Virus record (IMG/VR): IMGVR_UViG_3300045994_000055
Coordinates: 70,352-134,351 of that record
Reading direction: 5' to 3' (one strand)
Source of the DNA: a virus
DNA length: 64,000 bases
In this document: in pieces, positions 1 through 64,000 of the stretch
How positions within the stretch are numbered: position 1 is the stretch's first letter
How the letters are laid out: each line of letters opens with the position of its first letter
Program-made: the position numbers and the translations under genes
The notes under the pieces: generated by a model
Told to the model about the DNA's origin: nothing
Databases searched by the model: none
Seen by the model: the letters and a program-made list of their open reading frames with translations, nothing else

Positions 1-2
1 AA

Positions 3-275
3 ACCCCGATTATTCCGCTGTGCGGCATAGGAAACAAGGGCTTATACTTGGATTCTCGCGGCAGGGTGTTCCCATGCTGCTGGGTAGCTAATCGATACGG
101 ACACAATTCCGAGTGGCAAGAGATTGCAAATAAGTTTGACTTGCATACTAGATCAATGCAGAATGTACTTGAAGATGCATTTTGGACTACTGAATTCCAA
201 GAGTTTAAGTGGCAAGAGTGCAAAACAAAATGCAGTAGCAAGGTTATGAATGAAAATTACGCTACTGCTTGGTGA
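3..275 (+). CDS. C-terminal part of a radical SAM/SPASM-domain protein (5' truncated by window edge)
   Basis: Frame is open from the left edge: ...PLCGIGNKGLYLDSRGRVFPCCW...WQECKTKC, a SPASM-like Cys pattern. Confidence 0.65.
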   Translation, partial: TPIIPLCGIGNKGLYLDSRGRVFPCCWVANRYGHNSEWQEIANKFDLHTRSMQNVLEDAFWTTEFQEFKWQECKTKCSSKVMNENYATAW

Positions 276-296
276 GGAGGATAACTATATGTACGC

Positions 297-725
297 ATGT
301 GGCATTATCTCAATGAAGAAGTTAAAGAAATCTCTGATGACGTAGTTGGATTCGTCTACCTCATTACTAACACCCTCACGGGTCGTAAGTATGTAGGTAA
401 GAAACTAGCTAAGTTTTCAAAGACTTCTTACAAAGTAGTTAAGTTGAAAAACGGTACGAAAAAGAAGAAAAAGATTCGAAGCAAGATCGATAGTAACTGG
501 AAAGAATACTATGGATCAAGCGTTGAATTGACTGCTGATGTTTTGAAATTTGGGGCGGATAACTTTAAACGAGAGATCCTACACTATTGCAAATCAAAAG
601 CAGCCTGCTCTTATATAGAAGCTCGTGAGCAATTCGAACGTAAAGTTTTGGAAAGCGACGACTACTATAACGGTCAGATATCATGCCGTATACATGGTTC
701 ACACATCAAGAACAAACTTTTATAA
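297..725 (+). CDS. Small GIY-YIG family nuclease
   Basis: GFVYLITNTLTGRKYVGKK motif, later YYGSS, E and YYN residues typical of GIY-YIG. Confidence 0.85.
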   Translation: MWHYLNEEVKEISDDVVGFVYLITNTLTGRKYVGKKLAKFSKTSYKVVKLKNGTKKKKKIRSKIDSNWKEYYGSSVELTADVLKFGADNFKREILHYCKSKAACSYIEAREQFERKVLESDDYYNGQISCRIHGSHIKNKLL

Positions 726-889
726 ACCTCAATAGACACAATGTCAAAACCGCATGGCCTTTCTAAAACGTATCATTATGGACACGCCCAGCTTTAAGCA
801 GGGCACTCAGTTTTCTAACTCGGCAATGGGTTACTAAGCGCCAATTATTCCCAGACCTTCTGTAACACTTTTAATTTTTAAATAAGCAG

Positions 890-1360
890 TTCAATAGCTC
901 GCACAGGCTAATTTCATGTGCCCTACGAAAAGAGGACGACGGCGTCACTCGGACGGGAATCACCTTGCTGCCAGGTGTGTTTAGTCACTATCCTTTACAG
1001 GACGACGATGGGATAAGCCTACTTACAACCCGTTTGACTATCCGAATTGAATTCTTATTTAAAAATTATCATTATGGCTAAATGTTTGCGGCACTGTGAA
1101 AAAGATACAACCGCAGCTTATAGAACGCAGAGTCCAACTGTGTCACTAGGGTTCCGTTACGGCGCGAGTAAGCAGCACTTACTTTTAAAAAATGCGTGTG
1201 AAGATGGAGTAGAGGGTACCGCGTAACCGCCCCCGTTTGTTATTGCCGACAAAATCTCTGTAATTTTGGATGACTCACTCACTCAGCGAAAGATAAAGTC
1301 ATGACTTCACCTGGAAATCAGGTGAAGTCTGACAAATCTATCTAGCGAAGGATATATCTG
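890..1360 (+). ncRNA. Candidate large structured non-coding RNA (boundaries approximate)
   Basis: ORF-free, TAAATA at 879-884 just upstream, many nested stems including TAGTCA 982-987/TGACTA 1035-1040 and a perfect 11-bp stem 1303-1313/1319-1329. Confidence 0.55.
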
Positions 1361-1548
1361 TTTAACAGCCGCATACCACATAACATTAAGTTCAATGAGT
1401 ATTACAGTTTTTAACGCTAATGTTAAGAAATAAGATACGAGCCGATAGGCGATGTATCGGACTTGTGTAACAAGTCCTTGAAGTAATCCCAAGTGACTCA
1501 CCTAGGTTACTAGTATATACTTGCTGGTTATAAATGGTATATCACGAG

Positions 1549-1704
1549 TTAAAAATACGGAAGCTTACTTGCCTTAGTAGTTTCAATATTTTCCTTAGCT
1601 ATCTCTCCGATTAGTTCACGCTCAACCATTCCGAGTTGAAGTATCTCAGGGTAGCTCATACCTCCACGCATTAACCAACACATGCGCAGTGCTTCTTTTT
1701 TCAT
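1549..1704 (-). CDS. gp51-like baseplate hub/tail assembly protein; frame stays open upstream to 1788, probably reached by -1 frameshift
   Basis: Translated by hand: MKKEALRMCWLMRGGMSYPEILQLGMVERELIGEIAKENIETTKASKLPYF; missing from ORF track (<60 aa). Confidence 0.7.
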   Translation of the reverse strand: MKKEALRMCWLMRGGMSYPEILQLGMVERELIGEIAKENIETTKASKLPYF

Positions 1705-1766
1705 GCCCTTAACTTGCCTTTCATAGGACTCTAAGAGTCCTATGACTTCTGCTTCGGTTTTAAGTG

Positions 1767-2618
1767 TTAAGAGCTTTTTCCGAAAAAACTTGCATAGTCA
1801 AATGTTAAGTCGATGTTATACGGCTTGCTGCATTCGTTACATTGAAGCTGCAATGGTTTCAATTTTGATACTTCATTGATTTGTGCGAGTCTCTCTTGTA
1901 TTGTGTGTATCACTGATGCGTCGGACTTTGTGTAAAATTCAGTTAAGAAGTCCATGTTGCTTACTCTCTCGTCACCGTCAATCTCAATGTACTCAGTGCT
2001 ATTAGCAATGGATCTAATTCCCAACTCAGTTAAACGTTTCATGCTTTCTTCAAGCAACTTAGCTTTTTCTTCAGATGGCGTTGCCTCTGGCATATTCAAC
2101 GCATTAACTAATCGCTCTTCTTCAAATCTCACGTTGTCGCCACGATTTGTGTTGAAGTACGACTGTGGCTTCAATTTGATTCTAAGTTTGCCGATAGCTA
2201 CTGCCTCTGTGAAATCAGGCTGTGCCAAGTTTTGCAGTTGAATAGTCAAATCAACCTCGTGCGTATTTTCCTCTTGACAATGCGGGCACCTGGAATCAAA
2301 TTCCATGTTATTACCAAATGATGCAATGCGCAATGCTATTAGCACAGTGTCCACGTCGATTGATGGCATATCCCATGCTGATGTGATGTTTGGAATGCAG
2401 CTTTGTATTACATTAACAATGCCCTGCCCGTTCATCAATGCATCAGGCGTTTTAAGCATGATTTCGTCGTTTAAACTCATTGGGTACACTGGTAAGTCGC
2501 CTGATTCAGTGAGATTTAACGAACCTTCCTTCCACCAGCGCCCATTAGACGGTAGCTTCAAGTAAATCACGGGTTGGCGGAAATACCCACTTAGTGGGTT
2601 GCGTTGGGTTGAATCCAT
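1767..2618 (-). CDS. gp26-like baseplate hub subunit/tail assembly chaperone
   Basis: LKLPSNG N-terminal motif, DVDTVLIALRIAS, two CxxC pairs, ends in FFGKSS; divergent from tape measure gene. Confidence 0.75.
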   Translation of the reverse strand: MDSTQRNPLSGYFRQPVIYLKLPSNGRWWKEGSLNLTESGDLPVYPMSLNDEIMLKTPDALMNGQGIVNVIQSCIPNITSAWDMPSIDVDTVLIALRIASFGNNMEFDSRCPHCQEENTHEVDLTIQLQNLAQPDFTEAVAIGKLRIKLKPQSYFNTNRGDNVRFEEERLVNALNMPEATPSEEKAKLLEESMKRLTELGIRSIANSTEYIEIDGDERVSNMDFLTEFYTKSDASVIHTIQERLAQINEVSKLKPLQLQCNECSKPYNIDLTFDYASFFGKSS

Positions 2619-2627
2619 GGTAGAAAT

Positions 2628-2660
2628 CCTATAAATAATCGATATACTCTTATTTATAGG
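2628..2660. promoter_or_regulatory. Two face-to-face T4-type late promoters forming an 11-bp inverted repeat
   Basis: CCTATAAATAA (2628-2638) and TTATTTATAGG (2650-2660); each contains TATAAATA. Confidence 0.7.
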
Positions 2661-2667
2661 GCCATGA

Positions 2668-5172
2668 ATGTCAGATATCGATTATGATAGATTAAGCGAA
2701 GCCGTCGCCAGAGCAATTGTGGCCGGCGGCTCAGGCAATGCTATTGATCCACGCAACACTGTGGGCTCGCGTAACGCTCATGCTGACGAAAAAGAGTGGG
2801 CTAGGATGATGGCAACCATTAAGAAAGCCCACACTGGCTTTGATAAATGGAACAACGTGCTAAAAAAGGGACAGTTACAATACGTAGATGTCACTGAACG
2901 ACTTAAAGAGCTAGACGATGAAATAGCAAACATTGACGAAAATCTATCCACATTTGAGGCAACAATTGCCAAGGGTGCATTGGAAGAGAAAAAAGCGGCA
3001 CTTATTAAAGCAGCGGCGGCACAAAATTTTTCGTCTGGGCTGTCCAATGCAATATCGTTAATACACAAGGGAGCGGATGGCGTTGGTAGACTTGGTATGT
3101 CAGCAGCATCGTCGGCTGGAACGTTGACAAAAAGTTTCCTTGACAGTGGGTCAGGTATAGGGTTAGCGACTGAAGCAATGACTGCTGGGATCGATTTAGC
3201 AGGTCAAGCCAGTGGTGCTGCTGGACAAGCAATAGGTGGAGTTGGCAACGCAATGACCCGCAGTAGTAATAAGTGGGTTAAAGGGTTGGGTATGGCCACT
3301 GAAGCCCTTGGTCCGTTTGTGGGTATGCTCGGCGAAGGTGCTTCCAAGTTATTAAAATTTGGTGTTGCGATTCTAGGTAAGGAAGTAGAGAAAACAGTTA
3401 AGGCATTCAATGATGCATCGTCCGTTGGTGCAATGTTTGGTGGTGGGCTGTCAGAGCTGCGCGATACTGCACTAAATGCAGGTTTGACTATGGACCAATT
3501 TGCAAACGTTTTGCAAAAACACTCAGCGGACTTAGCTGGGTCTGGTATGGGTGTTGCTGAAGGATCACGCCGTATGGGCGCAGCAATTAAAGCTGGTGGC
3601 ACTGAGATGAAAACTCAACTGCTAAATCTAGGATATAGCTTTGAGGAGCAGGCAGGATTAGTTGCGGAGACAATGAAGGACATGCGTGGCTCGGGTGGCC
3701 CGCTTCGTGCATCTAATGCACAAGTTGCAATTGAAACACAAAAGTATGCAGAAAATTTGCGCACAATAGCAGCTATCACTGGTGAAGATGGCAAAAAGCG
3801 CATGGAAGAAGCTCGAAACAAAGCTAACCAACTGGCGTTCCAACAAAAACTAGCAGGCATGGATGAGAAGCAACGGCGTGGTGTAGTTAATGCCATGGGG
3901 AATATGTCCGAGATTCAACAAAAGAATTTCATGGACATGGTTAACTTTGGGTCAGTCATTAACCAAGAAGGTGCCACCGCGGCCGCACTAAGTCCGGGGT
4001 TGAACGATAGCGTACAACAATTTACTGACTCATTTAAAAATGGTACATTGGATGAAATGGAAGCACGCCGCATTCAAGCAAACAATACTGATCAAATTAA
4101 AAAGGACATGTTAGATAACGTTGCCATTGGTCTTGCTGGTGCAGCGGGTGTTGGCGGGTTAGTGCAAAGTTTGTCTGAGAGTATGGGCACAGAGTTGCAA
4201 TTTAGAAATAAGTGGACAGAAGAAGCAATTAAGGCAGGAACTGAAGGTGTGCAAGCGCAAAAAACAACGCAAGACGAATTCACTGGTACTGTTCGTGATG
4301 TAGAAATCCAAATGCAAAGCTTTAAGGTACAATTGCAGACTCTAATTAATCCATTACTTGGTGAGTATACAAGGGTATTGGACGAGTCAATTCAAGCCAT
4401 GCAAAAACTAATAGACGAGGCAATACCAGATCACAAAAAGATGGGAAGCGAGTCTGGTTCATGGTGGTCTAAGAACGGTCGTGCAGCATTAGATTATGGC
4501 GGTACTGCACTTGGGACAGCTGGTGGTGCGCTTGCTGGTGGTCTTTCTAGCTTTGGTGTTGCTGCTATTCCAGGTGCAGTAATGGGTGGCCTAGGGGGTC
4601 ATGAAATAGGAAATTCTGTTGCTGATGCATTGGGCCTGCCACCTGCAGACAAAGGTAAAGCAGACGGTGGTATTGCATCTGGATCTAAACGCGGCTTTTT
4701 AGAAAAACTGCACGGTACAGAATTAGTAATTCCTTTGGATTCAGGTGGAAAGCTTAAAGCTGGTACACAAGGCTACGCTGATCTAATGACTGCATTACCA
4801 TCAGCAGAGCCACAAATGGCATCTATGCCAAATTTTGAAAACAAGAATTCTACGTCCATATCAAATAATATACAACCACCATCGGCTGATTTTAGCGGTA
4901 TAGTTGGTAGTATACAAGAAATGAGTGAGAAGTTTTCAATTGCGACTACATCGTCATTGGATAGCGCAATAGCTGCATTGACTAATAAACTATCTAGCAA
5001 AGAGTCTGCTGAATCCATAAACTTCCAAATCAAGTCTAACTCTGATTTAACAGAAGCATTGCAGAATTTGATTACTACTGCACGGGACCAACTCGAAAAG
5101 CAAGACGAGATGCTACGTGCAATGAATGACACGAAGGACTACACTGAAAGACTTTATAACGCAATGGCTTAA
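2668..5172 (+). CDS. Tape measure-like tail protein
   Basis: 834 aa, Ala/Gly-rich helical, hydrophobic Gly-rich segments, C-terminal ADGGIASG...LHGTELVIPL motif; next to gp26-like gene. Confidence 0.7.
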   Translation: MSDIDYDRLSEAVARAIVAGGSGNAIDPRNTVGSRNAHADEKEWARMMATIKKAHTGFDKWNNVLKKGQLQYVDVTERLKELDDEIANIDENLSTFEATIAKGALEEKKAALIKAAAAQNFSSGLSNAISLIHKGADGVGRLGMSAASSAGTLTKSFLDSGSGIGLATEAMTAGIDLAGQASGAAGQAIGGVGNAMTRSSNKWVKGLGMATEALGPFVGMLGEGASKLLKFGVAILGKEVEKTVKAFNDASSVGAMFGGGLSELRDTALNAGLTMDQFANVLQKHSADLAGSGMGVAEGSRRMGAAIKAGGTEMKTQLLNLGYSFEEQAGLVAETMKDMRGSGGPLRASNAQVAIETQKYAENLRTIAAITGEDGKKRMEEARNKANQLAFQQKLAGMDEKQRRGVVNAMGNMSEIQQKNFMDMVNFGSVINQEGATAAALSPGLNDSVQQFTDSFKNGTLDEMEARRIQANNTDQIKKDMLDNVAIGLAGAAGVGGLVQSLSESMGTELQFRNKWTEEAIKAGTEGVQAQKTTQDEFTGTVRDVEIQMQSFKVQLQTLINPLLGEYTRVLDESIQAMQKLIDEAIPDHKKMGSESGSWWSKNGRAALDYGGTALGTAGGALAGGLSSFGVAAIPGAVMGGLGGHEIGNSVADALGLPPADKGKADGGIASGSKRGFLEKLHGTELVIPLDSGGKLKAGTQGYADLMTALPSAEPQMASMPNFENKNSTSISNNIQPPSADFSGIVGSIQEMSEKFSIATTSSLDSAIAALTNKLSSKESAESINFQIKSNSDLTEALQNLITTARDQLEKQDEMLRAMNDTKDYTERLYNAMA

Positions 5173-5205
5173 CCGCTAAATACACAATATACTGGATTTT
5201 TATAA

Positions 5206-6927
5206 ATGTCTTGGAAAAAGTTTTTCAAAACCGCAAATGTACCGTCTAACCTGAGCCCATTGGGCAATGGTCAAGGCCGTATGGCTGATATGGGCTACCG
5301 TAATTACCAAAGTAATTTGCCCGAAGTCTACACTGGTCACCCAAACCGCACTGAACGTTACTCCCAATACGAACAAATGGATGGCGACTCTGAAGTTAAT
5401 GCAGCTTTGGATATTTTGGCCGAGTTCTGCACACAAAAGAACATGGAAAACAATACAGCGTTTTCCATTCACTTCAAAGACAAGCCAACAGACAATGAAG
5501 TAAACATCATCAAAGAGCAGCTACAGCAATGGGTTGCTCTTAACGAATTCAACAAGCGTATTTTTAAGATATTCCGTAACGTACTAAAGTACGGCGATCA
5601 AGTCTTTGTGCGCGATCCAGAAACATTCAAACTGTTCTGGACTGAAATGGGGAAGGTTACTAAAGTAATCGTTGACGAAGCTGCTGGAAAGAAACCGGAA
5701 CAATACCTAATTAAGGACATTAACCCGAACTTCCAAAATCTAACTGTAACCGCAGTTAGCACCGCGGATACGTACAGTAACAATCCTCAAAACGGTGGTG
5801 CAGGTGGCGGTGGCTATGTGCAAACCGGTGCCCCATTCTCTGGCGGTTCTAGATTTACGCACCAGACAAACGAAGCAGTTATCAACGCCGAACACATCGT
5901 GCATATTAGTCTGACAGAAGGTTTAGACGTGTTTTGGCCCTTCGGTACTAGCGTACTTGAAAACGTATTCAAAGTTTTCAAGCAGAAGGAATTGCTAGAG
6001 GATGCTATTATTATCTATCGTGTGCAACGTGCGCCTGAACGTCGTATTTTCAAGATTGACGTAGGTAACATGCCAACACACATGGCTATGGCATTCGTTG
6101 ACCGTGTTAAGAACGAAGTTTCTCAACGTAGAATTCCTACACAAACAGGTGGCAGCTCCAACATGATGGACGCTACATACAACCCATTAAGCACAAACGA
6201 AGACTTTTTCTTCCCTGTTACTGCTGATGGCCGTGGCTCTTCTGTTGAAGCATTAGCTGGCGGACAAAACTTAGGCGAAATTACAGACTTACGCTTCTTT
6301 ACGAACAAGCTATTCCGTGGTTTGCGTATCCCTTCTAGCTACTTGCCAACAGGTGTTGACGAGGGTTCCCAATCGTTTAGTGATGGTAAAGTAGGCACTG
6401 CTCTTATTCAAGAGTGGCGCTTTAACCAATACTGCAAGCGTCTACAAGCGATGATTGCAGACAAGCTAGACCAAGAATTTAAGATGTTTATGCGCTGGAG
6501 AGGCATTAACATTGACGGGTCATTATTTGATCTTATATTTGAAGAGCCACAAAACTTTGCTGGCTACGCACAAGCAGATGCCGACCAAGCACGTATTGGT
6601 ACATTCACTGCACTCGAAGCATTCCCATATTTCTCAAAGCGTTGGCTAATGAAACGCTACTTAGGCTTAACTGAGGAAGAGATGAATGAAAACGAACAGC
6701 AATGGAATGAAGAGCAAGGCGACGTTGAGTCTGCGCCAGCTGACGGTGCTGATTTACGTAGCGTTGGTGTTACTCCTGGTGGCATTTCCGGTGACTTAGA
6801 AAACCTAGCACCAATGCCAGGCGAAGAGGGTGCAGACCCAGCAGCTGGCGGTGCACCAGGTGCTCCTGCCGCTGGCGGCGGTATTCCGGGCGGTGGTGCT
6901 GGTGGACAGCCTGCCGCAGTTGGTTAA
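5206..6927 (+). CDS. gp20: Portal vertex protein (T4 gp20-like)
   Basis: LLEDAIIIYRVQRAPERRIFKIDVGNMP, EDFFFP, GGQNLGEITD motifs. Confidence 0.95.
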   Translation: MSWKKFFKTANVPSNLSPLGNGQGRMADMGYRNYQSNLPEVYTGHPNRTERYSQYEQMDGDSEVNAALDILAEFCTQKNMENNTAFSIHFKDKPTDNEVNIIKEQLQQWVALNEFNKRIFKIFRNVLKYGDQVFVRDPETFKLFWTEMGKVTKVIVDEAAGKKPEQYLIKDINPNFQNLTVTAVSTADTYSNNPQNGGAGGGGYVQTGAPFSGGSRFTHQTNEAVINAEHIVHISLTEGLDVFWPFGTSVLENVFKVFKQKELLEDAIIIYRVQRAPERRIFKIDVGNMPTHMAMAFVDRVKNEVSQRRIPTQTGGSSNMMDATYNPLSTNEDFFFPVTADGRGSSVEALAGGQNLGEITDLRFFTNKLFRGLRIPSSYLPTGVDEGSQSFSDGKVGTALIQEWRFNQYCKRLQAMIADKLDQEFKMFMRWRGINIDGSLFDLIFEEPQNFAGYAQADADQARIGTFTALEAFPYFSKRWLMKRYLGLTEEEMNENEQQWNEEQGDVESAPADGADLRSVGVTPGGISGDLENLAPMPGEEGADPAAGGAPGAPAAGGGIPGGGAGGQPAAVG

Positions 6928-6961
6928 TACAGACTAAACTAAATACAATAATAAGAAAAAT

Positions 6962-7204
6962 ATGTTTATAGCTGAACTTTTTGAACCTGCTGCTCCTGGT
7001 TATCGTGACGAAAACGATGACGGCTCTGTCATGAAATTACATGATATGCGCAAGACAAAGCTTACATTTGCACACATCAACAAGCTAAGACAAGCTAACG
7101 ATGTGCGTAAATTTGAGCACGAAGAGAAGCTAGAGCAAGTTAGTAAGCAGTATAAACCAGCCGCAGATCCAGGTGCAATGCCTGGTGGCGGCATGGGCAT
7201 TTAA
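6962..7204 (+). CDS. Small putative prohead protein
   Basis: Lies between portal and core genes, own TAAATA upstream, N-terminus MFIAELFE. Confidence 0.7.
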   Translation: MFIAELFEPAAPGYRDENDDGSVMKLHDMRKTKLTFAHINKLRQANDVRKFEHEEKLEQVSKQYKPAADPGAMPGGGMGI

Positions 7205-7214
7205 CAAAATATTA

Positions 7215-7243
7215 CGATTCCATTGCACACTCCAATGGAATCG
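7215..7243. other. 11-bp perfect hairpin with CACACTC loop
   Basis: CGATTCCATTG-CACACTC-CAATGGAATCG, no U tract. Confidence 0.7.
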
Positions 7244-7326
7244 CTCAATATCTGCCCATTACAAACACAAATACACGCATATATGTAAATAACATATAGC
7301 CATAATATTGAAAGGTAACCTTTAAC

Positions 7327-8499
7327 ATGAACAAGTATGAACAATTGATTGAGTACATCATCAATGACCAAGAAGACAAAGCTCGTGAATTATTTCACAG
7401 CATCGTTGTAGCCAAGAGCCGCGACATCTACGAAAGCTTGATGGACGAAACTGTTGACCAGTACGACCAACAAGGCGACTTAGTTGATGACGTAACTCGT
7501 GACGAAAACGGTGGTTTAGGCGAAGCTGACGACGAGTTCGGCGGCGAGATGGACGGCGACATGGGCGATGATGACGGCATGGGCGACGACGAGTTCGGCG
7601 GCGATGACATGGGCGGCGACGAGATGGGCGACGAATTTGGTGGTGACGATCTAGGCGATGACCTAGGTGGTGACGACATGGGCGGCGAAGGCGATATGTC
7701 CGCTAAGTTCCAAGATATCAAGTCTGCTATTGACGACTTAGAAGCTGAGTTTGCATCCATTATGGGTGGCGACGAAGGCATGGAAGGCGAAATGGGCGAC
7801 GGCGAAATTGAAGGCGGCGACGAGATGGCTGCTGACGACGCTGGTGAAGACTTTGGTGGCGCACCTGAAGAAGTTGGCGCTGAAGAAGAAGAGCCAATGG
7901 GCGAAAGCGCAAATCCTTTTGCTAAGTCTGGTAGCGGCAAGTCCGGTTCCGGTAAGGCATCTGGCTCTGGCAAGAAGGCTTCGGGTTCGGGCAAAGCAGC
8001 AAGCGGTTCTGGTAAAGCAGGCAGCGGTAATCCATTCGCTAAGAAGGGTTCCGGTTCTGGCGCTAAGACAGAAAGCCGTAAGTCCGCAGCAGAATTAATG
8101 CGCGAATACGTTGAGAAGATTTCCGACGGCCACGGTCCTGAAAAGCACGGTGAAGCTGAAGGCAATGAAGTCGGCAGCGATCGTAAGAGCTTCCCAGTAA
8201 ACAAGACAACTCCTGTTGCAGGTAAGAACGATATGGGCGGCACTGCTTCCAATATCCTTTCCGGCAAGGGCAATGACACAAGCGACAAAGACGGTCAAAC
8301 ATCCAAGGCTAAAGCAGGCGGCTTCATGAAGGCTCCTGTTGCTATCCCTGGTTCTGAACGTAACGTTAACAAGGTAGGCGGTAACGCTGGTGCCCAACAA
8401 TTCTTTAAGACCAAGGAAAAGGCTAAAGAAGCTGAAGGTAGCACTACTAAGGACTCCGTACCAGTTAGCAAAGATAGCTTAGGCTACGCTAAGAAGTAA
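7327..8499 (+). CDS. Prohead core protein, acidic and low complexity
   Basis: Upstream of protease; D/G/M-rich acidic repeats followed by a KSGSG-rich basic tract. Confidence 0.75.
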   Translation: MNKYEQLIEYIINDQEDKARELFHSIVVAKSRDIYESLMDETVDQYDQQGDLVDDVTRDENGGLGEADDEFGGEMDGDMGDDDGMGDDEFGGDDMGGDEMGDEFGGDDLGDDLGGDDMGGEGDMSAKFQDIKSAIDDLEAEFASIMGGDEGMEGEMGDGEIEGGDEMAADDAGEDFGGAPEEVGAEEEEPMGESANPFAKSGSGKSGSGKASGSGKKASGSGKAASGSGKAGSGNPFAKKGSGSGAKTESRKSAAELMREYVEKISDGHGPEKHGEAEGNEVGSDRKSFPVNKTTPVAGKNDMGGTASNILSGKGNDTSDKDGQTSKAKAGGFMKAPVAIPGSERNVNKVGGNAGAQQFFKTKEKAKEAEGSTTKDSVPVSKDSLGYAKK

Positions 8500-8512
8500 T
8501 TAGGTCAATATT

Positions 8513-9151
8513 ATGGCTTTGTACCTAAAAGAGAACTTAACTTTTGACCGAGCAGGTCTTACGATTCTATCGGAAGACGCTGCTGACGGAAAAGGCAAGA
8601 ATCTCTATATGAAGGGGATATTCATCGAGGGAGGTGTGAAGAACGCTAACCAACGTGTTTATCCTGTTCACGAAATAGAACGAGCTGTTGGGACCATCAA
8701 TGAACAAATCAAGGGCGGCTACTCCGTTTTAGGCGAAGTAGACCATCCGGACGATTTAAAGATCAACTTGGATCGCGTCTCCCACATGATTGAACAAATG
8801 TGGATGGACGGACCTTGCGGCCATGGTAAGTTGAAAATTCTTCCTACACCAATGGGCGAACTTGTTAAGTCAATGTTAGCTTCTGGTGTTAAGTTAGGTG
8901 TTTCATCCCGTGGATCTGGTAACGTGAATGAAGGCTCCGGGCATGTAAGCGAGTTTGAGATTGTTACAGTAGACATTGTTGCGCAACCAAGTGCACCACA
9001 TGCTTACCCAAAAGCAATCTACGAAAGCTTGATGAATATGCAAGGTGGCGCAAAACTTTTTGGGATTGCAAAAGAAGCGTCCCAGGATCAAAAAGTACAA
9101 CGGTACTTGAAAGAAGCCATTACCGGCTTTATCAAAGAATTAAAGAAATAA
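8513..9151 (+). CDS. gp21: Prohead protease (T4 gp21-like)
   Basis: KNANQRVYP, LGEVDHP, GVSSRGSG, DIVAQPSAP motifs. Confidence 0.95.
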   Translation: MALYLKENLTFDRAGLTILSEDAADGKGKNLYMKGIFIEGGVKNANQRVYPVHEIERAVGTINEQIKGGYSVLGEVDHPDDLKINLDRVSHMIEQMWMDGPCGHGKLKILPTPMGELVKSMLASGVKLGVSSRGSGNVNEGSGHVSEFEIVTVDIVAQPSAPHAYPKAIYESLMNMQGGAKLFGIAKEASQDQKVQRYLKEAITGFIKELKK

Positions 9152-9166
9152 AACGGAGAAACCCTA

Positions 9167-10288
9167 ATGTTAAACGCACTAAAACCTCTGTTGGACAACG
9201 GCATTATTAACGAAGGCACTCGCGATGCTATCACTGAAGCTTGGGACACACAATTGTCTGAAGCTAAGGAAACAGTTCGCGCTGAGTTACGTGAAGAATT
9301 TGCACAACGTTATCAACATGACAAGCAAGTAATGGTTGAAGCACTTGACAAGATGGTTACAGAAAGTCTTACTGCTGAATTGGCTGAGTTCCAATCTGAA
9401 AAGCAAGCTTTAGCTGAAGACCGTGTGAAATTTAAACGTCACATGAACGAAGGCGCTGAGAAGTTTAACAACTTCATGGTAAGCAAGTTAGCAGAAGAAA
9501 TCCAAGAACTACGTAAGGACCGCATTGGTTACGAAAACTCTATCGGTAAGTTAGAGTCGTTTGTTATCAAGGCATTGTCCGAAGAGATCAAGGAATTCGA
9601 CAAAGACAAGCAAGCTGTAGTTGAAACTAAGGTCCGCTTAATCGCTGGCGCTAAGGACAAACTAGCTGAATTACAACAAGCATTTATTGCTCGTAGTTCA
9701 CAACTTGTTAAAGAAGCTGTAACAAAGAGTCTTACAACTGAAATGACACAATTGAAAGAAGACATCCAACTTGCTCGTGAGAACATGTTCGGTCGTCGTC
9801 TGTTCGAAGCTTTTGCTTCCGAATTCGCAGTTACTCACTTAAATGAGAACGTCGAAATCGCTAAGTTATCTAAGCTAGTAAAAGAAACAAATGCTGCACT
9901 TGCAGAGTCTAAGAAGACTATTCAAGCTAAAGCTGCCTTGGTTGAATCCAAGGAACAAGAGATTCGTATTATCCAAGAAACTACATCACGTAAGGCTTTA
10001 TTGTCTGATTTGATGAAGCCATTGGCTAAAGAGAAGGCCGCTGTAATGAGCGAGCTTTTAGAGAGTGTTCAAACTTCCAAGTTACAGAGCGCTTACGAAA
10101 AGTATCTTCCTGCTGTACTTAACAACAAAGCTACACAGACAACCCAGGCTCCTGCTCCGCAGAAAGCTATGATGACTGAAAGCCGTGTTGCAGTAACTGG
10201 AGATAAGGCTGCTACAAATGCTGCGGTCAACAAAGCACATGACACTAATGTGATTGAGTTGAAGCGTTTGGCAGGGCTAAAATATTAA
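9167..10288 (+). CDS. gp22: Prohead core scaffolding protein (T4 gp22-like)
   Basis: Coiled-coil, between protease and MCP, C-terminal LKRLAGL. Confidence 0.85.
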   Translation: MLNALKPLLDNGIINEGTRDAITEAWDTQLSEAKETVRAELREEFAQRYQHDKQVMVEALDKMVTESLTAELAEFQSEKQALAEDRVKFKRHMNEGAEKFNNFMVSKLAEEIQELRKDRIGYENSIGKLESFVIKALSEEIKEFDKDKQAVVETKVRLIAGAKDKLAELQQAFIARSSQLVKEAVTKSLTTEMTQLKEDIQLARENMFGRRLFEAFASEFAVTHLNENVEIAKLSKLVKETNAALAESKKTIQAKAALVESKEQEIRIIQETTSRKALLSDLMKPLAKEKAAVMSELLESVQTSKLQSAYEKYLPAVLNNKATQTTQAPAPQKAMMTESRVAVTGDKAATNAAVNKAHDTNVIELKRLAGLKY

Positions 10289-10313
10289 ACCCTAATTAGG
10301 AGAAAATGAAATT

Positions 10314-11489
10314 ATGACAACCGCATTACTAGAAAGCCGTTGGGGCGAAACCAAAGAAGCCCTGTTAGAAGGCCTACAAGGTTCCAAGCGTACCTCGATG
10401 AGCGTTATTCTTGAAAACACACGCAAGCATTTAGCTGAATCTGCTACAGCAGGCTCGACATCTACTGGTTCTATCGCGACTTTAAACCGCGTTATTCTTC
10501 CAGTTATCCGTCGTGTTATGCCTACAGTTATCGCTAACGAAATCGTTGGCGTTCAGCCAATGACCGGACCTGTTGCTCAGATCCACACCCTACGTGTACG
10601 TTATGCAGATAACATGGCACACGGTTCCGATTCTTCGCAATCTGTTAACGCAGGTGACGAAGCATTGAGCCCATTCAAGATCGCTACACAGTATTCTGGC
10701 GCTGCTTCTGGCAAGCCACAAACTACAGCGACAATGGAAGGTGTTCCAGGTAACCGTATCAACGTTCAAATCTTGAAACAAGTTGTTGAAGCGAAGACTC
10801 GCAAGTTAAGCGCACGTTGGACCTTTGAAGCTGCTCAAGACGCACAAGCTATGCACGGTTTAGACGTGGAAGCTGAAGTTATGGCAGCTCTTGCTCAAGA
10901 AATTACAGTTGAAATCGACCAGGAAATCTTAGGTTCCCTACGTTCTTTAGCTGCAACTGAGTACACATACAACCAAGCTACTGTATCCGGTACTGCTACT
11001 TTCGTTGGTGACGAACACGCTGCTTTAGCTGTTCTTATCAATCGTGCAGCTAACTTGATCGCTCAACGCACACGCCGTGGCGCTGGTAACTGGGCAGTTG
11101 TTTCGTCCGCAGCATTGACAGTATTGCAATCTGCAACTACTTCTGCATTCGCACGTACAACAGAAGGTACATTCGAAGCACCTACAAATACCAAGTTCGT
11201 TGGTACATTGAACGGCGCGATGAAGATTTATGTAGACGGCTACGCACAAGACGGTCAAAACGTTCTTGTTGGCTACAAGGGTTCTTCGGAAGCCGACGCA
11301 GCAGCGTTCTATTGCCCATACATTCCTTTGATGAGCTCTGGTGTTGTTCTTGATCCAGCAACATTCGAACCAGTCGTAGGCTTTATGACACGTTACGGCT
11401 ATGTTGAGTTAACAAACACAGCATCGTCCCTAGGTAACGCTGGCGACTACTTAGCTGAAATCGCAATCAGCAACTTAAGCTTCCAATAA
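10314..11489 (+). CDS. gp23: Major capsid protein (T4 gp23-like)
   Basis: GVQPMTGP, AKTRKLSARWTFEAAQD, FYCPYIPL, GFMTRYG motifs. Confidence 0.97.
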   Translation: MTTALLESRWGETKEALLEGLQGSKRTSMSVILENTRKHLAESATAGSTSTGSIATLNRVILPVIRRVMPTVIANEIVGVQPMTGPVAQIHTLRVRYADNMAHGSDSSQSVNAGDEALSPFKIATQYSGAASGKPQTTATMEGVPGNRINVQILKQVVEAKTRKLSARWTFEAAQDAQAMHGLDVEAEVMAALAQEITVEIDQEILGSLRSLAATEYTYNQATVSGTATFVGDEHAALAVLINRAANLIAQRTRRGAGNWAVVSSAALTVLQSATTSAFARTTEGTFEAPTNTKFVGTLNGAMKIYVDGYAQDGQNVLVGYKGSSEADAAAFYCPYIPLMSSGVVLDPATFEPVVGFMTRYGYVELTNTASSLGNAGDYLAEIAISNLSFQ

Positions 11490-11515
11490 TATTGGGACTT
11501 TTGTTACGCAACATG

Positions 11516-11539
11516 AAAAAGGGACTTCGGTCCCTTTTT
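11516..11539 (+). terminator. Intrinsic terminator after MCP
   Basis: AAAAAGGGAC-TTCG-GTCCCTTTTT with cUUCGg tetraloop. Confidence 0.9.
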
Positions 11540-11555
11540 CATGACTAAGTATTAT

Positions 11556-12239
11556 ATGACAGATAAACCTAACTTACTAACATTACCGGGTGCGGGGAGC
11601 GCCTGGTTGCGCCATGTGGTGTGGGCACTTGAAAATAATGAAATTTTACAAAGCCCCGGGCCTAATTTTCATAATACAAAAAAAACGCAATCTATGTTGC
11701 ACTCGCATTTTGCAACTAACAACGATATCGTACTCCACGGACCAAAATCAATTTTTAATATTTCACTGAACTATTACACCAAGTATGCAATGGTGTACAA
11801 TGTTAATGGCTGCAATGTCACGTGTGCCCAAGAAAGATTAAATGCAATAGTTGACCATTTAAATTATTACTTAATGACACGTCAGCAAGAAATGGCAAAT
11901 CGAAAAATAGATATCAACTACGATTATATATTCAGTGATAAACAACTTTTTACGAGTCAATTATTTGATGTGTTATCTTCGCACAACATAGCGTTCACTC
12001 CTAGATACGATTTTGTTTCTTATGCAATTGACAAATATAAGCAAACGTGTATTAACATGGATGAAATAGTTGAAAACTGGGAAAATGATTTTTGGTTAGC
12101 TTGGTGCATTGCTTGCAGTGATATTAACGGTATTACGATACCTGGTGATTCATCAGACTTAACAAAACTAGTGCCTGCACTTAAGCGGCATGGTGACTTT
12201 TATTTGAATGAGCTTACAAAAGTAGCATCGTTTGGGTGA
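11556..12239 (+). CDS. Putative sulfotransferase-like/P-loop protein
   Basis: LLTLPGAGSAWLRHVV resembles the PAPS-binding loop; ATG 4 nt after TAAGTA chosen over 11541. Confidence 0.45.
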   Translation: MTDKPNLLTLPGAGSAWLRHVVWALENNEILQSPGPNFHNTKKTQSMLHSHFATNNDIVLHGPKSIFNISLNYYTKYAMVYNVNGCNVTCAQERLNAIVDHLNYYLMTRQQEMANRKIDINYDYIFSDKQLFTSQLFDVLSSHNIAFTPRYDFVSYAIDKYKQTCINMDEIVENWENDFWLAWCIACSDINGITIPGDSSDLTKLVPALKRHGDFYLNELTKVASFG

Positions 12240-12254
12240 TATACTAAATACTGT

Positions 12255-12312
12255 ATACCACTCGGGATGGGAAGGGCAAATCGGGCTTTAGTTAATGACT
12301 ACTGCCCTTTTT
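12255..12312 (+). ncRNA. Candidate short late RNA ending in a terminator
   Basis: TAAATA at 12245-12250, no ORF, AAGGGCA...TGCCCTTTTT stem plus U tract. Confidence 0.35.
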
Positions 12313-12330
12313 GTTTGACTAAGTATTCGT

Positions 12331-14238
12331 ATGGAACAAGACAAACACGTATGGTCAGCTGAGACCATGGTAGCAAACACTGCTAAACCACGACGTAAAA
12401 ACGTAAATCCCGTAATATACGAACACAACGTTACTAGGAAAACTAGGCTTACTCTAGTTATGATGGGTTGTTGGGGCGTATACTTTGCACCTTATAACAT
12501 CGCTAGGTTATCTGCCTTAACTAAAGAAGCAGGCTATGCTACTAGATCCTTTGATTTCAACGTAGACTTGTATACCACATTCAAATCTAATGGCTTAGAC
12601 AAAGCGTGGGACTCTATCAATTACTATTGGTGGAACGATGGCAACTACCAAGACAAATTGCACGATGCGGCATTGCCTCATTATGCTGCTTACTTAGACA
12701 AGATTGTGGCATCAAATCCTACCGTTGTTGGATTTAGCATTTACGACACAAACAAAGTACCTACGTATTGGATGATACGTGAACTTAAGAAACGCTTGCC
12801 ATTTGTGCTAGTTATTGCAGGTGGACCATCCTGCCACAATCCAGAGTATGAGGCAATAGACGAAATTGATTACTACGTTGTTGGTGAGGGAGAGCAAATC
12901 CTGTTAGACATGCTTGAGAACTTTGAAAACAACGTACTGCCAGAGACTAAGAAACTAGGTACCTCGTACAGTGATTCCCGCGTTGATATTGATAGCTTGC
13001 CTTTCCCTGACTACAGCGAATTTGATTTGTCTTTGTATACAAACGGTACGGGCGTTAGCGCAGAGATCAGCCGCGGCTGTGTGGCTAAGTGTAGCTTCTG
13101 CACAGAGACTTGGTTCTGGAAGTTTAGAGACCGCCAAGCTAACCGCATATTGGACGAAGTAGAAGACCAAATTAAGAACTACGGTATCACCTATGTATGG
13201 TTTATTGATAGCTTAGTTAACGGCAATCTCAAAGAGTTGCGCACGTTTGCAAAAGGCGCCATTGAGAAGCAGTTCAATATTAGTTGGATGGGGTATGTAC
13301 GCTGTGACGGGCGTATGGATGCAGATTACTTCAAAGACTTAAAGGACAGCGGCGCCCACTATCTAAGCTTTGGCGTTGAAAGCGGCTCACAAAAAGTACT
13401 GGACTTAATGAAGAAGAAGGTTATGGTCTCTGAGATAGATGCCAACATGCGCGATTGTAAAAACGCAGGCATTACTGTGCATGTTAACTGGATAGTAGGC
13501 TTTCCTAATGAGAACATCAAAGCACACAATGACAGCTTGATACTACTGTGGAACAACCGTAACTACATGGATCTAATAAGCACGGGCATGACATTGGGCG
13601 ATAGCAGAGGAACAGACTTTGAGTTCAACCGAGAGCAATACAGCATGAGCAATTGGGACGACAAGTTTTGGGGATGGTGGTATTCTAAAGATCTGAGTAA
13701 TACAAAAGTGCACAGGCTTGTGAGAATGAAACTGCTTAATATCTGGCTAGACATTTGCTATAATAACGGCGTGTTATTCAATACTCAGCGCCGCGACATT
13801 GACTCGCACTATACACTATCTAAGCTAAAGTTAGTTAACCCGCCAGACAATATTACGCTAGATGATTTTGACTTCAACATTATCAAAACTGATCTTGGTA
13901 ATTTTGCTGACACGCTAATGAATGAGATATGGGCATTTTTACGGCTAATGTATAGAGTAGCTGGTGGCTTTGAGATTACACTGCGTTTCAACCGCGAGGA
14001 AGACTTAGTCGCATTTGGTGACGTTATGATGGTTGACCGTTACGATGCAACATACAACTTTAGTATAACTGATGACGGTGAGTGGAATGCAGACTTTGTA
14101 TTTGCGTTGCAAGACAACGACGAATGGCGCTTACCTATACACCCAGACAAAAGCTTTACACATCACTATGTAGGAACGGGGCAGTGGACCAATGCCCAAA
14201 CTGCCCTGAACAAAAAGATAATATGGATTCAATCTTAA
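12331..14238 (+). CDS. Cobalamin-binding radical SAM protein
   Basis: VVGFS...IAGGP...VVGEGE B12 domain, SRGCVAKCSFC cluster motif, SFGVESGSQKVL, IVGFPNE. Confidence 0.9.
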   Translation: MEQDKHVWSAETMVANTAKPRRKNVNPVIYEHNVTRKTRLTLVMMGCWGVYFAPYNIARLSALTKEAGYATRSFDFNVDLYTTFKSNGLDKAWDSINYYWWNDGNYQDKLHDAALPHYAAYLDKIVASNPTVVGFSIYDTNKVPTYWMIRELKKRLPFVLVIAGGPSCHNPEYEAIDEIDYYVVGEGEQILLDMLENFENNVLPETKKLGTSYSDSRVDIDSLPFPDYSEFDLSLYTNGTGVSAEISRGCVAKCSFCTETWFWKFRDRQANRILDEVEDQIKNYGITYVWFIDSLVNGNLKELRTFAKGAIEKQFNISWMGYVRCDGRMDADYFKDLKDSGAHYLSFGVESGSQKVLDLMKKKVMVSEIDANMRDCKNAGITVHVNWIVGFPNENIKAHNDSLILLWNNRNYMDLISTGMTLGDSRGTDFEFNREQYSMSNWDDKFWGWWYSKDLSNTKVHRLVRMKLLNIWLDICYNNGVLFNTQRRDIDSHYTLSKLKLVNPPDNITLDDFDFNIIKTDLGNFADTLMNEIWAFLRLMYRVAGGFEITLRFNREEDLVAFGDVMMVDRYDATYNFSITDDGEWNADFVFALQDNDEWRLPIHPDKSFTHHYVGTGQWTNAQTALNKKIIWIQS

Positions 14239-14396
14239 GTATACTTCAAAAGTAAGAAGCTAACAAGCTCATCCTTCTCTACTGTGATCTCGTACCCGTT
14301 AACTAATTTGGTAAACGGGTAGTGCTTAATCTTATTCTCTTGCAAATATTTAAGCACTGCGGTTACGTCACTCTTCGGAATCGTCAGACTCATCAT
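14235..14396 (-). CDS. Small hypothetical protein
   Basis: ORF overlapping the end of the upstream gene; ends LVSFLLLKYT. Confidence 0.5.
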   Translation of the reverse strand: MMSLTIPKSDVTAVLKYLQENKIKHYPFTKLVNGYEITVEKDELVSFLLLKYT

Positions 14397-14940
14397 AATA
14401 CTCATCCTCGTCAAAGTAGTCAACGTTCTTAGTAACCGCCTCATCATACATTTTATAGTACGGCTCGTTCGGCATCAACTCACGCAAGTCCTTTACAGTG
14501 AGCAACAGTGCAGTCAACTCATCCTTCTTGTGTACATCAGTTACATAGAAAGTAGTAGTGCAAACACCACCAATAGTTTTTATGGGCCCATGCTTAACCT
14601 CTAAGCTTTGTAACGAGTCCTGCAACTGCTTGCCCCACTTAGTAATAACACGGGTAATGCCCTTAGCGGTATTGCGCAAAACACTCTTATCGTGATTCGT
14701 CGCAGAACGTATTGTCGCCTCGTTATTGTCGTCTATCGTCAAGTGACAGTCCTTGAACTTAAAGCTACCTTTGGTGTGCGGGTTATCCTTAGTCTCTTTA
14801 GTGCTCCAAGGCATGTTACATTCAACGTGCTCGACGTAGTATGTTTTGCCTTTAGTTTTGATAACCCACATTGGGATAGTGGGGTCTTCTAAGTGCTTCT
14901 TGTTGAAGTGAAACACAACTTCTTTACAAACCATTTCCAT
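14368..14940 (-). CDS. Hypothetical protein
   Basis: 190 aa ORF with AAGGAG RBS, directly downstream of the Pth2-like gene, acidic tail. Confidence 0.75.
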   Translation of the reverse strand: MEMVCKEVVFHFNKKHLEDPTIPMWVIKTKGKTYYVEHVECNMPWSTKETKDNPHTKGSFKFKDCHLTIDDNNEATIRSATNHDKSVLRNTAKGITRVITKWGKQLQDSLQSLEVKHGPIKTIGGVCTTTFYVTDVHKKDELTALLLTVKDLRELMPNEPYYKMYDEAVTKNVDYFDEDEYYDESDDSEE

Positions 14941-14941
14941 T

Positions 14942-15316
14942 TTATTCTCCTTTATCCATTATGCTGTATGCTTTGCTTGCACGGAATTTGTACAAACTAA
15001 ACTTCTTGAAAATTTCCTTTTGCTCTTCGTAGTAGATAGGTTCAGTCGTAAGACTTGTAAACCCTGTCTCATAGTCAGGCTCGTGGAACATGTGAAATTT
15101 AATGCCGTTGTTGATCAAGTGATCACCGGCCTTCATCAACGCTGCTTCGTTCTTAGCCTCTAGTAATACTAGGAACGTGTTTGTTGTTGGATTTCGATTC
15201 TTGAAATCCCGCCCGGATTCCTGTGCGGAATGGGCAGCTTGCACAATTTGAGTCTCGATTGGTAAGTCCGAGCGAATAAAGGTGTAGCAGTAGTGTTTGC
15301 CGTCTATCTATTTCAT
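14942..15316 (-). CDS. Pth2-like peptidyl-tRNA hydrolase with in-frame TAG at codon 3 (readthrough needed)
   Basis: AAGGAG 8 nt before ATG AAA TAG ATA...; downstream YTFIRSDL...QIVQAAH...LVLL...FHEPD...TSLTTEP matches the PTH2-family pattern; the GTG start at 15244 would lose the first conserved strand. Confidence 0.75.
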
Positions 15317-15345
15317 TTTGATTTCTCCTTGGTTAAAATGATCGT

Positions 15346-15397
15346 AAAAAAGCCCGTACGAGAACTCTTCCTCTAATTGGAAGCTCTGGTCCGGGCT
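15346..15397 (-). terminator. Long interrupted hairpin plus U tract in the leader of the Pth2-like gene (attenuator candidate)
   Basis: Minus strand AGCCCG-GAC-CAGAGC-TTCC-AATTAGA-GGAA-GA-GTTCT-CGTA-CGGGCT-TTTTT. Confidence 0.75.
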
Positions 15398-15415
15398 AAA
15401 AGGGTAATAGTTAAT

Positions 15416-15434
15416 CTATTGCATTATGTATTTA
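15416..15434 (-). promoter_or_regulatory. Late promoter with leaderless amber minigene ATG CAA TAG
   Basis: TAAATA-cata-ATG CAA TAG; ATG at 15424 is in frame with the Pth2-like gene. Confidence 0.65.
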
Positions 15435-15445
15435 GTCTAGCACAA

Positions 15446-16330
15446 TTACGCGAAGATTTCAAGTGCTGTGCCGCATTCTGTACAAAATTTTGCATTCGCT
15501 TTGTTCATTTTGCCGCAAGTAGTGCACTTTGGCTTTGCTTTTACTGTAACTGGTAGCAGCACGGGCTTATTGTCAGGGGTTTCACCCAACAGTTTAAGCA
15601 CAATGGAATGCTTTTCTGGCAGCACTGGGAACCAGCTTGCAGTAGCAAACTTTTGATCGCTCTTGGAACCAGCAACGGTGATGCCAGCATCGTTATAGCT
15701 TACGTTCTGTGCTTGCGCAGTCACATTGTTCAACGATGCATTGGTAACGGATGCGGAAGCACCAGACGCAAGTACACTGCGAGCAATGCTCGACTTGAAT
15801 GGTACTGGCTCATTGCTGCTGAAGGTGGCGTCACCGCTGCTCCATTGTGCATTGTTAACTTGGGAGATGGTGTTACCTAGTCCCTTGAAAATCATTCCAT
15901 CTTGGCGCAAGCCAGTATGTTGCTGCTTCCACACGTTTTGTTGGTAGTCCCAAATCGTAGTTCCAGCGAATGTAATTGGTAGGTGTTCGAACTGATACGA
16001 GATGTTGATGATACCGTCTTCGATACCAATGCCCTTATGTGCTTCGATTTGTGCAGTGCGCTCAATGAATTTGAACTTATTGCCTGCTGAGAGGTTGCCG
16101 TTCTTGATCCAGCGTTCCAAATCAATGGTTTGTCCTGCGAGCAGCACTAAGCCGCCAGGACAGACATCAGTACCGTCAAGCGTAATGTTTACGATGGCGC
16201 GGACCGTGTTGAGATTTTTAAGAACTATGGAGTATTCTGAGCCGAATGGGATATAAACTGTATCCTTGAACTCACGTAAGATTTTGCCGTTAGCTTTTAG
16301 GCTCGCAACGAGCTTTTGATTGTACATCAT
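15446..16330 (-). CDS. Conserved-type phage protein with C-terminal zinc ribbon
   Basis: C-terminal CTTCG...KFCTECG; AGGA RBS. Confidence 0.8.
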   Translation of the reverse strand: MMYNQKLVASLKANGKILREFKDTVYIPFGSEYSIVLKNLNTVRAIVNITLDGTDVCPGGLVLLAGQTIDLERWIKNGNLSAGNKFKFIERTAQIEAHKGIGIEDGIINISYQFEHLPITFAGTTIWDYQQNVWKQQHTGLRQDGMIFKGLGNTISQVNNAQWSSGDATFSSNEPVPFKSSIARSVLASGASASVTNASLNNVTAQAQNVSYNDAGITVAGSKSDQKFATASWFPVLPEKHSIVLKLLGETPDNKPVLLPVTVKAKPKCTTCGKMNKANAKFCTECGTALEIFA

Positions 16331-16410
16331 TATGTTTCCTTTTTACTGCTTTGGACTACAAGCACAATTTATTAAAGTCCAGATTTGCTACAACCGAGTA
16401 ACAAAAATAT

Positions 16411-16803
16411 TTATCTCGGCAGCACGACGTGCAGACGAAACTTTTTCCTAGCATAGCGCACAGTAGCCCAAGTACCAGATCGTACTTCTTCTACGCTGCG
16501 CATTGGGGCAGCAAACAAAAACTCGCATTCATCTACGATGTTCTTGTCCCGCGTCAAGTAATCAAATTGGGGTCTTAACTCATCACCCACACAATATGCA
16601 CGAGCTATCTGTGCTTTTGGTGGGTGAACTACGATTCTGGCATCTGGGAACGAGTTTTGGACTATCATGTGTGCCTCAGCGTCTGCGCCCATGCAATCAC
16701 CATGATGAAACTCAGTCATACCCATTTTACCGAGAAGCATGTAAAAGCTTTCGACTTGGGAATCACTCATTCCTTCTCTCGAACCAGTAAATCCAATTTT
16801 CAT
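16411..16803 (-). CDS. SLOG-superfamily (YspA/DprA-like) nucleotide-binding protein
   Basis: MKIGFTGSR, HHGDCMGAD, RDKNIVD, SGTWATVRYA motifs. Confidence 0.75.
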   Translation of the reverse strand: MKIGFTGSREGMSDSQVESFYMLLGKMGMTEFHHGDCMGADAEAHMIVQNSFPDARIVVHPPKAQIARAYCVGDELRPQFDYLTRDKNIVDECEFLFAAPMRSVEEVRSGTWATVRYARKKFRLHVVLPR

Positions 16804-16812
16804 AGTGTCCTT

Positions 16813-16889
16813 TGGTGCGTTATCCCGGATTCGAACCGAGCACCGTCGAGTTTAGAAGTCGCCGCTCTAACCAAATGAGCTAATAACGC
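16813..16889 (-). tRNA. tRNA with anticodon CUA (probable amber suppressor), CCA encoded
   Basis: Acceptor GCGTTAT/ATAACGC, A73, CCA; D stem GCTC/GAGC; T arm CTCGG-TTCGAAT-CCGGG; anticodon loop TT-CTA-AA; only 3 of 5 anticodon stem pairs are Watson-Crick. Confidence 0.8.
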
Positions 16890-16897
16890 ATAGATCC

Positions 16898-16926
16898 AGT
16901 GTACATTAAATGCATTATTCTGTAAA
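16898..16926 (-). promoter_or_regulatory. Sigma70-type promoter for the tRNA/SLOG operon
   Basis: TTTACA-17 nt-TACACT; the spacer ends in TTTAATG like other early promoters in this window. Confidence 0.6.
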
Positions 16927-17021
16927 CATAAATGGCTAAATATCTGGTTCGCTCTTAAATGAGAGCTCGTGCGAGTAGCCACTCCGCGGGGCTTAGAACG
17001 CTCACAACAAAGGAAAATAAA

Positions 17022-17492
17022 ATGGCAAAAGGTATTAAAGTAGCAAATCAAGCACCAGCAGCACCATTGGGCAGCACAGTAGACGGCTTAGTCAGCGCAG
17101 ACCAAGGTCAAGCGTCTGGTTTTGGTGGTACGGGTGGCGTTAGTAACACAGTTAACGGCAAGGGCGTTAAGACAATAGACGTACAATACAAGACATTGGC
17201 TGGTGTAGCAGTTGCACACGGCTTCGTTATCAATCAAAAGGGTTCTGCAAAGTTCTTAGTTGATGATTCCGCAGCAGCAGGTACTCATATCACTGTAGTT
17301 CAACTTGTAAACAAAGCCGCTGGCGCATTAGCAGCAGGCGAAGCAAGCATTGCTTGTTACGACACAGCAAGCGCACCTTTCTACGCTCGTCGTATCAGCA
17401 CAAAGCACGTTTATGACTTCGCAGGCAACAAGTTTATGTACAAGGTTAACACCCCAGCTACATCAGCTTACGCTAACGTAGCATCTTACTAA
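17022..17492 (+). CDS. Putative abundant virion structural protein
   Basis: Late promoter at ~16937, structured leader, AAGGA RBS, MCP-like codon usage, own terminator. Confidence 0.65.
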   Translation: MAKGIKVANQAPAAPLGSTVDGLVSADQGQASGFGGTGGVSNTVNGKGVKTIDVQYKTLAGVAVAHGFVINQKGSAKFLVDDSAAAGTHITVVQLVNKAAGALAAGEASIACYDTASAPFYARRISTKHVYDFAGNKFMYKVNTPATSAYANVASY

Positions 17493-17493
17493 G

Positions 17494-17520
17494 AAAAGGG
17501 CGACTTTAGGGTCGCTTTTT
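17494..17520 (+). terminator. Intrinsic terminator
   Basis: GGGCGAC-TTTAGG-GTCGCTT followed by Ts. Confidence 0.75.
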
Positions 17521-17567
17521 CACGACTTTTTTATCAGCATAAATATCTAATAACGGAAGAATTACCC

Positions 17568-18251
17568 ATGAGTAAAGGCATTAGATATAACGGCGATTAT
17601 AGTATTACCGCGGCAGACGCTACTGGTAATCTCATTGTGACTGTGGATACAATGACGATTCACGGCAACCTGAATGTCATTGGTAATGTAAGTGAAATTA
17701 CATCTAATAATAGTGCTGTGTCTGATAATTTTATCACCCTGAATGCAGGTGAGACCGCAGCAGGCGTTACATTGGGCACAGCTGGTATCGACGTAGATCG
17801 TGGGTCACTAGCCAGAACTGCAATTCGTTGGAATGAAAACAGACCCACAGGCCCTGCACGTTGGGAACTAACTAACGACGGTACAACTTGGGGTGGCATT
17901 TCTACCATAACCAGCTCAGGTGCATCGTTTGCGTTGATTGATGACTTAAACCCGCAACTAGGTGCAAATCTAGATGTATTGGGCCGCACTATTTTTAGTT
18001 CAAACAATGAAGTAGTTATATTTGGTATGAGTGCAGGAAATTTAATCCCTGCTGGCACTTACGGTTCGGGCATTGCAATTCAAAATACTCCTGTCGTTCC
18101 GTCGGCTATTACAGATCATACTGTAATCTACTCACAAGAACCGCAAAATGGTGGCGCCGGCTTATATGTAACAACTAACCCAGCCAACCCAGTGCAAGAA
18201 GAATTAATAACCAAAGCTAAGGCAATTGCTTATGCTTTGATTTTCAGATAA
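17568..18251 (+). CDS. Virion structural protein (fibre/baseplate associated)
   Basis: DNFITLN...GIDVDRG module, DLNPQLGANLDV motif; late promoter. Confidence 0.65.
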   Translation: MSKGIRYNGDYSITAADATGNLIVTVDTMTIHGNLNVIGNVSEITSNNSAVSDNFITLNAGETAAGVTLGTAGIDVDRGSLARTAIRWNENRPTGPARWELTNDGTTWGGISTITSSGASFALIDDLNPQLGANLDVLGRTIFSSNNEVVIFGMSAGNLIPAGTYGSGIAIQNTPVVPSAITDHTVIYSQEPQNGGAGLYVTTNPANPVQEELITKAKAIAYALIFR

Positions 18252-18260
18252 GGAACAACA

Positions 18261-18587
18261 ATGTTAACAAGCGTATTATTACCAATCACTCCGACAAGCA
18301 TTATTGCGGGCACTCCTACTGAAGGTGTGGCATTAACTTGCATTCAAGCTTGCAATAACACAAATATTGCAGGTACGCCCCAAACGTTAACACTAAGCGT
18401 GTATGCAGTGCCGGCAGGTCGTTCAGCAGACGCGACAACATTAATTTATAGTGAAATTGAAATTACGGCAGGCGATTCATACATAGTCGATCAAGAGCGT
18501 ATGGTATTAGGTAACGGTGACTCTATATGGGCCAAAGCTTCAATAGCGGGAGCGTTAGTTTTCACAGTTAGCTCAGTGGGTATCTAA
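18261..18587 (+). CDS. Small virion structural protein
   Basis: Beta-rich 108 aa ORF with RBS in the fibre operon. Confidence 0.6.
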   Translation: MLTSVLLPITPTSIIAGTPTEGVALTCIQACNNTNIAGTPQTLTLSVYAVPAGRSADATTLIYSEIEITAGDSYIVDQERMVLGNGDSIWAKASIAGALVFTVSSVGI

Positions 18588-18588
18588 A

Positions 18589-19044
18589 ATGGGTCGTTAT
18601 TTAAAAAACGTTAAGCTACAAACAGGAGCAAATAAAGCTATTCAAGTTCCGTTGTCTACGTCTGCTGGTGGTCCACAGGTACCACAAGACGGTATGATCC
18701 GCTTCAATACCACTCTAAATCAACTTGAGTGGTTCTATAATGGGCAATGGTGGGATGTAGCTAACCGCGGTACAGTAGACATCATCATTGAGACTCACAC
18801 TGGCAACGAATTTGTTGGTACTGATGTAGGCTACGATCTTCAACTCAATAATCAAGCTAATTATATAACAGACTTTATGGTGTTTATTGGTGGGGTTTAT
18901 CAGATCCCCGGCGTGCATTACACCTTCGCTGTCCCATCGACATTGACTTTAGTAAGCGCACCGCCAACAGTTGACTCTGCAGGTAACGCTAACTACATAA
19001 CTATAGTGTTTAACTTGAATTCTACCAATGCAGTATACGGCTAA
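18589..19044 (+). CDS. Virion structural protein
   Basis: GMIRFNT...EWFYNGQW module and VFIGGVYQIPG module shared with fibre proteins. Confidence 0.65.
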   Translation: MGRYLKNVKLQTGANKAIQVPLSTSAGGPQVPQDGMIRFNTTLNQLEWFYNGQWWDVANRGTVDIIIETHTGNEFVGTDVGYDLQLNNQANYITDFMVFIGGVYQIPGVHYTFAVPSTLTLVSAPPTVDSAGNANYITIVFNLNSTNAVYG

Positions 19045-19076
19045 GAAGCAAATAAATATAAAAACGGAGCGTTAAC

Positions 19077-20534
19077 ATGGCAATTGGAAGAATATCGGGA
19101 CAAATGTTGTCGTCTAGCTTGGACAGACAAAGCAATCTGACCTTTATCAACAACACAACCACGTTAATGCATTTGGATTTTTCGGGGTCTAAGGTAGGTA
19201 TTAACACAGATAATGTCACCGAAACTCTTACTGTCAAAGGTAAAATAGGAACAGATGATAGCGAAGGCGGTGGGGTATTAATTAACGGTACTACTATTTC
19301 AGCCAAAGCCAATCGTATCTTATACGTAGGCAGCGAGGTCGCCCTAGGCGATTTGAGTACGGTGTACATCAATGGCGGCAGCAATTTAGACATTATTACT
19401 ACGGATGGTAGTGGAACGTTGACTTGGACAAGCGCAAATGTATGGTTGGCTAACAGCAACTTCTTGCAAGACTTAACCATCAATGGTGCCACTTTATCAA
19501 CAAGTGTAACTAACGGTAATGTAACTATCCAAGGCAACGGGACTGGCCTAGTTACATCGCCAAACATGTACGTAGGCAATTTAAATGCTGGATACTTTCT
19601 GTCTAACGATATAAATGGCGTAATGTACGGAGTAGTGAACGGCGTTTTGAACGGTGATGTGCTAACACCAGCACAGCCATTCATAACAAGCGTTGGTACA
19701 TTGACTGGTTTAACAACGTCGGGTAACATTTATGCCCCGTTTGTAAATGCACAGCTACGCGGCGCTCTTTATACGAATAACATATACGATGTTAATGGAA
19801 ATTTAACAATACACACGCAACCAGGTGCTGTGCTAACTATTGACAGTACAGCAGCACAAGTTATACCAGTGGGTAGTACAGCCCAACGCCCTACGGGCCC
19901 ATTGGGATCATTTAGGTATAACACAGAATCCAATGCTCCGGAGTATTTTAACGGTACATCTTGGGTCAGTATGAAATCTGAAGTGTCTACACAGTCACTT
20001 TACGGAAACAACTCGCAAGATACATTCTTGCTAAACTATCACACCACACAAGATAGTATCATTGTAAGTATTAACGGTACAGTTCAACAACCAGGAATTG
20101 CTTATGCCGTTGATCCTAACTCTGCCAACTACATTCTCTTTACCGAAGTACCAAAATCAGGTGATACTATAGAAGTTCGGTTCTTGTCTACGGCGCCAAT
20201 GGTAGAGATGGCGCAACAAAACTCGATTACGGTAGTTTCCCCAACTATTAGTTATGGCACCTCCCCAGTAATCATTGACGAGTTCAAAATGGTTGATTAT
20301 AGATCCGCAAAATATACAGTTACGGCACAAGCAGCTAACGGCGACTTAAATATGTCTGAAGTTATGGTTATGCATGACGGAATTACGTCTACAGCTACAC
20401 AGACTGCAACAGCAGGTACGGCAAATGTGGTTGCCTATACTACCACTGTAGCTGCTGGTAATGTACGACTATTAGCGCAATCGGCGCTTTCTGGTGCCTC
20501 ATTGAAATTGTATAAACTTTACTTCCCACTTTAA
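19077..20534 (+). CDS. Tail fibre/baseplate-associated structural protein
   Basis: PVGSTAQRP...RYNT, VSINGTVQQP, YRSAKY modules. Confidence 0.7.
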   Translation: MAIGRISGQMLSSSLDRQSNLTFINNTTTLMHLDFSGSKVGINTDNVTETLTVKGKIGTDDSEGGGVLINGTTISAKANRILYVGSEVALGDLSTVYINGGSNLDIITTDGSGTLTWTSANVWLANSNFLQDLTINGATLSTSVTNGNVTIQGNGTGLVTSPNMYVGNLNAGYFLSNDINGVMYGVVNGVLNGDVLTPAQPFITSVGTLTGLTTSGNIYAPFVNAQLRGALYTNNIYDVNGNLTIHTQPGAVLTIDSTAAQVIPVGSTAQRPTGPLGSFRYNTESNAPEYFNGTSWVSMKSEVSTQSLYGNNSQDTFLLNYHTTQDSIIVSINGTVQQPGIAYAVDPNSANYILFTEVPKSGDTIEVRFLSTAPMVEMAQQNSITVVSPTISYGTSPVIIDEFKMVDYRSAKYTVTAQAANGDLNMSEVMVMHDGITSTATQTATAGTANVVAYTTTVAAGNVRLLAQSALSGASLKLYKLYFPL

Positions 20535-20614
20535 AGTACGCACATTTTAAAAACCGCTGGTAATAGCCATATTAGCGACACGCAGCTAAATATGGATATA
20601 ACTGGAGATAAAAG

Positions 20615-23485
20615 ATGGCCGTAACTAGAATTAAAAATAATCAGATCACTGATTCGACAATTACATACCAAAAGATTGCCAACCAAACACTTGTTGGTGC
20701 AAACTTTAACCCGAACTTAACCCTTAACTCAAACGTTAGTATTATTGGTAACTTAACAGTGTCTGGTGGCTCCAGCGTTGTTAATTCCACTAATACCTAC
20801 GTTAACGATCCGGTGGTTGTGTTCAACAATGGATACATTGGTAGCTTAACAGGCTATGACATTGGTATTTTAGTCAATCGTAACTTAGCAACCTTAACTG
20901 GCTACGGCGCAGTTAACACAGCTTGGTTATGGAGCGAAGCTGATAGCGCATTCGTAGCAATTGCTACAACAGACACAGGCGAAGGTGTCACAGGAGTTAA
21001 CAACTCTGGCTTTGTCAACATCAAAGCACACGATGTAACAGCAACAGGCAACGTAGACATTACAGGTTCGATTTCTGCTTCTAGCTTCAGCGTTGGCGCT
21101 GGTGGTACATTTAGCGGTAACATTTCGTCTGCATACGCAACAATCACAAACTTAACATCTGGCAATGCACAGATCAGTGGCGGCGCTATTACAAGCACAC
21201 CAGTTTCTGGCTCTACTGTACAAGCAACAGTATTAACTACTGCAAATGCACAAATTTCCGGCGGCGCAATTAGCAATACACCTATTAACGGTTCCGTTAT
21301 TGGTGCAAACGTTGCAGCAGCAGGTACGTTCACAACATTAACATCCACTGGTGGCATTACTGGTACGTTGCAAACAGCAGCACAACCAAATGTAACATCC
21401 GTTGGCACATTGACAAGCTTAAGCGTAACAGGCACCGCAACTGCTGGTAATATCAGCACTGCTGGTACAGCTACAGTCGGTACATCTACAGTAACAGGTA
21501 ATGCTACAGTTGGTGGTACTTTAGGCGTAACTGGTGACGTTACAGTCTCATCTAACGTAAACAGCACAAGCACAACTACTGGTTCTATCGTAACTGCGGG
21601 TGGTGTTGGTATTGCTAAGGATGTAAACATCGGTGGTTTAGCTAACATTGCAAATGTACAAGTAGCTAACAACACAATTTCTTCCCTAAGCGGCAACTTA
21701 AACTTAAGCAGCTCTGGCTCCGTTAAAATCGGCGCATTGACAATGCCTCAAGTTGACGGTGTTGCAGCTTCGGTTATGACATCTGACGGTGCAGGTAATT
21801 TAAGTTTACAAAGCTTGGCAGGCGCCGGCGTTCGTGGTAATGTTATCCAATTAGGTACCCCAACTACTGGAACAATAGTTGACAACAGCCCAGCTATTAC
21901 TACATGGACAACAGGTACATACATTACTGATGCAGTTGACCGTTTGAATGAAGTATTAGGCAAGTTGGTTCCAACTCAACCATCTACATTCCCTGGTTCT
22001 CCGTTCACATTGACAGTAAGCAGCTTAAGCAGCGGTTTACGTATGACTAACTTCACACAGACAGACAACAGTGGTACTGGTGGCCGTTCTGTAGCTGGTG
22101 GTACAACTATTTCGGCATACAAGCGTGTAAACACATACGCAACAAACGCAGCTAACGACGTTGGCCCTGGTGATTCCGGTACAGTTTCCGTTATGAAGAA
22201 CGGCGCTTCCTCTGGTTCCCACACAATCGTTTCTGGCACTGGTAACAACGGTACATACAGCGATTTAGTTATCAGTGACAACGCTGACTACGGTAGCAAG
22301 TCTGCTCAAGCTTTAGGCTTCTGGTACTCCTTTGACGCGGCAGCTTCTGGTACAGTTGCTGGCGGTTGGAACGATGTATACTTGACAGACACAGCTGGTA
22401 CACCAACAAATACAGTTGGGTGGTACTATGACTCTGCGGCTCCTGGTACTCCAGTTATTACACAAAGCAGCTTTGCAGTGACTTCTAACGTAGTTGCATA
22501 CAGCTCAAGCGTTCCTCACTACACTTCCAGTGCAGTTTGGACATACAGCGGTACAGCAAATCGTTTAACTGGTGACTTATACCCAGCTACAGACAGCTTC
22601 TTTACTGGCACTGCAGGTGGTTCGTTCCAAGCACCAGCTACGGTAACATACACCGCAGCAGGCGTAACAGTTCCTCCTGCACGTAACTTGTATGTTGCTT
22701 CTGGTTCCGCTACAGTTTCTACAACAGCTTCCATTGCTAACAGCACTGGCGTAAGCAGCGTAGGTCCTACAGTAAGCGCAGCAAACAGCTATGCAACAGG
22801 CAGCTTGGCATTAACACCAGGCGGCAACGTATTACGTATTGATGCAGCAAGCACAGCAACACCAAATGAAAACAACATCGTTGTTGGTACATTCGGTTCC
22901 GGCGGTGCAGCAAGTGCAGTACGTGTTGGTGGTTTAGCTACAGGTGCTACTCCAACTACAGGCAGCATCACAAGCTGGACAAGCAGCTCAGCATTACCAA
23001 CATATGAAGCTACAGTTGTAGGCGGTACTATCAAGAACGATACTACAAACTACAGCACAGGCTATTTCCCAGTTGGTCCAGACTTAAGCACTGGCCGTAC
23101 TGGTACACAATACATTACATTCCGTATCACTCGTGATGCAACATCTAAGTTCGACATTGCTGTAACAGGCAAGATCTCTGGCGTGCAAGTTGCATTGCCA
23201 GGCAGCAGTTTAGACACAACAGCTTCCCCAACTAATGGTTGGATCGACGCTACTGTGGCTTACGGCGGCGCAGGTGTTCCAGGTACTGGTACAGGCGGTA
23301 ACGGCAGCACAGGTTGCGCATTGGGCGGTGCTATTACTACAGGTTCCGTGGTAACACAAAGCAAGACAGTAACATTTGGTACAGTATCTAGTAACAGCAG
23401 CACTAATAACTATATCTTTGTACGTTTTGCATTAGTAGCTGGTGATAGCATTACAGCATTGAGCTTCCCGAACGCGACACACTAA
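20615..23485 (+). CDS. Large virion fibre protein
   Basis: 956 aa Thr/Gly/Ser-rich, AQPNVTSVGTL and GGVGIAK repeats. Confidence 0.75.
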   Translation: MAVTRIKNNQITDSTITYQKIANQTLVGANFNPNLTLNSNVSIIGNLTVSGGSSVVNSTNTYVNDPVVVFNNGYIGSLTGYDIGILVNRNLATLTGYGAVNTAWLWSEADSAFVAIATTDTGEGVTGVNNSGFVNIKAHDVTATGNVDITGSISASSFSVGAGGTFSGNISSAYATITNLTSGNAQISGGAITSTPVSGSTVQATVLTTANAQISGGAISNTPINGSVIGANVAAAGTFTTLTSTGGITGTLQTAAQPNVTSVGTLTSLSVTGTATAGNISTAGTATVGTSTVTGNATVGGTLGVTGDVTVSSNVNSTSTTTGSIVTAGGVGIAKDVNIGGLANIANVQVANNTISSLSGNLNLSSSGSVKIGALTMPQVDGVAASVMTSDGAGNLSLQSLAGAGVRGNVIQLGTPTTGTIVDNSPAITTWTTGTYITDAVDRLNEVLGKLVPTQPSTFPGSPFTLTVSSLSSGLRMTNFTQTDNSGTGGRSVAGGTTISAYKRVNTYATNAANDVGPGDSGTVSVMKNGASSGSHTIVSGTGNNGTYSDLVISDNADYGSKSAQALGFWYSFDAAASGTVAGGWNDVYLTDTAGTPTNTVGWYYDSAAPGTPVITQSSFAVTSNVVAYSSSVPHYTSSAVWTYSGTANRLTGDLYPATDSFFTGTAGGSFQAPATVTYTAAGVTVPPARNLYVASGSATVSTTASIANSTGVSSVGPTVSAANSYATGSLALTPGGNVLRIDAASTATPNENNIVVGTFGSGGAASAVRVGGLATGATPTTGSITSWTSSSALPTYEATVVGGTIKNDTTNYSTGYFPVGPDLSTGRTGTQYITFRITRDATSKFDIAVTGKISGVQVALPGSSLDTTASPTNGWIDATVAYGGAGVPGTGTGGNGSTGCALGGAITTGSVVTQSKTVTFGTVSSNSSTNNYIFVRFALVAGDSITALSFPNATH

Positions 23486-23508
23486 TATAATCTAGGAGAA
23501 TAATTAAA

Positions 23509-26500
23509 ATGGCAATTAGCGATACACAAAAAATTGACGACCTGTACAAGAAGTTAGTATACGGCGTCACTAAAACAGACGTTGCAGGAAATAAATCTCC
23601 TAGTAACGAAGCAATAGCGAGCCCGCTATTGGTTCGTGGCGACACACTATGGAACCAATCTGGTGACATCCCAAGTACAGCACCAGGTTCTACATCTGGT
23701 GTAGTACATGTTCGCACTGGTACCGCATCTATTATGGCTGCGGCTGATCCTACAGTAGTTCCATCTACACGTACTTGGTTGACAAGTATCGCAAAATGGA
23801 TTCCTCCAGAGTTTGGTTCGAGCTACACTGTTAAGGCATACGCTGACACAGCTGGCGCAGCAAATCCACAAAGCACTGGTACATTGTTAGCACCGGACGG
23901 TTCCGGTAACAATGACGCTTGGATATTTGACTACCAAGCAGGTGTTTTAAACTTTGCTGACACTAACGTCCCTACAGCTTTAAGCGGTAAGGTTGTTTAC
24001 ATTGTTGGTTATACATACACTGGTACAATGGGTGTTGCAAACAACGCTTCGTTCGGTAACTTAACAGTTTCTGACACAACTATTTCCGCAGCTACTACAA
24101 ACAGTAGCTTGAACTTAAGCGGCAATGGTACAGGTAACGTTGTTTTAACTGGCACCACAGTAGTGGTTGCTGGTAACGAAACAGTTTCTGGTACATTAGC
24201 TGTAACTGGTGCTGTAACTGCTCCTACATTCAACGGTAACGTAAGTGCTACTACAGCAACTATCGCTACAGCTACTATCTCCGGTGGCACTGTAAACGGT
24301 ACAGTTATTGGTGGTACAACTCCTGCAGCAGCAACATTCACAACAGTAACTGGCGGTCCTGCTACATTCAGCAGCATCAACAATACTCCAGTTGGTAATG
24401 CAACTCCTTCCACTGGTGCGTTCACATCGTTAGCAGCTAACGGCGCAACAACATTCACAGACGCTACACAAAGCACATTGACAAACAATGGCGCTGTAGT
24501 TATTGCTGGCGGTGTTGGTATTGCTAAGAACTTAAACGTTGGTGGCGATACTGTTATTGGTGGTAACTTAACAGTTGCAGGTACAACTACAACAGTTAAC
24601 TCTACAACAGTAGCGGTTGCTGACTTAAACATCACTGTAGCCAAAGACGCTACAACCGCAGCACAAGCTGACGGCGGTGGTTTAACTGTAGCTGGTGCAA
24701 ACGCAACATTAACTTATGTTCAAGCAACAGATACATGGAATTTAAATAAAGATGTTACTGCTCCTGCATTAGCATTAAGTGGTGTAACAAACAGCACAAG
24801 CCCAACAACTGGTGACTTGACAACTGCTGGTGGTGCAGGTGTTGCTATTGACTTATGGGTAGGCGGCACAATCCACGGTAACATTGCTACAAGTAACTTA
24901 CAAGCTACAGGTGGTTCTGCTACTGGCATGACAGCATTGAGCTCGACAACAGTAACAACTGGCAACGCTCAAATCTCTGGCGGCGCTATCACTAGCACAC
25001 CAGTAAGCGGCAGCACTGGTTCGTTCACAACAGCAACAACTGGTAACTTACAAGCAACTGGCGGCGCATTAAGCGGTGTTACCGTTTCTGCAACTTCCGT
25101 TACAACAGCTAACGCTCAAGTAACTGGCGGTGCAATCAGCGGTACCCCAGTTAGCGGTTCTACTGTACAAGGTACAAGCGTAACAACAGCTAACGCAGTA
25201 GTTACTGGTGGTACAATGTCTGGTGTTACAATCACAAGCAGCCCAATCTCTGGTAGCACTGGTTCGTTCTCGACATTGACATCTGGTTCAGCTACATTAA
25301 CTGGCGGTGCAATCAGCGGTATGACAGTTGACGCTACAAGCGTAACAACTAGCAACGCACAGATCACTGGCGGTTCCGTAACTGGCGTAGCATTAGGTGC
25401 TACAAGCTTCACAACAGCTAACGCACAGATTACTGGTGGTAATATCAGCGGTACTCCAGTAAGCGGCAGCACTGGTTCGTTCACAGTATTGACAACAGCT
25501 AACGCACAAGTTACTGGTGGTGATATCCAGAACACACCAATCAGCGGTTCTACTGGTTCGTTTACTAACGTTACAACTGGTGGCTTAACAGCTACAAGCG
25601 GTTCTGTAACTGGCTTGACAACATTGAGTGCAACTACAGCTTCTGCTACTAACTTCAGCACAGGCAATGCAGTTATCACCGGTGGCAACATTTATGGTAC
25701 ACCAGTAAGCGGTTCTACTGTTTCTGCCACAAGCGTAAGCACAGGTAACTTACAAGCTACTGGCGGTTCCGTAACTGGAATGACAGATGTTAGCTCTACA
25801 AATGTTACAACTAACAATGCAGTTATCGGTGGCGGTGCTATCAACGCAACTCCAATCGGCGCTACAACAGCGGCAGCAGGTACATTCACAAGCGTAAGCA
25901 CTGGTGGATTAACAGCTACAAGCGGTAATATCACTGGTATGACCAATGTAAGCTCTACAACAGTAACAACTGGTAGCGCACAAATTACAGGTGGTAACAT
26001 TACTGGTACACCAATCAGCGGCTCCACTGTACAAGGTACTTCGGTAACTACAAGCAACTTGCAAGCAACTGGTGGTTCTGCTACTGGCATGACATCCGTA
26101 GCTTCTGCTTTGGTGACTACTGCTAACGCACAGATTTCTGGTGGTGCAATTACTAACACACCAATCTCTGGTGATACAGGTAGCTTCACAACAGCAACAA
26201 CTGGTAACTTACAAGCAACTGGCGGCGCATTAAGCGGTGTTACAGTTAATGCCACAAGCGTAACTACAGCTAACGCTCAAGTAACTGGCGGCGCAATTAC
26301 TGGTACTCCAGTTAGCGGTTCGACAGTTGGTGCAACAGTATTGACAACAAGCAATGCACAAGTAACTGGTGGTGCAATTACTAACACACCAATCTCTGGC
26401 AGCACTGGTTCTTTTACAACATTAAGCGCAAGCAGCTTCACATCTGACAGTATCAATAATACTCCAGTTGGTAATGCAGTTCCTTCCACTGGTGCTTTCA

Positions 26501-29500
26501 CAACATTGACTTCCAATGGTGCGACAACATTCACATCTAATGTACAAAGCACAAGTACAACTACTGGCGCTATTGTTACAGCAGGTGGTGTTGGTATTGC
26601 TAAGAACTTAAACGTTGGTGGCGACACTATCATTGGTGGCAACTTAACAGTTAACGGTACAACTACAACAGTTAATTCCACAAGCTTATCTACAGTAGAC
26701 AACAACATCACTCTTGCAGTTGGTGCGATTGACAATGCTACTGCTGACGGCTCTGGTTTAACAGTAGCTGGTTCTGGTGCAACATTCACATATGATGGCA
26801 CAGCAGACACATGGAACGTAAACAAGAACTTTGTTGCTCCTGATGTAACCATCACAAGCGCAGTTGATGCAACAAGCACAACCACTGGTAGCTTAAACAC
26901 TGCTGGCGGCGCTGGCATTGTTAAGGATCTATGGGTTGGTGGCGTAATTCACGGTGCTATTGCTACAGCTAACTTGCAAGCAACTGGTGGTAACATCTCT
27001 GGTATCACAAACTTTGCGGCAACTACTGGTTCAGTAACTAACTTGTCTTCTGGTAACGTAACAGTAACTGGTGGTACAATTGACGGTACAGTCATTGGTG
27101 CGACAACAGCGGCAGACGGTACATTTACAACATTGTTTACTGCTAATGCGCAAGTAACTGGCGGCAAAGCAACTGGGTTAACAACAATGAGCGCAGTAAC
27201 AGGTACTGTAACTAACTTGTCTTCTGGCAACGTAGCAGTAACTGGTGGTACAATTGTTGACACTCCAATCAGCGGCTCCACAGGTAGTTTCACAACAATG
27301 ACAACTGCTGGCGCAGCAATTACTGGTGGTTCTGCTACTGGTTTAAGCGCAGTAAGTTCGACATTAGTTACAACTGGCAATGCACAGATTTCCGGTGGTG
27401 CTATTACAAGCACACCAATCTCTGGCAGCACTGGTTCGTTCACTGTAATGACTACAGGCAACGCACAAATCACTGGCGGTTCGTTAAGTGGTGTTACCGT
27501 TGCAGTTACATCGTTGTCCACAGCTAACGCAATTATCACTGGTGGTAACATCAGCAATACGCCAATTAGCGGTTCTACTGGTGCGTTCACAAGCGTAACA
27601 ACTGGTCCAATTACAGCTACAAGCGGTTCCGTAACTGGTTTAACAGATTTAACTTCTACAAACTTTGCATCCGGCAACGTTACAATTACTGGCGGCACAA
27701 TCACTGGTACACCAATCTCTGGTGCAACAGTTGGTGCAACAGTATTGACAACAAGCAATGCACAAGTAACTGGTGGTTCTGTAATTGGCTTGACAACATT
27801 GACTGCTACAAACGGTACAGTAACTAACTTTGCTTCTGGTAATGCACAAATTACTGGCGGTAACGTAACAGCAACTTCTGTAACAACAGGTGGTGCAGTT
27901 ATTACTGGCGGTACAATTGATGCTACTACAATTGGTGCAACAACACCAAGCACTGGTGCGTTTACAACATTGAGTACAACTGGTGCAGCTTCTGTAAACA
28001 GCTTAGTGACAGCTAACGTACAAGCAACTGGCGGCGCACTAAGCGGTGTTACAGTTTCTGCAACTAGCTTGACAACAAGCAATGCACAAGTAACTGGCGG
28101 TGCTATTACAAGCACACCAATCTCTGGTAGCACTGGTTCGTTCTCGACATTGACATCTGGCGCAGTTACATTGACAGGCGGTTCGATTACTGGTACAACA
28201 GTAAGCGGCAGCACAGTTGGTGCAACAGTATTGACAACAGCTAATGCACAAATTAGCGGTGGCGCAATTGACGGTACAGTTATTGGTGGCACAACAGCGG
28301 CAGCAGGTACATTCACAACAATGAATGCAACTAACGTTGGTGGTACATTAACTACAGCAGCACAGCCAAATGTAACATCCGTTGGTACATTGACAAGCGT
28401 TGCAGTTTCTGGTGCAGCTACATTAGGTGCAACTACAGCTAACAGCTTAAGCACAAGCGCAGCTACAATCACTGGCGGTACTGTAAACGGTACAGTTATC
28501 GGTGGTGTAACTCCAGCAGCTGGTACGTTCACAACAGTAACAGCAGCAAGCTTCAGTGCTACTGGTGGTATTGATAACACACCAATCGGCGCAAACGTTG
28601 CAAGCACAGGTGCTTTCACAACATTAAGCGCAAGCAATGTAGTAACAATCACAGACACAACACAATCTACAAGCACTGTAACAGGCGCATTGAAGGTTGC
28701 TGGCGGTGTTGGTATTGTTAAGAACTTGAACGTTGGCGGTGACGCAATTGTTGAAGGTAACTTGACAGTTGGTGGTAGCGTTACAACAGTTAACAGCACA
28801 ACAGTTTCCGTAGCTGATAAGAACATCACAATTGCACAAGGTGCATTGACTGGTGCGGCAGCAGACGGCGCTGGTATTACAGTTGACGGCCCAGCAGCAG
28901 CGACAATCTTGTACACATTTGCAACAGACACATGGAACTTTAATAAGGACCTAGTAGCTAGCGCATTCACTGGTAACGTAGTAGCTACGACAGTTGGTGG
29001 TACATTGACTACAGCAGCACAGCCAAATGTAACATCCGTTGGTACATTGACATCGTTGGCAGTAAGCGGTGCAGCAAGTGCTGGTTCCGTAACAACAGCT
29101 AATGCACAAGTAACTGGCGGCGCAATTACTGGTACTCCAGTAAGCGGCAGCACAGGTAGCTTCACAACAGCTACAGCAGCTAACTTACAAGCTACAAGCG
29201 GTTCTGTAACAGGCTTAACAACATTAGGCGCTACAACAGGTACTATTACTAACTTGTCCAGCAGCAACGTAACAGTTACTGGTGGTACAATTGACGGTAC
29301 AGTAATTGGTGGTACAACTAGGGCAGCTGGTTCGTTCACAAGCGTAACAGCAGACAGCTTCACAGCAGCAAGCATTAACGGTACAGTAATTGGTAACGTA
29401 ACTCCAAGTACAGCTACATTCACAACAGCCACAGCTACAGACGTAGTTGCTTCGACAGTGACAACAGTTGGTGTAACATCCACTGGTGCAGCTACATTGA

Positions 29501-31593
29501 ACACAGTTACAGCTAACAGTGCTACAATCAGCGGTGCAGTTGCAACAGGTGCATTGACAGCTAACAGCGCAACAGTGAGCGGTGCTACAGTAACAAACGG
29601 CAGCTTAACAGCTAACGGTGCAGTTACAATCAGCCCTAACGCTGCGGTAACAATCAGCCCAGTAGTAACTGGTTCGATTGCTAACATGACAGTTAATGCA
29701 GTAAGCTTGACAACAAGTGCAGCTACGGTAACTGGTGGTACAATTAACGGTACAACAATTGGTGCAACAACAGCGGCAGCAGGTAGCTTTACAGCGTTGA
29801 ACGCAACTACATTGACTGGTACTGCAATTGATAGCAGCCCAATTGGTGCAGTTACACCATCCACTGGTGTGTTTACAACATTGACAGCAGCTAATGCTAA
29901 CTTGGCTAACGTAGCGATCACATCGATCTCGACAGCTAACGCAGTTATTACTGGTGGTTCGATTACTGGTACTCCAGTAAGTGGTTCTACTGTGAGTGCT
30001 ACTGTGTTGACAACAAGTAATGCGCAAGTAACTGGCGGTGCTATCTCTAGTACACCGATCACTGGCAGCACTGGTTCGTTCACAGTAATGACAACAAGCA
30101 ATGCACAAGTAACTGGCGGCGCTATTACAAGCACACCAATCTCTGGCAGCACTGGTTCGTTCACTACTGCTGATGCAACATTGTTTACAACAGCTAACGC
30201 ACAAATTAGCGGTGGTGCAATTACTGGTACTCCAGTAAGTGGTTCTACTGTAAGTGCTACTGTGTTGACAACAGCTAATGCACAGATTAGCGGTGGTGCA
30301 ATTACTAACACACCAATCTCTGGCAGCACTGGTTCGTTCTCGACAGCAGTTGTTGGTAACTTGCAAGCTACAAGCGGTTCAATCTCTGGTACAAGCATTA
30401 CTGGTTCTTCCGGTAGCTTTACAACATTGGCAGCAAGTGGTGCAGTAAGCTTCACTGATACAACAGAATCCACAGCAGTTGGTAACGGCGCTGTAGTGAT
30501 TGCTGGTGGTACAAGCGTTGCTAAGAACTTGAACGTTGGTGGTAACGTAACAGTTGCAGCAGCTACTACATTGTCTGGCACAACTAACTTAGTTGGTTAT
30601 GCAACAGCGCAAAGCGGTATCACTGTAAACAACGCACAGGCTACTGGTGGTGATTCGTACTTCAAGGGTGTAACAGATGGCACATTGATCTGGTCCGTAG
30701 CTGATGCAGTATACGACCAAGTATTGGTTGGTGGCACTGCAACTGCTGGTAATTTAGTACAAGGTGCTAAGTTACAAGTTAACTCCACAGACTCCATGTT
30801 AGTTCCAGTTGGTACTAGCGCACAACGTCCAAGCAGCGTAGGCTACACAGACGTAGACGGTATGATTCGTTTCAATACCACACTAGGTGCTCTAGAGTAC
30901 TACACAACTACAGTGGGTTGGAGACAGTTGATTTCCGAGTTCACAGTTATTGCTGACGAACAGTTCAGCGGTGACGGTGTAACAACGGTTTACACAATTG
31001 CTACACCACAGACTACAAGTAGCTGTATCGTAAGTATCAACGGTGTTATCCAGATCCCAACATTGGCATACGCAGTGTCTGGTACAACATTGACATTTAC
31101 TGAAGCACCGTTAAGCGGCGATATTATTGACGTTCGTAAGTTAACAACAACACAAACAGTTGAGTTGTTATCTAGCGATAATGGTCATAACATCATCCGT
31201 GCAACAAATGCAGGTATTGAGTTAGTTGCTGGTACAGTGGGCGAAACATTACAGTTACGCTTTGACACAACTGGTACAATGGTTAATGTTGGTCCTACAA
31301 CAGCAATTGCAGCAGCAAATGTGGCAACAGTGGTTGCAACATTCGACGCAACAGCAATCCGTAGCGCACATATTATGGCACAAGCTTCTGCAACTGGTAA
31401 GTTCCAGGTACAAGAAGCACTTGTAATCCATGATGGTACTACAGCAACTATCATTGAATACGGTGTTATCAACACCGCAGGCAATGCTGGTGTGCTATCT
31501 GCTACATTGACTGGTAGTGTGTTGACAGTAGAGTACACCGCAGCGCAAGCTTCGACAACAGTACGTGTTAACAAAACAGGTATGGCAATCTAA
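23509..31593 (+). CDS. Giant repetitive tail fibre-like protein (2694 aa)
   Basis: Many NAQ(I/V)TGG..I..TP(I/V)SGSTGSF repeats punctuated by GGVGIAKNLNVGG domains; C-terminal PVGTSAQRP and SINGVIQIP modules. Confidence 0.85.
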   Translation: MAISDTQKIDDLYKKLVYGVTKTDVAGNKSPSNEAIASPLLVRGDTLWNQSGDIPSTAPGSTSGVVHVRTGTASIMAAADPTVVPSTRTWLTSIAKWIPPEFGSSYTVKAYADTAGAANPQSTGTLLAPDGSGNNDAWIFDYQAGVLNFADTNVPTALSGKVVYIVGYTYTGTMGVANNASFGNLTVSDTTISAATTNSSLNLSGNGTGNVVLTGTTVVVAGNETVSGTLAVTGAVTAPTFNGNVSATTATIATATISGGTVNGTVIGGTTPAAATFTTVTGGPATFSSINNTPVGNATPSTGAFTSLAANGATTFTDATQSTLTNNGAVVIAGGVGIAKNLNVGGDTVIGGNLTVAGTTTTVNSTTVAVADLNITVAKDATTAAQADGGGLTVAGANATLTYVQATDTWNLNKDVTAPALALSGVTNSTSPTTGDLTTAGGAGVAIDLWVGGTIHGNIATSNLQATGGSATGMTALSSTTVTTGNAQISGGAITSTPVSGSTGSFTTATTGNLQATGGALSGVTVSATSVTTANAQVTGGAISGTPVSGSTVQGTSVTTANAVVTGGTMSGVTITSSPISGSTGSFSTLTSGSATLTGGAISGMTVDATSVTTSNAQITGGSVTGVALGATSFTTANAQITGGNISGTPVSGSTGSFTVLTTANAQVTGGDIQNTPISGSTGSFTNVTTGGLTATSGSVTGLTTLSATTASATNFSTGNAVITGGNIYGTPVSGSTVSATSVSTGNLQATGGSVTGMTDVSSTNVTTNNAVIGGGAINATPIGATTAAAGTFTSVSTGGLTATSGNITGMTNVSSTTVTTGSAQITGGNITGTPISGSTVQGTSVTTSNLQATGGSATGMTSVASALVTTANAQISGGAITNTPISGDTGSFTTATTGNLQATGGALSGVTVNATSVTTANAQVTGGAITGTPVSGSTVGATVLTTSNAQVTGGAITNTPISGSTGSFTTLSASSFTSDSINNTPVGNAVPSTGAFTTLTSNGATTFTSNVQSTSTTTGAIVTAGGVGIAKNLNVGGDTIIGGNLTVNGTTTTVNSTSLSTVDNNITLAVGAIDNATADGSGLTVAGSGATFTYDGTADTWNVNKNFVAPDVTITSAVDATSTTTGSLNTAGGAGIVKDLWVGGVIHGAIATANLQATGGNISGITNFAATTGSVTNLSSGNVTVTGGTIDGTVIGATTAADGTFTTLFTANAQVTGGKATGLTTMSAVTGTVTNLSSGNVAVTGGTIVDTPISGSTGSFTTMTTAGAAITGGSATGLSAVSSTLVTTGNAQISGGAITSTPISGSTGSFTVMTTGNAQITGGSLSGVTVAVTSLSTANAIITGGNISNTPISGSTGAFTSVTTGPITATSGSVTGLTDLTSTNFASGNVTITGGTITGTPISGATVGATVLTTSNAQVTGGSVIGLTTLTATNGTVTNFASGNAQITGGNVTATSVTTGGAVITGGTIDATTIGATTPSTGAFTTLSTTGAASVNSLVTANVQATGGALSGVTVSATSLTTSNAQVTGGAITSTPISGSTGSFSTLTSGAVTLTGGSITGTTVSGSTVGATVLTTANAQISGGAIDGTVIGGTTAAAGTFTTMNATNVGGTLTTAAQPNVTSVGTLTSVAVSGAATLGATTANSLSTSAATITGGTVNGTVIGGVTPAAGTFTTVTAASFSATGGIDNTPIGANVASTGAFTTLSASNVVTITDTTQSTSTVTGALKVAGGVGIVKNLNVGGDAIVEGNLTVGGSVTTVNSTTVSVADKNITIAQGALTGAAADGAGITVDGPAAATILYTFATDTWNFNKDLVASAFTGNVVATTVGGTLTTAAQPNVTSVGTLTSLAVSGAASAGSVTTANAQVTGGAITGTPVSGSTGSFTTATAANLQATSGSVTGLTTLGATTGTITNLSSSNVTVTGGTIDGTVIGGTTRAAGSFTSVTADSFTAASINGTVIGNVTPSTATFTTATATDVVASTVTTVGVTSTGAATLNTVTANSATISGAVATGALTANSATVSGATVTNGSLTANGAVTISPNAAVTISPVVTGSIANMTVNAVSLTTSAATVTGGTINGTTIGATTAAAGSFTALNATTLTGTAIDSSPIGAVTPSTGVFTTLTAANANLANVAITSISTANAVITGGSITGTPVSGSTVSATVLTTSNAQVTGGAISSTPITGSTGSFTVMTTSNAQVTGGAITSTPISGSTGSFTTADATLFTTANAQISGGAITGTPVSGSTVSATVLTTANAQISGGAITNTPISGSTGSFSTAVVGNLQATSGSISGTSITGSSGSFTTLAASGAVSFTDTTESTAVGNGAVVIAGGTSVAKNLNVGGNVTVAAATTLSGTTNLVGYATAQSGITVNNAQATGGDSYFKGVTDGTLIWSVADAVYDQVLVGGTATAGNLVQGAKLQVNSTDSMLVPVGTSAQRPSSVGYTDVDGMIRFNTTLGALEYYTTTVGWRQLISEFTVIADEQFSGDGVTTVYTIATPQTTSSCIVSINGVIQIPTLAYAVSGTTLTFTEAPLSGDIIDVRKLTTTQTVELLSSDNGHNIIRATNAGIELVAGTVGETLQLRFDTTGTMVNVGPTTAIAAANVATVVATFDATAIRSAHIMAQASATGKFQVQEALVIHDGTTATIIEYGVINTAGNAGVLSATLTGSVLTVEYTAAQASTTVRVNKTGMAI

Positions 31594-31616
31594 GAAATTA
31601 GAAAGCTAAGTTGAAT

Positions 31617-31647
31617 AAGATAAGGGGCAATTTGCCCCTTATCTTTT
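31617..31647 (+). terminator. Intrinsic terminator
   Basis: AAGATAAGGGGCA-ATT-TGCCCCTTATCTT-TT. Confidence 0.8.
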
Positions 31648-31686
31648 AGTAGTACGAATGGGGAAAACTCAAACTGTACTAAATAT

Positions 31687-31732
31687 GTAGTAAGCGGTAA
31701 TCTGCACTCTCCAGATTACTATTTCTTACTAC
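31687..31732 (+). promoter_or_regulatory. 5' leader hairpin with CACTCTC loop, immediately after a late promoter
   Basis: GTAGTAAG-cg-GTAATCTG-CACTCTC-CAGATTAC-tattt-CTTACTAC. Confidence 0.6.
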
Positions 31733-31759
31733 GGGGAATATGGAACCGAAGGAATAAAA

Positions 31760-34700
31760 ATGGCAAATGGTAATTTTATAGTACAAAATGGCTTGCAAGT
31801 TGGTAACTTAGTTATCAGCGCATCCACTGGCGATATCACCACAACAGGTAACGTTACAGTTACTGGCGGTGGATCAATTAACGTAGACGCGATCGGCGTC
31901 AGCAGCATTGCTAAAAACGATTCAAGTTTAACAATTAACGATACGGGCACTGGCTCGACAATCGTCGTAGCACTTGACGGTGTTACACGCTCAACAACAG
32001 ATGCGGCAGGTATTAATTTACCATCCGGCGAACGTTACGCAATCAATGGCGCAAGCGTACTAAGCGCAACAGCATTGGGTACATCAGTTACAGATTCTAG
32101 CTTAACATCTGTTGGTACATTAGGTAGCTTAGGCGTAACCGGTACTGTTACTGCTGGCGGTTTTGCTGGTCCAGTAACTGGTAACGCAAGCACAGCAACA
32201 GCTTTGGCAACACCACGTGCAATTAACGGTGTAAATTTCGACGGTACAGCACCTATCACAGTAACAGCAGCCGCTGGCACATTAACTGGTGCAACATTGG
32301 CTGCTGGCGTTACAGCTTCTAGCTTAACATCTGTTGGTACATTAGGTAGCTTAGGAGTAACTGGTACTGTTACCGCTGGCGGTTTTGCTGGTCCGGTAAC
32401 TGGTAACGCAAGCACAGCGACAACGCTACAAACAGCACGTAACATCAATGGCGTAAGCTTTAACGGTTCTGCAGATGTAACAGTAACAGCTAATGCAGCA
32501 ACCTTATCTGGTACTTCATTAAACAGTACAGTTACAGCTTCTAGTTTGACATCCGTTGGTACACTAGGTTCTCTTGGTGTTACTGGTACGGTTACTGCTG
32601 GTAGCTTTGCTGGTCCTTTAACTGGCGCAGTAACAGGAAATGCTTCTACTGCAACAGCCTTGGCAACACCACGTGCAATTAATGGCATAAACTTTGACGG
32701 CACTGCTCCTATCACAGTAACAGCGGCAGCAGGTACATTAACTGGTGCAACTCTTGCAGCAGGTGTTACATCATCTAGCTTAACATCCGTTGGTACTTTG
32801 GGTAGTTTAGGCGTAACTGGTACTGTAACCGCTGGTGCGTTCTCTGGCCCATTAACTGGCAATGCTTCTACAGCAACTACATTAGCTACCGCACGTAACA
32901 TCAATGGTGTTTCGTTCAATGGCTCTGCAGATATTACTGTGACTGCTAATGCACAGACATTGTCTAGCACAATATTAAATCCAACTGTAGTAACATCCAG
33001 CTTGACAACTGTTGGTACTTTGGGTTCGTTAGGTGTTACAGGTACTGTAACTGCTGGTGCGTTCTCTGGACCATTAACTGGTGCAGTAACTGGTAACGCA
33101 AGTACAGCAACTACATTGCAAACAGCACGTAACATCAATGGCGTTTCGTTTAACGGTTCCGCAGATGTAACAGTAACAGCGGCAGCAGGAACATTATCTG
33201 GTGCTACTTTAGCAGCAGGTGTAACAGCTTCTAGCTTAACTTCCGTTGGTACATTGGGCTCGTTAGCAGTAACTGGTGCAGCTACAGCAGGTAGTCATGT
33301 ATCTGGTAATTTAACAATGTCTGGTGACAGCATTACTAGCACTAACTCAACAATTACTATTGACCCAGCTACTGCTGGTGCAGGTGGTTTAGTTGTTATT
33401 GCTGGTAACTTGCAAGTTAACGGTACAACTACTACGATCAATTCAACAGCAGTTACAACAGCTGACTTGGCGATTGAAGTAGCGACTAACGCAGTTAATG
33501 CGGCAGCAGCAAACGGTGGTGGTTTAATTGTTAATGCAGCTTTTGCTAATGCAACAATGCTTTATGCAAACGCCACAGATTCTTGGGACTTCAACAAGAA
33601 CGTTACAGCGACATTGCGTACAGCGGCTCAGCCAAACATCACAAGCGTTGGTACATTAACATCTCTAGCGGTAACAGGTGCTATTACTGGTGCTTCGTTT
33701 ACTGGTGCGACAAGTGGTACACATACAGGTGCGGTAGTTGGTAATGCTTCTACAGCTACAGCATTGCAAACACCACGTGCTATTAACGGCGTAAACTTTG
33801 ACGGCTCTGCGGCTATCACTGTAACAGCGGCAGCAGGAACATTATCTGGTGCTACTTTAGCAGCAGGCGTTACGGCTTCTAGCTTAACATCGGTTGGTAC
33901 AATTACTTCCGGTACTTGGTCTGGTGCTTTTGGTGCAGTAAGCGGTGCTAACTTAACATCCTTAACAGGTGCTAACGTTACTGGTACAGTAGCTTCCGCA
34001 ACATCGGCAACAAATGCAACCAACACTGGTATCACTGATGATGCAGCAACAGCAACAGCAGTTAACTTGACATGGGTTACATCTAACACTGGTAACTTAC
34101 CACAGAAGACAACTTCTACTAAGTTAACATTCGTTCCATCCACTGGTGTGCTAAGTGCTACTCAGTTCACTGGTTCTGGCGCAGGCTTAACAAGCATTCC
34201 TGGTGCTAACGTTACTGGTACAGTAGCTTCTGCTACTACTGCTGGTTCTGCAACAACAGCAGGTTCTGCAACTACTGCAACAACAGCGACTTTTGTAACT
34301 GGCTTAACAGCAGCCAACGTATCCGCAGTTATTGGTACTGTAACTGGCTTCCCAACATTGAACCAAAATACTACAGGCTCTGCAGGTTCTGCACCAGCTG
34401 GTACATTAACTGGTACAACATTGGCAGCAGGTGTAACAGCTTCTAGCTTAACATCCGTTGGTACAATTACAGCTGGTACATGGTCTGGTTCGTTCGGTGC
34501 AGTAAGCGGTGCTAACTTGACAAGCATTACTGGTGCTAACGTTACTGGTACTGTTGCTTCTGCAACAAACGCAACAACAGCTGGCGGCTTGGCGGTAACG
34601 TCTGCAGCAACTGCTTCGACAGTAATGGCTCGTGATGCAACTGGTTATGCTTATGCAGTTTACTACAATGCGACTGGTTCGTTCCCATTAACAGCCGGAG

Positions 34701-35398
34701 CGGCTGCTTCTGGTATGGCAACATTTACTGGTACTAACGGTACTGATAACTTTGCACGTGGTTATACAGCAGCTGGTGCAGCAACATTGTTATCTGGTCA
34801 GACAATGAACATTAACGGTTCGGCTACAAGCTGCTCCGGCAATGCTGCAACAGCAACATTGGCTACGACAGCTACAACAGCTAATGCGTTGAACACTGGC
34901 AATAGCTACACAGTTGCTGGCTTAACAACACCAAGCATTACACACAGCGGTACAAGCGGTACAGGTGATATCGGTGCTACTGGTGCACGTTTTGGTACAG
35001 TATGGGCAGTTGCTAGTTCAGCAGTATACGCTGACTTGGCAGAAAACTACCAAGGTGATGCTACATACGGTCCTGGTACAGTAGTTATGTTTGGTGGTAC
35101 AGACGAAGTTACATTGGCTATTGCTGATACAAAGGCAGTTGCAGGTGTTGTTTCTACTAACCCAGCTCACTTGATGAACGGTGGCTTAACAGGTGCTAAC
35201 GTTGCGGCAGTAGCATTACAAGGTCGTGTGCCATGTATGGTTGTTGGCCCAGTTGCCAAGGGTGACTTGATGGTATCCGCAGGCAATGGTTACGCTAAGG
35301 CTGACAACAATGCGGCTGCTGGTACAATCATTGGTAAAGCATTAAACAGCATGGGTGCTGGTGAAGGCGTTATCGAAGTTGTAGTAGGTCGCGTATAA
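31760..35398 (+). CDS. Tail fibre protein with C-terminal intramolecular-chaperone-like domain
   Basis: R.INGV.F.G...IT fibre repeats; C-terminal YADLAENY...GVVSTNP...VALQGRVP...IIGKAL. Confidence 0.85.
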   Translation: MANGNFIVQNGLQVGNLVISASTGDITTTGNVTVTGGGSINVDAIGVSSIAKNDSSLTINDTGTGSTIVVALDGVTRSTTDAAGINLPSGERYAINGASVLSATALGTSVTDSSLTSVGTLGSLGVTGTVTAGGFAGPVTGNASTATALATPRAINGVNFDGTAPITVTAAAGTLTGATLAAGVTASSLTSVGTLGSLGVTGTVTAGGFAGPVTGNASTATTLQTARNINGVSFNGSADVTVTANAATLSGTSLNSTVTASSLTSVGTLGSLGVTGTVTAGSFAGPLTGAVTGNASTATALATPRAINGINFDGTAPITVTAAAGTLTGATLAAGVTSSSLTSVGTLGSLGVTGTVTAGAFSGPLTGNASTATTLATARNINGVSFNGSADITVTANAQTLSSTILNPTVVTSSLTTVGTLGSLGVTGTVTAGAFSGPLTGAVTGNASTATTLQTARNINGVSFNGSADVTVTAAAGTLSGATLAAGVTASSLTSVGTLGSLAVTGAATAGSHVSGNLTMSGDSITSTNSTITIDPATAGAGGLVVIAGNLQVNGTTTTINSTAVTTADLAIEVATNAVNAAAANGGGLIVNAAFANATMLYANATDSWDFNKNVTATLRTAAQPNITSVGTLTSLAVTGAITGASFTGATSGTHTGAVVGNASTATALQTPRAINGVNFDGSAAITVTAAAGTLSGATLAAGVTASSLTSVGTITSGTWSGAFGAVSGANLTSLTGANVTGTVASATSATNATNTGITDDAATATAVNLTWVTSNTGNLPQKTTSTKLTFVPSTGVLSATQFTGSGAGLTSIPGANVTGTVASATTAGSATTAGSATTATTATFVTGLTAANVSAVIGTVTGFPTLNQNTTGSAGSAPAGTLTGTTLAAGVTASSLTSVGTITAGTWSGSFGAVSGANLTSITGANVTGTVASATNATTAGGLAVTSAATASTVMARDATGYAYAVYYNATGSFPLTAGAAASGMATFTGTNGTDNFARGYTAAGAATLLSGQTMNINGSATSCSGNAATATLATTATTANALNTGNSYTVAGLTTPSITHSGTSGTGDIGATGARFGTVWAVASSAVYADLAENYQGDATYGPGTVVMFGGTDEVTLAIADTKAVAGVVSTNPAHLMNGGLTGANVAAVALQGRVPCMVVGPVAKGDLMVSAGNGYAKADNNAAAGTIIGKALNSMGAGEGVIEVVVGRV
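32090..33280 (+). repeat. Tandem ~225-240 bp coding repeats within the fibre gene (ends approximate)
   Basis: SSLTSVGTLGSLGVTGTVTAG...NASTAT...INGV unit repeated about five times, near-identical DNA. Confidence 0.8.
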
Positions 35399-35402
35399 TA
35401 GT

Positions 35403-35463
35403 TAGGGGCTAAATGCCCCTACTATAGCAATCAAAGAAGAAGGGCTAAATGCCCTTCTTCTTT
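35403..35463. terminator. Two tandem hairpins between convergent operons; the second is a bidirectional terminator
   Basis: TAGGGGC-TAAAT-GCCCCTA and AAAGAAGAAGGGC-TAAAT-GCCCTTCTTCTTT. Confidence 0.8.
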
Positions 35464-35487
35464 GCCTTCTATTTGTTACTTAGCTAC

Positions 35488-36126
35488 TTAGTGACGTACT
35501 TCGTAAACGACCTCGAAATCAACGCATTCATACGCCATTTGTGGGTCTAAATTCTCATATTTTTGTACCATTCGCTCTAAATCTGCAAAATCTGTGGCAT
35601 AATTAGGCTCACCCTGCAATGCATTGCGAACTAACTCGATACAGTTTAATTTAGCCTCTTGGTGTACATCTAGTTCCATGTCGTACGGTTTGCCTAAATT
35701 AGACTTAGACTTCTCTACGATTTTTAACCATTCGTCCAATGATACTGCCCTAGGTTTAAGCAAGCAAATGGAGCCGCATTGGTTGTCAAATATGTCAGTG
35801 AACTTAGAGTAATGTACGCCCGCGGTCGTCGCTTCCATAAAGTGGAAGTCGTCATCTACGTTGACATCATTTTCTACGTTAAGTAGGGCATGTCCGTAAT
35901 GACCCCATTTGCCAGTTAAACAAAAGTGAGCCAATTGGATAGCAAATGTAGACAAATGCCCCGGGTGGCGGGTCAAGATAATTAAGTAATTGTCCCTCAG
36001 GAGACCGCGAATTATGTCTAATTCAGCTGGGGAAATAGTTCTACTGGGCGGAACGGTCCAGTTTACTTTGCCTACTGCTATGCTTACTGTAGATTTTATT
36101 TTGTTGAAGATGGTAGCAAAAGACAT
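35488..36126 (-). CDS. Permuted papain-like NlpC/P60 (YiiX/YaeF-type) enzyme
   Basis: His (GHYGHAL) precedes EA..GV, LGKPYD and catalytic NCIELV. Confidence 0.75.
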   Translation of the reverse strand: MSFATIFNKIKSTVSIAVGKVNWTVPPSRTISPAELDIIRGLLRDNYLIILTRHPGHLSTFAIQLAHFCLTGKWGHYGHALLNVENDVNVDDDFHFMEATTAGVHYSKFTDIFDNQCGSICLLKPRAVSLDEWLKIVEKSKSNLGKPYDMELDVHQEAKLNCIELVRNALQGEPNYATDFADLERMVQKYENLDPQMAYECVDFEVVYEVRH

Positions 36127-36144
36127 TTTAGTCTCCTTTTAAAG

Positions 36145-36570
36145 TTATAGTGGTGGTTGATTTGATAGGATTCTTGCGGCCCTACCAGCGCCTATTAATC
36201 CTAACGTTTCTAAGAAGTGAACACCTTGCGATACCGCAGGGTTGTTCAGTATTACAGTTTGGGACAACTCTAAGTCCTTCATGATAGTTACTAACATGGC
36301 GCGATAGTTTGCGGGGATAGCAGTGTTTGCTCCTGCATTGTCAATTGCTATACGCTCATTGACAGTGAATAGTTGTCTAAACTGATACTTGGTAACAGAG
36401 TTAGACAAAACAATGTTTTCAGCAGCAATCCATGCATCCAAATCGTCTTGTGATGGAAGAGCGTCGCCGCCCGACCAAATGATATTGTCGTATACGAACG
36501 GACTACTTTCACAATGCGCTTGTACCGCTGGGAAACCTTGTGTAACTGCATCTAAATAAGATAGTGCCAT
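36145..36570 (-). CDS. Putative fibre assembly/chaperone protein, paralog 2
   Basis: Close paralog of 36799..37224 (TAIPANYRAML, MKDLELSQ shared). Confidence 0.65.
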   Translation of the reverse strand: MALSYLDAVTQGFPAVQAHCESSPFVYDNIIWSGGDALPSQDDLDAWIAAENIVLSNSVTKYQFRQLFTVNERIAIDNAGANTAIPANYRAMLVTIMKDLELSQTVILNNPAVSQGVHFLETLGLIGAGRAARILSNQPPL

Positions 36571-36579
36571 GATAAATCC

Positions 36580-36789
36580 TTAAATCCAAATTGCGTGTAT
36601 AGCGGAAGGGGAGTAATCTCCGTGTGTTCCGTCTGCTAGGGTTAATGTAACGCGACCATGTCCGTGTTTTTTGCGTGGTGCATGTACGTTGGTAACTGTG
36701 ACTTGCCCTAGTGTTTCTGATTGGACTACGTCGTTTAGTTTAACGGCTGCCTTCGTAGTCTCATATATTAAATGCATTGTTTTTACCAT
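36580..36789 (-). CDS. Small hypothetical protein
   Basis: 69 aa ORF with AAGGA RBS between the two paralogs. Confidence 0.6.
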   Translation of the reverse strand: MVKTMHLIYETTKAAVKLNDVVQSETLGQVTVTNVHAPRKKHGHGRVTLTLADGTHGDYSPSAIHAIWI

Positions 36790-36798
36790 GTCAAATCC

Positions 36799-37224
36799 TT
36801 AAGCATGTGGTGTATTGGACAGTATCGTCGCGGCTCGTCCTGGAGCAAGTAATCCTAGTTGTTCCAAAAATCCAACACCTTGAATCACGTCTGTGTTAGT
36901 TAATTGTACTTCTTGACTTAGCTCTAAATCTTTCATGAACGTATAAAGCATAGCTCTATAGTTTGCTGGTATAGCAGTGTTAGTGGGAGCAGAGTCGACT
37001 GCCATACGCTCTGGCAACGTGAATAACTTTCTAAATTCGTACTTAGTAACAGACACGACCGTTGCCACAGGGTTAGCAGCAATCCATTGCTCTAACGTAG
37101 TTTGACTAGGTAACGCTGCGCCTGAGTCCCAAATGATATCAGAGTATATTGATCCGTCTCCGTGTGCGTGACAATGTACGCCTGGGAATCCTATGCCTAT
37201 TGCTTGTATATATGTATATGCCAT
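36799..37224 (-). CDS. Putative fibre assembly/chaperone protein, paralog 1
   Basis: Directly downstream of a short fibre gene; IIW...LPSQ motif. Confidence 0.65.
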   Translation of the reverse strand: MAYTYIQAIGIGFPGVHCHAHGDGSIYSDIIWDSGAALPSQTTLEQWIAANPVATVVSVTKYEFRKLFTLPERMAVDSAPTNTAIPANYRAMLYTFMKDLELSQEVQLTNTDVIQGVGFLEQLGLLAPGRAATILSNTPHA

Positions 37225-37225
37225 G

Positions 37226-37924
37226 TTAATTGATTTCCGTTATAGTCCAATCGGACTTGTTGACTGTGCCACCGTATGTGACTGGAACTGATACACTTTG
37301 ATTTATGTACCACGTTGTAGAAGAATTTATCCCTACTCGTAATGAGTAAGTTGTATTTGCGGTAGTGTTAGGTTTGTCGACACAATGAATAGCAGCATTC
37401 AGTAATTTTCCAGAAGTTGCAATATATGTACTTGTTGCATAGATACAAGTAGTACCTCTAAATAATGCAAAAGTTATATTTTTGCTACTCGTTGCAGAAT
37501 CGACCATGAATGATTGAGTTATCACAAATTTTGAATTAGCGGAAGCAGGAGTCACAGTTTTAGTCCAAATTTGAGTACCTTCGGTTGACTGCGGTGTAGT
37601 ATTGTCATACGGAATAGTTCCTGTACCAGACATTCCACTTGTTTCCCCAGTATAAAATGCAATTACGCTGCCAGTGGTACTTCCACTTCCGGTAGCACCA
37701 CTAGCAGTCCACACAGTGCCATCCCAGAACTCAGTATCGTTAGTATCTGTGTTAAGCCGCATTGATCCAATAGCTGGAGTAGTTGGCCTTTGAGCAGTGG
37801 TACCAGAAGGCAGGACCATCGCGCCGTCACCGGTCGCTCCGCTAGTAGTTATCGTAAACGCATTTGCGGGTGTGATAACTTCTGCTAGTCCTGATATAGT
37901 ACCTGTATCGAAATTGAATTCCAT
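37226..37924 (-). CDS. Short fibre/receptor-binding-like protein
   Basis: LPSGTTAQRP...RLNT...EFWDGTVW module plus beta-sandwich C-terminus ending TITEI. Confidence 0.7.
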   Translation of the reverse strand: MEFNFDTGTISGLAEVITPANAFTITTSGATGDGAMVLPSGTTAQRPTTPAIGSMRLNTDTNDTEFWDGTVWTASGATGSGSTTGSVIAFYTGETSGMSGTGTIPYDNTTPQSTEGTQIWTKTVTPASANSKFVITQSFMVDSATSSKNITFALFRGTTCIYATSTYIATSGKLLNAAIHCVDKPNTTANTTYSLRVGINSSTTWYINQSVSVPVTYGGTVNKSDWTITEIN

Positions 37925-37939
37925 GTATAACCTACATTA

Positions 37940-40900
37940 TTAGTTAGTAACTTCCGAAGTTGTCACTGTGCACACCCAACGAACTGTAGCACCAGCAGCA
38001 CCAGTAACCTTAAATGTTAAAGCACCATTGGTAGCATCAGCAAAAACTTCAGCATCCCAACCACCTGGCTTAGTCAACGTTGTCTTAGAACGTGTACCAA
38101 CTTGAGAGGTAGCAGCCGCGTTTGCATCACGCTTAATAACACCACGTATTTCAAATCCAGCGATGCTGCCAGTTGTGTCAGTTCTACGGCCAACGATTTG
38201 AGCGGTGTAAGCCCATGCACTGTTATTTGGCATGACAAGTCTTCCGCTTGTACCGTCTGTAAATACTTCTGTCACTGTAGCGTTTGTTGTGATTGCACGT
38301 AATACATATTTACCTGTCTGTGCATCACCCGCAGCAGAAAAGCTACCATTCGCTCTAACTTCACCGCCGGAATTTGGAGTAGAAGCTTCCAAACCAGTTG
38401 CCAAAGATTGCGCACCGCCAGCAGTATTGCCAGATCCGATTGCAACAGCGTTGACACCAGTTACAGTGTTAGCAGCAGGAGCACTAACGTTTTCTGTGTA
38501 TAGAATCGGTGCCTTGCCAACAGCAACCCAAGCAGCGCCGGAATCACGATAAACAACGTTTGTGTCGTTTGTAACGTATAAGCGACCAGCAGTACCAGCA
38601 GCCGGTAAAGCAGCAAATGTACCAACAGCCAAGCTTGGTGCACCGCCAGCATTAGCAACAGCGCCTGTACCAGAAGCAGTAATAGCAACGTTGGCACCTA
38701 AAGTAACACGACCTTTACTGTCTACAGTTACTTGGGCAACGTGAGTTGCGTCACCATAAACACCAGCAGTAACGCCGCTTGCTGCCAATGTAGCAGCAAC
38801 GGAGCCCGATGTAGTACCAGTAGCAGTAATGTCGCCAGTCAATGCAACAGTGTTAGGGATAGCTACGTTAGCGGCAGCAGTTAAACGACCTTTGCCATCA
38901 ACAGTAAATGTAGCTACAGAACCAGCAGCACCGTAAGAACCAGCAGTTACCGCAGTAGCCGCCAATGTAGCGTTAGTGATAGCTGTACCAACTGTACCAG
39001 ACAATGTTAAGTCACCGCCAGTTACAGAGATAGACGAAGCGATAGCAACGTTAGCTGCGGCAGTTAAGCGGCCTTTGGAATCAACTGTGAAAGTTGGAAC
39101 GCTCGTAGCAGAACCGTAAACACCAGCTGTAACCGCGGTGTTGGATAAAGTAGCAGCAACTGAACCAGCAGTTGTGCCAGTGGCAGTGACATCACCTGTC
39201 AATGCAACAGTGTTAGGGATAGCTACGTTAGCAGCTAATGTAGCACGACCTTTAGCATCAAAAGTTACTTGCGCAACTTGCGTAGCGGAACCATATATGC
39301 CAGCAGTAACACCAGATGCAGCCAATGTAGCCGCAGCGGAAGCGGATGGTTTAGTGACGTCGCCAGTCATTGCACCGGTTGCAGTCAAAGGCAATACGCC
39401 AGAAACATCAGTTGCTAAGTTGATAGCGCCCCACGATGGGTTGCCAGCAGCATTACCGTGTAATACTGTAACTGTAGTACCTTGGTTAGCAAAGTCTGCA
39501 GAAGCTAATGTAGCCGTAACAGCACCAACACGCCCGAATACGGAGTTAACTTCAGTAGTTAAGCCGTCAATGGCGTCCCAGGTTGTGCCATTGTAAATGA
39601 TCAAGTCACCAACAGTCCACTTATTGTAGCCGTCGATTGTCGTTGTACCAGCTACGCTTACTTTGTAGTATTGGCCCTTTGTGCCTGTACCGGAAACTAG
39701 AGTAGGAGTATTTGTAGTAGCATTCCATGTACCTTGGTAAACTAAAGCGCCAACCAATGCTGTAGGAATTTGTGTGGTTGTTAACTTACCAGTACCGTCC
39801 AATGTAGCAACACCGTTGTTTGCGCCTAGTGCGGATGTAGCAACCGCGCCAATTGCAGCAGGAGTAATAGCTACGTTAGCAGCAGATGTAGCACGACCTT
39901 TGGAGTCAAATGTTACTTGCGCAACAGAACCAGCAGAACCGTAAACACCAGCTGAAACAGCAGTGTTAGCCAAGGTTAACGCTACGGAACCACCAACAAT
40001 ACCAGAACCAGTTACGTCACCAGTGTATGTTAAACTATTAGCGATTGTTACGTTAGCGGCAGTAGTAATACGGCCTTTAGTGTCAACTGTAAATTGTGGT
40101 ACACTTAAAGTATCACCGTAAACGCCAGCTGTAACAGCAGTCGTTGCCAATGTAGCATTAGTAATTGCTGTGCCTGTGGAACCAGACATAGTTAAATCAC
40201 CGCCTGTTACGCTGATAGAAGCGGAAGGAACAGCAACGTTAGCGGCAGTAGTAATACGGCCTTTAGCGTCTACGGTGAATGTAGCATATTGGGAAGCAGA
40301 ACCATAAACACCAGCAGTAACACCGCTTGATGCTAATGTAGTTGCACTGCTACCGGCAGTAGTCGTAACGTCGCCAGTTAACGCAGGGGATTCCAATAAC
40401 CAAGATGCACCATTGTCATAGTACATTGCATTTGTGTCTGTAGAGTAATAGAAACGACCAGCAGTACCAGCAACAGGGCGTGTAGCAAATGTACCAGCAG
40501 CAATAGACACAGCAGAACCCGCATTGGTAACAGCATTAGTAATACCGTAGCCAGCAACTGTAGTTGGTGTGCTAGTGATAGAGGACCAAGCTTGCGTAGT
40601 CAACCCAGAAGTAATACGACCGTAAGCATCAGTAGTAACGGAAACGTATGTACCAGCAGTGCCAGCAGTCGCTAAACCAACAATAGGAGAACCTGCAACA
40701 CCGTCACCGTTTACGACGACAACTTGACCTGCTACACCAGCAATAGTACGTACAGCATAGTTACCAGTAGAAGTCTGCGAGATCATTCCCGCGCCAGTTA
40801 AGGAAGAGATGTTAGTTAACGGCGTAGACTGGATCTGAACAGCTTTCCAGCTTGCGCCGTTGTAGAAATCAACGAACGATGTGTCAGTGTTAAAACGTAA

Positions 40901-41044
40901 TGCACCAGCCGTAACTGTTGGCGCTTGCGCTGTCGTACCAACGGGAACGATTAACGCACCTGTACCAGAGATTGTTACTGTCGAACCAGCTGGGTCAATG
41001 GTAGAGACCGAGCTAATACTGTTTGCATCAAAATTGAAATCCAT
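37940..41044 (-). CDS. Tail fibre protein with repeated VTAGVYGS...TVD.KGR.T.A units
   Basis: Repeats typical of phage fibres; ATG at 41044 with AAGGA RBS preferred over 41107. Confidence 0.8.
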   Translation of the reverse strand: MDFNFDANSISSVSTIDPAGSTVTISGTGALIVPVGTTAQAPTVTAGALRFNTDTSFVDFYNGASWKAVQIQSTPLTNISSLTGAGMISQTSTGNYAVRTIAGVAGQVVVVNGDGVAGSPIVGLATAGTAGTYVSVTTDAYGRITSGLTTQAWSSITSTPTTVAGYGITNAVTNAGSAVSIAAGTFATRPVAGTAGRFYYSTDTNAMYYDNGASWLLESPALTGDVTTTAGSSATTLASSGVTAGVYGSASQYATFTVDAKGRITTAANVAVPSASISVTGGDLTMSGSTGTAITNATLATTAVTAGVYGDTLSVPQFTVDTKGRITTAANVTIANSLTYTGDVTGSGIVGGSVALTLANTAVSAGVYGSAGSVAQVTFDSKGRATSAANVAITPAAIGAVATSALGANNGVATLDGTGKLTTTQIPTALVGALVYQGTWNATTNTPTLVSGTGTKGQYYKVSVAGTTTIDGYNKWTVGDLIIYNGTTWDAIDGLTTEVNSVFGRVGAVTATLASADFANQGTTVTVLHGNAAGNPSWGAINLATDVSGVLPLTATGAMTGDVTKPSASAAATLAASGVTAGIYGSATQVAQVTFDAKGRATLAANVAIPNTVALTGDVTATGTTAGSVAATLSNTAVTAGVYGSATSVPTFTVDSKGRLTAAANVAIASSISVTGGDLTLSGTVGTAITNATLAATAVTAGSYGAAGSVATFTVDGKGRLTAAANVAIPNTVALTGDITATGTTSGSVAATLAASGVTAGVYGDATHVAQVTVDSKGRVTLGANVAITASGTGAVANAGGAPSLAVGTFAALPAAGTAGRLYVTNDTNVVYRDSGAAWVAVGKAPILYTENVSAPAANTVTGVNAVAIGSGNTAGGAQSLATGLEASTPNSGGEVRANGSFSAAGDAQTGKYVLRAITTNATVTEVFTDGTSGRLVMPNNSAWAYTAQIVGRRTDTTGSIAGFEIRGVIKRDANAAATSQVGTRSKTTLTKPGGWDAEVFADATNGALTFKVTGAAGATVRWVCTVTTSEVTN

Positions 41045-41067
41045 TTTATTTTTTTCCTTTTGTGGGG

Positions 41068-41754
41068 TTAATAAACTACTTCTGTAGTTACTATTTTTGC
41101 GACCCAAGCGACGGTATTACCCAACGACCCAGATACATTTACGGTTAGCGCACCAGTCGAGGCATCTACCCCTGTCGACGCGGTCCAAATTTCATTTGTC
41201 CTACCAATCGTAGTGATTGACGGAGTTCCTATCATAAAAATACTGGCTGATGTAGCATCTTTTCCTACTGCACCAACGATTTTAAACGCAGCACCATGAC
41301 CACCTTCGTCGGTGCGTTTAGCAGTTACCAGTACCTCATAAGACCAGACTGAGTTGTTGCCTACAACTAGTTGCGTCATTGCGCCATCCATATATAGCTG
41401 CGTACTTGCTATACCAGTGGTAGTATTGCGCATTATATAGACACCCGCCTTAGCGTCATTGTGTACTTGGAAGTTACCAGTGCTAATAGTTTGATTACCA
41501 GTAAGAACCGGAGCATTACCGAGCACGTTTACTGTGTTGGCGGAATCTGCGTTAGTGTTAGTAAACGCAACCCTAAATACTTTGTTGGTCTCGTCCCAGT
41601 AAATACCTATGTTAGCGGCATCGCCACGGTTTAAGATAAGACCAATGTCAGAGGTATTCGTACCAGTCTGTACGTCATTCATAGGAATCAATGGATCAGC
41701 GAATCCAAACTTGACAGTGTTGATCTGATTCTCTCTGACTCGTGTTAATGCCAT
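41068..41754 (-). CDS. Virion structural protein sharing its C-terminal domain with the downstream fibre
   Basis: N-terminus MALTRVRENQI resembles 20615 protein; NNSVW...RRTD-like...WVAKI C-terminal domain. Confidence 0.7.
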   Translation of the reverse strand: MALTRVRENQINTVKFGFADPLIPMNDVQTGTNTSDIGLILNRGDAANIGIYWDETNKVFRVAFTNTNADSANTVNVLGNAPVLTGNQTISTGNFQVHNDAKAGVYIMRNTTTGIASTQLYMDGAMTQLVVGNNSVWSYEVLVTAKRTDEGGHGAAFKIVGAVGKDATSASIFMIGTPSITTIGRTNEIWTASTGVDASTGALTVNVSGSLGNTVAWVAKIVTTEVVY

Positions 41755-41885
41755 ATTTTACCTACTGTATTGCAATATTTAGCTATTTTCGTTAAATACA
41801 GATAGGGCAAGCAAACTTTGAATAAAGTGCCAGTGTTTGGGCCCACGAGAATCCTATAAATAACTAATATAAAGGTTGAAAACTT

Positions 41886-42623
41886 ATGCGCGAAATTAAA
41901 AAACTGTATCGTTCTACTTACACTGGTGAAGATGTTACTTCCGAGTTAACGTACTTAGATGGCAGATGGCAAGCTATTAGAGAAAATATCCCCAATGTTA
42001 TTACAAATAATCACATCAGTGATAAGGCTATCGTAATCGGTAACGGTTGGTCTCGCAAAGGTTTCGATCTTAGCTTGATTAAAAATCACAAGGGTGGCCT
42101 ATTAGCTGCTGGTGCTTTACAATCCTACGGTTGCAACGCATTGTATCGCGATTTTGCTCCCCACTTCTTAGTGGCCAATGGCCCTGAGTTTGTTAAGGAA
42201 ATCGCAGCTACTCATTATCCAAGTCAGCACATTACTTACGCAAGCGCAAGCGAGTTGCAGGACCATCCAGGTAAGTTCTACTTGATCCCACAAGACCCAT
42301 CATGGAATGCAGGTACTACTGCGACGTACTTGGCTTGCTTTGACGGACACAAACAAGTTTACATGCTAGGTTTTGACGGAGTTGACTCTGCAAATTCTGG
42401 ATATTGCTTGTATCAAGGCACACATGGCTATATTGACCCAACACACGGATATAACGAAGAGTTTATGACTAAGGCCATGGTCAAAGTATTTCAGACATAT
42501 GATGATGTGGAATTTATCCGCGTTATGCCTACTGATACATTCCGTATGCCTGAAGCTTGGAAGTACATGCCTAACGTTCGTCAGATCACATTCCACGAAA
42601 TGTCGTTAGAAGTAGACCTATAA
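41886..42623 (+). CDS. Putative glycosyltransferase-like (MAF/DUF115-type) protein
   Basis: AIVIGNGWSR, YGCNALYRD, NAGTTA, VYMLGFD motifs. Confidence 0.55.
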   Translation: MREIKKLYRSTYTGEDVTSELTYLDGRWQAIRENIPNVITNNHISDKAIVIGNGWSRKGFDLSLIKNHKGGLLAAGALQSYGCNALYRDFAPHFLVANGPEFVKEIAATHYPSQHITYASASELQDHPGKFYLIPQDPSWNAGTTATYLACFDGHKQVYMLGFDGVDSANSGYCLYQGTHGYIDPTHGYNEEFMTKAMVKVFQTYDDVEFIRVMPTDTFRMPEAWKYMPNVRQITFHEMSLEVDL

Positions 42624-43052
42624 AATATGCTCTACAGTGCGTATTTTCTTTAATACGCTATCAAAATTGAAACTTCTCCACACCCCAGGATGTAACGGCC
42701 TGGGGTGATCTTCTATGTGCGTCCAGGCATATCCTCTGTGTTCATGGTTAAGTGTAGGGATGAATTCTTCATCAACTGGTATGATATATGTGTGATACTC
42801 AAACCGTGCATTGTCGGAAGTGAACAGCTCTAGCGGGATAATTTTCTCGTAAGTAACAGTACCAATCTCCTCACTGATCTCACGCTTAAGGGCTTGTATA
42901 GGAATTTCACCAGCGTCAATCTTACCGCCCACAAGTCCCCACTCACCACCATGCTTTGCCCCATTGCGGAGCAAAAATAGATAACGCTTAGTTGATTGCG
43001 AGTAGATTAGTGCACCTACTCCGACAGTAATTTTTACAGTATTATTGACCAT
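42618..43052 (-). CDS. NUDIX hydrolase
   Basis: Nudix box GGKIDAGEIPIQALKREISEEIG; ends in TAG. Confidence 0.9.
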   Translation of the reverse strand: MVNNTVKITVGVGALIYSQSTKRYLFLLRNGAKHGGEWGLVGGKIDAGEIPIQALKREISEEIGTVTYEKIIPLELFTSDNARFEYHTYIIPVDEEFIPTLNHEHRGYAWTHIEDHPRPLHPGVWRSFNFDSVLKKIRTVEHIL

Positions 43053-44425
43053 TCACCTTCGCGGTACAAGCCTTCTACGGCCTTGGACCACTGCCCATTG
43101 AGCCACTTATACTGCACGGAAGTCTTAAGGTTAGTTACGTACTCTACAGTATTGTGTGTACTACTATTTAACGCAATCGTCCACCCCGTCATAGAATATT
43201 GAATAATGTCATTTGCTTTGGCAACCAACGGTCCCCAAATTTGTGAGCTGCTTCCTTCTGCACCTATGTCCCCAAGAATAAGGTAGCGGGTACCTACAGT
43301 AGGGCTCAGCATTGCTGCATCAACAGCCACTTTGGTTGGGTCAATGATAGCAGCTATGGGGCCTAACGTATTAGCTGGTAAAGTATCAATATCAGGATTA
43401 AAAATAAGTTGTGTACTATCAGCTGGATTCAATGCTATTGTACCAATAACTTCAACGTAAGTCGTCTCTGCGCTAACCTCGTCAAAGCCAGCATACAGTT
43501 GCATTCTTGCTTGTGATACGCCGTCAACCATTTTACCGTATACATCAATTAACGGTTGCCAATGATCAGGGGAGCCTATCTTATTGCCATCAGCAGTAAC
43601 AATGTCGCCTTGCTTGTACAAGGTAAGGGTATTACCAGAGTACACGACACCATAGCCTAACGGAGTAAGCATACGGCGCATCATTAAGTTACCTTCCATC
43701 ATCGCATCTTGCGACAATGCACCAGTCTCGTCAAACACAGATGTGATAATCTTTTGTACCACGCCCAACTGTTTAACCTTAGCAGGGCCTGTTATCCATA
43801 TAGGGATTTCAAAAGTCCATGTCATAATGTCAATTTGCGAGTCATCATTCCCTGCCGGCACACTTCGTCCAGTCCACTGAATGTCAGTACGATTAACAAC
43901 AGTAAGGGAAGTCCAGTCAATGTAGTTGTCTGTGTTTTGAATTTCCATACTTGGGTTAAACAATACGCCCAACTGCTCAAATAGCTGTAGCTTCTGTTCC
44001 ATGTTAGACGTCCACATGTCAAGCTTAAACGTAACAGTATATGGAACAGGCATCAAACGCTCTACCGTGTAAGCAGCGTCTTGCGTTGAGCCATATTCAC
44101 CAGTCACAGGATCATAGCTCTTTTGGCGAATGTTCATCTTAGATACATGGTACGGCTCTTGCATACGATTTTGATCGTACCGCATACCTGTAATGTAGAT
44201 TGCCATTGCAGGCACGGTGCTTAACATGCTTTCTGAATTGTTCTTCAAAATAGTTGCAGCTTGTCTGCTTGGGTCACCGTAAAATACAGGCACAGTTTGG
44301 TAACCAATCACACCGTTGCGGTCCTTGCCAAACTCTACCTGGAACCCAGACATCATACGGATAAGTTGGCCCAAGAAGCGGCGAATCTGCCCGCTGTAAA
44401 AAAATGCTTGTGTTTGAATTGCCAT
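43034..44425 (-). CDS. gp15: Tail sheath stabilizer/terminator (T4 gp15-like) with C-terminal extension
   Basis: FFYSGQIRR, VPVFYG, MPVPY, QLFEQL...FNP motifs. Confidence 0.85.
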   Translation of the reverse strand: MAIQTQAFFYSGQIRRFLGQLIRMMSGFQVEFGKDRNGVIGYQTVPVFYGDPSRQAATILKNNSESMLSTVPAMAIYITGMRYDQNRMQEPYHVSKMNIRQKSYDPVTGEYGSTQDAAYTVERLMPVPYTVTFKLDMWTSNMEQKLQLFEQLGVLFNPSMEIQNTDNYIDWTSLTVVNRTDIQWTGRSVPAGNDDSQIDIMTWTFEIPIWITGPAKVKQLGVVQKIITSVFDETGALSQDAMMEGNLMMRRMLTPLGYGVVYSGNTLTLYKQGDIVTADGNKIGSPDHWQPLIDVYGKMVDGVSQARMQLYAGFDEVSAETTYVEVIGTIALNPADSTQLIFNPDIDTLPANTLGPIAAIIDPTKVAVDAAMLSPTVGTRYLILGDIGAEGSSSQIWGPLVAKANDIIQYSMTGWTIALNSSTHNTVEYVTNLKTSVQYKWLNGQWSKAVEGLYREGEWSIIL

Positions 44426-45537
44426 TATTGATTATCCGCTTTTGGTCGTAAGATAGAGTTGAGACTTTGTAGTGTAGGTTTAGGGCCTTGCGACGTTGGA
44501 ACAGTGCTTGTGTCCTTGACGAAACTGTTGCGCAACGTCAAGTTATCAGTTGCACCATTGTTCAAGTTAGTACGTACGGCATCCTCAATCTTAACCCAAC
44601 GCTTGCCGTCATATCGGAATAAACGATTAGGAACGTAGTCTAAACGCAAGTAGTACGCACCAGTAACTGGTGCGCCAGGGAATGTAATGCCAGCGTCAAC
44701 TGTAGTAGCATTTGGCGGAAGTGCATCACCTGTCAAGTAACCGTGCACTTTGTCTGCAGGAGTCTCTTGTACTTCGTTTGGCTTAGAGTGCGTCTTGATA
44801 TACAAGCCAGACGTATCGTATCCAGAGCGACCAACATCGTGTTCTGCTTGGGTAATGATAGCTTCGTTGATGCCTTGGTACAAGTCTAATGTAGACAAAA
44901 TCTGCCCTATAGGTGTAGTATCGCCAGGATCTCCTGGATCGCCTGCCATTGTGTTTTGCAAAATATCCTTGAACTCTTGCGAGTCAGTCATTGGGTTGAT
45001 CTTCACACGCCAGCTATGCGGGAACCAAGTTGGGCTAAAGCCCTCGCTCGCAAACTGTGCGTCAGAGCAAACAAAGAAACGCTTTATCGCAACAGGTGTA
45101 TTCGTATCTAAGCTATTAAAGTCTTTTAAGTGGGGCAATTCCATTACGTCGCCGTTCATGATCTTACGACCAAGCAGTGCAACCATGTCGTTAATGTGGA
45201 ATGTCATAAACAGTGTACCAGTCTGCAGGAACAATCCAAACTGCGAAAGGTCAAAGCTTGTGTCAGCCACCGTGTAATGCCCACGCATCACATACACGGA
45301 TGTATCGTACTTGCGGTCACGATTTTCCAGGAACAAAATGTCCTGGATGTTTTTCTCTGATTGGTTAATGTAGTCAGGAATTGTTGCGTTGGTGGAGCCT
45401 GTTTGCTGCACTGGTCCAAGGTACTTGTGGAGTAAGACGCCCGTGCCACCAACTGTGTATTGCTCGCTTACAATACGATCCAAAAATTTGTAATCTTTAC
45501 TGTGGGTGCCTTCACGCCACATTGACAATTTCGCCAT
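44425..45537 (-). CDS. gp14: Neck protein (T4 gp14-like)
   Basis: LSQFGLF, GDVMELPH motifs; adjacent to gp15; GGAG RBS before ATG 45537. Confidence 0.75.
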   Translation of the reverse strand: MAKLSMWREGTHSKDYKFLDRIVSEQYTVGGTGVLLHKYLGPVQQTGSTNATIPDYINQSEKNIQDILFLENRDRKYDTSVYVMRGHYTVADTSFDLSQFGLFLQTGTLFMTFHINDMVALLGRKIMNGDVMELPHLKDFNSLDTNTPVAIKRFFVCSDAQFASEGFSPTWFPHSWRVKINPMTDSQEFKDILQNTMAGDPGDPGDTTPIGQILSTLDLYQGINEAIITQAEHDVGRSGYDTSGLYIKTHSKPNEVQETPADKVHGYLTGDALPPNATTVDAGITFPGAPVTGAYYLRLDYVPNRLFRYDGKRWVKIEDAVRTNLNNGATDNLTLRNSFVKDTSTVPTSQGPKPTLQSLNSILRPKADNQ

Positions 45538-45604
45538 CAGAGTCTCCGTTTGTGTATTTAGCGTAAATATTGACGAGTAAATCACCTTAATGTAGACTGG
45601 CTAA

Positions 45605-45850
45605 ATGGATTACACTGCTCGCCTAGACTCAATAGCCCCGCTAATTCTCAACGTAAAAAATTGGTCCACACGCAACGATATGCTGAAACTGCATAGGAAC
45701 ATGCGGGCTTTGGCCGCTAATCTAAGCGTGGCAGCAGTAGAATGCCGCAGAATTCACAGGCCAACCGCTGCTTTTGTAGCATTAGATACACGGTTCAATG
45801 AGCAATATAGTGAGTTGGAGCAGTGGTTAACGTTTGCCTTGCTACTTTGA
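45605..45850 (+). CDS. Hypothetical protein
   Basis: Probably leaderless ORF just after a -10 box. Confidence 0.65.
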   Translation: MDYTARLDSIAPLILNVKNWSTRNDMLKLHRNMRALAANLSVAAVECRRIHRPTAAFVALDTRFNEQYSELEQWLTFALLL

Positions 45851-45905
45851 TTTGACTGAATATTCGGTTTAATGTAGAATTATGACTTAGCAATTAGGAG
45901 CGGTT

Positions 45906-46145
45906 ATGGACATAGAAGTTAAAGTTTTGGATCAATACACTCGTGTAATGTTCACAGCTAAACTCAGCGACAGTTGGGTCCATATCCTCACTATGCGGGA
46001 TCAAGTTAAGCCCCACATTAAGAAAGTTACCCCAGTAAAGCCTGGCACTGGCAACGGTGGCGACAATAACGAGTACGACGTGGTGTACGACGGCTACTTT
46101 GTTGCTTGGGAACACTTTGCAGCAATTGGCAACGAAGCAAATTGA
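45906..46145 (+). CDS. Hypothetical protein
   Basis: AGGAG RBS, own promoter. Confidence 0.7.
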   Translation: MDIEVKVLDQYTRVMFTAKLSDSWVHILTMRDQVKPHIKKVTPVKPGTGNGGDNNEYDVVYDGYFVAWEHFAAIGNEAN

Positions 46146-46207
46146 TTTGACCATTAAATGGTTTTATTGTACAATAGTGGCTTAGTAAGTAGTTAACGGA
46201 GTTGAAA

Positions 46208-46498
46208 ATGTTTGTACTGTTCCATGTAGAGTCCACCAAGATTGTCCGTATCCTGCGCAGCGGTTACTGGCAAGATGCCAAGTTTGCAACTGAAGGCGCT
46301 GCTAAGGCTTGTGCTACTCGCCTCTCCAAAGCTGGCAAGCTGGAACTGAACAACCACGCAGTTATGGAAGAATGCGAATTTGCTCGCATTGAAAAGAAAG
46401 AAACTGTTATCAACTTGATGAGCGGCAAGCCTGTAGTGCAAAGCGTGAACACTCCGCTGTGCTGCGATGTGTCCTCTGAAACTTACTGGAGCATGTAA
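46208..46498 (+). CDS. Hypothetical protein
   Basis: GGAG RBS; C-terminal NTPLCCDVSSETYWSM. Confidence 0.75.
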   Translation: MFVLFHVESTKIVRILRSGYWQDAKFATEGAAKACATRLSKAGKLELNNHAVMEECEFARIEKKETVINLMSGKPVVQSVNTPLCCDVSSETYWSM

Positions 46499-46665
46499 TG
46501 CGATCCCCAAAATATAGCGGCCACAAACAAAACGGTGGCTCTGGCGTTTCCAAACATGGCAAGTCCTGGCTGACCCGGGACGAGCTGAACCACATCAAGT
46601 GGTACGCAGAAGTGATGAACAGCAAAAAGAACCGCGGCGATCGCAGCCCGGTTAACATGGACTAA
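46498..46665 (+). CDS. Small basic hypothetical protein (55 aa)
   Basis: TAATG coupling; translated by hand MRSPKYSGHK...NMD. Confidence 0.6.
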   Translation: MRSPKYSGHKQNGGSGVSKHGKSWLTRDELNHIKWYAEVMNSKKNRGDRSPVNMD

Positions 46666-46667
46666 AA

Positions 46668-46844
46668 ATGATTTTACATTGGCCTCAAATTACACTGATC
46701 GTCATCAACGCCATTGGGCTCGGCATTCACTTGGCACGTAACGGACAATCGCGCGATGAGAGTTACAGTTTCGGATGGCAGCTTAGTGCAGCCGTATTAG
46801 ATTTTTGGCTGCTTTATGAAGGCGGCTTTTTTGGAGCAGTGTAA
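46668..46844 (+). CDS. Small membrane protein (58 aa)
   Basis: Translated by hand MILHWPQITLIVINAIGLGIHL...LLYEGGFFGAV; two hydrophobic segments. Confidence 0.65.
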   Translation: MILHWPQITLIVINAIGLGIHLARNGQSRDESYSFGWQLSAAVLDFWLLYEGGFFGAV

Positions 46845-47056
46845 TGGCAAAGTATTGGTTGGGCTCGCTTGGTGAGAAAGACGATTTTGACATGCCTTAC
46901 AAGGATGTGATGATCGACGGCGCAACCCGCATGGGCCCGTGGGCTAACATGACGGAAGAATCCTTTAAGGTGTACGGCACCGGCAAGCTGGGCCTTGGCT
47001 TCGGACAGAAGTACGTCAAGCAAGAAAACGGTAAGTGGCTGAAAGTGGAAGGCTAA
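46844..47056 (+). CDS. Hypothetical protein
   Basis: TAATG coupling; GPWANM...GKLGLGFGQKY. Confidence 0.7.
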   Translation: MAKYWLGSLGEKDDFDMPYKDVMIDGATRMGPWANMTEESFKVYGTGKLGLGFGQKYVKQENGKWLKVEG

Positions 47057-47057
47057 C

Positions 47058-47276
47058 ATGGCACGAATTGAAAATTACGGCTCCAATGTCCGTGTGCGCT
47101 ATGAAGGCAATCCTATGGACAATGCTTACGACGTCTTTGTTGACCAACTTGGCGACGACGGTGTGTGGGTTTTTGCAGTGCTCCGTTATAACAGCATGTC
47201 TGACGACTATGCTTACACTAACGCAAAGCAGGCAGCTAAAGGGCTGCAAAGCCGTTTGATGGGAGTGACCAAATAA
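47058..47276 (+). CDS. Hypothetical protein
   Basis: Tightly packed in operon with RBS. Confidence 0.65.
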   Translation: MARIENYGSNVRVRYEGNPMDNAYDVFVDQLGDDGVWVFAVLRYNSMSDDYAYTNAKQAAKGLQSRLMGVTK

Positions 47277-47461
47277 TGCAAGTTTATGAAATGCTGTCTG
47301 AACAGCAAGCCCGCAAAGTGGGCGAACAGATTATCGAAATGCTGTGCTTGACAAAGAACAAAGATGGGCGTTATAATACGTCTTGGGGCAGTAAGACTGT
47401 CGTAGGCTTGGGCCGTTGCGCTCAACGCATTGTGGTAGAGACCACTAAACTCAAGGAATAA
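47276..47461 (+). CDS. Hypothetical protein
   Basis: TAATG coupling; GRYNTSWGSKT. Confidence 0.65.
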   Translation: MQVYEMLSEQQARKVGEQIIEMLCLTKNKDGRYNTSWGSKTVVGLGRCAQRIVVETTKLKE

Positions 47462-47462
47462 T

Positions 47463-48635
47463 ATGGCAACCCGTACATCAGCTGGTATCAAAATCAAAGT
47501 CAAAGCGTTTAAAGTACGCAATCCCATCTTCGCGGATGAAAAGTATACTGGCGGCGAGCCAGACTGGTCTGCGGACGCAGCAACCTGGGACGACGATGTT
47601 TTTGATCACCAGTTGCGTCAAAGTTTTTACTACTACAATTACTACTACAACCAAAAGGACTGCAAAAAGTTCGTTGGTGAGTGGATGGTAGCATCTGGCA
47701 ACTTTACCAAAGTTGACCTCAAAGCATTTTTGCGCACCCCTGACCGTTCCATTCCCATGACAGTGTGCGGATTGGTAATGGCTCACAAAGCGGGTATGCC
47801 ATTCCGTGGCCGCCACGTTGAGTTTATGACTGACTGCATCCAGAAAGCTATTGATGAGCTGGAACCAGAAGTCGTTGCAGTTGTTACTGGTAAGGTAGAA
47901 GCAGCAAAACCCACTATCCAAGACCGTCTCAACGAAAAAACAGCAGAGGTGATTGGTGAGCTGGAAGGTTTGTTTGACGAAGTGTGCTTGAAAAACAAAG
48001 TGAGCACCAAAATCTACGAATTCCTGACAAAGAACAATGTGCCACAGTCCCAACTTGGCAAGTACGAGGCTCTGTACACTGCTCGCAAGGCAGAACTGGT
48101 GGAAGCGCAAGCTAAAACGGACAAGCAATTGACTGAAGGCTATTCGCATTTGAAGCCAGCAGACTTTAAGCGCATTTTAGGCTTCATTGAAGAAATCCTG
48201 GAAGCGGTTGAGCAATACCGTGGTGTGAAGAAGGCCACTAAGGCAGCACGTAAGCCCAAGGTTGTTTCCAAAGAGAAGCAAGTGGCTAAAGTGAAGTACA
48301 TGAAGGAAGATAAAGCATTGAAGCTTGTCAGTATTCCTCCTTCGCTGGTTGTGGGTGCAAAGGAACTGTGGGTGTTCAACACGAAAACCCGCAAGTTGGG
48401 ATGCTACCTTGCAGACAGCCTACAAGGGCCGCTTGGTATCAAAGGTACAAGCATTACAGGCTACGACGAAGCAAAGAGCGTGGCAAAGACACTGCGCAAG
48501 CCAGCTGATCAACTCAAGGAGTTTGGTAAAGCGGGTAAGGTTGCGTTGCGCACGTTCCTGAAAGACATCCGAGCAACGGAGATCCTGCTTAACGGACGGT
48601 TAAGCGCAGACATTTTGCTGCTTAAGGTGCAGTAA
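47463..48635 (+). CDS. Conserved-type large-phage hypothetical protein
   Basis: 390 aa, AAGGA RBS, basic C-terminal domain (LWVFNTKTRKL...KTLRKP...NGR). Confidence 0.8.
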   Translation: MATRTSAGIKIKVKAFKVRNPIFADEKYTGGEPDWSADAATWDDDVFDHQLRQSFYYYNYYYNQKDCKKFVGEWMVASGNFTKVDLKAFLRTPDRSIPMTVCGLVMAHKAGMPFRGRHVEFMTDCIQKAIDELEPEVVAVVTGKVEAAKPTIQDRLNEKTAEVIGELEGLFDEVCLKNKVSTKIYEFLTKNNVPQSQLGKYEALYTARKAELVEAQAKTDKQLTEGYSHLKPADFKRILGFIEEILEAVEQYRGVKKATKAARKPKVVSKEKQVAKVKYMKEDKALKLVSIPPSLVVGAKELWVFNTKTRKLGCYLADSLQGPLGIKGTSITGYDEAKSVAKTLRKPADQLKEFGKAGKVALRTFLKDIRATEILLNGRLSADILLLKVQ

Positions 48636-48916
48636 TGAGTTGGATGATACGGGATTCTCGTACTAATTTGTTTAGTAACGGGATCATCCAGACAAGTTAT
48701 CAAGGTGGATGCTACGTAGGATGGCATAGGCGGGGGAAAGTGTGGACTGTTGAGCAATTACTTAAAGATCACATTTTGAAATACGCCCAAAAATCCGTTG
48801 ATGGGCAATGCCCTGATACTTGGGAAGTCCTTGAGGTGGTGGAAACTGCAAAACCAATTAACGAATGGATTGATGCAGATATGGTGTTTAAACTTTTACT
48901 GAAAGCGAAGAAATAA
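48635..48916 (+). CDS. Hypothetical protein
   Basis: TAATG coupling. Confidence 0.65.
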   Translation: MSWMIRDSRTNLFSNGIIQTSYQGGCYVGWHRRGKVWTVEQLLKDHILKYAQKSVDGQCPDTWEVLEVVETAKPINEWIDADMVFKLLLKAKK

Positions 48917-49116
48917 TGTTACGAGATCGACGAGTGTTGATGGAAAAAGAGATGCAAGAGCAGAAGCGAGCTTGCGGTGAGCTCTACAAAAAGATTGTGT
49001 TTGGCACTGCTGACATGATTGAAACTAAGATGTATGACAGCATGAAGCTCAAGCTAACTGACATGACAATGGAACTTGCAATTGTGGATCAAATGATTTT
49101 GGACGGACACGAATGA
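48916..49116 (+). CDS. Hypothetical protein
   Basis: TAATG coupling. Confidence 0.6.
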   Translation: MLRDRRVLMEKEMQEQKRACGELYKKIVFGTADMIETKMYDSMKLKLTDMTMELAIVDQMILDGHE

Positions 49117-49310
49117 AAATCAAACTCACCTTCAAAAGCCCTGATGCCGTCGACGATGCAATGACTGATGCAGGCATTAGTCGGCGTGAGAATCCAGACG
49201 AGTACGATGCATTGTACGGGGAACTGGCTGAGTGGATACGCTATGGTGAGTACCTCGGTGTAGAATACGATACCGAAACAAAGCAGATGGTTGTACTGAA
49301 AAACGACTAA
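49113..49310 (+). CDS. Hypothetical protein
   Basis: ATGA overlap; acidic 65 aa. Confidence 0.65.
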   Translation: MKIKLTFKSPDAVDDAMTDAGISRRENPDEYDALYGELAEWIRYGEYLGVEYDTETKQMVVLKND

Positions 49311-49327
49311 CTCAGTATAACGCAAAC

Positions 49328-49366
49328 AGTCCTAGAAAGTGCTAAATACACTAACTAGGACTTTTT
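49328..49366 (+). terminator. Terminator-like hairpin whose loop is the gp13 late promoter
   Basis: AGTCCTAG-aa-AGTG-CTAAATA-CACT-aa-CTAGGACT-TTTT-c-ATG. Confidence 0.7.
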
Positions 49367-49367
49367 C

Positions 49368-50267
49368 ATGGCTACCAAAGACCCCTTATTTGACTCAAAT
49401 AACAACATAACCACAGACAGTCTGTATGACATGAATACAGGCACGGGTGCGGGACATATTGCTAACGATGAGTTTGATCCAAAATACGAATCGCACGATG
49501 CTAAACGTGCTGAGATAGCAGATTACATCCGTATGCGTTTAGCAGACGGCATTGTTGACGTTGAACTTGAGAACGAGCACTACGAGCTGGCTATTAAGCA
49601 GGCACTCATGAAGTACCGCCAGCGTTCAAGCAATGCTGTAGAGGAAAGCTATGTGTCCATGAAGCTTCTCCCTGAAACACAAGAATACATCCTGCCTAAA
49701 GAGATTATGGAAGTGCGCACCATTTACCGCCGCGGTATTGGAAGTGTGACAGGTACAACATCGTCACAGTTTGAACCGTTTGCATCGGGTTACTTGAATA
49801 CATACATGCTAGTTGCCGGTCGTGTTGGTGGTCTTGTAAATTACGAGTTATTTGCACAGTATCAGAAGCTTGCGATGAAAATGTTTGGTGGCTTTATGAA
49901 CTTCTCATGGAACAAGAGCTCCAAGAAGCTTATCATTGAACGAAAGATGCCATTCCAAGGCACAGGACAGAGCACAGTGGATCACGCAGAGACCGTTCTG
50001 TTATGGTGCTACAATTACAAACCAGATTGGATGCTACTAAATGACTACCAAGTTTATCCGTGGCTGCAAGAGTATGCTTATGCGTTTGCTAAACGATTGC
50101 TAGGTGAAGCAAGATCTAAATATTCCACTATTGCAGGACCAAATGGCGGTGTTCAACTTAATGGTGTGGCATTGATTGCAGAAGCCAAAGAAGAAATCGA
50201 AACCTTGGAAGAAGAAATCAAACGCTTTATGGATGGCGGTACGCCAATGACTTGGATCACAGGCTAA
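49368..50267 (+). CDS. gp13: Neck protein (T4 gp13-like)
   Basis: IVDVEL, WLQEYAYA, RSKY..IAGPNGGVQLNG motifs. Confidence 0.85.
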   Translation: MATKDPLFDSNNNITTDSLYDMNTGTGAGHIANDEFDPKYESHDAKRAEIADYIRMRLADGIVDVELENEHYELAIKQALMKYRQRSSNAVEESYVSMKLLPETQEYILPKEIMEVRTIYRRGIGSVTGTTSSQFEPFASGYLNTYMLVAGRVGGLVNYELFAQYQKLAMKMFGGFMNFSWNKSSKKLIIERKMPFQGTGQSTVDHAETVLLWCYNYKPDWMLLNDYQVYPWLQEYAYAFAKRLLGEARSKYSTIAGPNGGVQLNGVALIAEAKEEIETLEEEIKRFMDGGTPMTWITG

Positions 50268-50476
50268 TGCGCCAACGAACCTTTTGGTTTGGGTTATCCA
50301 TGTTTATAGGTTACGGTTATTTTGTGCTGGCTTTAACGTACTGCCTAATGATAGCGATTGTAAAACCCACTAAATGGTGGGAAAAATTAGTAGGCCTTGT
50401 CATTCTTTGTATAATTGTGTTATCAATTGGTCAATGGGAAGATGCAGATTATTCTAATTACTTGAATTTTATGTAA
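50267..50476 (+). CDS. Small membrane protein
   Basis: TAATG coupling, two hydrophobic stretches. Confidence 0.5.
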   Translation: MRQRTFWFGLSMFIGYGYFVLALTYCLMIAIVKPTKWWEKLVGLVILCIIVLSIGQWEDADYSNYLNFM

Positions 50477-50511
50477 CTTCTTGCTATACTTGCACAAGAC
50501 AAGGAGAATAT

Positions 50512-51129
50512 ATGAGCGTAATAGCAATTTGTGGCCTGATTGGTTCAGGTAAAGATACAGTGGCGGATTTTTTGGTTAACGATTTCGGATATAAGCGCAT
50601 GAGCTTTGCTGGCACGCTGAAGGATGCAGTGGCAGCAGTCTTTAGTTGGGATCGTGAGTTGCTCGAGGGCAAAACTAAAGAGGGCAGGGAATGGCGTGAA
50701 GCTATTGACCCGTGGTGGGCTAAACGATTGGACATTCCCAACCTGACCCCGCGCCTTATGTTGCAGCTATGGGGAACTGAAGTGTGCAGACGAGGCTTTC
50801 ATACTGACATCTGGGTAGCAAGCGTAGAGAATCAACTGCGCAATACGAAAGACAACATTGTAATTTCTGACTGCCGCTTCCCTAACGAAGTTTCTGCTAT
50901 GCGCAATGCAGGTGCGAGAATTGGTTGGGTTAAACGCGGGGAGTTGCCAGATTGGTACCCTAACGCCATTGCAGCAAACAGAGGCGATGACGAGTCTAAA
51001 AATGTGTTAACTATGTTAGGCATTCACGCATCCGAGACAAGCTGGATTGGCACTGAGTTTGATTTTGAGGTCGAAAACAACGGGACACTAGACGATTTGA
51101 AAGCTAAGACTAAGCTTCTGGTGTACTAG
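50512..51129 (+). CDS. Deoxynucleoside monophosphate kinase (T4 gp1-like)
   Basis: GLIGSGKDT P-loop, FAGTLKD, LQLWGTE, ISDCRFPNE, HASE; sigma70 promoter upstream; ends in TAG. Confidence 0.92.
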   Translation: MSVIAICGLIGSGKDTVADFLVNDFGYKRMSFAGTLKDAVAAVFSWDRELLEGKTKEGREWREAIDPWWAKRLDIPNLTPRLMLQLWGTEVCRRGFHTDIWVASVENQLRNTKDNIVISDCRFPNEVSAMRNAGARIGWVKRGELPDWYPNAIAANRGDDESKNVLTMLGIHASETSWIGTEFDFEVENNGTLDDLKAKTKLLVY

Positions 51130-51454
51130 GCTTCCAGGGTAGCTTACTTTTGTAAACCTCTATTGCGCAGTTAGCGCAAATGGTCTTCAGATTGGACCAA
51201 TCAGTATTTTTTAAGTTTCCATCTAAATGGAACACCTGAAGTTGATCCAGCAACTTCGCTACAAAGCCGCACTTTTCACAGTGCGGTTTCTTTTTGTAGC
51301 CCGCTTTAACCCACGCCGCTGGCTTAGGCTTTAACTTTACCTCCTTACGCCCGCACGGATCACATTTTTTACGGTAATATGTAATGTCTTGTTTAACATA
51401 GTTGATTGCGACTGGTCTTTGCTTGCAATCTGAGCATAAAGGACGGAGTTTCAT
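51110..51454 (-). CDS. Zinc-binding HNH-like protein
   Basis: Multiple CxxC pairs, VFHLDGNLKN...NLKTICANC; ends in TAG. Confidence 0.7.
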   Translation of the reverse strand: MKLRPLCSDCKQRPVAINYVKQDITYYRKKCDPCGRKEVKLKPKPAAWVKAGYKKKPHCEKCGFVAKLLDQLQVFHLDGNLKNTDWSNLKTICANCAIEVYKSKLPWKPSTPEA

Positions 51455-51563
51455 ATCGTATTTACTGAAATTTAATTCTGCAAACCTTTAAAGGTGCTCG
51501 TAACAGCATACTTTTAACCAGTTTTCACTAAATATTGATAATGTACTTTAAAGGATAAACACC

Positions 51564-54500
51564 ATGGCATTAGTTTCCCCAGGTCAACAAATTACTGTAT
51601 CTGACGAAAGTCAATACGTACCAGGCGCAGTTGGATCAGTCCCACTTATCATTCTTGCTACTGCACAAGACAAAACAAACCCATCCGGCACAACGGCAAG
51701 TGGCACTATTAAAGCCAACGCTGGCAAGCTTCAAATGTTTACTGGTCAACGTGACTTAGTAAGCAACTTAGGTTACCCAATCTTCAAGCAAAGCTCGTCA
51801 GGCACACCGCTGCACGGTGACGAGCGCAACGAATACGGCTTAATGGCTGCTTATAGCACATTAGGTCTAGCTAACAAGGCATATGTTTTACGTGCTGATG
51901 TTGATATTGCACAATTAGATGCAACAGCAGTTCGCCCAACCGGCACAGTTGCAAATGGCACTAACTGGTTTGATTTATCTACAACAGATTTTGGTGTTTA
52001 TGAGTGGAACGCAACTACTGCGGTTTACACCAAGGTTAAACCAACAGTGTATACTTCGGCTGCTGATATAGATGCTGGTACTGGCTACCCACTAGAGAGC
52101 GTTGGTTCCATTGGTAGTTACGGTGTATCATTGGCATCAGTCAGCGGTACTGCTTGGACAGTGCTTTACAAAAATTCTGCAAATGCATGGGTTGTAGTTG
52201 GAAGCTCTGCATGGACTGCATCGCACCCTACCATTAAAGGAACAACTCCATCCGTTGCCGTTGCAATCGGTGATGTAGTTACTGTAAATGCAACTTTAGT
52301 AACGATGACTAGTGCAACATTGGCTGGCGCAGTTACTGATATCAATAATGCTGGCATTGCTAATGTCACCGCAGCATTAGTGTCTGGTCACATTGAGTTA
52401 TATACTTCGGCTACTGGTACTATAGTTGTTTCTGGTGCTGCATCTATTCTTGGTATCGCTGACGGACAATATTATAGTCCAATTACCAGCTTTGGTTCTT
52501 ACGTGCAGATTCCAAATTGGAGAAGTACAGATACACAGCCACACCCAAGTGGTAGCGTTTATATTAAAACTACGACAACTGGTTCTGGTGCAAATATTAG
52601 CATTAGTAAATATAGTACCGCATCTTCAAGTTGGATAGCAGTATCAACACCGTTGTATGCTACTATCCCAACAGCAACTTATGGCTTAGACCCAGCGGGT
52701 GGTGGCTATGGTATCGCAGCTGGTACAGTGTTTGTCCGTTACGATGTGGACTCCAATGGTATCGCTAATTACAAACCGTTCGTTAAGTACTCTACTGGTG
52801 CAACAAAGATAGTTGCAAACGTAGTGGGAAATACTCCGTTTACATCAGGTGACACGTTTACATTGCGCACTACATCAATTGGTACCAATGCATTAACAAC
52901 TTACACGATTACTTTGAATGGTACAAACCGTGCAGCATTCGCATCTGCTATTTCAGCAGCTAATATCCCAGAAATTACATCTGCGGTAGAATCTACTGGT
53001 GCTATCAGCATCACACACAAATATGGTGGTGTGATTGTATTGCAAGGTGCCGTGGCTGGTCAAGCTGGATTTACTACTAGTATCCAAGGTGTCTCACCTA
53101 CTGCTACTGGTTTAAGCTTGTCGTCTTGGACTCCATTGCAGTACACATACAGCACGACAGAACCAACACAAAATCCTGTAGACGGTACATTATGGTACTA
53201 CGGATCGGCGACTGAAATCGATGTGATGATTAATACATTGACTGGTTGGAAGGGTTATCATCAAGAAGCGTCTGATGCTCGTGGCTTTGTGTTAACTGAT
53301 ACAGACCCAACAGGCGTTATTGTTTCTGCAAGCAAGCCTACTTCCCAAACAGACAGCACGGCTTTGGTAGCTGGGGACTTATGGTTAGATACAAGTGATC
53401 TTGAAAACTGGCCAGCACTTTCCCGTTACACTGGTAGCATCTGGACAAAGATTGACAACACTGACCAAGTATCGCAAAACGGTGTCATCTTCGCTGATGC
53501 ACGTTGGGGAATTGATGGCGCAACAAATATCATTAACGGTGAAATGCCAGCTATTACTGCTTTGGCTAACAGTGCATACTTGGATGCTGATGCTCCTGAC
53601 GCACGCCTGTACCCACGTGGTATGATTATGGTTAACACTCGCCGTTCTGGTTACAATGTCAAACGTTTCGTAAGCAACTACTTCAATGACACGAGCTTCC
53701 CTAACTCAGTTATTCCAGCAGTTAAAGATGCTTGGGTTTCTGCAAGCGGATTAAAGAACAATGGTTCTATGTACGCTGGTCACCAAGCACAACGTCATAT
53801 GATTGTTGCCGCTATGCGTGGTGCAGTTGATGGTTCTACTGAGATCCGTGAAGAACAATTCCAGTTCAACTTAATCGTTTGCCCTGGCTACCCTGAAGTT
53901 ATTGCTAACATGGTTGCATTGAACAATGACCGCGTTAATACAGCGTTCATCATTGGTGATACACCAATGCGTCTTGCTCCTAATGGTGTTGATTTGGTTA
54001 ACTGGTCCAACAATGCAGACAATGCAACTGGCTTAAGCACTAACGACCCATACCTAGGTGTTTACTACCCAGGTTGCGCTGAGACAAATGACGTTCAAGG
54101 TAATACAATCATTCAGCCAGCATCGCACATCATCCTACGCACATTTATCCACAGCGATAACATGAGCTACATGTGGTTTGCTCCAGCTGGTACACGTCGT
54201 GGTATGGTTGACAATGCTACAAGCGTTGGTTACATTGACTCTGCTACTGGTGAGTACAACCCAATTGGTGTTTCCCAAGGCTTGCGTGATACATTGTATG
54301 AAACACGTATCAACCCAATCACTAACTTGCCAGGTCTTGGTTTAGTTGTATGGGGTCAGAAGACACGTAACCCAGTTGCAAGCAGCATGGACCGTGTTAA
54401 CGTTGCACGTTTGGTTAACTACATCCGTACTATCCTTGCGCACGTTGGTAACGGCTTCTTGTTTGAACCAAACGACAAAATTACACGCGATCAAATCAAG

Positions 54501-54707
54501 ACTATCATCTCTGGTGCAGTTAACGATTTAGTTGCAAAACGCGGCGTATACGACTACCTAGTTGTTTGCGACGAGTTCAATAACACACCTACACGTATTG
54601 CTCGTAATGAGTTGTATGTTGACGTTGCTATTGAGCCAATGAAGGACGTAGAGTTTATCTACATCCCAATTCGCTTGTACAATCCAGGAGACATTGCTAA
54701 GTTATAA
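51564..54707 (+). CDS. gp18: Tail sheath protein (T4 gp18-like) with large insertion domains
   Basis: LVSPG start, WFAPAGTRRG, INPI, WGQKT, DRVNVARL, FEPND motifs. Confidence 0.95.
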   Translation: MALVSPGQQITVSDESQYVPGAVGSVPLIILATAQDKTNPSGTTASGTIKANAGKLQMFTGQRDLVSNLGYPIFKQSSSGTPLHGDERNEYGLMAAYSTLGLANKAYVLRADVDIAQLDATAVRPTGTVANGTNWFDLSTTDFGVYEWNATTAVYTKVKPTVYTSAADIDAGTGYPLESVGSIGSYGVSLASVSGTAWTVLYKNSANAWVVVGSSAWTASHPTIKGTTPSVAVAIGDVVTVNATLVTMTSATLAGAVTDINNAGIANVTAALVSGHIELYTSATGTIVVSGAASILGIADGQYYSPITSFGSYVQIPNWRSTDTQPHPSGSVYIKTTTTGSGANISISKYSTASSSWIAVSTPLYATIPTATYGLDPAGGGYGIAAGTVFVRYDVDSNGIANYKPFVKYSTGATKIVANVVGNTPFTSGDTFTLRTTSIGTNALTTYTITLNGTNRAAFASAISAANIPEITSAVESTGAISITHKYGGVIVLQGAVAGQAGFTTSIQGVSPTATGLSLSSWTPLQYTYSTTEPTQNPVDGTLWYYGSATEIDVMINTLTGWKGYHQEASDARGFVLTDTDPTGVIVSASKPTSQTDSTALVAGDLWLDTSDLENWPALSRYTGSIWTKIDNTDQVSQNGVIFADARWGIDGATNIINGEMPAITALANSAYLDADAPDARLYPRGMIMVNTRRSGYNVKRFVSNYFNDTSFPNSVIPAVKDAWVSASGLKNNGSMYAGHQAQRHMIVAAMRGAVDGSTEIREEQFQFNLIVCPGYPEVIANMVALNNDRVNTAFIIGDTPMRLAPNGVDLVNWSNNADNATGLSTNDPYLGVYYPGCAETNDVQGNTIIQPASHIILRTFIHSDNMSYMWFAPAGTRRGMVDNATSVGYIDSATGEYNPIGVSQGLRDTLYETRINPITNLPGLGLVVWGQKTRNPVASSMDRVNVARLVNYIRTILAHVGNGFLFEPNDKITRDQIKTIISGAVNDLVAKRGVYDYLVVCDEFNNTPTRIARNELYVDVAIEPMKDVEFIYIPIRLYNPGDIAKL

Positions 54708-54715
54708 TAGCATAT

Positions 54716-54739
54716 AATGGGACCTTAGCGGGTCCCATT
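54716..54739 (+). terminator. Hairpin after sheath gene
   Basis: AATGGGACC-TTAGCG-GGTCCCATT. Confidence 0.6.
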
Positions 54740-54780
54740 TAGCAGCATAATTTAAGTAAATACATATATAGGAGATAAAG

Positions 54781-55398
54781 ATGGCAGTTTCGTCACTAAC
54801 AAAGATTACAGTACCATTGGCTACTAGCCAAAGTGCATCTACCCAAGGCTTGTTAATGCCAAAGTTAAAGTATCGCTTCCGTGCTACTTTTGAAAACTTT
54901 GGTGTCAGTTCAGACAAGGCAGAATTAACAAAGCAAGTTGCGGATATTAAACGTCCCAACGTTACTTTTACACCATTTGCTATTGATGTTTACAACAGCA
55001 AAGTATGGTTACAAGGCAAGCCAGAATGGCAAGAAACAACTATCAACCTACGCGACGACGCGGGTGGTAATATTTCTCGTCTAGTAGGCGAACAGATCCA
55101 GAAGCAATTCGACTTTGCTGAGCAAAGCAGTGCAGCATCTGGTATTGACTACAAGTTTGTATTGCGTTACGAAGTATTAGACGGCGGCAACGGCGCTAAC
55201 ACTCCTACGGTATTAGAAACATGGGAACTATACGGTTGCCAATTATCTAGCGTTGACTACGGTGACATGAACTATGCTACCGCAGAAGCAGCGATGATTG
55301 CGTTAACTGTGCGCTTTGACAATGCAGTGCAAACACCTACAGGTACTGGTGTTGGTACAGCAGTTGGTCGTACATTAGGTTCGTTAACAACAGGTTAA
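54781..55398 (+). CDS. gp19: Tail tube protein (T4 gp19-like)
   Basis: Follows sheath; PKLKYRFR, GKPEW, WELYGC motifs. Confidence 0.9.
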   Translation: MAVSSLTKITVPLATSQSASTQGLLMPKLKYRFRATFENFGVSSDKAELTKQVADIKRPNVTFTPFAIDVYNSKVWLQGKPEWQETTINLRDDAGGNISRLVGEQIQKQFDFAEQSSAASGIDYKFVLRYEVLDGGNGANTPTVLETWELYGCQLSSVDYGDMNYATAEAAMIALTVRFDNAVQTPTGTGVGTAVGRTLGSLTTG

Positions 55399-55428
55399 TT
55401 ACTGGCTAACCCCAGACGAAACACTCAT

Positions 55429-55455
55429 AAGCCCGGGTACATTCCGGGCTTTTTT
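55429..55455 (+). terminator. Intrinsic terminator
   Basis: AAGCCCGG-GTACATT-CCGGGCTTTTTT. Confidence 0.85.
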
Positions 55456-55487
55456 ACGAGCCATAAATAATAGAGCAGGAGAATATT

Positions 55488-56768
55488 TTGGGTTTACTAG
55501 ACGGGTTTTTAACACAGTTAAGCACTGGCGATCAGGTCAAAGACTTTTCTCACGCCTCTAAATTATTCCACGACGGTGATCAGAAGACCACAGGTAATGC
55601 GCTGTACCCTAAAATGGGATACATGTACCATGTGTACTTTGACATTGATACAGATTTAAAACAAAGTGGCTCAGTACCTGATGCCGCGACAGAAGTAGGT
55701 ATGCTTGTTAAGAGCATAGACTTACCTAAGTTCACTATTGACAATAAGACATTGAACAGCTACGGTAGGCCATCTATCGTACAGAACAAAATTCATTACG
55801 ATCCAGTGACCTTTCAGTTCCATGATGACAGTGCCGACCGCGTCCGTACATTGTGGGCAGACTATTATGCATACTATTATAGAGACATGGATGGTGGTGT
55901 TGGTAGGGGTGGAGAAATAGATGCATCGTATCTTGGCGCTAATGGCCGCTATGACAATGACCGCAAAAATGTGTACGGCTTCACTCCACTAACGCAAGTC
56001 ACAAAACCTAAAAACTTCATTAGATCCATTAAAATTTATAGCTTGCATCAGAAACGATTCTCAGAATATATTTTAGTAAATCCTATCATTACGTCGTTTA
56101 AACACGGGCAACACTCGTCAAGCTCTACTGAACCTATGCAACACGAAATGACAGTCTCATATGAGTTTGTGTTGTATGCTGAAGGCTACGTTAAACCGTC
56201 AACTATGCCGTCGTTTGCAAAATTGCACTACGATAAGAAACCATCGCCACTTACCCCTGCTAACGGGACACAGAGCATCATGGGACCAGGTGGTTTGATG
56301 GACACTGCAGATGATGTTATCAACTCTATCCCCAATGATCCACTTGGTGCTGCATTCAAAGCATTCCGCGGTATCAGCAATGCTGGTAAAATGAATCTTA
56401 AAGAAGCAGCATTGGGGGAGCTATCACAATTTGGTATGGATGTTCTTAGTGGCAATAACCCACTAAACAGAATAGCTGTGCCTTCGTTTGGTGACCTAGC
56501 AAACAAAATACAAGGGAATCTCACTGATATTGATAACCAATCAGCAGCTACACTCAGAGGTGCAGTATCTAGTAATGGCGCAAGTAGTAATATAGGTGCA
56601 GTTGCATTGTCTGCGGGCGTTGCCCTTCTGGCGTCAGGATCGCCTAAGACGGTAGCAGGCATTGGGATTGCGTATGCAGCTGGCAAGGCATTATTCAACA
56701 AAGCACCAACAGCAGCGCAAACATCTACTGCACCAGCGCCTGTAGATGTATCAAGCAATCAAGGATAA
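55488..56768 (+). CDS. Tail-tube-fold baseplate protein (gp48/gp54-like tube initiator)
   Basis: VKSIDLPKF...YDPVTFQFHDD...LVNPIITSF...MTVSYE tube-like pattern; TTG start with AGGAG. Confidence 0.7.
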   Translation: MGLLDGFLTQLSTGDQVKDFSHASKLFHDGDQKTTGNALYPKMGYMYHVYFDIDTDLKQSGSVPDAATEVGMLVKSIDLPKFTIDNKTLNSYGRPSIVQNKIHYDPVTFQFHDDSADRVRTLWADYYAYYYRDMDGGVGRGGEIDASYLGANGRYDNDRKNVYGFTPLTQVTKPKNFIRSIKIYSLHQKRFSEYILVNPIITSFKHGQHSSSSTEPMQHEMTVSYEFVLYAEGYVKPSTMPSFAKLHYDKKPSPLTPANGTQSIMGPGGLMDTADDVINSIPNDPLGAAFKAFRGISNAGKMNLKEAALGELSQFGMDVLSGNNPLNRIAVPSFGDLANKIQGNLTDIDNQSAATLRGAVSSNGASSNIGAVALSAGVALLASGSPKTVAGIGIAYAAGKALFNKAPTAAQTSTAPAPVDVSSNQG

Positions 56769-56769
56769 T

Positions 56770-57150
56770 ATGAGTCAAAATAGTTACAACCTAGCACCAG
56801 TGGATATGACGTCCAATGCTAACACAGATGCGAACAAATATTTTAACAACTTCTTTAGTCCTACTTTTACAGTAAATCCTGATGTAGATGCCGCAGTGAT
56901 TAGCTACTTTGAAACTGTGGCAGACAACAAAGGTGCAGCTAAGATACTTGCCAGTGCAGTTATGTATACTGCCCGTACTCGCGGCGCAGATCCAATGGCA
57001 GTGCTCCAAGAGTTTATGAAGTTGCCTAAGGGTGAAGTAAACTCTTACTTAACTATGTTTTTAAACTTGCAGCGCAAGGGCACAAGTTTACTTGGTATAA
57101 CTACACAACCAATGACTAACAAGTATGTTGCACGGAGTATTTTACCGTAA
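56770..57150 (+). CDS. Hypothetical virion-associated protein
   Basis: AAGGA RBS before ATG 56770. Confidence 0.7.
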   Translation: MSQNSYNLAPVDMTSNANTDANKYFNNFFSPTFTVNPDVDAAVISYFETVADNKGAAKILASAVMYTARTRGADPMAVLQEFMKLPKGEVNSYLTMFLNLQRKGTSLLGITTQPMTNKYVARSILP

Positions 57151-57584
57151 TGGCTGGCAAATATGCAAATGGTCAGTTCCAACCCAGGAACGCAACCAAG
57201 TATATAGGTAAAGGAACGCCAACATATCGTTCATCGTGGGAACACACTGTGATGACATTCTTTGACAACAACCCTGCTATCTTACAGTGGGCAAGCGAAG
57301 CAATTCACGTTAACTACCGTAATCCGTTTACCGGGAAAAATACTATCTATGTTCCAGACTTCTTTATCTTGTATATGGATAAAGCGGGCAAGCAACATGC
57401 AGAAATTATTGAAGTCAAGCCACTCAAAGAGACATCACTAGCAGAAGCTAAGAGCACACGCGACAAAGCAGCAGCTATATTGAATATGGCTAAGTGGCAA
57501 GCAGCAACAGCGTATTGCCAAGCACACGGTTTAAAGTTTAGAGTAGTAACAGAGCAGGACTTATTTCACCAAGGTCGCGCCTAA
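57150..57584 (+). CDS. gp4: Head completion nuclease (T4 gp4-like, TnsA-fold)
   Basis: YRSSWE, WASE, YVPDF, IEVKP, N.AKW.AA, FRVVTE motifs. Confidence 0.9.
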   Translation: MAGKYANGQFQPRNATKYIGKGTPTYRSSWEHTVMTFFDNNPAILQWASEAIHVNYRNPFTGKNTIYVPDFFILYMDKAGKQHAEIIEVKPLKETSLAEAKSTRDKAAAILNMAKWQAATAYCQAHGLKFRVVTEQDLFHQGRA

Positions 57585-57594
57585 TAAATAAGGT

Positions 57595-57762
57595 ATGACT
57601 AAAAAACTCGAATCTAGAAGACTTCCATTATGGGTAATCGGGCAGCCAAAGCCAGAAATTCCTGATCAACTGTTGAAAGAAGATAGTATAGCTCAAAAAT
57701 TTCCTGACGCACCACAGACGTTAGAAAAATTGCTAGAATGGTTAAAGAATGCGAATAAATGA
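57595..57762 (+). CDS. Small hypothetical protein (55 aa) beginning with a copy of the small terminase start
   Basis: Translated by hand MTKKLESRRLPLW...LKNANK; follows TAAATA. Confidence 0.55.
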   Translation: MTKKLESRRLPLWVIGQPKPEIPDQLLKEDSIAQKFPDAPQTLEKLLEWLKNANK

Positions 57763-58057
57763 AATAATATTCGAAGCTAAAATAGATTTGACCCAATTGA
57801 TAAATGCAAAATTCGGAACGTCATTGCAGAGCTTGACTGATTACTTTCGCGATAGTGTTACATACTATATTGCCAACAATAACGATCAAGTTAAAGCAAG
57901 ACTAATATACTTACTCCGTAAGATTCAACGAGAAATTACGATTATTGTCAGTGACTCTATGTGGCAGGATAATATCGACGATCGAGACGTTGAAGAGACA
58001 TTTGATGATTTTGTATTGTTAAATAACGAAATTGAAGACTACCTCGAAACATTATGA
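57749..58057 (+). CDS. Putative internal head protein
   Basis: N-terminus MRINEIIFEA resembles a capsid-targeting sequence. Confidence 0.55.
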   Translation: MRINEIIFEAKIDLTQLINAKFGTSLQSLTDYFRDSVTYYIANNNDQVKARLIYLLRKIQREITIIVSDSMWQDNIDDRDVEETFDDFVLLNNEIEDYLETL

Positions 58058-58593
58058 CTAAAAAACTCGGTGAATTACTCAACCTGCCAGACCTTCCAGG
58101 CGGCCATTTCAAAGATCCAGACGAACAACCAGTGTCCCAAGACACGATGGATACAATAGAAGCTAATCAAGACATGATTGCCAATGTAAACGAGGCTATT
58201 GATAAAATTGATTTGGCGTTACCATTTGTATCAGACTTAGATCAATCAGACGTTGACTTAGACGAGCTGTCTACCTTGGCTAAGGACAAGGCAACAGACT
58301 TACTAGACTTAGGTATGAACATTGATCCACGCTTTGCTGGGCCCATCTTCCAAACAGCATCCGTACTATTAGGACACGCAGTTACAGCTAAAACAGCCAA
58401 AATGGACAAGAAATTGCGAATGATTAGTTTGCAGTTGCAAAAAGCTAGATTAGATCACCAAATCCTTAAAGACGCTAAAGCAGTTAAAGAGGGTGCAGAA
58501 GTTGAAGATCCTATTGATGGCAAGGGCATGGTGCTTGATCGTAATGCATTACTTGCAGAAATTCTCAAGCGTAACAAGCCCAAGGCGGAATAA
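58054..58593 (+). CDS. Probable terminase small subunit
   Basis: Helical; DLGMNIDPRFAG...AKMDKKL...DRNALL; upstream of large terminase. Confidence 0.6.
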   Translation: MTKKLGELLNLPDLPGGHFKDPDEQPVSQDTMDTIEANQDMIANVNEAIDKIDLALPFVSDLDQSDVDLDELSTLAKDKATDLLDLGMNIDPRFAGPIFQTASVLLGHAVTAKTAKMDKKLRMISLQLQKARLDHQILKDAKAVKEGAEVEDPIDGKGMVLDRNALLAEILKRNKPKAE

Positions 58594-58629
58594 AGTCATT
58601 TATTACTAAATATGTAATAGGAACCCAAC

Positions 58630-59214
58630 ATGCAAAATCTCCAAGAATATATATTTCAGCTTAACACGACTTACGAGTACCGTGTTAAGATTGCGGGTGT
58701 AAACCCAAAAGGCGCAGTAATGGAGCGTATCAAGAATGCTCTTGATGTATACGAAGTAGACACTATCTCTACCGCTCGTTCCATCCCAATCCAAGAACAC
58801 CGTGACTTCCCTAAGATGGGCCCATGCGAAGCTTGGGTGTTTGAGGTAACAGTTAAGTATCCAACGACAACAGCATTGCTTCGCCAAATGATCCGTGAAC
58901 GTGCCGGCGTTAACCCTGAGTGCGTATGCGTATACACTAAGGCGGAAGACGACCGCAACGAGATGGACGAAGCCCGTGGTAAAGACGTTAAGGGTTCCCG
59001 TTTACTTGACCCTAACTTGGCTGCTGATGAAGGCGGACAAGAACGTGTTGGGCAAGCCCGTACTGACAGCATGTTAAAAGAATTGACTAAGGGCAAAGCC
59101 CCTGGTATTGAAACTCGTCCTGCCGCACAAAAAGCCGCAGCACCAGCAGACACAAAGAGCCCACTTGGGTCTACACAAAACAAACTCCCTAGCCCATTTA
59201 AAGGTAAGAAATAA
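58630..59214 (+). CDS. Hypothetical head-associated protein
   Basis: Late promoter and RBS; YEYRVKIAG...PIQEH..DFP. Confidence 0.7.
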   Translation: MQNLQEYIFQLNTTYEYRVKIAGVNPKGAVMERIKNALDVYEVDTISTARSIPIQEHRDFPKMGPCEAWVFEVTVKYPTTTALLRQMIRERAGVNPECVCVYTKAEDDRNEMDEARGKDVKGSRLLDPNLAADEGGQERVGQARTDSMLKELTKGKAPGIETRPAAQKAAAPADTKSPLGSTQNKLPSPFKGKK

Positions 59215-61796
59215 TGTCTAACAATATATACAACATTTTAGCAGCATTCAACAACGCTACTAAGCCAGCAGAAGTAGCTACACCTAAGCAGCAAGCACAG
59301 AAGATCTACGAAAGCGTTGAAGCTAAGGGTAGCATTATGGGCGGCGTCAAGGGCGTTGAGAAGAAACTAAGCGAAGCATTTGCTGCACACAAAGTTGCAG
59401 AATCGTCTCCTGCGCAAGACGTAGCTCGTGCTCGTGCAAAACGCGAAGCAGCAGAAGCAACTAAGAAACTTGCAGCAGATAAGAAGAAAAAGCAAGAAGC
59501 TAAGGCTAAGAAGGATAAAGTTGACGAAGGCAAGATGTCTGAGATGGATGCTGATTTAAAAGACAGTAGTTTCTCTGACGCAGACTTCAAGAAGAAGTAC
59601 GGCAAGGGCAAAGCTGAAATGCGTAAGAGCATGTCCGATAAGAAAGACGATAAGAAAACTAACGAAGCAGCTGGCGACGATATCCAATGGTACGACCGCC
59701 CAGATGATGGCGATTCCACACAAGACACAGACACTGGTCGCATTCACCGTGCTGGCCGTGGTGGCTATGGTAACAAGGTAGACGACGAAGCGCCAATGGC
59801 ATTGCCAGCAGGCCAAGTTGCTCGTGGCCGTGGTCGTCCAAAGAATTTAGCTGGTGAGTTAAAGCGCCAAGCAGCCGCAGCCCGTGCAGAGAAGAACGGT
59901 GGGGTACCACAAGGTCGCGGCCGCCCACGCAAGACTCCAGTTGCAGCACCAGGCGCAGATAACAGTGCACCACAAGGCACACTAGGCTTACACCGCTTCT
60001 TGTTTGGCCCACAGCCAACAGGTGATAGCTTGCCAGGCAAAAAAGGTTCCGTACACAAGATTAAAGACACTGGCACAGTAAAGAACCCTAACGCAGTAGA
60101 CACTGGTGAATTTGACGAAGGCTTAGGCGATGATTTCGCTAACATGGCTCGCGGTATGAAGAACAAAGACGGTACACCACGTTTCACAACAGTGCGCCAA
60201 GGTCCCGCACCTATCAAGCCACCATCCTCTAAGCCACCAGGCGCAGTGCGCCCATCTGGCCCAGCAGCAAGCAGTCCAGCTGATTGGTACGACCAAAGCA
60301 CAGGCGGCAAGCGCAACATGGGTGACAGCAAGATCAACCGTAAGGCAGCGGTTACTGAAAGTGTACAACCTAAATCTAATTTTAAAGCTTACTTAGCAGA
60401 ATCTGCTGGTGGCCAAGATGCGTTTGAACATATCTTGAATCGCTTCAAACACGAAGTAAAGAACTTCCAAGCTGGCGGCGACATGGACGATGATTTATAT
60501 GAGGCATTGTTTGATTACTATTTGAACGCAGGCGAAATGCCTTACGGCGTAGCTAAAGCACGTACTGGTGACCCGTTTGAATGGGTAGCAGAACGTTTTG
60601 ATCAAGACAATCCTGCAATGGACGAAGCAATTGATCCAGTTAATCCTGTTGATGTACCTGCATACCAGCGCCAGATGCAAGGTAAGAACGGTGAGAGCCG
60701 CTTCCCATTAAAGTTGGACCAAGTGTTGGGCCCACGCCCAGACAGCATCTCTGACCCACGCAACCTAGCTAAAAACAACGGCACTAAAGACTTAGACGAC
60801 TTAGCACGTTTAGCTGGTATCACTACTGAATCTGTTTCTGTAATGGGAAGCAGTGAGATGATGGGCGACGAAAGCCAAGAAGATAAGATGAACATCTCCA
60901 CTAACCAAAGCAGCGATGGCACAAAGAGCATCACAGTAACAGCAGACGGCGAAGCAGCCGTAGCATTACTTGACATGTTGAAGAACGCTGGTATGGGTGG
61001 TAGCGATGCTGCGGCAGAGCAAGAAGTTATCATTGCAGCACAAGGTGACGAGCACATGGGCGATGAAATGTCTATGGATGACGGCTCTGGCGAAATGGAA
61101 ATGGAAGAAGAGTATGCTAACGAACCAGCACCACAGTACCAAAGCGTAGAGAAGATCACTTCCGCTGGTGACGATATGAATCGCCAGAAGAGACAAAACT
61201 TCCCATTACGTGCACCAGGTAACAACCCAATGTCCGAAGCAGAGCAAGTTGACGAGATCTCCCGCAAGACAGTTGGTGCATATAGAAAAGCAGCAACCGC
61301 TGACTTAAATAATGTACAAGCACGCCACGACAAAAACAACAAAGAAGATGGCTGGAACTATCAGGACTCACAAGACGAACACGACGCCTGGGCGCATATG
61401 CACAAGCGTAAGCAAGGCCTAAAGCGAGCTAATGGCGAGCAAACAAACGAAGAGCAAGTTGACGAGTTGAGCAAGAACACATTGGGATCGTATGCTAAGA
61501 AGGCAAATGACCAACGTGCACATGAACCAGACGATATGAAAGCTGATCGCCGCGGTACAGGTGTTATGAAAGCAATTGGTAAGATTGCTGGGGGCCCAAA
61601 CAAAGGCGGTATAATGCGTGGTCATGCTGCGCAAGCACGTTTTACTAACGCAAACAACTTGCCTAATGCTGCAAAGGATGCTGAGACATTTAACCGTTCA
61701 GTGGACCGTAATGTAGCCAAAGAATCCACGGACCCAGTGCAGTCCATGGGTCGTGATTTGATGGCTGAATACCAAGCAATGAAGATCAAGAAGTAA
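59214..61796 (+). CDS. Large putative internal head polyprotein with AT-hook motifs
   Basis: Highly charged, RGRGRPK and GRGRPRK, LARLAGI, repeated VDE/TNE/LAE sites. Confidence 0.65.
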   Translation: MSNNIYNILAAFNNATKPAEVATPKQQAQKIYESVEAKGSIMGGVKGVEKKLSEAFAAHKVAESSPAQDVARARAKREAAEATKKLAADKKKKQEAKAKKDKVDEGKMSEMDADLKDSSFSDADFKKKYGKGKAEMRKSMSDKKDDKKTNEAAGDDIQWYDRPDDGDSTQDTDTGRIHRAGRGGYGNKVDDEAPMALPAGQVARGRGRPKNLAGELKRQAAAARAEKNGGVPQGRGRPRKTPVAAPGADNSAPQGTLGLHRFLFGPQPTGDSLPGKKGSVHKIKDTGTVKNPNAVDTGEFDEGLGDDFANMARGMKNKDGTPRFTTVRQGPAPIKPPSSKPPGAVRPSGPAASSPADWYDQSTGGKRNMGDSKINRKAAVTESVQPKSNFKAYLAESAGGQDAFEHILNRFKHEVKNFQAGGDMDDDLYEALFDYYLNAGEMPYGVAKARTGDPFEWVAERFDQDNPAMDEAIDPVNPVDVPAYQRQMQGKNGESRFPLKLDQVLGPRPDSISDPRNLAKNNGTKDLDDLARLAGITTESVSVMGSSEMMGDESQEDKMNISTNQSSDGTKSITVTADGEAAVALLDMLKNAGMGGSDAAAEQEVIIAAQGDEHMGDEMSMDDGSGEMEMEEEYANEPAPQYQSVEKITSAGDDMNRQKRQNFPLRAPGNNPMSEAEQVDEISRKTVGAYRKAATADLNNVQARHDKNNKEDGWNYQDSQDEHDAWAHMHKRKQGLKRANGEQTNEEQVDELSKNTLGSYAKKANDQRAHEPDDMKADRRGTGVMKAIGKIAGGPNKGGIMRGHAAQARFTNANNLPNAAKDAETFNRSVDRNVAKESTDPVQSMGRDLMAEYQAMKIKK

Positions 61797-61797
61797 T

Positions 61798-62181
61798 ATG
61801 AAAATTAACGAGATTATCGTTACTGAAGGCAAAGAAGGCACTCAACCTCTTGTACCAGCAACAGCGGGTAAAGGGGAGGTGCGCTTCCGTGACGTAGGTG
61901 GATATGATCGTACATATCACTTGCACCGCATTATGATGGCTACTGCAATGGCAGACGGTAAGTCTAAAAAAGCAGTAGACATGGATCAAGCATCTTGGGT
62001 AGAGAAGTACAACGTTGCTCGCCCTTACACAGATGAAGAACACAACATGATGGATGCAGCATTTGCGACAATTGACTCAGAGTATCAAACTACTGCGTCT
62101 GACCGCAAGTCCAGGGAGATGGAAGATACTAACAAACAAAGTATCGTCGCTCCACGCAAGAAAAACAAGTACGGTGTCTAA
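61798..62181 (+). CDS. Putative internal head protein
   Basis: N-terminus MKINEIIVTEG; C-terminal KKNKYGV. Confidence 0.6.
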   Translation: MKINEIIVTEGKEGTQPLVPATAGKGEVRFRDVGGYDRTYHLHRIMMATAMADGKSKKAVDMDQASWVEKYNVARPYTDEEHNMMDAAFATIDSEYQTTASDRKSREMEDTNKQSIVAPRKKNKYGV

Positions 62182-62945
62182 TGCGTTTACGTTCTGCTGA
62201 TTTTGTATCGCCAGGCGAAACGTTAGATCCAGATGCGTTTATGGATGCACGTGATATGGCTGACCTTCGTCGTTTAGCGGGCTTGCCTGCATTGGGTGAG
62301 AATGTCAACTCGCAAATGGGGTTACAAGACACCAATCAGCAAAACCCAATGGCACCCGCGGGAGACAATCCGTGGGGCATCAAGTCACCAGTTGGCACTA
62401 CAGGTGGCAATCTTGACAAGCGCAAAATTGAAAGAGAAAAGAACTTAGTCCCCGGAACTGATGAATGGTTCCGTTTATGGTTCTCGCAGAAGGACAACCT
62501 AACAGCAGACGATTTTGAGAAGAATGAAAAGCTAGGGATGGACGAGATTCACAATACACTAATGTCCAAACCAACTGACCCTACAGATGCAGGTGGCTCA
62601 ACAAATGAAGCAGTTGACCCAGAGATCATTAAAAAGCGCAAGAAGCGCCAAGACGTAAATCATGGCATTTACGTTATAACAAACATTATCACAGGTGAGC
62701 AATACATAGGCATCACCGCAGGTCGCCCAAACTTGAAAAAAGCTCTGTGGGTGCGTATGCAAAAACATGCGCAGCGAGCACGAGTAGAGGAAAAAGATTG
62801 GGGACTATGCAAGTCCATTCGTGAGTACGGCCCGGAAGCTTTCACTTACGGGCTACTCGAAGTCGTACGGGGCAAGAAGCCTGCTCACGCAAGAGAGACG
62901 GAACTGATTAAACAGTATAACCCGTCCCTCAATACATTCCGCTAA
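62181..62945 (+). CDS. Protein with N-terminal head-targeting-like region and C-terminal GIY-YIG nuclease
   Basis: LRRLAGL motif; GIYVITNIITGEQYIGIT...R..KH...RETELI...LN. Confidence 0.8.
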   Translation: MRLRSADFVSPGETLDPDAFMDARDMADLRRLAGLPALGENVNSQMGLQDTNQQNPMAPAGDNPWGIKSPVGTTGGNLDKRKIEREKNLVPGTDEWFRLWFSQKDNLTADDFEKNEKLGMDEIHNTLMSKPTDPTDAGGSTNEAVDPEIIKKRKKRQDVNHGIYVITNIITGEQYIGITAGRPNLKKALWVRMQKHAQRARVEEKDWGLCKSIREYGPEAFTYGLLEVVRGKKPAHARETELIKQYNPSLNTFR

Positions 62946-63481
62946 CCGTTCGCTACCTTAGCAGTTAAGCCCAAGTAGCGGTTCCACGATTCGTGTGAAA
63001 TGTGGAATGGTTGTGCACGTTGCTTCCATTGCTTGACCAAGCTGTAGTAGTCTGGCTTGAAAGGCATACGGATAGGCTTCATAAGCTTGTGACCCTTTTT
63101 AGAGTTACAAACCTTGCAAGCTGCAACGCAGTTTTCCCAAGTAGTCTTACCACCAGCCACACGAGGAATCACGTGGTCGTTAGTCAAGTCAGCTTCGCGG
63201 AACATTTCACCGCAGTATTGGCAAGTGTACAGGTCACGCAAGAACAGGTTGTGCTTGGAGAACTTTACACTCTTCTTGAAGTTGAAGTATTCCTTAGTCA
63301 TTACAACCGCCGGAATTTCGATCTCAAGTTTTTCACTGCGAATGACTCGCCCTGGATATGTTTCCAAAATTTCAACACGATCCAAGAAGAATAACTTGAT
63401 GGCGTGCTGCCAGTCAATTACGCTCAAAGGTAAGATTGAGATTGGGTTAAAGTCCCGGTTTAAGATTAAAGTTTGTTCCAT
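62942..63481 (-). CDS. HNH endonuclease (McrA-like)
   Basis: RDLYTCQYCG, DHVIPR, WENCVAACKVCNSKK; sigma70 promoter TTGACT-17-TACACT upstream; ends in TAG. Confidence 0.9.
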   Translation of the reverse strand: MEQTLILNRDFNPISILPLSVIDWQHAIKLFFLDRVEILETYPGRVIRSEKLEIEIPAVVMTKEYFNFKKSVKFSKHNLFLRDLYTCQYCGEMFREADLTNDHVIPRVAGGKTTWENCVAACKVCNSKKGHKLMKPIRMPFKPDYYSLVKQWKQRAQPFHISHESWNRYLGLTAKVANG

Positions 63482-63567
63482 TTTCGATGTACTCTAAGGT
63501 TTACATGGTATCAGTGTACATTAAAAAGATTATCAAGTCAAATGGCTGAAAACTGTTAAATACAGTT

Positions 63568-64000
63568 ATGAGCCAAATACCTAAAAAACCATTAGATCCA
63601 CAAGCGATTGTAAAGACACCGTATAAGTCGGTGTTGTGGACTGAGCAGCAAATTCAAGAATTTGCGTTATGTTCAGATCCGATTACAGGGCCTGCGTATT
63701 TCATGGATAATTTCTTTTATATCCAACACCCAACAAAGGGTAAGATGCTGTACCATCCTTATGAGTATCAAAAGAAGTTAATCGACACGTATAACAGTTA
63801 TCGATTCTCTATCAGTTTAATGCCACGTCAGACTGGCAAATCCACCAGTGCTGCCGGGTATTTATTATGGTACGCAATGTTTGTGCCAGATAGTACGATT
63901 TTGATAGCCGCACACAAATATACAGGCGCACAGGAAATTATGCAGCGTGTTCGATACGCTTACGAGCTATGCCCAGACCATATTCGCGCTGGTGCTACAT
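63568..64000 (+). CDS. gp17: Terminase large subunit (T4 gp17-like), 3' truncated by window edge
   Basis: Translated by hand: YIQHP...YEYQ...MPRQTGKST Walker A...ILIAAHK. Confidence 0.93.
   Translation, partial: MSQIPKKPLDPQAIVKTPYKSVLWTEQQIQEFALCSDPITGPAYFMDNFFYIQHPTKGKMLYHPYEYQKKLIDTYNSYRFSISLMPRQTGKSTSAAGYLLWYAMFVPDSTILIAAHKYTGAQEIMQRVRYAYELCPDHIRAGAT

Follow-up and report, generated by a model that had tools for sequence, protein, structure and literature searches.

GOLLD and ROOL are large, many-helix RNAs whose function is open, and they occur in phages and in bacterial mobile DNA. The HEARO RNA (IscB omega-RNA) and the TnpB reRNA are guide RNAs associated with nucleases. RF01718 is an orphan motif of about 140 nt that has been listed in Rfam since 2010. 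In the motif table of Weinberg et al. (2010, Genome Biol 11:R31, PMC2864571) it is named Polynucleobacter-1 and is entered as cis-regulatory ('y') with its switch status queried ('?'); the sources given there are Burkholderiales and freshwater samples. Within the literature that we searched, the RF01718 motif is mentioned in that original 2010 paper alone.

The DNA analysed here is a stretch of 64,000 nucleotides (the window) from the 134-kb record of an uncultured freshwater giant phage, which is T4-like. An original prediction had proposed a large structured RNA in it, directly downstream of a GIY-YIG gene. We found that this RNA has the same six helices and conserved loops as RF01718 and the same freshwater habitat, but the published motif corresponds to its first quarter only, and the 3' domain, which carries two copies of a 7-nt sequence (the twin boxes), is absent from Rfam. 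Compared with the tabulated entry for the motif in PMC2864571, the setting is also different, namely a giant T4-like phage, a convergent gene junction and no downstream gene on the same strand.

The RNA is like GOLLD and ROOL in being hundreds of nucleotides long and rich in helices, and in being carried by phages and found in bacterial mobile DNA. Its size and ornateness put it beside these and similar large RNAs. It differs from them in that no Rfam match to them was obtained in the window or its relatives and no common motif was seen; it also lies away from the tRNA genes, which are 16-33 kb distant in the phage record. In the HEARO and reRNA systems, as here, the structured RNA lies directly beside the ORF of a small nuclease and differs from copy to copy in a short segment. 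Unlike in those systems, the nuclease is of the GIY-YIG type, obligate co-occurrence of RNA and nuclease was not found, and the variable part is an internal duplicated 7-mer and not a terminal guide. No HEARO match was obtained at the gathering threshold in the window, or at E<=10 in positions 650-1800.

Gene neighbourhood of the RNA

The RNA stands behind a rightward gene block that runs from a Rad50/gp46-like ATPase to the GIY-YIG gene, and it faces baseplate-hub genes. The gap that holds it (726-1548) had been described as free of any credible gene, and the open reading frame list shows only ORFs of 30-64 aa there. The longest plus-strand ORF (1074-1226), in its ATG-started form, had no match in Pfam or PHROGs.

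The upstream gene (297-725, plus strand) encodes a GIY-YIG-only protein of 142 aa, and both its family and its minimal nature were predicted correctly. PF19835 (SegE_GIY-YIG) matched at 110.8 bits against a cut-off of 25, with profile positions 1-123 of 123 aligned to residues 2-128 of the protein, and phrog_447 matched at 124.5 bits. Compared with SegE-type GIY-YIG proteins (PF19835, phrog_447), this protein covers the whole domain profile and is a catalytic domain only, without an extra DNA-binding domain; no RNA-binding domain was detected in it by Pfam profile search. Homologues of less than 60% identity each were found by tblastn in 461 cultured-phage records as a single conserved gene, and we infer that it is a domesticated core gene more than a mobile homing endonuclease. 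A group I intron with a GIY-YIG homing endonuclease was also considered for this locus and rejected: no intron family matched, nothing coding comes afterwards and, since the preceding ORF runs to 275 and the GIY-YIG gene starts at 297, there is no room for a 5' intron half.

Positions 726-895 (plus strand) form a spacer or a possible 5' leader of the RNA, with TAAATA(A) at 879-885 and GGCAAT at about 824. A gap of 171-176 nt between the upstream ORF and the RNA was seen only in the window and in one other locus (L061), and the Rfam start lies 0-28 nt past the ORF stop in 24 of 32 loci. An upstream stop codon that abuts the RNA start in this way also fits a 3'-UTR element. The last ~25 nt of the spacer are similar, in the alignment, to the segment that precedes the RNA at other loci.

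On the other side, the slot is bounded by two convergent minus-strand genes, one at 1549-1704 (51 aa) and the other, a T4-type baseplate hub gene, at 1767-2618 (PF12322 T4_baseplate, 59 bits; phrog_150, baseplate hub). Downstream of the RNA, minus-strand members of these two families were seen in 11 and 19 loci, respectively, the baseplate gene at a variable distance. Because the next plus-strand gene of the window starts at 2668, past both minus-strand genes, the RNA in the window is not the leader of a downstream gene.

The 5' domain is a member of RF01718

All the motifs listed in the original prediction are present at their coordinates, including TAAATA (879-884), GCACA at 901 with TGTGC at 917, GAGGACG at 932 with CGTCACTC at 943, CACCT at 961 with AGGTG at 973, TAGTCA at 982 with TGACTA at 1035, TCCT-TTAC-AGGA at 991-1002, and GATGGG at 1007 with CCCGTT at 1029. 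The suggested cmscan comparison with Rfam gave a strong match to a known family and confirmed the RNA: positions 896-1043 on the plus strand scored 89.4 bits against RF01718, for which the cut-off is 37, and the E-value over the 64-kb window was 1e-17. The match covers model positions 1-141 of 141 and is not truncated, with all hairpins and the closing helix aligned. The whole 134-kb record contains a single copy, with an equal score, and the score was above the cut-off in 20 of 20 related loci tested.

Seven helices had been proposed inside 896-1043. Six are consensus helices of RF01718 on the plus strand (901-905/917-921, 932-938/943-950, 961-965/973-977, 982-987/1035-1040, 991-994/999-1002 and 1007-1012/1029-1034), and they covary. 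The seventh, TCGGA 949/TCCGA 1041, lies outside the Rfam model; it is unsupported, because the homologue columns are not complementary when the alignment is read at these positions.

In 84 distinct homologues, 96.3% of the cells of the consensus pairs were paired, compared with 75.8% for shuffled columns and 30-40% for slid partners. Compensatory changes were found in 22 of the 25 pairs, and the covariation score was 0.563 against 0.05-0.10 for slid partners. A hand count on the same 84-sequence alignment gave 116 wobble (G.U) cells against 25 A.C cells in the 5' domain, and 60 of the 84 sequences keep U.G at alignment columns 143/167, which favours the plus strand. The 5'-UTR location of RF01718 was not found in the window, where the genes directly downstream are on the minus strand, and since this location is a published context label outside the Rfam model, it is no bar to membership. 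Positions 896-1043 are a true member of RF01718, and given this strong match the 5' part of the RNA is not new.

The 3' domain is uncatalogued

Conservation and covariation continue past 1043 to about 1477. Compared with Rfam, this 3' part gave nothing at E<=10 in the window, and 20 relatives of class B (defined below) gave nothing at E<=0.1. The claim of novelty was therefore partly right: it fails for 896-1043, which is the known RF01718, and it holds for the rest, since the first quarter of the conserved RNA is catalogued and the 3' three quarters are uncatalogued.

All features of the 3' domain are given on the plus strand. In the alignments, a conserved linker motif GGCUAAA at 1076-1082 is followed by a hairpin GCGG...CCGC at 1088-1114, whose loop CACUGUGAAAAAGAUACAA has the class-B form. 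A class-B profile built without the window matched window positions 1079-1622 with an E-value of 2.3e-32. The best-conserved blocks of the domain (1154-1237) are the core motifs CCGUU at 1154-1158 and GGUACCGCGUAACCGCCCCCGU at 1215-1237, and a hairpin specific to the window stands between them at 1166-1184. The dom3 profile, from which the window and L061 had been left out, matched 1196-1363 with an E-value of 1.4e-6, which was the only match below the inclusion threshold within the 64-kb window.

The central hairpin (1303-1329) stands between the twin boxes and has 11 bp and a GAAAU loop, GACTTCACCTG at 1303-1313 pairing with CAGGTGAAGTC at 1319-1329. It is the 11-bp stem that had been noticed in the letters, and it proved to be the window copy of a hairpin that covaries in 97 aligned elements, with 97.7% pairing and a covariation score of 0.574 compared with at most 0.10 for slid partners. 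After it come UCUGAC at 1328-1333, the window form of a conserved UGUGAC, and a small hairpin CUGUUUAACAG at 1358-1368, where the homologues mostly have a UUCG-loop hairpin. The hairpin search also found an insertion specific to the window, UAACAUU 1381-1387/AAUGUUA 1419-1425. The penultimate hairpin (1434-1458) pairs GAUAC with GUAUC around the loop GAGCCGAUAGGCGAU; a stem of 5 bp or more is formed in 68 of 86 sequences, and 49 distinct stem sequences occur. The terminal hairpin GGACUUGU-GUAA-ACAAGUCC (1459-1477) shows compensatory changes in 6 of 6 pairs and 93.7% pairing in 86 sequences. Conservation ends with this hairpin, which has no U run behind it and is probably the 3' end region of the RNA.

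The order of the 3' core is kept in the window: GGUACCG..ACCGCC, the twin boxes around the hairpin, the GAGC..GCGA hairpin and the terminal hairpin. Compensatory changes were found in at least 8 helices over the whole element. The covariation suggested as a check is thus present in the 5' helices (84 homologues), the central hairpin (97) and the terminal hairpin (86), and the RNA is a large multi-branch structure that reaches past the first helices through the 11-bp stem, as was originally thought.

A metatranscriptome contig of a relative (X24; 232 nt, ~90% identity) covers 876-1019 and 88 nt upstream. It is a weak hint of transcription, as the contig tells nothing of strand or transcript ends and could be carried-over DNA; stretches that it leaves uncovered carry no meaning. 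The folding energy of the single sequence was mildly unusual, with z values of -2.81 and -2.91 on the two strands; being alike on both, it is uninformative on strand, and the case for an RNA rests on the comparative data and not on folding energy. A sigma-70-type promoter scan was at chance level (3 found and 2.8 expected). The sole match of the terminator scan inside the RNA was the P3 hairpin at 961-977, which is also at chance level.

The twin boxes change together

Twin box 1 (1281-1292, plus strand) consists of ACUC, the 7-mer AGCGAAA (1285-1291) and a G, and twin box 2 (1340-1351, plus strand) of AUCU, the 7-mer AGCGAAG (1344-1350) and a G; the two 7-mers of the window are one base apart. 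Both boxes are identical in 95 of 111 unique elements, compared with 10.8% for boxes taken from different loci. Fifteen different 7-mers were found, and all four combinations of A and G at positions 1 and 5 are common. On a tree of 83 elements, made with the boxes masked and with both copies identical in every element, at least 39 box changes were counted, although the tree rests on ~300 aligned bases and phages recombine, so that 39 is likely an overcount of independent events. Direct repeats that change in concert are also typical of protein-binding DNA repeats (iterons).

The boxes belong to two tandem units of ~51 alignment columns, which have GUGAC, a linker, NCUN, the box and a hairpin in common. 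The bacterial box pairs described below are AGCGAAA or GGCGAAA, twice each, and those of most phages are of the RGAURAW type. The boxes of the window are of the bacterial AGCGAAA/GGCGAAA type and not of the majority-phage type.

No covarying complement of the boxes was found inside the element, and no box complement in the 134-kb contig. Extra box copies and complements within +-3 kb were at chance level (19 and 20, against ~15 expected). Within the element, a box complement recurs only in the RUUGUUU arm of the RF01718 closing helix, which is invariant. This arm was rejected as the box partner, being without covariation and missing from class B. Around the boxes, RNAalifold gave the central hairpin only, and no clean stack of pairs emerged from pair counts on anchored coordinates, so that single-stranded display of the boxes is a guess. 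In several sequences, inspection by eye suggests a possible alternative pairing, in which the segment ahead of box 1 would pair either with the one after box 1 or with the one ahead of box 2.

A pairing of AGAU (box 1) with AUCU was discarded, as it is uncompensated when the box changes to GCAU. A micro-ORF from the AUG that ends box 1 was rejected as well: its frame relative to the conserved UGA is split 42/28/22 among 92 sequences, so there is no conserved reading frame. Translational bypass, with matched take-off and landing codons ~50 nt apart, was dropped because no ORF reads into the region.

Distribution in phages and bacteria

A pattern search with the 3' domain gave 120 loci, and 90 of them carry this domain: 59 together with RF01718, 26 with the core only and 5 cut by contig ends. 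Of the 119 loci from the first viral pattern scan, 79 matched the 14-base pattern by chance and were removed. Compared across loci, RF01718 is one of two alternative 5' domains of an RNA of ~420-650 nt. Elements with RF01718 and the 3' core were termed class A, and those with a different 5' domain and the 3' core class B. Tandem TAGGCAC repeats were seen upstream of two class-B elements. The RNA of the window belongs to class A, with a linker hairpin and boxes whose sequences are like those of class B and of the bacterial copies.

The pattern scan of bacteria missed the true copies, and among the at least 120 pattern matches listed in bacterial genome contigs, no true homologue was found by profile search. 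The covariance-model search recovered them, with the whole composite RNA in 3 of 151 sampled small bacterial genomes; four bacterial loci were obtained. The composite RNA sits in bacterial mobile DNA as well as in phages. With 4 genomes in the genus of G050 and 7 in the family of G003, these taxa were too small to yield further bacterial contexts.

At the bacterial loci, the RNA lies behind a divergent intergenic region and not behind an ORF, with TAAATAAC ~60-75 nt upstream of it. A same-strand ORF of 176-224 aa starts ~35-100 nt past the terminal hairpin. These downstream ORFs differ, one having no family (L367) and another being YbjN-like (L368), and the bacterial neighbours of the RNA gave no PADLOC match. 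DUF6641 is a neighbour of the bacterial copies; it was rejected as a shared protein partner, being absent from the window's record and from five RNA-bearing phage records (one of them 99% complete). A plus-strand ORF also follows the RNA in some phage loci (clusters 18 and 22, and L024). A blastn ('distant') search of 50,697 phage records, which has low sensitivity, gave no match to window positions 700-1600 or to the consensus-like element L076.

Discussion

In this study, we propose, with a probability of roughly 0.55, that positions 880/896 to about 1477 of the plus strand are a stand-alone gene for a multi-domain structured non-coding RNA of ~580-600 nt, which would work as a trans-acting scaffold with twin boxes. 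The RNA is probably made together with the transcript of the upstream gene or just behind it. After folding, it would act in trans as a scaffold and display two identical 7-nt boxes (AGCGAAA and AGCGAAG here) that flank a hairpin. The boxes may contact two equivalents of one partner, which could be a nucleic acid recognised by base pairing or a dimeric factor. As the partner would differ between hosts, we propose that both boxes change together for this reason.

It is possible, although unlikely, that the twin boxes are a programmable specificity element, that is, two 7-nt guides pairing with a host-specific target, and that the phage RNA is a mimic of an island RNA. The phage RNA would in this case imitate the RNA of the mobile islands of a freshwater betaproteobacterial host, and the phage would capture or mis-direct the partner of the island or of the host during infection. 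There are likenesses to type III antitoxin RNAs (ToxI), in which direct repeats are also identical within a locus, as the RNA of the bacterial islands has an ORF behind it, and to the phage pseudo-ToxI mimics, as the phage bears a look-alike of a host-island RNA. Unlike in ToxI, there are only two short boxes in a fold of 420-650 nt. Unlike in ToxIN, no endoribonuclease toxin lies downstream, and the bacterial ORFs are without a toxin or defence model. The phage copy is also a full homologue in a conserved core slot, unlike pseudo-ToxI.

The location of the RNA could suggest a cis-acting operon-end element, namely a long 3' UTR whose task would be to stabilise or end the rightward transcript and to shield it from the convergent baseplate transcripts. 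The RNA is always found at a convergent junction, immediately behind whichever ORF is the last rightward one, the upstream stop codon abuts the RNA, and the scan at chance level gave no distinct promoter. However, a terminator or stabiliser would need far less than an element of 420-650 nt that has twin boxes and conserved unpaired motifs, the terminal hairpin is without a U run while the sole terminator-like match is at chance, and the bacterial copies stand behind a divergent intergenic region. We consider this explanation rather unlikely.

A DNA-level element is quite unlikely. In this explanation, the boxes would be iteron-like protein sites in an origin, packaging or recombination region, and the hairpins would be incidental or formed in single-stranded DNA. 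Repeats that are identical within a genome and different between genomes are typical of protein-binding repeats, tandem TAGGCAC repeats occur upstream of two class-B elements, and no RNA partner of the boxes was found. On the other hand, the many compensatory changes in at least 8 helices, the strand-asymmetric wobble pairs of the 5' domain (the excess of G.U over A.C and the kept U.G pair) and the fact that this domain is an accepted RNA family point to an RNA of the plus strand. Moreover, base pairing can readily accommodate the four A/G combinations at positions 1 and 5, which a co-evolving protein could do only with difficulty.

It is similarly improbable that the RNA is self-processed or processed by a nuclease, with the boxes as identical cleavage sites that release a hairpin unit of ~59 nt. 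The two tandem units of ~51 columns have a common layout, one enzyme would need identical sites at both ends of a unit, and an ORF of 176-224 aa follows the RNA in bacteria. Against this, there are only two units and they lie inside a much larger conserved fold, no PADLOC model or toxin family matched the ORFs downstream in bacteria, the phage copy in the window has no downstream ORF, and no known ribozyme family matched.

The original prediction had also paired the RNA functionally with the GIY-YIG protein. As a cofactor, guide or scaffold, the RNA would give the 142-aa nuclease its DNA recognition, and the idea is tempting: in 68 of 75 unique RNA loci the GIY-YIG gene precedes the RNA on the same strand, its stop is often within 28 nt of the RNA start, the protein is a catalytic domain only, and the twin boxes vary as a specificity element would. 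The substitute gene in two loci (L024 and L063) is again a nuclease, a PD-(D/E)xK endonuclease (PF24608 PDDEXK_15). Yet each occurs without the other. The protein is widespread in the cultured-phage records, and three complete cultured phages with the GIY-YIG gene have no RF01718 (0/3) and no large gap behind the gene, while the low-sensitivity blastn search matched neither of the two RNA elements in phage records. The whole RNA is found at the four bacterial loci with no GIY-YIG neighbour. Unrelated ORFs of 257-272 aa intervene between the GIY-YIG gene and the RNA in L021, L077 and L028, another gene follows directly in 15 of 68 close GIY-YIG loci, and no HEARO match was found in Rfam. Since the RNA and the nuclease are each found without the other, a nuclease-RNA machine is unsupported, and we set aside the RNA-guided GIY-YIG nuclease as highly doubtful. 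The RNA is not dependent on the GIY-YIG protein, and the gene looks like a long-standing neighbour and not a partner.

A cis-regulatory leader or riboswitch-like element for a downstream gene is very improbable, for although it agrees with the cis-regulatory entry in the table of PMC2864571 and with the same-strand ORFs past the terminal hairpin in bacteria and in clusters 18, 22 and L024, where such a role may apply, the next genes are on the opposite strand in the window and in at least 19 loci, and the bacterial downstream ORFs are unlike each other and do not form a single regulated gene family.

Taken together, RF01718 is now to be explained as the 5' domain of an RNA of 420-650 nt. In giant T4-like freshwater phages this RNA regularly occupies a fixed slot, its 5' domain is swappable, and the same composite RNA is present in bacterial mobile DNA. 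The concerted change of its two 7-nt boxes is the type of signal that led to guide or specificity functions in other RNAs. If the reading of the boxes as programmable were true, phage-host conflict would involve a re-targetable RNA of a new class, which does not rely on the neighbouring nuclease.

Results

A cmscan search against Rfam 15 identified window 896-1043 (+) as RF01718, the Polynucleobacter-1 RNA, at 89.4 bits (gathering score, 37 bits; E 1e-17; model positions 1-141). The original prediction had proposed a large structured RNA here, with this search as a check; the RNA was confirmed, but this part of it is already catalogued. The motifs and helices it had read from the sequence are all present where it placed them. 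Six of its seven helices in the 5' part are helices of the RF01718 model, whereas the seventh (949-953/1041-1045) lies outside the model and, by eye in the alignment, gained no support in homologues. A conserved-loop pattern scan of IMG/VR returned 119 loci, which nhmmer divided into 40 with a homologue and 79 chance pattern matches; the RF01718 cut-off was passed in all 20 homologous loci tested. In an alignment of 84 distinct sequences (the window, 81 viral and 2 bacterial copies), the 25 predicted pairs of the 5' domain were paired in 96.3% of cells, compared with 75.8% for shuffled columns and 30-40% for slid partners, and 22 of the 25 had changes on both sides. By our own count wobble pairs in this alignment far exceeded A.C cells (116 vs 25), and one U.G pair was retained in 60 of the 84 sequences, so the RNA is read from the + strand.

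The RNA lies in a gap (726-1548) of a virus record of 134,351 bases, rated 38% complete by CheckV. The gap holds only ORFs of 30-64 aa, and its longest + strand ORF had no match to any protein family. Before it lies the gene of a 142-aa GIY-YIG protein (297-725, +) with a whole-domain match to the SegE-type profile PF19835 (110.8 bits; phrog_447); the next credible gene after it is a small one of 51 aa (1549-1704, -), followed by a T4-type baseplate hub gene (1767-2618, -; PF12322, phrog_150). The gene 5' of the GIY-YIG gene (3-275, +) carries at its end a SPASM-like iron-sulfur domain, by a weak match (19.9 bits vs a cut-off of 21.5), and relatives have a protein of 335-365 aa that belongs to its cluster. 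Elsewhere in the window, a tRNA with the anticodon CUA, of amber-suppressor type, was found at 16813-16889 (-) (ARAGORN, tRNA-Pyl; Rfam tRNA, 51.5 bits) and may bear on stop-codon use in the phage or its host. ARAGORN also called a 98-nt tRNA-Val(AAC) at 34169-34266 (+), where Rfam gave no tRNA at gathering threshold; this may be a false call, or else a tRNA that is degenerate or interrupted by an intron.

In viral contigs the RNA occupies one slot. A Rad50/gp46-like ATPase gene (AAA_23/SMC_N), a small ORF, the GIY-YIG gene and the RNA follow each other on the + strand, and the small gene and the baseplate hub gene lie 3' of the RNA on the - strand, at variable distance. Several carriers are very large (262-346 kb), and one was rated 99% complete. 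The distance from the stop of the upstream ORF to the Rfam start is 0-28 nt in 24 of 32 loci, and 171-176 nt in the window and in the homologous locus L061. The short distances would also fit a 3'-UTR element, an explanation that we regard as unlikely.

Alignment of 34 downstream flanks showed that conserved blocks run another 300-450 nt past 1043. The first is a GGCUAAA(AGA) motif (window 1076-1082, +); variable hairpins follow, and then CCGCCGU ... AAGAC ... GGUACCGGAYRACCGCCUCUGU (1215-1237, +). After this, on the same strand, come a UAACGCU..GUGAC block, a box, a hairpin, a second box and a small hairpin, then a penultimate hairpin with the loop GAGCGAAAGCGAA (1434-1458, +) and, as the last conserved block, a terminal hairpin (1459-1477, +). 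Because of several insertions, the window copy is longer (about 580-600 nt) than its compact relatives (about 420 nt). A profile made without the window matched 1196-1363 (E 1.4e-6), and nothing else in the 64-kb window fell below the inclusion threshold. Another, made without the window from the class-B loci, in which the 3' domain is joined to a different 5' domain, matched 1079-1622 (E 2.3e-32). These matches show the window to be homologous to its relatives over the 3' stretch. The 11-bp stem at 1303-1329 of the original prediction proved to be the form that the covarying hairpin between the boxes takes in the window; across 97 sequences, pairing in this hairpin was 97.7% and its covariation score was 0.574 (at most 0.10 when slid). 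Among 86 sequences, the terminal hairpin had compensatory pairs at 6/6; in 68 of them the stem of the penultimate hairpin was 5 bp or longer, and this stem took 49 different sequences. For the 3' part, Rfam gave no match in the window (E<=10) or among 20 relatives (E<=0.1). An exact 11-nt direct repeat, TATCATTATGG, occurs on the + strand at 771-781, in the spacer before the RNA, and at 1067-1077, overlapping the conserved GGCUAAA linker motif; an estimated ~0.06 such pairs are expected in the 820-nt gap, and the pair was not seen in other loci.

A pattern scan for the 3' part yielded 120 further viral loci, 90 of them with the 3' domain: 59 also had RF01718 (class A), 26 had the last ~210 profile positions only (class B) and 5 were cut by contig ends. 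The 5' domain of class B is different and conserved, and had no Rfam match. The 3' domain is therefore the core that both classes share, and RF01718 is one of two 5' modules that can replace each other. The window copy combines RF01718 with a class-B-like linker hairpin (1088-1114). A single AGGCAA(C) motif lies 5' of the RNA in most loci and recurs after the 5' domain as AAGGCUAAA; at two loci, L194 and L147, tandem TAGGCAC-like repeat units are found just 5' of the class-B RNA. The slot RNA of L194 is class B, and a weak RF01718-like match lies at another place in the 302-kb record behind it (G160:C1:165725-165864, +; 35.5 bits, just under the cut-off); this match may be a second, diverged copy.

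The boxes, ACUC-N7-R and AUCU-N7-R (7-mers at window 1285-1291 and 1344-1350), flank the central hairpin ~51 alignment columns apart. The twin 7-mers were identical in 95 of 111 unique elements, compared with 10.8% agreement for boxes from different loci, and the non-identical elements were mostly mis-anchored by the search pattern or truncated. Those of the window differ by one base (AGCGAAA vs AGCGAAG). In all there are fifteen distinct 7-mers, and each of the four possible A/G combinations at positions 1 and 5 is frequent. A maximum-likelihood tree, built from 83 elements after the boxes were masked, requires a minimum of 39 changes of the 7-mer, with both copies identical in every element; this figure is too high if branches are misplaced owing to the short alignment or if the phages recombine. 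No covarying complement to the boxes was found in the element itself, in the 3 kb on either side or anywhere in the 134-kb record; no conserved micro-ORF was found, and the alignments resolved no helix between the segments around the boxes. Identity between the copies reaches into their flanks, and the hairpin that they enclose covaries; that the boxes are a repeat site at the DNA level is improbable in our view, and so, to the same degree, is the RNA being a processed unit.

Of 151 genomes sampled from one bacterial order, that of a genome titled 'uncultured beta proteobacterium', 3 had RF01718 above the cut-off, and there was one further weak match. The three genomes measure 1.8-1.9 Mb. Their loci hold the whole composite, namely RF01718, the GACAGCGAAACCGCCC block, the two boxes around the hairpin, the GAGCG..GCGAA hairpin and the terminal hairpin. 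The boxes there are AGCGAAA, GGCGAAA or AGCGAUG, each twice (AGCGAUG read by eye); the window boxes resemble these and are therefore of bacterial type, unlike the RGAURAW type of most phages. A divergent DUF6641 gene lies upstream of the RNA in both long-enough loci (L367:1796-2263, +, 63.5 bits; L368:1466-1966, +, 42 bits). The same-strand ORF 35-100 nt after the RNA differs by locus, having no family in one and being YbjN-like in the other, and one locus has an integrase fragment. Since no GIY-YIG gene was found at the bacterial loci, and no DUF6641 gene in the phage record of the window or in five other RNA-bearing phage records, no neighbour protein is common to both settings. DUF6641 had no mention in the paper library searched.

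Near-identical DNA was found in riverine, wetland and pond metagenome runs. Only one RNA-library run shared words with the stretch, through a single 232-nt contig that covers 876-1019 at ~90% identity and extends 88 nt further upstream; this hints, weakly at most, at transcription of the RNA in a relative.

Discussion

The original prediction had joined the RNA to the GIY-YIG protein as a partner. Of 75 unique RNA loci whose upstream sequence spans 1.1 kb or more, 68 have the GIY-YIG gene upstream on the same strand (class A, 54/56; class B, 14/19). Conversely, of the 80 viral homologues nearest to the protein, 68 had at least 600 nt downstream, and the RNA was seen behind 53 of these; another gene came directly next in 15, so that the RNA is missing there or lies outside the 1.5-kb flank. 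At three loci (L021, L077, L028) an unrelated ORF of 257-272 aa separates the gene from the RNA, and at two (L024:2384-2902, L063:2326-2889) a PD-(D/E)xK endonuclease (PF24608, ~103-105 bits), a second and unrelated nuclease type, stands directly before the RNA in place of GIY-YIG. The protein family is present in 461 cultured-phage records, mostly of cyanophages, the best being Methylophilales phage Melnitz (49.6%). The whole genomes of Melnitz, Acidovorax phage ACP17 and Synechococcus phage S-H38 contained no RF01718; the profile found no match in these phages, and none of them has a gap of similar kind after the gene. The proposed partnership was not upheld, as the link is broken both ways, by inserted ORFs, nuclease replacement, nucleases without the RNA and bacterial RNAs without the nuclease. 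The GIY-YIG gene is best supported as a long-standing syntenic neighbour, and a nuclease cofactor is a slightly poorer prospect than a processed unit.

The motif has reportedly been described upstream of a cyanophage-like gene. Within the library searched, motif or accession was mentioned only by Weinberg et al. 2010, whose table row (PMC2864571) gives RNA 'y', cis-reg 'y', switch '?', Burkholderiales, and fresh water/estuary. The cis-regulatory label misfits the phage because no same-strand gene comes next, and a leader of a downstream gene is very improbable, as nothing follows the RNA on its strand in the phage of the window.

Taken together, the findings best support a structured RNA gene that stands alone and belongs to an extended RF01718 family. 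We propose, with moderate confidence, that this RNA acts in trans and that its two boxes engage two equivalents of a host-specific partner.

What the first reader, a model, noticed from the sequence alone, without database searches (positions are those of the whole stretch)
14942..15434. Double amber-gated, attenuator-controlled peptidyl-tRNA hydrolase gene
Seen (minus strand): late promoter core TAAATA, 4 nt, then ATG CAA TAG (15424-15416). Next come 33 sense codons running through a long hairpin plus U tract (15397-15346). Then AAGGAG and ATG AAA TAG (15316-15308), then an intact Pth2-like frame to 14942. Both ATGs, both TAGs and the hydrolase share one frame, and both stops have the same context (AA-TAG-AT). 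Established: peptidyl-tRNA hydrolases recycle dropped-off peptidyl-tRNA; two-codon minigenes (lambda bar type) generate it; a translating ribosome can block an intrinsic terminator. Inference: this is a two-step gate. Readthrough of the first UAG lets a ribosome cross the hairpin and antiterminate, and readthrough of the second yields the enzyme. Pth2 and the two downstream ORFs would then be made only when UAG termination fails (suppressor tRNA present or RF1 limiting or inactivated). This could be a translation-stress or anti-defence sensor. I know of no description of this architecture.
Basis: partly seen in the sequence, partly recalled or inferred. Interest (0 to 1): 0.95.

Follow-up and report, generated by a model that had tools for sequence, protein, structure and literature searches.

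The report
Two-step amber-stop switch in phage
A large river-water phage that uses the normal genetic code places UAG stop codons in a tiny leader in front of a transcription terminator and again at codon 3 of a tRNA-hydrolase-like gene, so the small operon is probably made only when the phage's own UAG-reading tRNA overrides the stop.

Summary

**Second gate (SD-ATG-AAA-TAG at codon 3).** This is a conserved, programmed feature.
- 22 Pth2-like loci at 35-54% identity have it.
- Two cultured jumbo phages have TAG at codon 4.
- 75 of 80 loci of the 190-aa downstream gene family have it.
- A phage tRNA(CUA) is present in the record of 17 of the 22 gated Pth2-like loci.

**First gate.** It consists of a TAAATA motif, an SD-less ATG-NNN-TAG, an intrinsic terminator, then the SD. 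It recurs in 11 loci of 8 lineages, with unrelated hairpin sequences. The leader frame crosses the hairpin in 7 of 8 lineages. It is a minority variant. Antitermination by the ribosome is inferred, not shown.

**Other checks.**
- The genome is not TAG-recoded.
- The protein has the Pth2 fold but scores below Pfam's cut-off, and the Pth2 Gly-Lys segment is a gap.
- Six full-text searches found no description of this architecture.

This scan has already noted the amber-gated Pth2/tRNA(CUA) module on other DNA many times.

The parts
16813..16889 (-). phage tRNA with anticodon CUA (amber suppressor), CCA encoded; the presumed key of both gates
   Evidence: ARAGORN. Rfam tRNA 51.5 bits against a gathering score of 29. 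The anticodon loop is UUCUAAA and the anticodon stem has G.A and C.C mismatches. Its nearest relatives are other module-linked tRNA(CUA) genes, not a sense isotype. A sigma-70-like site lies at 16926-16898.
15446..16330 (-). 294-aa protein with a C-terminal zinc ribbon; the upstream gene, whose stop lies 22 nt before the leader ATG
   Evidence: ORF list. Pfam Zn_Ribbon_1 E 3e-07. 56% identical homologue in the same position in L065.
15429..15434 (-). TAAATA, a late-promoter-like motif 4 nt before the leader ATG (would give a leaderless or nearly leaderless transcript)
   Evidence: Sequence. In this genome 30 of 81 TAAATA lie within 60 nt upstream of a gene start, against 12-14% for four control hexamers; for TATAAATA the figure is 5 of 6. 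In 7 of 8 leader lineages TAAATA or TATAAT lies 4-8 nt before the leader ATG. Promoter activity is inferred.
15416..15424 (-). leader mini-ORF ATG CAA TAG without a Shine-Dalgarno (gate 1)
   Evidence: The same SD-less ATG-(1-2 codons)-TAG sits 85-120 nt before the gene start in 11 loci of 8 lineages.
15317..15415 (-). 33 sense codons of the read-through leader frame, crossing the hairpin and the SD
   Evidence: The leader frame crosses the whole hairpin in 7 of 8 lineages; the other two frames do so in 5 of 16.
15345..15397 (-). intrinsic-terminator-like hairpin (15397-15351) plus T-run (15350-15345); the proposed attenuator
   Evidence: Fold gives -20.9 kcal/mol and the hairpin starts 18 nt after the first TAG. 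Hairpins of -14.9 to -20.6 kcal/mol with other stem sequences end 26-34 nt before the gene ATG in the other leader loci.
15325..15330 (-). Shine-Dalgarno AAGGAG, 8 nt before the gene's ATG
   Evidence: An SD-like purine run lies shortly upstream of the gated ATG in most of the 22 gated Pth2-like loci; it is weak or absent in a few (L012, L038, L043, L052).
15308..15316 (-). gene start ATG AAA TAG: amber stop at codon 3 (gate 2)
   Evidence: TAG is at codon 2-5 in 22 Pth2-like loci, at codon 4 in phages CBB and BF, and present in 75 of 80 loci of the 190-aa family. The base after TAG is a purine in 72 of 73 distinct starts.
14942..15316 (-). Pth2-like protein, 124 aa if TAG is read (P0001)
   Evidence: Pfam PTH2 E 0.0012, 19.5 bits, cut-off 23. 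AlphaFold2 pLDDT 91.6. Foldseek top hits 2zv3, 1q7s, 3erj, 1wn2 and 1xty with TM 0.63-0.75. 863 representative clusters at E<=0.001.
14368..14940 (-). 190-aa protein of unknown function (starts MEMVCKEVVFHFNKK), start 1 nt after the Pth2-like stop; second client of the switch
   Evidence: 829 homologues, no Pfam or PHROG family. In other phages it carries its own TAG near the start (75 of 80 loci), with a tRNA(CUA) upstream on the same strand in 56 of those 75. It lies directly or closely downstream of the Pth2-like gene in L002, L003 and L065.
14235..14447 (-). 70-aa ORF overlapping the end of the 190-aa gene by 80 nt; doubtful gene
   Evidence: ORF list only. No family match. No homologue in L065 or L002 by BLASTP.

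Best explanation
This is a small phage operon locked twice by the amber codon and opened by the phage's own tRNA(CUA).

Step 1 (inferred). A late-type promoter (TAAATA) starts an mRNA at or next to AUG CAA UAG.
- If release factor 1 wins at this UAG, the ribosome leaves 18 nt before the hairpin. The intrinsic terminator then forms and transcription stops before the genes.
- If the suppressor tRNA reads the UAG, the ribosome runs on through the hairpin-forming RNA, hinders terminator folding, and lets RNA polymerase continue.

Step 2 (strongly supported by comparison, not by experiment). Ribosomes starting at the Shine-Dalgarno-led AUG AAA UAG make the Pth2-like protein only if the UAG at codon 3 is read as well. 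The 190-aa gene starts one base after the Pth2-like stop, so its translation is probably coupled to the Pth2-like gene, which would pass the gate on to it.

Output should therefore rise steeply with the amount of active suppressor tRNA relative to RF1. The tRNA seems to act as a dedicated signal rather than as a means of recoding the genome. What the two proteins do is unknown. The first has the Pth2 fold but a changed active-site region. The second has no recognised family.
For: **Sequence as described.**. It is identical in an independent contig.

**Gate 2**
- SD-ATG-(0-3 codons)-TAG is present in 22 Pth2-like loci at 35-54% identity.
- Cultured phages CBB and BF have TAG at codon 4. There the gene is annotated truncated (CBB) or not at all (BF).
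- 75 of 80 loci of the partner family are gated.
- Across 73 distinct gated starts, TAG is codon 3 in 61, the next base is a purine in 72, and the next codon is ATT in 44.

**Key**
- A tRNA(CUA) lies 1.5 kb upstream on the same strand.
- A tRNA(CUA) is in the record of 17 of 22 gated Pth2-like loci.
- A tRNA(CUA) lies upstream on the same strand in 56 of 75 gated partner loci.
- The one TGA-gated locus (L036) has a tRNA(UCA) next to it.

**No genome-wide recoding.** Stop use among 122 crude ORFs is TAA 93, TGA 24, TAG 5, and no other gene is split at TAG.

**Gate 1**
- The cassette is found in 11 loci of 8 lineages, in front of either client gene.
- The distance from TAG to the hairpin is 13-40 nt.
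- Hairpins are -14.9 to -20.9 kcal/mol with different stems and end 26-34 nt before the gene ATG.
- The leader frame crosses the hairpin in 7 of 8 lineages, against 5 of 16 for the other frames.
- Within the Pth2-like set, the 4 loci with a leader mini-ORF are the only ones with a terminator ending about 30 nt before the ATG.
- In L195/L200 and L206/L209 the gene has no TAG of its own but keeps the leader TAG and the terminator.
- Pattern scans gave 4 of 30 hits followed by module genes against 0 of 26 in a one-base variant.
- There are only 15 nt between the T-run and the SD, which leaves no room for a separate promoter.

**Published physics.** A stop codon 28 bp before terminator tR2 allows about 90% termination, whereas a stop 5 bp before it allows under 10% (PMC4824070, section 10).
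Against: - There is no experiment and no RNA data. No RNA run was listed.
- PMC4824070 (abstract and section 12) reports that a terminator within the first 100 bp of an ORF lost only about 10% efficiency through translation. The ribosome rarely catches the polymerase that early unless the polymerase pauses, as in pyrBI. Here the hairpin ends about 75 nt after the leader AUG, and no pause site is known.
- The leader AUG has no Shine-Dalgarno. Its translation depends on an unproven transcription start at or near the AUG.
- The hairpin also lies 49 nt after the stop of the upstream gene, so it could simply be that gene's terminator.
- The leader cassette is rare. 64 of the 73 analysable gated partner loci have no terminator in the 170 nt upstream, and 47 of those 64 have no mini-ORF either.
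- In L206/L209 the leader frame stops inside the hairpin. In L065, L111, L113 and L217 the leader is not in frame with the gene.
- P0002, 94% identical, has Lys at codon 3.
- No tRNA(CUA) was found in the fragments holding L004 (84 kb) and L007 (14.6 kb).
- The window's tRNA has two mismatches in its anticodon stem. Whether it is charged, and with what, is unknown.
- The Pth2 Gly-Lys segment is a gap in the family profile, so hydrolase activity is not assured.
Confidence: 0.55

Rival explanations
1. Only the codon-3 TAG is a working gate. The upstream ATG CAA TAG is not translated. It would be part of a promoter or initial-transcribed motif, or a remnant of a duplicated gene start. The hairpin would be the ordinary, somewhat leaky terminator of the upstream unit (zinc-ribbon gene here, tRNA gene in L002, L113 and L217).
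For: - The leader ATG has no SD in any of the 11 loci.
- The hairpin lies 49 nt after the upstream stop, or after the tRNA in other loci.
- The leader 15-mer nearly repeats the gene start in L002 and L065.
- Early terminators are hardly affected by ribosomes.
- Most gated loci work without any leader.
Against: - ATG-NNN-TAG is kept in 8 lineages while its flanks and the stems change.
- The leader frame is open across the hairpin in 7 of 8 lineages, against 5 of 16 for other frames.
- L195/L200 and L206/L209 keep the leader TAG and the terminator although the gene has no TAG of its own.
- No promoter fits in the 15 nt between the T-run and the SD, so the operon's transcripts must cross the hairpin.
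Confidence: 0.25
2. The leader acts on translation, not on transcription. Ribosomes that read through the first UAG would travel over the hairpin and the SD. They would either deliver themselves to the gene start (coupling or re-initiation at the TAA next to the SD in L065, L111, L113 and L217) or make an N-terminally extended fusion (WIN, L002, L005, L195). The hairpin would serve mainly as an RNA-stability or processing element.
For: - The leader frame ends at a TAA 5-20 nt before the gene ATG in L065, L111, L113 and L217, or runs in frame into the gene.
- Earlier notes of this scan read similar leaders on other DNA as translational attenuators (ids e1-5952912, e1-6019481).
Against: - The hairpin is followed by a T-run in all 11 loci, as a terminator needs.
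- The hairpin ends 26-34 nt before the ATG, so it does not cover the SD.
- The only pairing that touches the start codon in the window is a weak A-U helix, and the fold of the whole region has a z-score of only -1.15.
Confidence: 0.12
3. Decay or error: the TAGs are nonsense mutations or sequencing errors in a dying gene.
For: - The TAG is one base away from CAG or AAG.
- One close relative (P0002) has Lys at codon 3.
- The database's table-11 call starts at GTG 15244 (P0303).
Against: - An independent contig has the same letters.
- TAG sits at the same codon in 22 + 75 loci and in complete genomes of cultured phages.
- The rest of the ORF is intact and conserved.
- The context after TAG is conserved.
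Confidence: 0.02
4. The phage reads TAG as a sense codon throughout its genome (code 15), and this gene is just one of many recoded genes.
For: - A tRNA(CUA) is present.
- TAG is a rare terminator, used by 5 of 122 crude ORFs.
- The record is only 38% complete, so recoded genes could lie in the missing part.
Against: - In 134 kb no other ORF is split at TAG.
- Opening TAG gains no more long ORFs than opening TGA.
- The flanks of related loci show no TAG-specific gain either.
Confidence: 0.03

Closest known systems
Leader-peptide transcription attenuation of the pyrBI type (ribosome following the polymerase through the attenuator hairpin); also trp, his, phe
   Same: A promoter-proximal short ORF, an intrinsic terminator before the structural genes, and a leader frame that runs through the terminator. 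Where the leader ribosome stops would decide whether the hairpin forms. The pyrBI details are recalled. PMC4824070 section 12 mentions pyrBI pausing-based coupling.
   Different: The sensed event is read-through of a UAG at codon 3 or 4 by a dedicated tRNA, not the supply of a nucleotide or of a charged sense tRNA. I found no antiterminator hairpin. The leader has no SD and seems leaderless. No pause site is known. A second UAG in the gene repeats the test.
Stop-codon recoding in phages with their own suppressor tRNA (TAG read as Gln, 'code 15': crAss-like and Lak phages)
   Same: A phage-encoded tRNA(CUA), with in-frame TAG making a gene untranslatable until that tRNA acts. The idea that this times gene expression is in print (Borges et al. 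2022, recalled, not read here). For PMC9523058, PMC10879173 and PMC11210395 I saw only the search listing and the start of the abstract.
   Different: Here the genome keeps the standard code. The TAGs are confined to one leader and one gene start, at a fixed codon and context, and one of them is coupled to a terminator.
prfB (release factor 2) autoregulation through an early in-frame UGA (recalled)
   Same: An early in-frame stop codon makes the yield of a translation-related protein depend on the competition at that stop.
   Different: prfB needs a +1 frameshift and senses its own product. Here there is plain read-through by a separate tRNA, and no sign that the product acts at the stop.
Lambda bar minigenes (AUG AUA UAA; recalled)
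   Same: A two-codon ORF followed by a stop. Such minigenes release peptidyl-tRNA, which is the substrate of peptidyl-tRNA hydrolase.
   Different: The sense codon is not conserved. The frame continues into a conserved protein. A matching suppressor tRNA is encoded nearby. No toxicity is implied by my data.
Peptidyl-tRNA hydrolase 2 (PF01981; PDB 2zv3, 1q7s, 3erj, 1wn2, 1xty)
   Same: Same fold, with TM 0.63-0.75 and all top matches being Pth2. It shares the R-x-D-L ... Q-x-x-H-A motif and an acidic residue (E79) aligned with the Asp that precedes A-G-x-T.
   Different: It scores below Pfam's cut-off. The Gly-Lys segment, recalled as holding the catalytic Lys, is a gap in the profile alignment. 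The family's own invariant residues are R15, Q26, H29 and E79.

Membership tests
Pth2 (PF01981) | Sequence match above Pfam's gathering score | tested here: not met
   19.5 bits against a cut-off of 23, E 0.0012. One homologue (P0017) carries a precomputed PF01981 hit. The family profile against PDB sequences gives a peptidyl-tRNA hydrolase (24bt_A) at E 3e-05.
Pth2 (PF01981) | Pth2 alpha/beta fold | tested here: met
   Model pLDDT 91.6. Foldseek ranks 1-11 are all Pth2 entries (2zv3, 1q7s, 3erj, 1wn2, 1xty, 1rlk), with TM 0.62-0.75 and E down to 5.5e-06.
Pth2 (PF01981) | Catalytic Lys and Asp (residue roles recalled from the S. solfataricus work, not read here) | tested here: inconclusive
   In the profile alignments the Gly-Lys stretch of 24bt and 2zv3 faces a gap, and invariant E79 faces the Asp. 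No structure-based residue comparison was made.
Pth2 (PF01981) | Hydrolysis of peptidyl-tRNA | not testable with these tools
   Needs an enzyme assay.
Leader-peptide transcription attenuator | Short ORF at the 5' end of the transcript | tested here: inconclusive
   The ATG CAA TAG mini-ORF is conserved in 8 lineages and a promoter-like TAAATA lies 4 nt upstream. The transcription start and translation were not observed.
Leader-peptide transcription attenuator | Intrinsic terminator between the leader start and the structural gene | tested here: met
   Hairpin of -20.9 kcal/mol plus T6 at 15397-15345. All 11 leader loci have equivalents. Termination itself was not measured.
Leader-peptide transcription attenuator | Leader translation reaches the terminator, or an antiterminator | tested here: met
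   The read-through frame crosses the hairpin in 7 of 8 lineages and stops inside it in the eighth. I identified no alternative antiterminator hairpin.
Code-15 (TAG-recoded) phage | In-frame TAG in many genes | tested here: not met
   One gene plus its leader in 134 kb. No other ORF is split at TAG. The record is 38% complete.
Code-15 (TAG-recoded) phage | Phage-encoded tRNA(CUA) | tested here: met

The most novel reading that the evidence does not exclude
The 'suppressor' tRNAs that many standard-code large phages carry are not tools for recoding. They would be dedicated signal molecules. Their only targets would be UAGs at the start of a small module (a Pth2-like protein and a 190-aa partner). 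In some lineages a leaderless UAG mini-ORF in front of a terminator would add a second check, giving a natural two-input AND gate at the levels of transcription and translation. This gate would report the balance between tRNA function and RF1, for example after host tRNA-cleaving defence or during take-over of translation.
Probability: 0.35. Interest if true: 0.9.

Novelty: new variant of a known kind. Interest (0 to 1): 0.82.

Why it matters
Genome papers on jumbo phages report suppressor tRNAs whose targets they could not find. The XacN1 paper says so outright (PMC5852040, passage read). The Atu_ph07 and RsoM2USA papers only guess at many targets.

The module gives those tRNAs a concrete and conserved target. 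It also explains why the target genes are missing or truncated in annotations.

The leader found here would be, as far as my searches show, the first natural transcription attenuator whose input is stop-codon read-through. It is small and modular, and it can be tested directly with reporters. It could also serve as a part for synthetic circuits that depend on amber suppression.

Finally, it singles out two unknown proteins (a divergent Pth2 fold and a large 190-aa family) whose need is tied to suppressor activity.

Tried and rejected
**Searches that found nothing**
- A megablast of 6 kb against GenBank phages found nothing.
- A single-protein scan of viral contigs found nothing.
- The metagenome scan gave only L065.

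I therefore could not read the DNA of the closest database homologues (P0002-P0014). Whether their 'Q' is TAG rests on indirect evidence.

**RNA structure and families**
- RNAalifold on a MAFFT alignment of four leaders was useless, because the hairpins differ in length and sequence. I did not build a covariance model.
- The whole 146-nt leader region does not fold better than shuffles (z -1.15). Only the local hairpin is strong.
- Rfam found no known leader or riboswitch family here.

**tRNA identity.** Similarity could not assign it. The nearest sequences are other tRNA(CUA) genes.

**The 190-aa protein**
- No Pfam or PHROG family matched.
- Foldseek gave no match at E<=0.001.
- VIA-align gave a best Z of 7.5 to the tail of a CCA-adding enzyme, followed by ACT/RRM-like folds. 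This is within the range of common arrangements.
- The Atlas gave no usable hit.

**Sequencing runs.** No RNA holder was listed. The contigs of X6 and X7 break between 15249 and 15384, so they do not test the second TAG.

**Readings considered and dropped**
- Gene-60-type bypassing, because the landing site meets the same UAG again.
- Target-site duplication of an inserted terminator, because the SD lies inside the supposed insert.
- Genome-wide recoding.

**Literature.** Six full-text searches and passages of five phage papers gave no description of the module or the leader. The tRNA and ORF tables of those papers, and of the recoding papers that I saw only as listings, might hold relevant rows.
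Full report
**What is there**

The window is the last 64 kb of a 134-kb IMG/VR virus record. CheckV rates the record 38% complete, so it is a large phage. Runs from river, wetland and pond metagenomes hold the same DNA.

- TAAATA at 15434-15429, then 4 nt, then ATG CAA TAG at 15424-15416.
- 33 sense codons.
- A hairpin at 15397-15351 (-20.9 kcal/mol) with a T-run at 15350-15345.
- AAGGAG at 15330-15325, an 8-nt spacer, then ATG AAA TAG at 15316-15308.
- An open frame to 14942.

Both stops have the context AA-TAG-AT, and both gates and the gene share one frame. A contig of an independent run covers 14306-15709 without a single difference. Two further runs confirm the first TAG only.

**Surroundings**

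A tRNA with anticodon CUA lies 1.5 kb upstream on the same strand, at 16813-16889 (ARAGORN; Rfam 51.5 bits). Between it and the leader are a 130-aa ORF and a 294-aa zinc-ribbon protein. A 190-aa ORF starts one base after the Pth2-like stop.

The genome is not recoded:
- Among 122 crude ORFs the stops are TAA 93, TGA 24 and TAG 5.
- No other ORF is split at a TAG.
- Opening TAG gains no more long ORFs than opening TGA.

**The protein**

Read through the TAG, the ORF gives 124 aa (P0001).
- Pfam PTH2 matches at E 0.0012 and 19.5 bits, under the cut-off of 23.
- The family is large, with 863 representative clusters at E<=0.001.
- An AlphaFold2 model from 86 sequences has pLDDT 91.6.
- Its best PDB matches are all Pth2 (2zv3, 1q7s, 3erj, 1wn2, 1xty), with TM 0.63-0.75.
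- In the profile alignment to Pth2 sequences, the Gly-Lys stretch faces a gap and invariant E79 faces the Asp.

So the fold is Pth2, but the chemistry is not assured. The GTG at 15244, used by the database's own call P0303, would remove the first strand and the R-x-D-L motif.

**Gate 2 is real and conserved**

- Pth2-like loci:
  - An alignment-based scan of viral contigs gave 63 loci.
  - In 20 of them the domain is preceded by ATG-(0-3 codons)-TAG, in most behind an SD-like purine run.
  - With L065 from a metagenome and the window, that makes 22 loci.
- TGA variant: one locus (L036) has TGA at codon 4 and a tRNA(UCA) next to it.
- tRNA(CUA) in the whole set: it lies within 6 kb in 36 of the 63 loci.
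- tRNA(CUA) at the 22 gated loci:

| Result | Number of loci | Loci |
|---|---|---|
| Within the locus | 14 | WIN, L002, L012, L017, L018, L020, L032, L037, L038, L043, L046, L052, L053, L065 |
| Elsewhere in the record | 3 | L003, L011, L027 |
| Not found in the record fragment | 2 | L004, L007 |
| Nothing beyond the locus checked | 3 | L005 (whole 4.8-kb contig), L028, L045 |

- Cultured phages: Pectobacterium phage CBB and Serratia phage BF have TAG at codon 4. The gene is annotated truncated in CBB and not at all in BF.
- Database homologues:
  - They begin either 'M-x-Q-I...' or at an internal V or M.
  - Within one 90% cluster both forms occur, and the window's own JGI call is the short one.
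  - In every relative whose DNA I could read, the Q position is TAG.
  - So the Q is very probably TAG as read by code-15-capable gene callers.
- One exception: P0002 (94% identical, on a 206-kb JGI contig) has Lys at that codon, and its first 13 residues are diverged.

**The partner gene**

The 190-aa ORF belongs to a large family with 829 hits and no Pfam or PHROG match.
- Of 80 viral loci kept (from at least 330), 75 carry TAG near the start, mostly at codon 3.
- Of those 75, 56 have a tRNA(CUA) upstream on the same strand within 3 kb. None has a Pth2-like gene nearby.
- The order Pth2-like then 190-aa gene is found in the window, L002, L003 and L065, with a partial match in L004.
- Across 73 distinct gated starts of both families, TAG is codon 3 in 61, the next base is a purine in 72, and the next codon is ATT in 44. 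A purine after UAG is known to favour suppression (recalled).
- Its model has pLDDT 86.5 and shows no clear known fold.

**Gate 1**

The three closest Pth2-like relatives with DNA in hand are L002, L005 and L065. All three have an SD-less ATG-NNN-TAG-AT 93-107 nt upstream of the gene start. A strong hairpin plus T-run follows and ends about 30 nt before the gene ATG. Among the other 18 gated Pth2-like loci, only L046 has a clear terminator, and it sits at a different distance.

I then scanned viral contigs for the whole architecture.
- The scan returned 30 stretches: the contigs of L002 and L005, two new loci (L111 and L113), and 26 with no long ORF.
- In L111 and L113 the same leader and terminator precede a TAG-gated partner gene, with a tRNA(CUA) upstream.
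- A one-base variant of the pattern gave 26 stretches, none followed by a module gene.

The partner-family loci added five more instances.
- In L217 the tRNA is followed 15 nt later by TAAATA, the leader, the terminator, a TAA, the SD and then ATG GCC TAG.
- In L195/L200 and L206/L209 the gene has no TAG of its own but keeps the leader TAG and the terminator.

Over the 11 loci in 8 lineages:
- The TAG lies 13-40 nt before the hairpin.
- The hairpins are -14.9 to -20.9 kcal/mol with different stems.
- The leader frame crosses the whole hairpin in 7 of 8 lineages. In L206/L209 it stops inside the hairpin.
- The other two frames cross the hairpin in 5 of 16 cases.

TAAATA or TATAAT lies 4-8 nt before the leader ATG in 7 of 8 lineages. 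In this genome TAAATA is enriched before genes: 30 of 81 copies, against 12-14% for control hexamers. It normally lies 17-30 nt from the start codon. That fits a late-type promoter giving a nearly leaderless leader mRNA.

**Mechanism and its weak points**

Published measurements fit the geometry. With a stop codon 28 bp before terminator tR2, termination was about 90%. With the stop 5 bp before it, termination was under 10%. About 10-15 nt of free RNA are needed for the hairpin to fold (PMC4824070, section 10). A ribosome released at the first UAG, 18 nt before the hairpin, should therefore allow termination. One that reads on should hinder it.

The same paper shows the main weakness. A terminator within the first 100 bp of an ORF lost only about 10% efficiency through translation, because the first ribosome rarely catches the polymerase that early unless the polymerase pauses, as in pyrBI (abstract and section 12). 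Here the hairpin ends about 75 nt after the leader AUG.

Other weak points:
- Translation of an SD-less AUG is unproven.
- The hairpin could also be the terminator of the upstream gene.
- The leader cassette is a minority variant. 64 of the 73 analysable gated partner loci have no terminator in the 170 nt upstream, and 47 of those 64 have no mini-ORF either. Several of the apparent mini-ORFs among the rest are simply the 5' end of the tRNA gene.

I therefore put the codon-3 gate at about 0.85 and the terminator gate at about 0.55.

**Known systems and novelty**

The parts are known kinds: leader-peptide attenuation, phage suppressor tRNAs with in-frame TAG, and early in-frame stops as sensors (prfB). 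I did not find the combination in print. It consists of a standard-code phage, a tRNA whose only visible targets are one leader and one or two gene starts, and a terminator keyed to read-through. I ran six full-text searches. The jumbo-phage papers I read in passages either could not name targets for their suppressor tRNAs or guessed at many.

This scan has noted the amber-gated Pth2/tRNA(CUA) module on other DNA many times: 457 notes in at least 282 genomes hold the search words. Some of those notes mention UAG-bearing leaders, mostly read as translational switches. I checked those leads on my own loci. What is added here is the comparative case for a terminator-based first gate, and the finding that the same leader serves either client gene.

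**Verdict**

The purpose of the module and the activity of both proteins remain unknown.

Noticed in passing
window 14368-14940 (-); loci L154-L233: The 190-aa ORF belongs to a very large phage family (829 hits) with no Pfam or PHROG match. In 75 of 80 viral loci it has TAG near its start, with a tRNA(CUA) upstream on the same strand in 56 of those 75. It may be the main client of these suppressor tRNAs. The fold of its N-terminal half is unassigned. Its C-terminal half is ACT/RRM-like, with best Z 7.5 to a CCA-adding enzyme tail.
   Followed up: partly
L152 (KU574722.1 about 286003) and L153 (KY630187.1 about 286083): In the GenBank records of Pectobacterium phage CBB and Serratia phage BF, the Pth2-like gene has TAG at codon 4. 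It is annotated truncated (CBB_406) in CBB and not annotated in BF.
   Followed up: partly
L036:5725-6020: One Pth2-like locus has TGA at codon 4 and a tRNA(UCA) directly upstream, so the stop codon and the anticodon change together. A GTG follows the TGA, so an alternative start is possible.
   Followed up: no
protein clusters of P0002, P0003, P0005: Public protein sets hold two calls of the same gene: a 100-aa form starting at an internal V or M, and a 124-aa form with Q where the DNA has TAG. The Q is an artefact of code-15 gene calling on short contigs and hides the stop from protein-level searches.
   Followed up: partly
P0002 (no DNA available): A 94%-identical relative on a 206-kb contig has Lys at codon 3. 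Eight of its first 13 residues are changed while the rest is nearly identical, as if the 5' end had been swapped.
   Followed up: no
window 16813-16889 (-): The tRNA(CUA) has G.A and C.C mismatches at both ends of its anticodon stem, leaving only three Watson-Crick pairs. It resembles other module-linked tRNA(CUA) genes more than any sense tRNA.
   Followed up: partly
whole record G000: TAAATA, ATAAATA and TATAAATA are enriched 17-30 nt upstream of gene starts (for example TATAAATA in 5 of 6 copies). This suggests T4-type late promoters in this phage.
   Followed up: partly
window 34169-34266 (+): ARAGORN calls a 98-nt tRNA-Val(AAC) with the anticodon at position 40. The length is unusual and it may hold an insertion or be a false call.
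   Followed up: no
window 16951-17024 (+): There is a weak Rfam match to 'freshwater-2 RNA' (30.6 bits against a gathering score of 49.9, E 0.044) at the start of the plus-strand gene 16959-17492, just across from the tRNA promoter region.
   Followed up: no
L166, L170, L188, L193, L208, L210, L214: In many partner-gene loci the tRNA(CUA) ends only about 28-30 nt before the gated ATG. Here the tRNA gene itself takes the place that the leader and terminator occupy in the window.
   Followed up: partly
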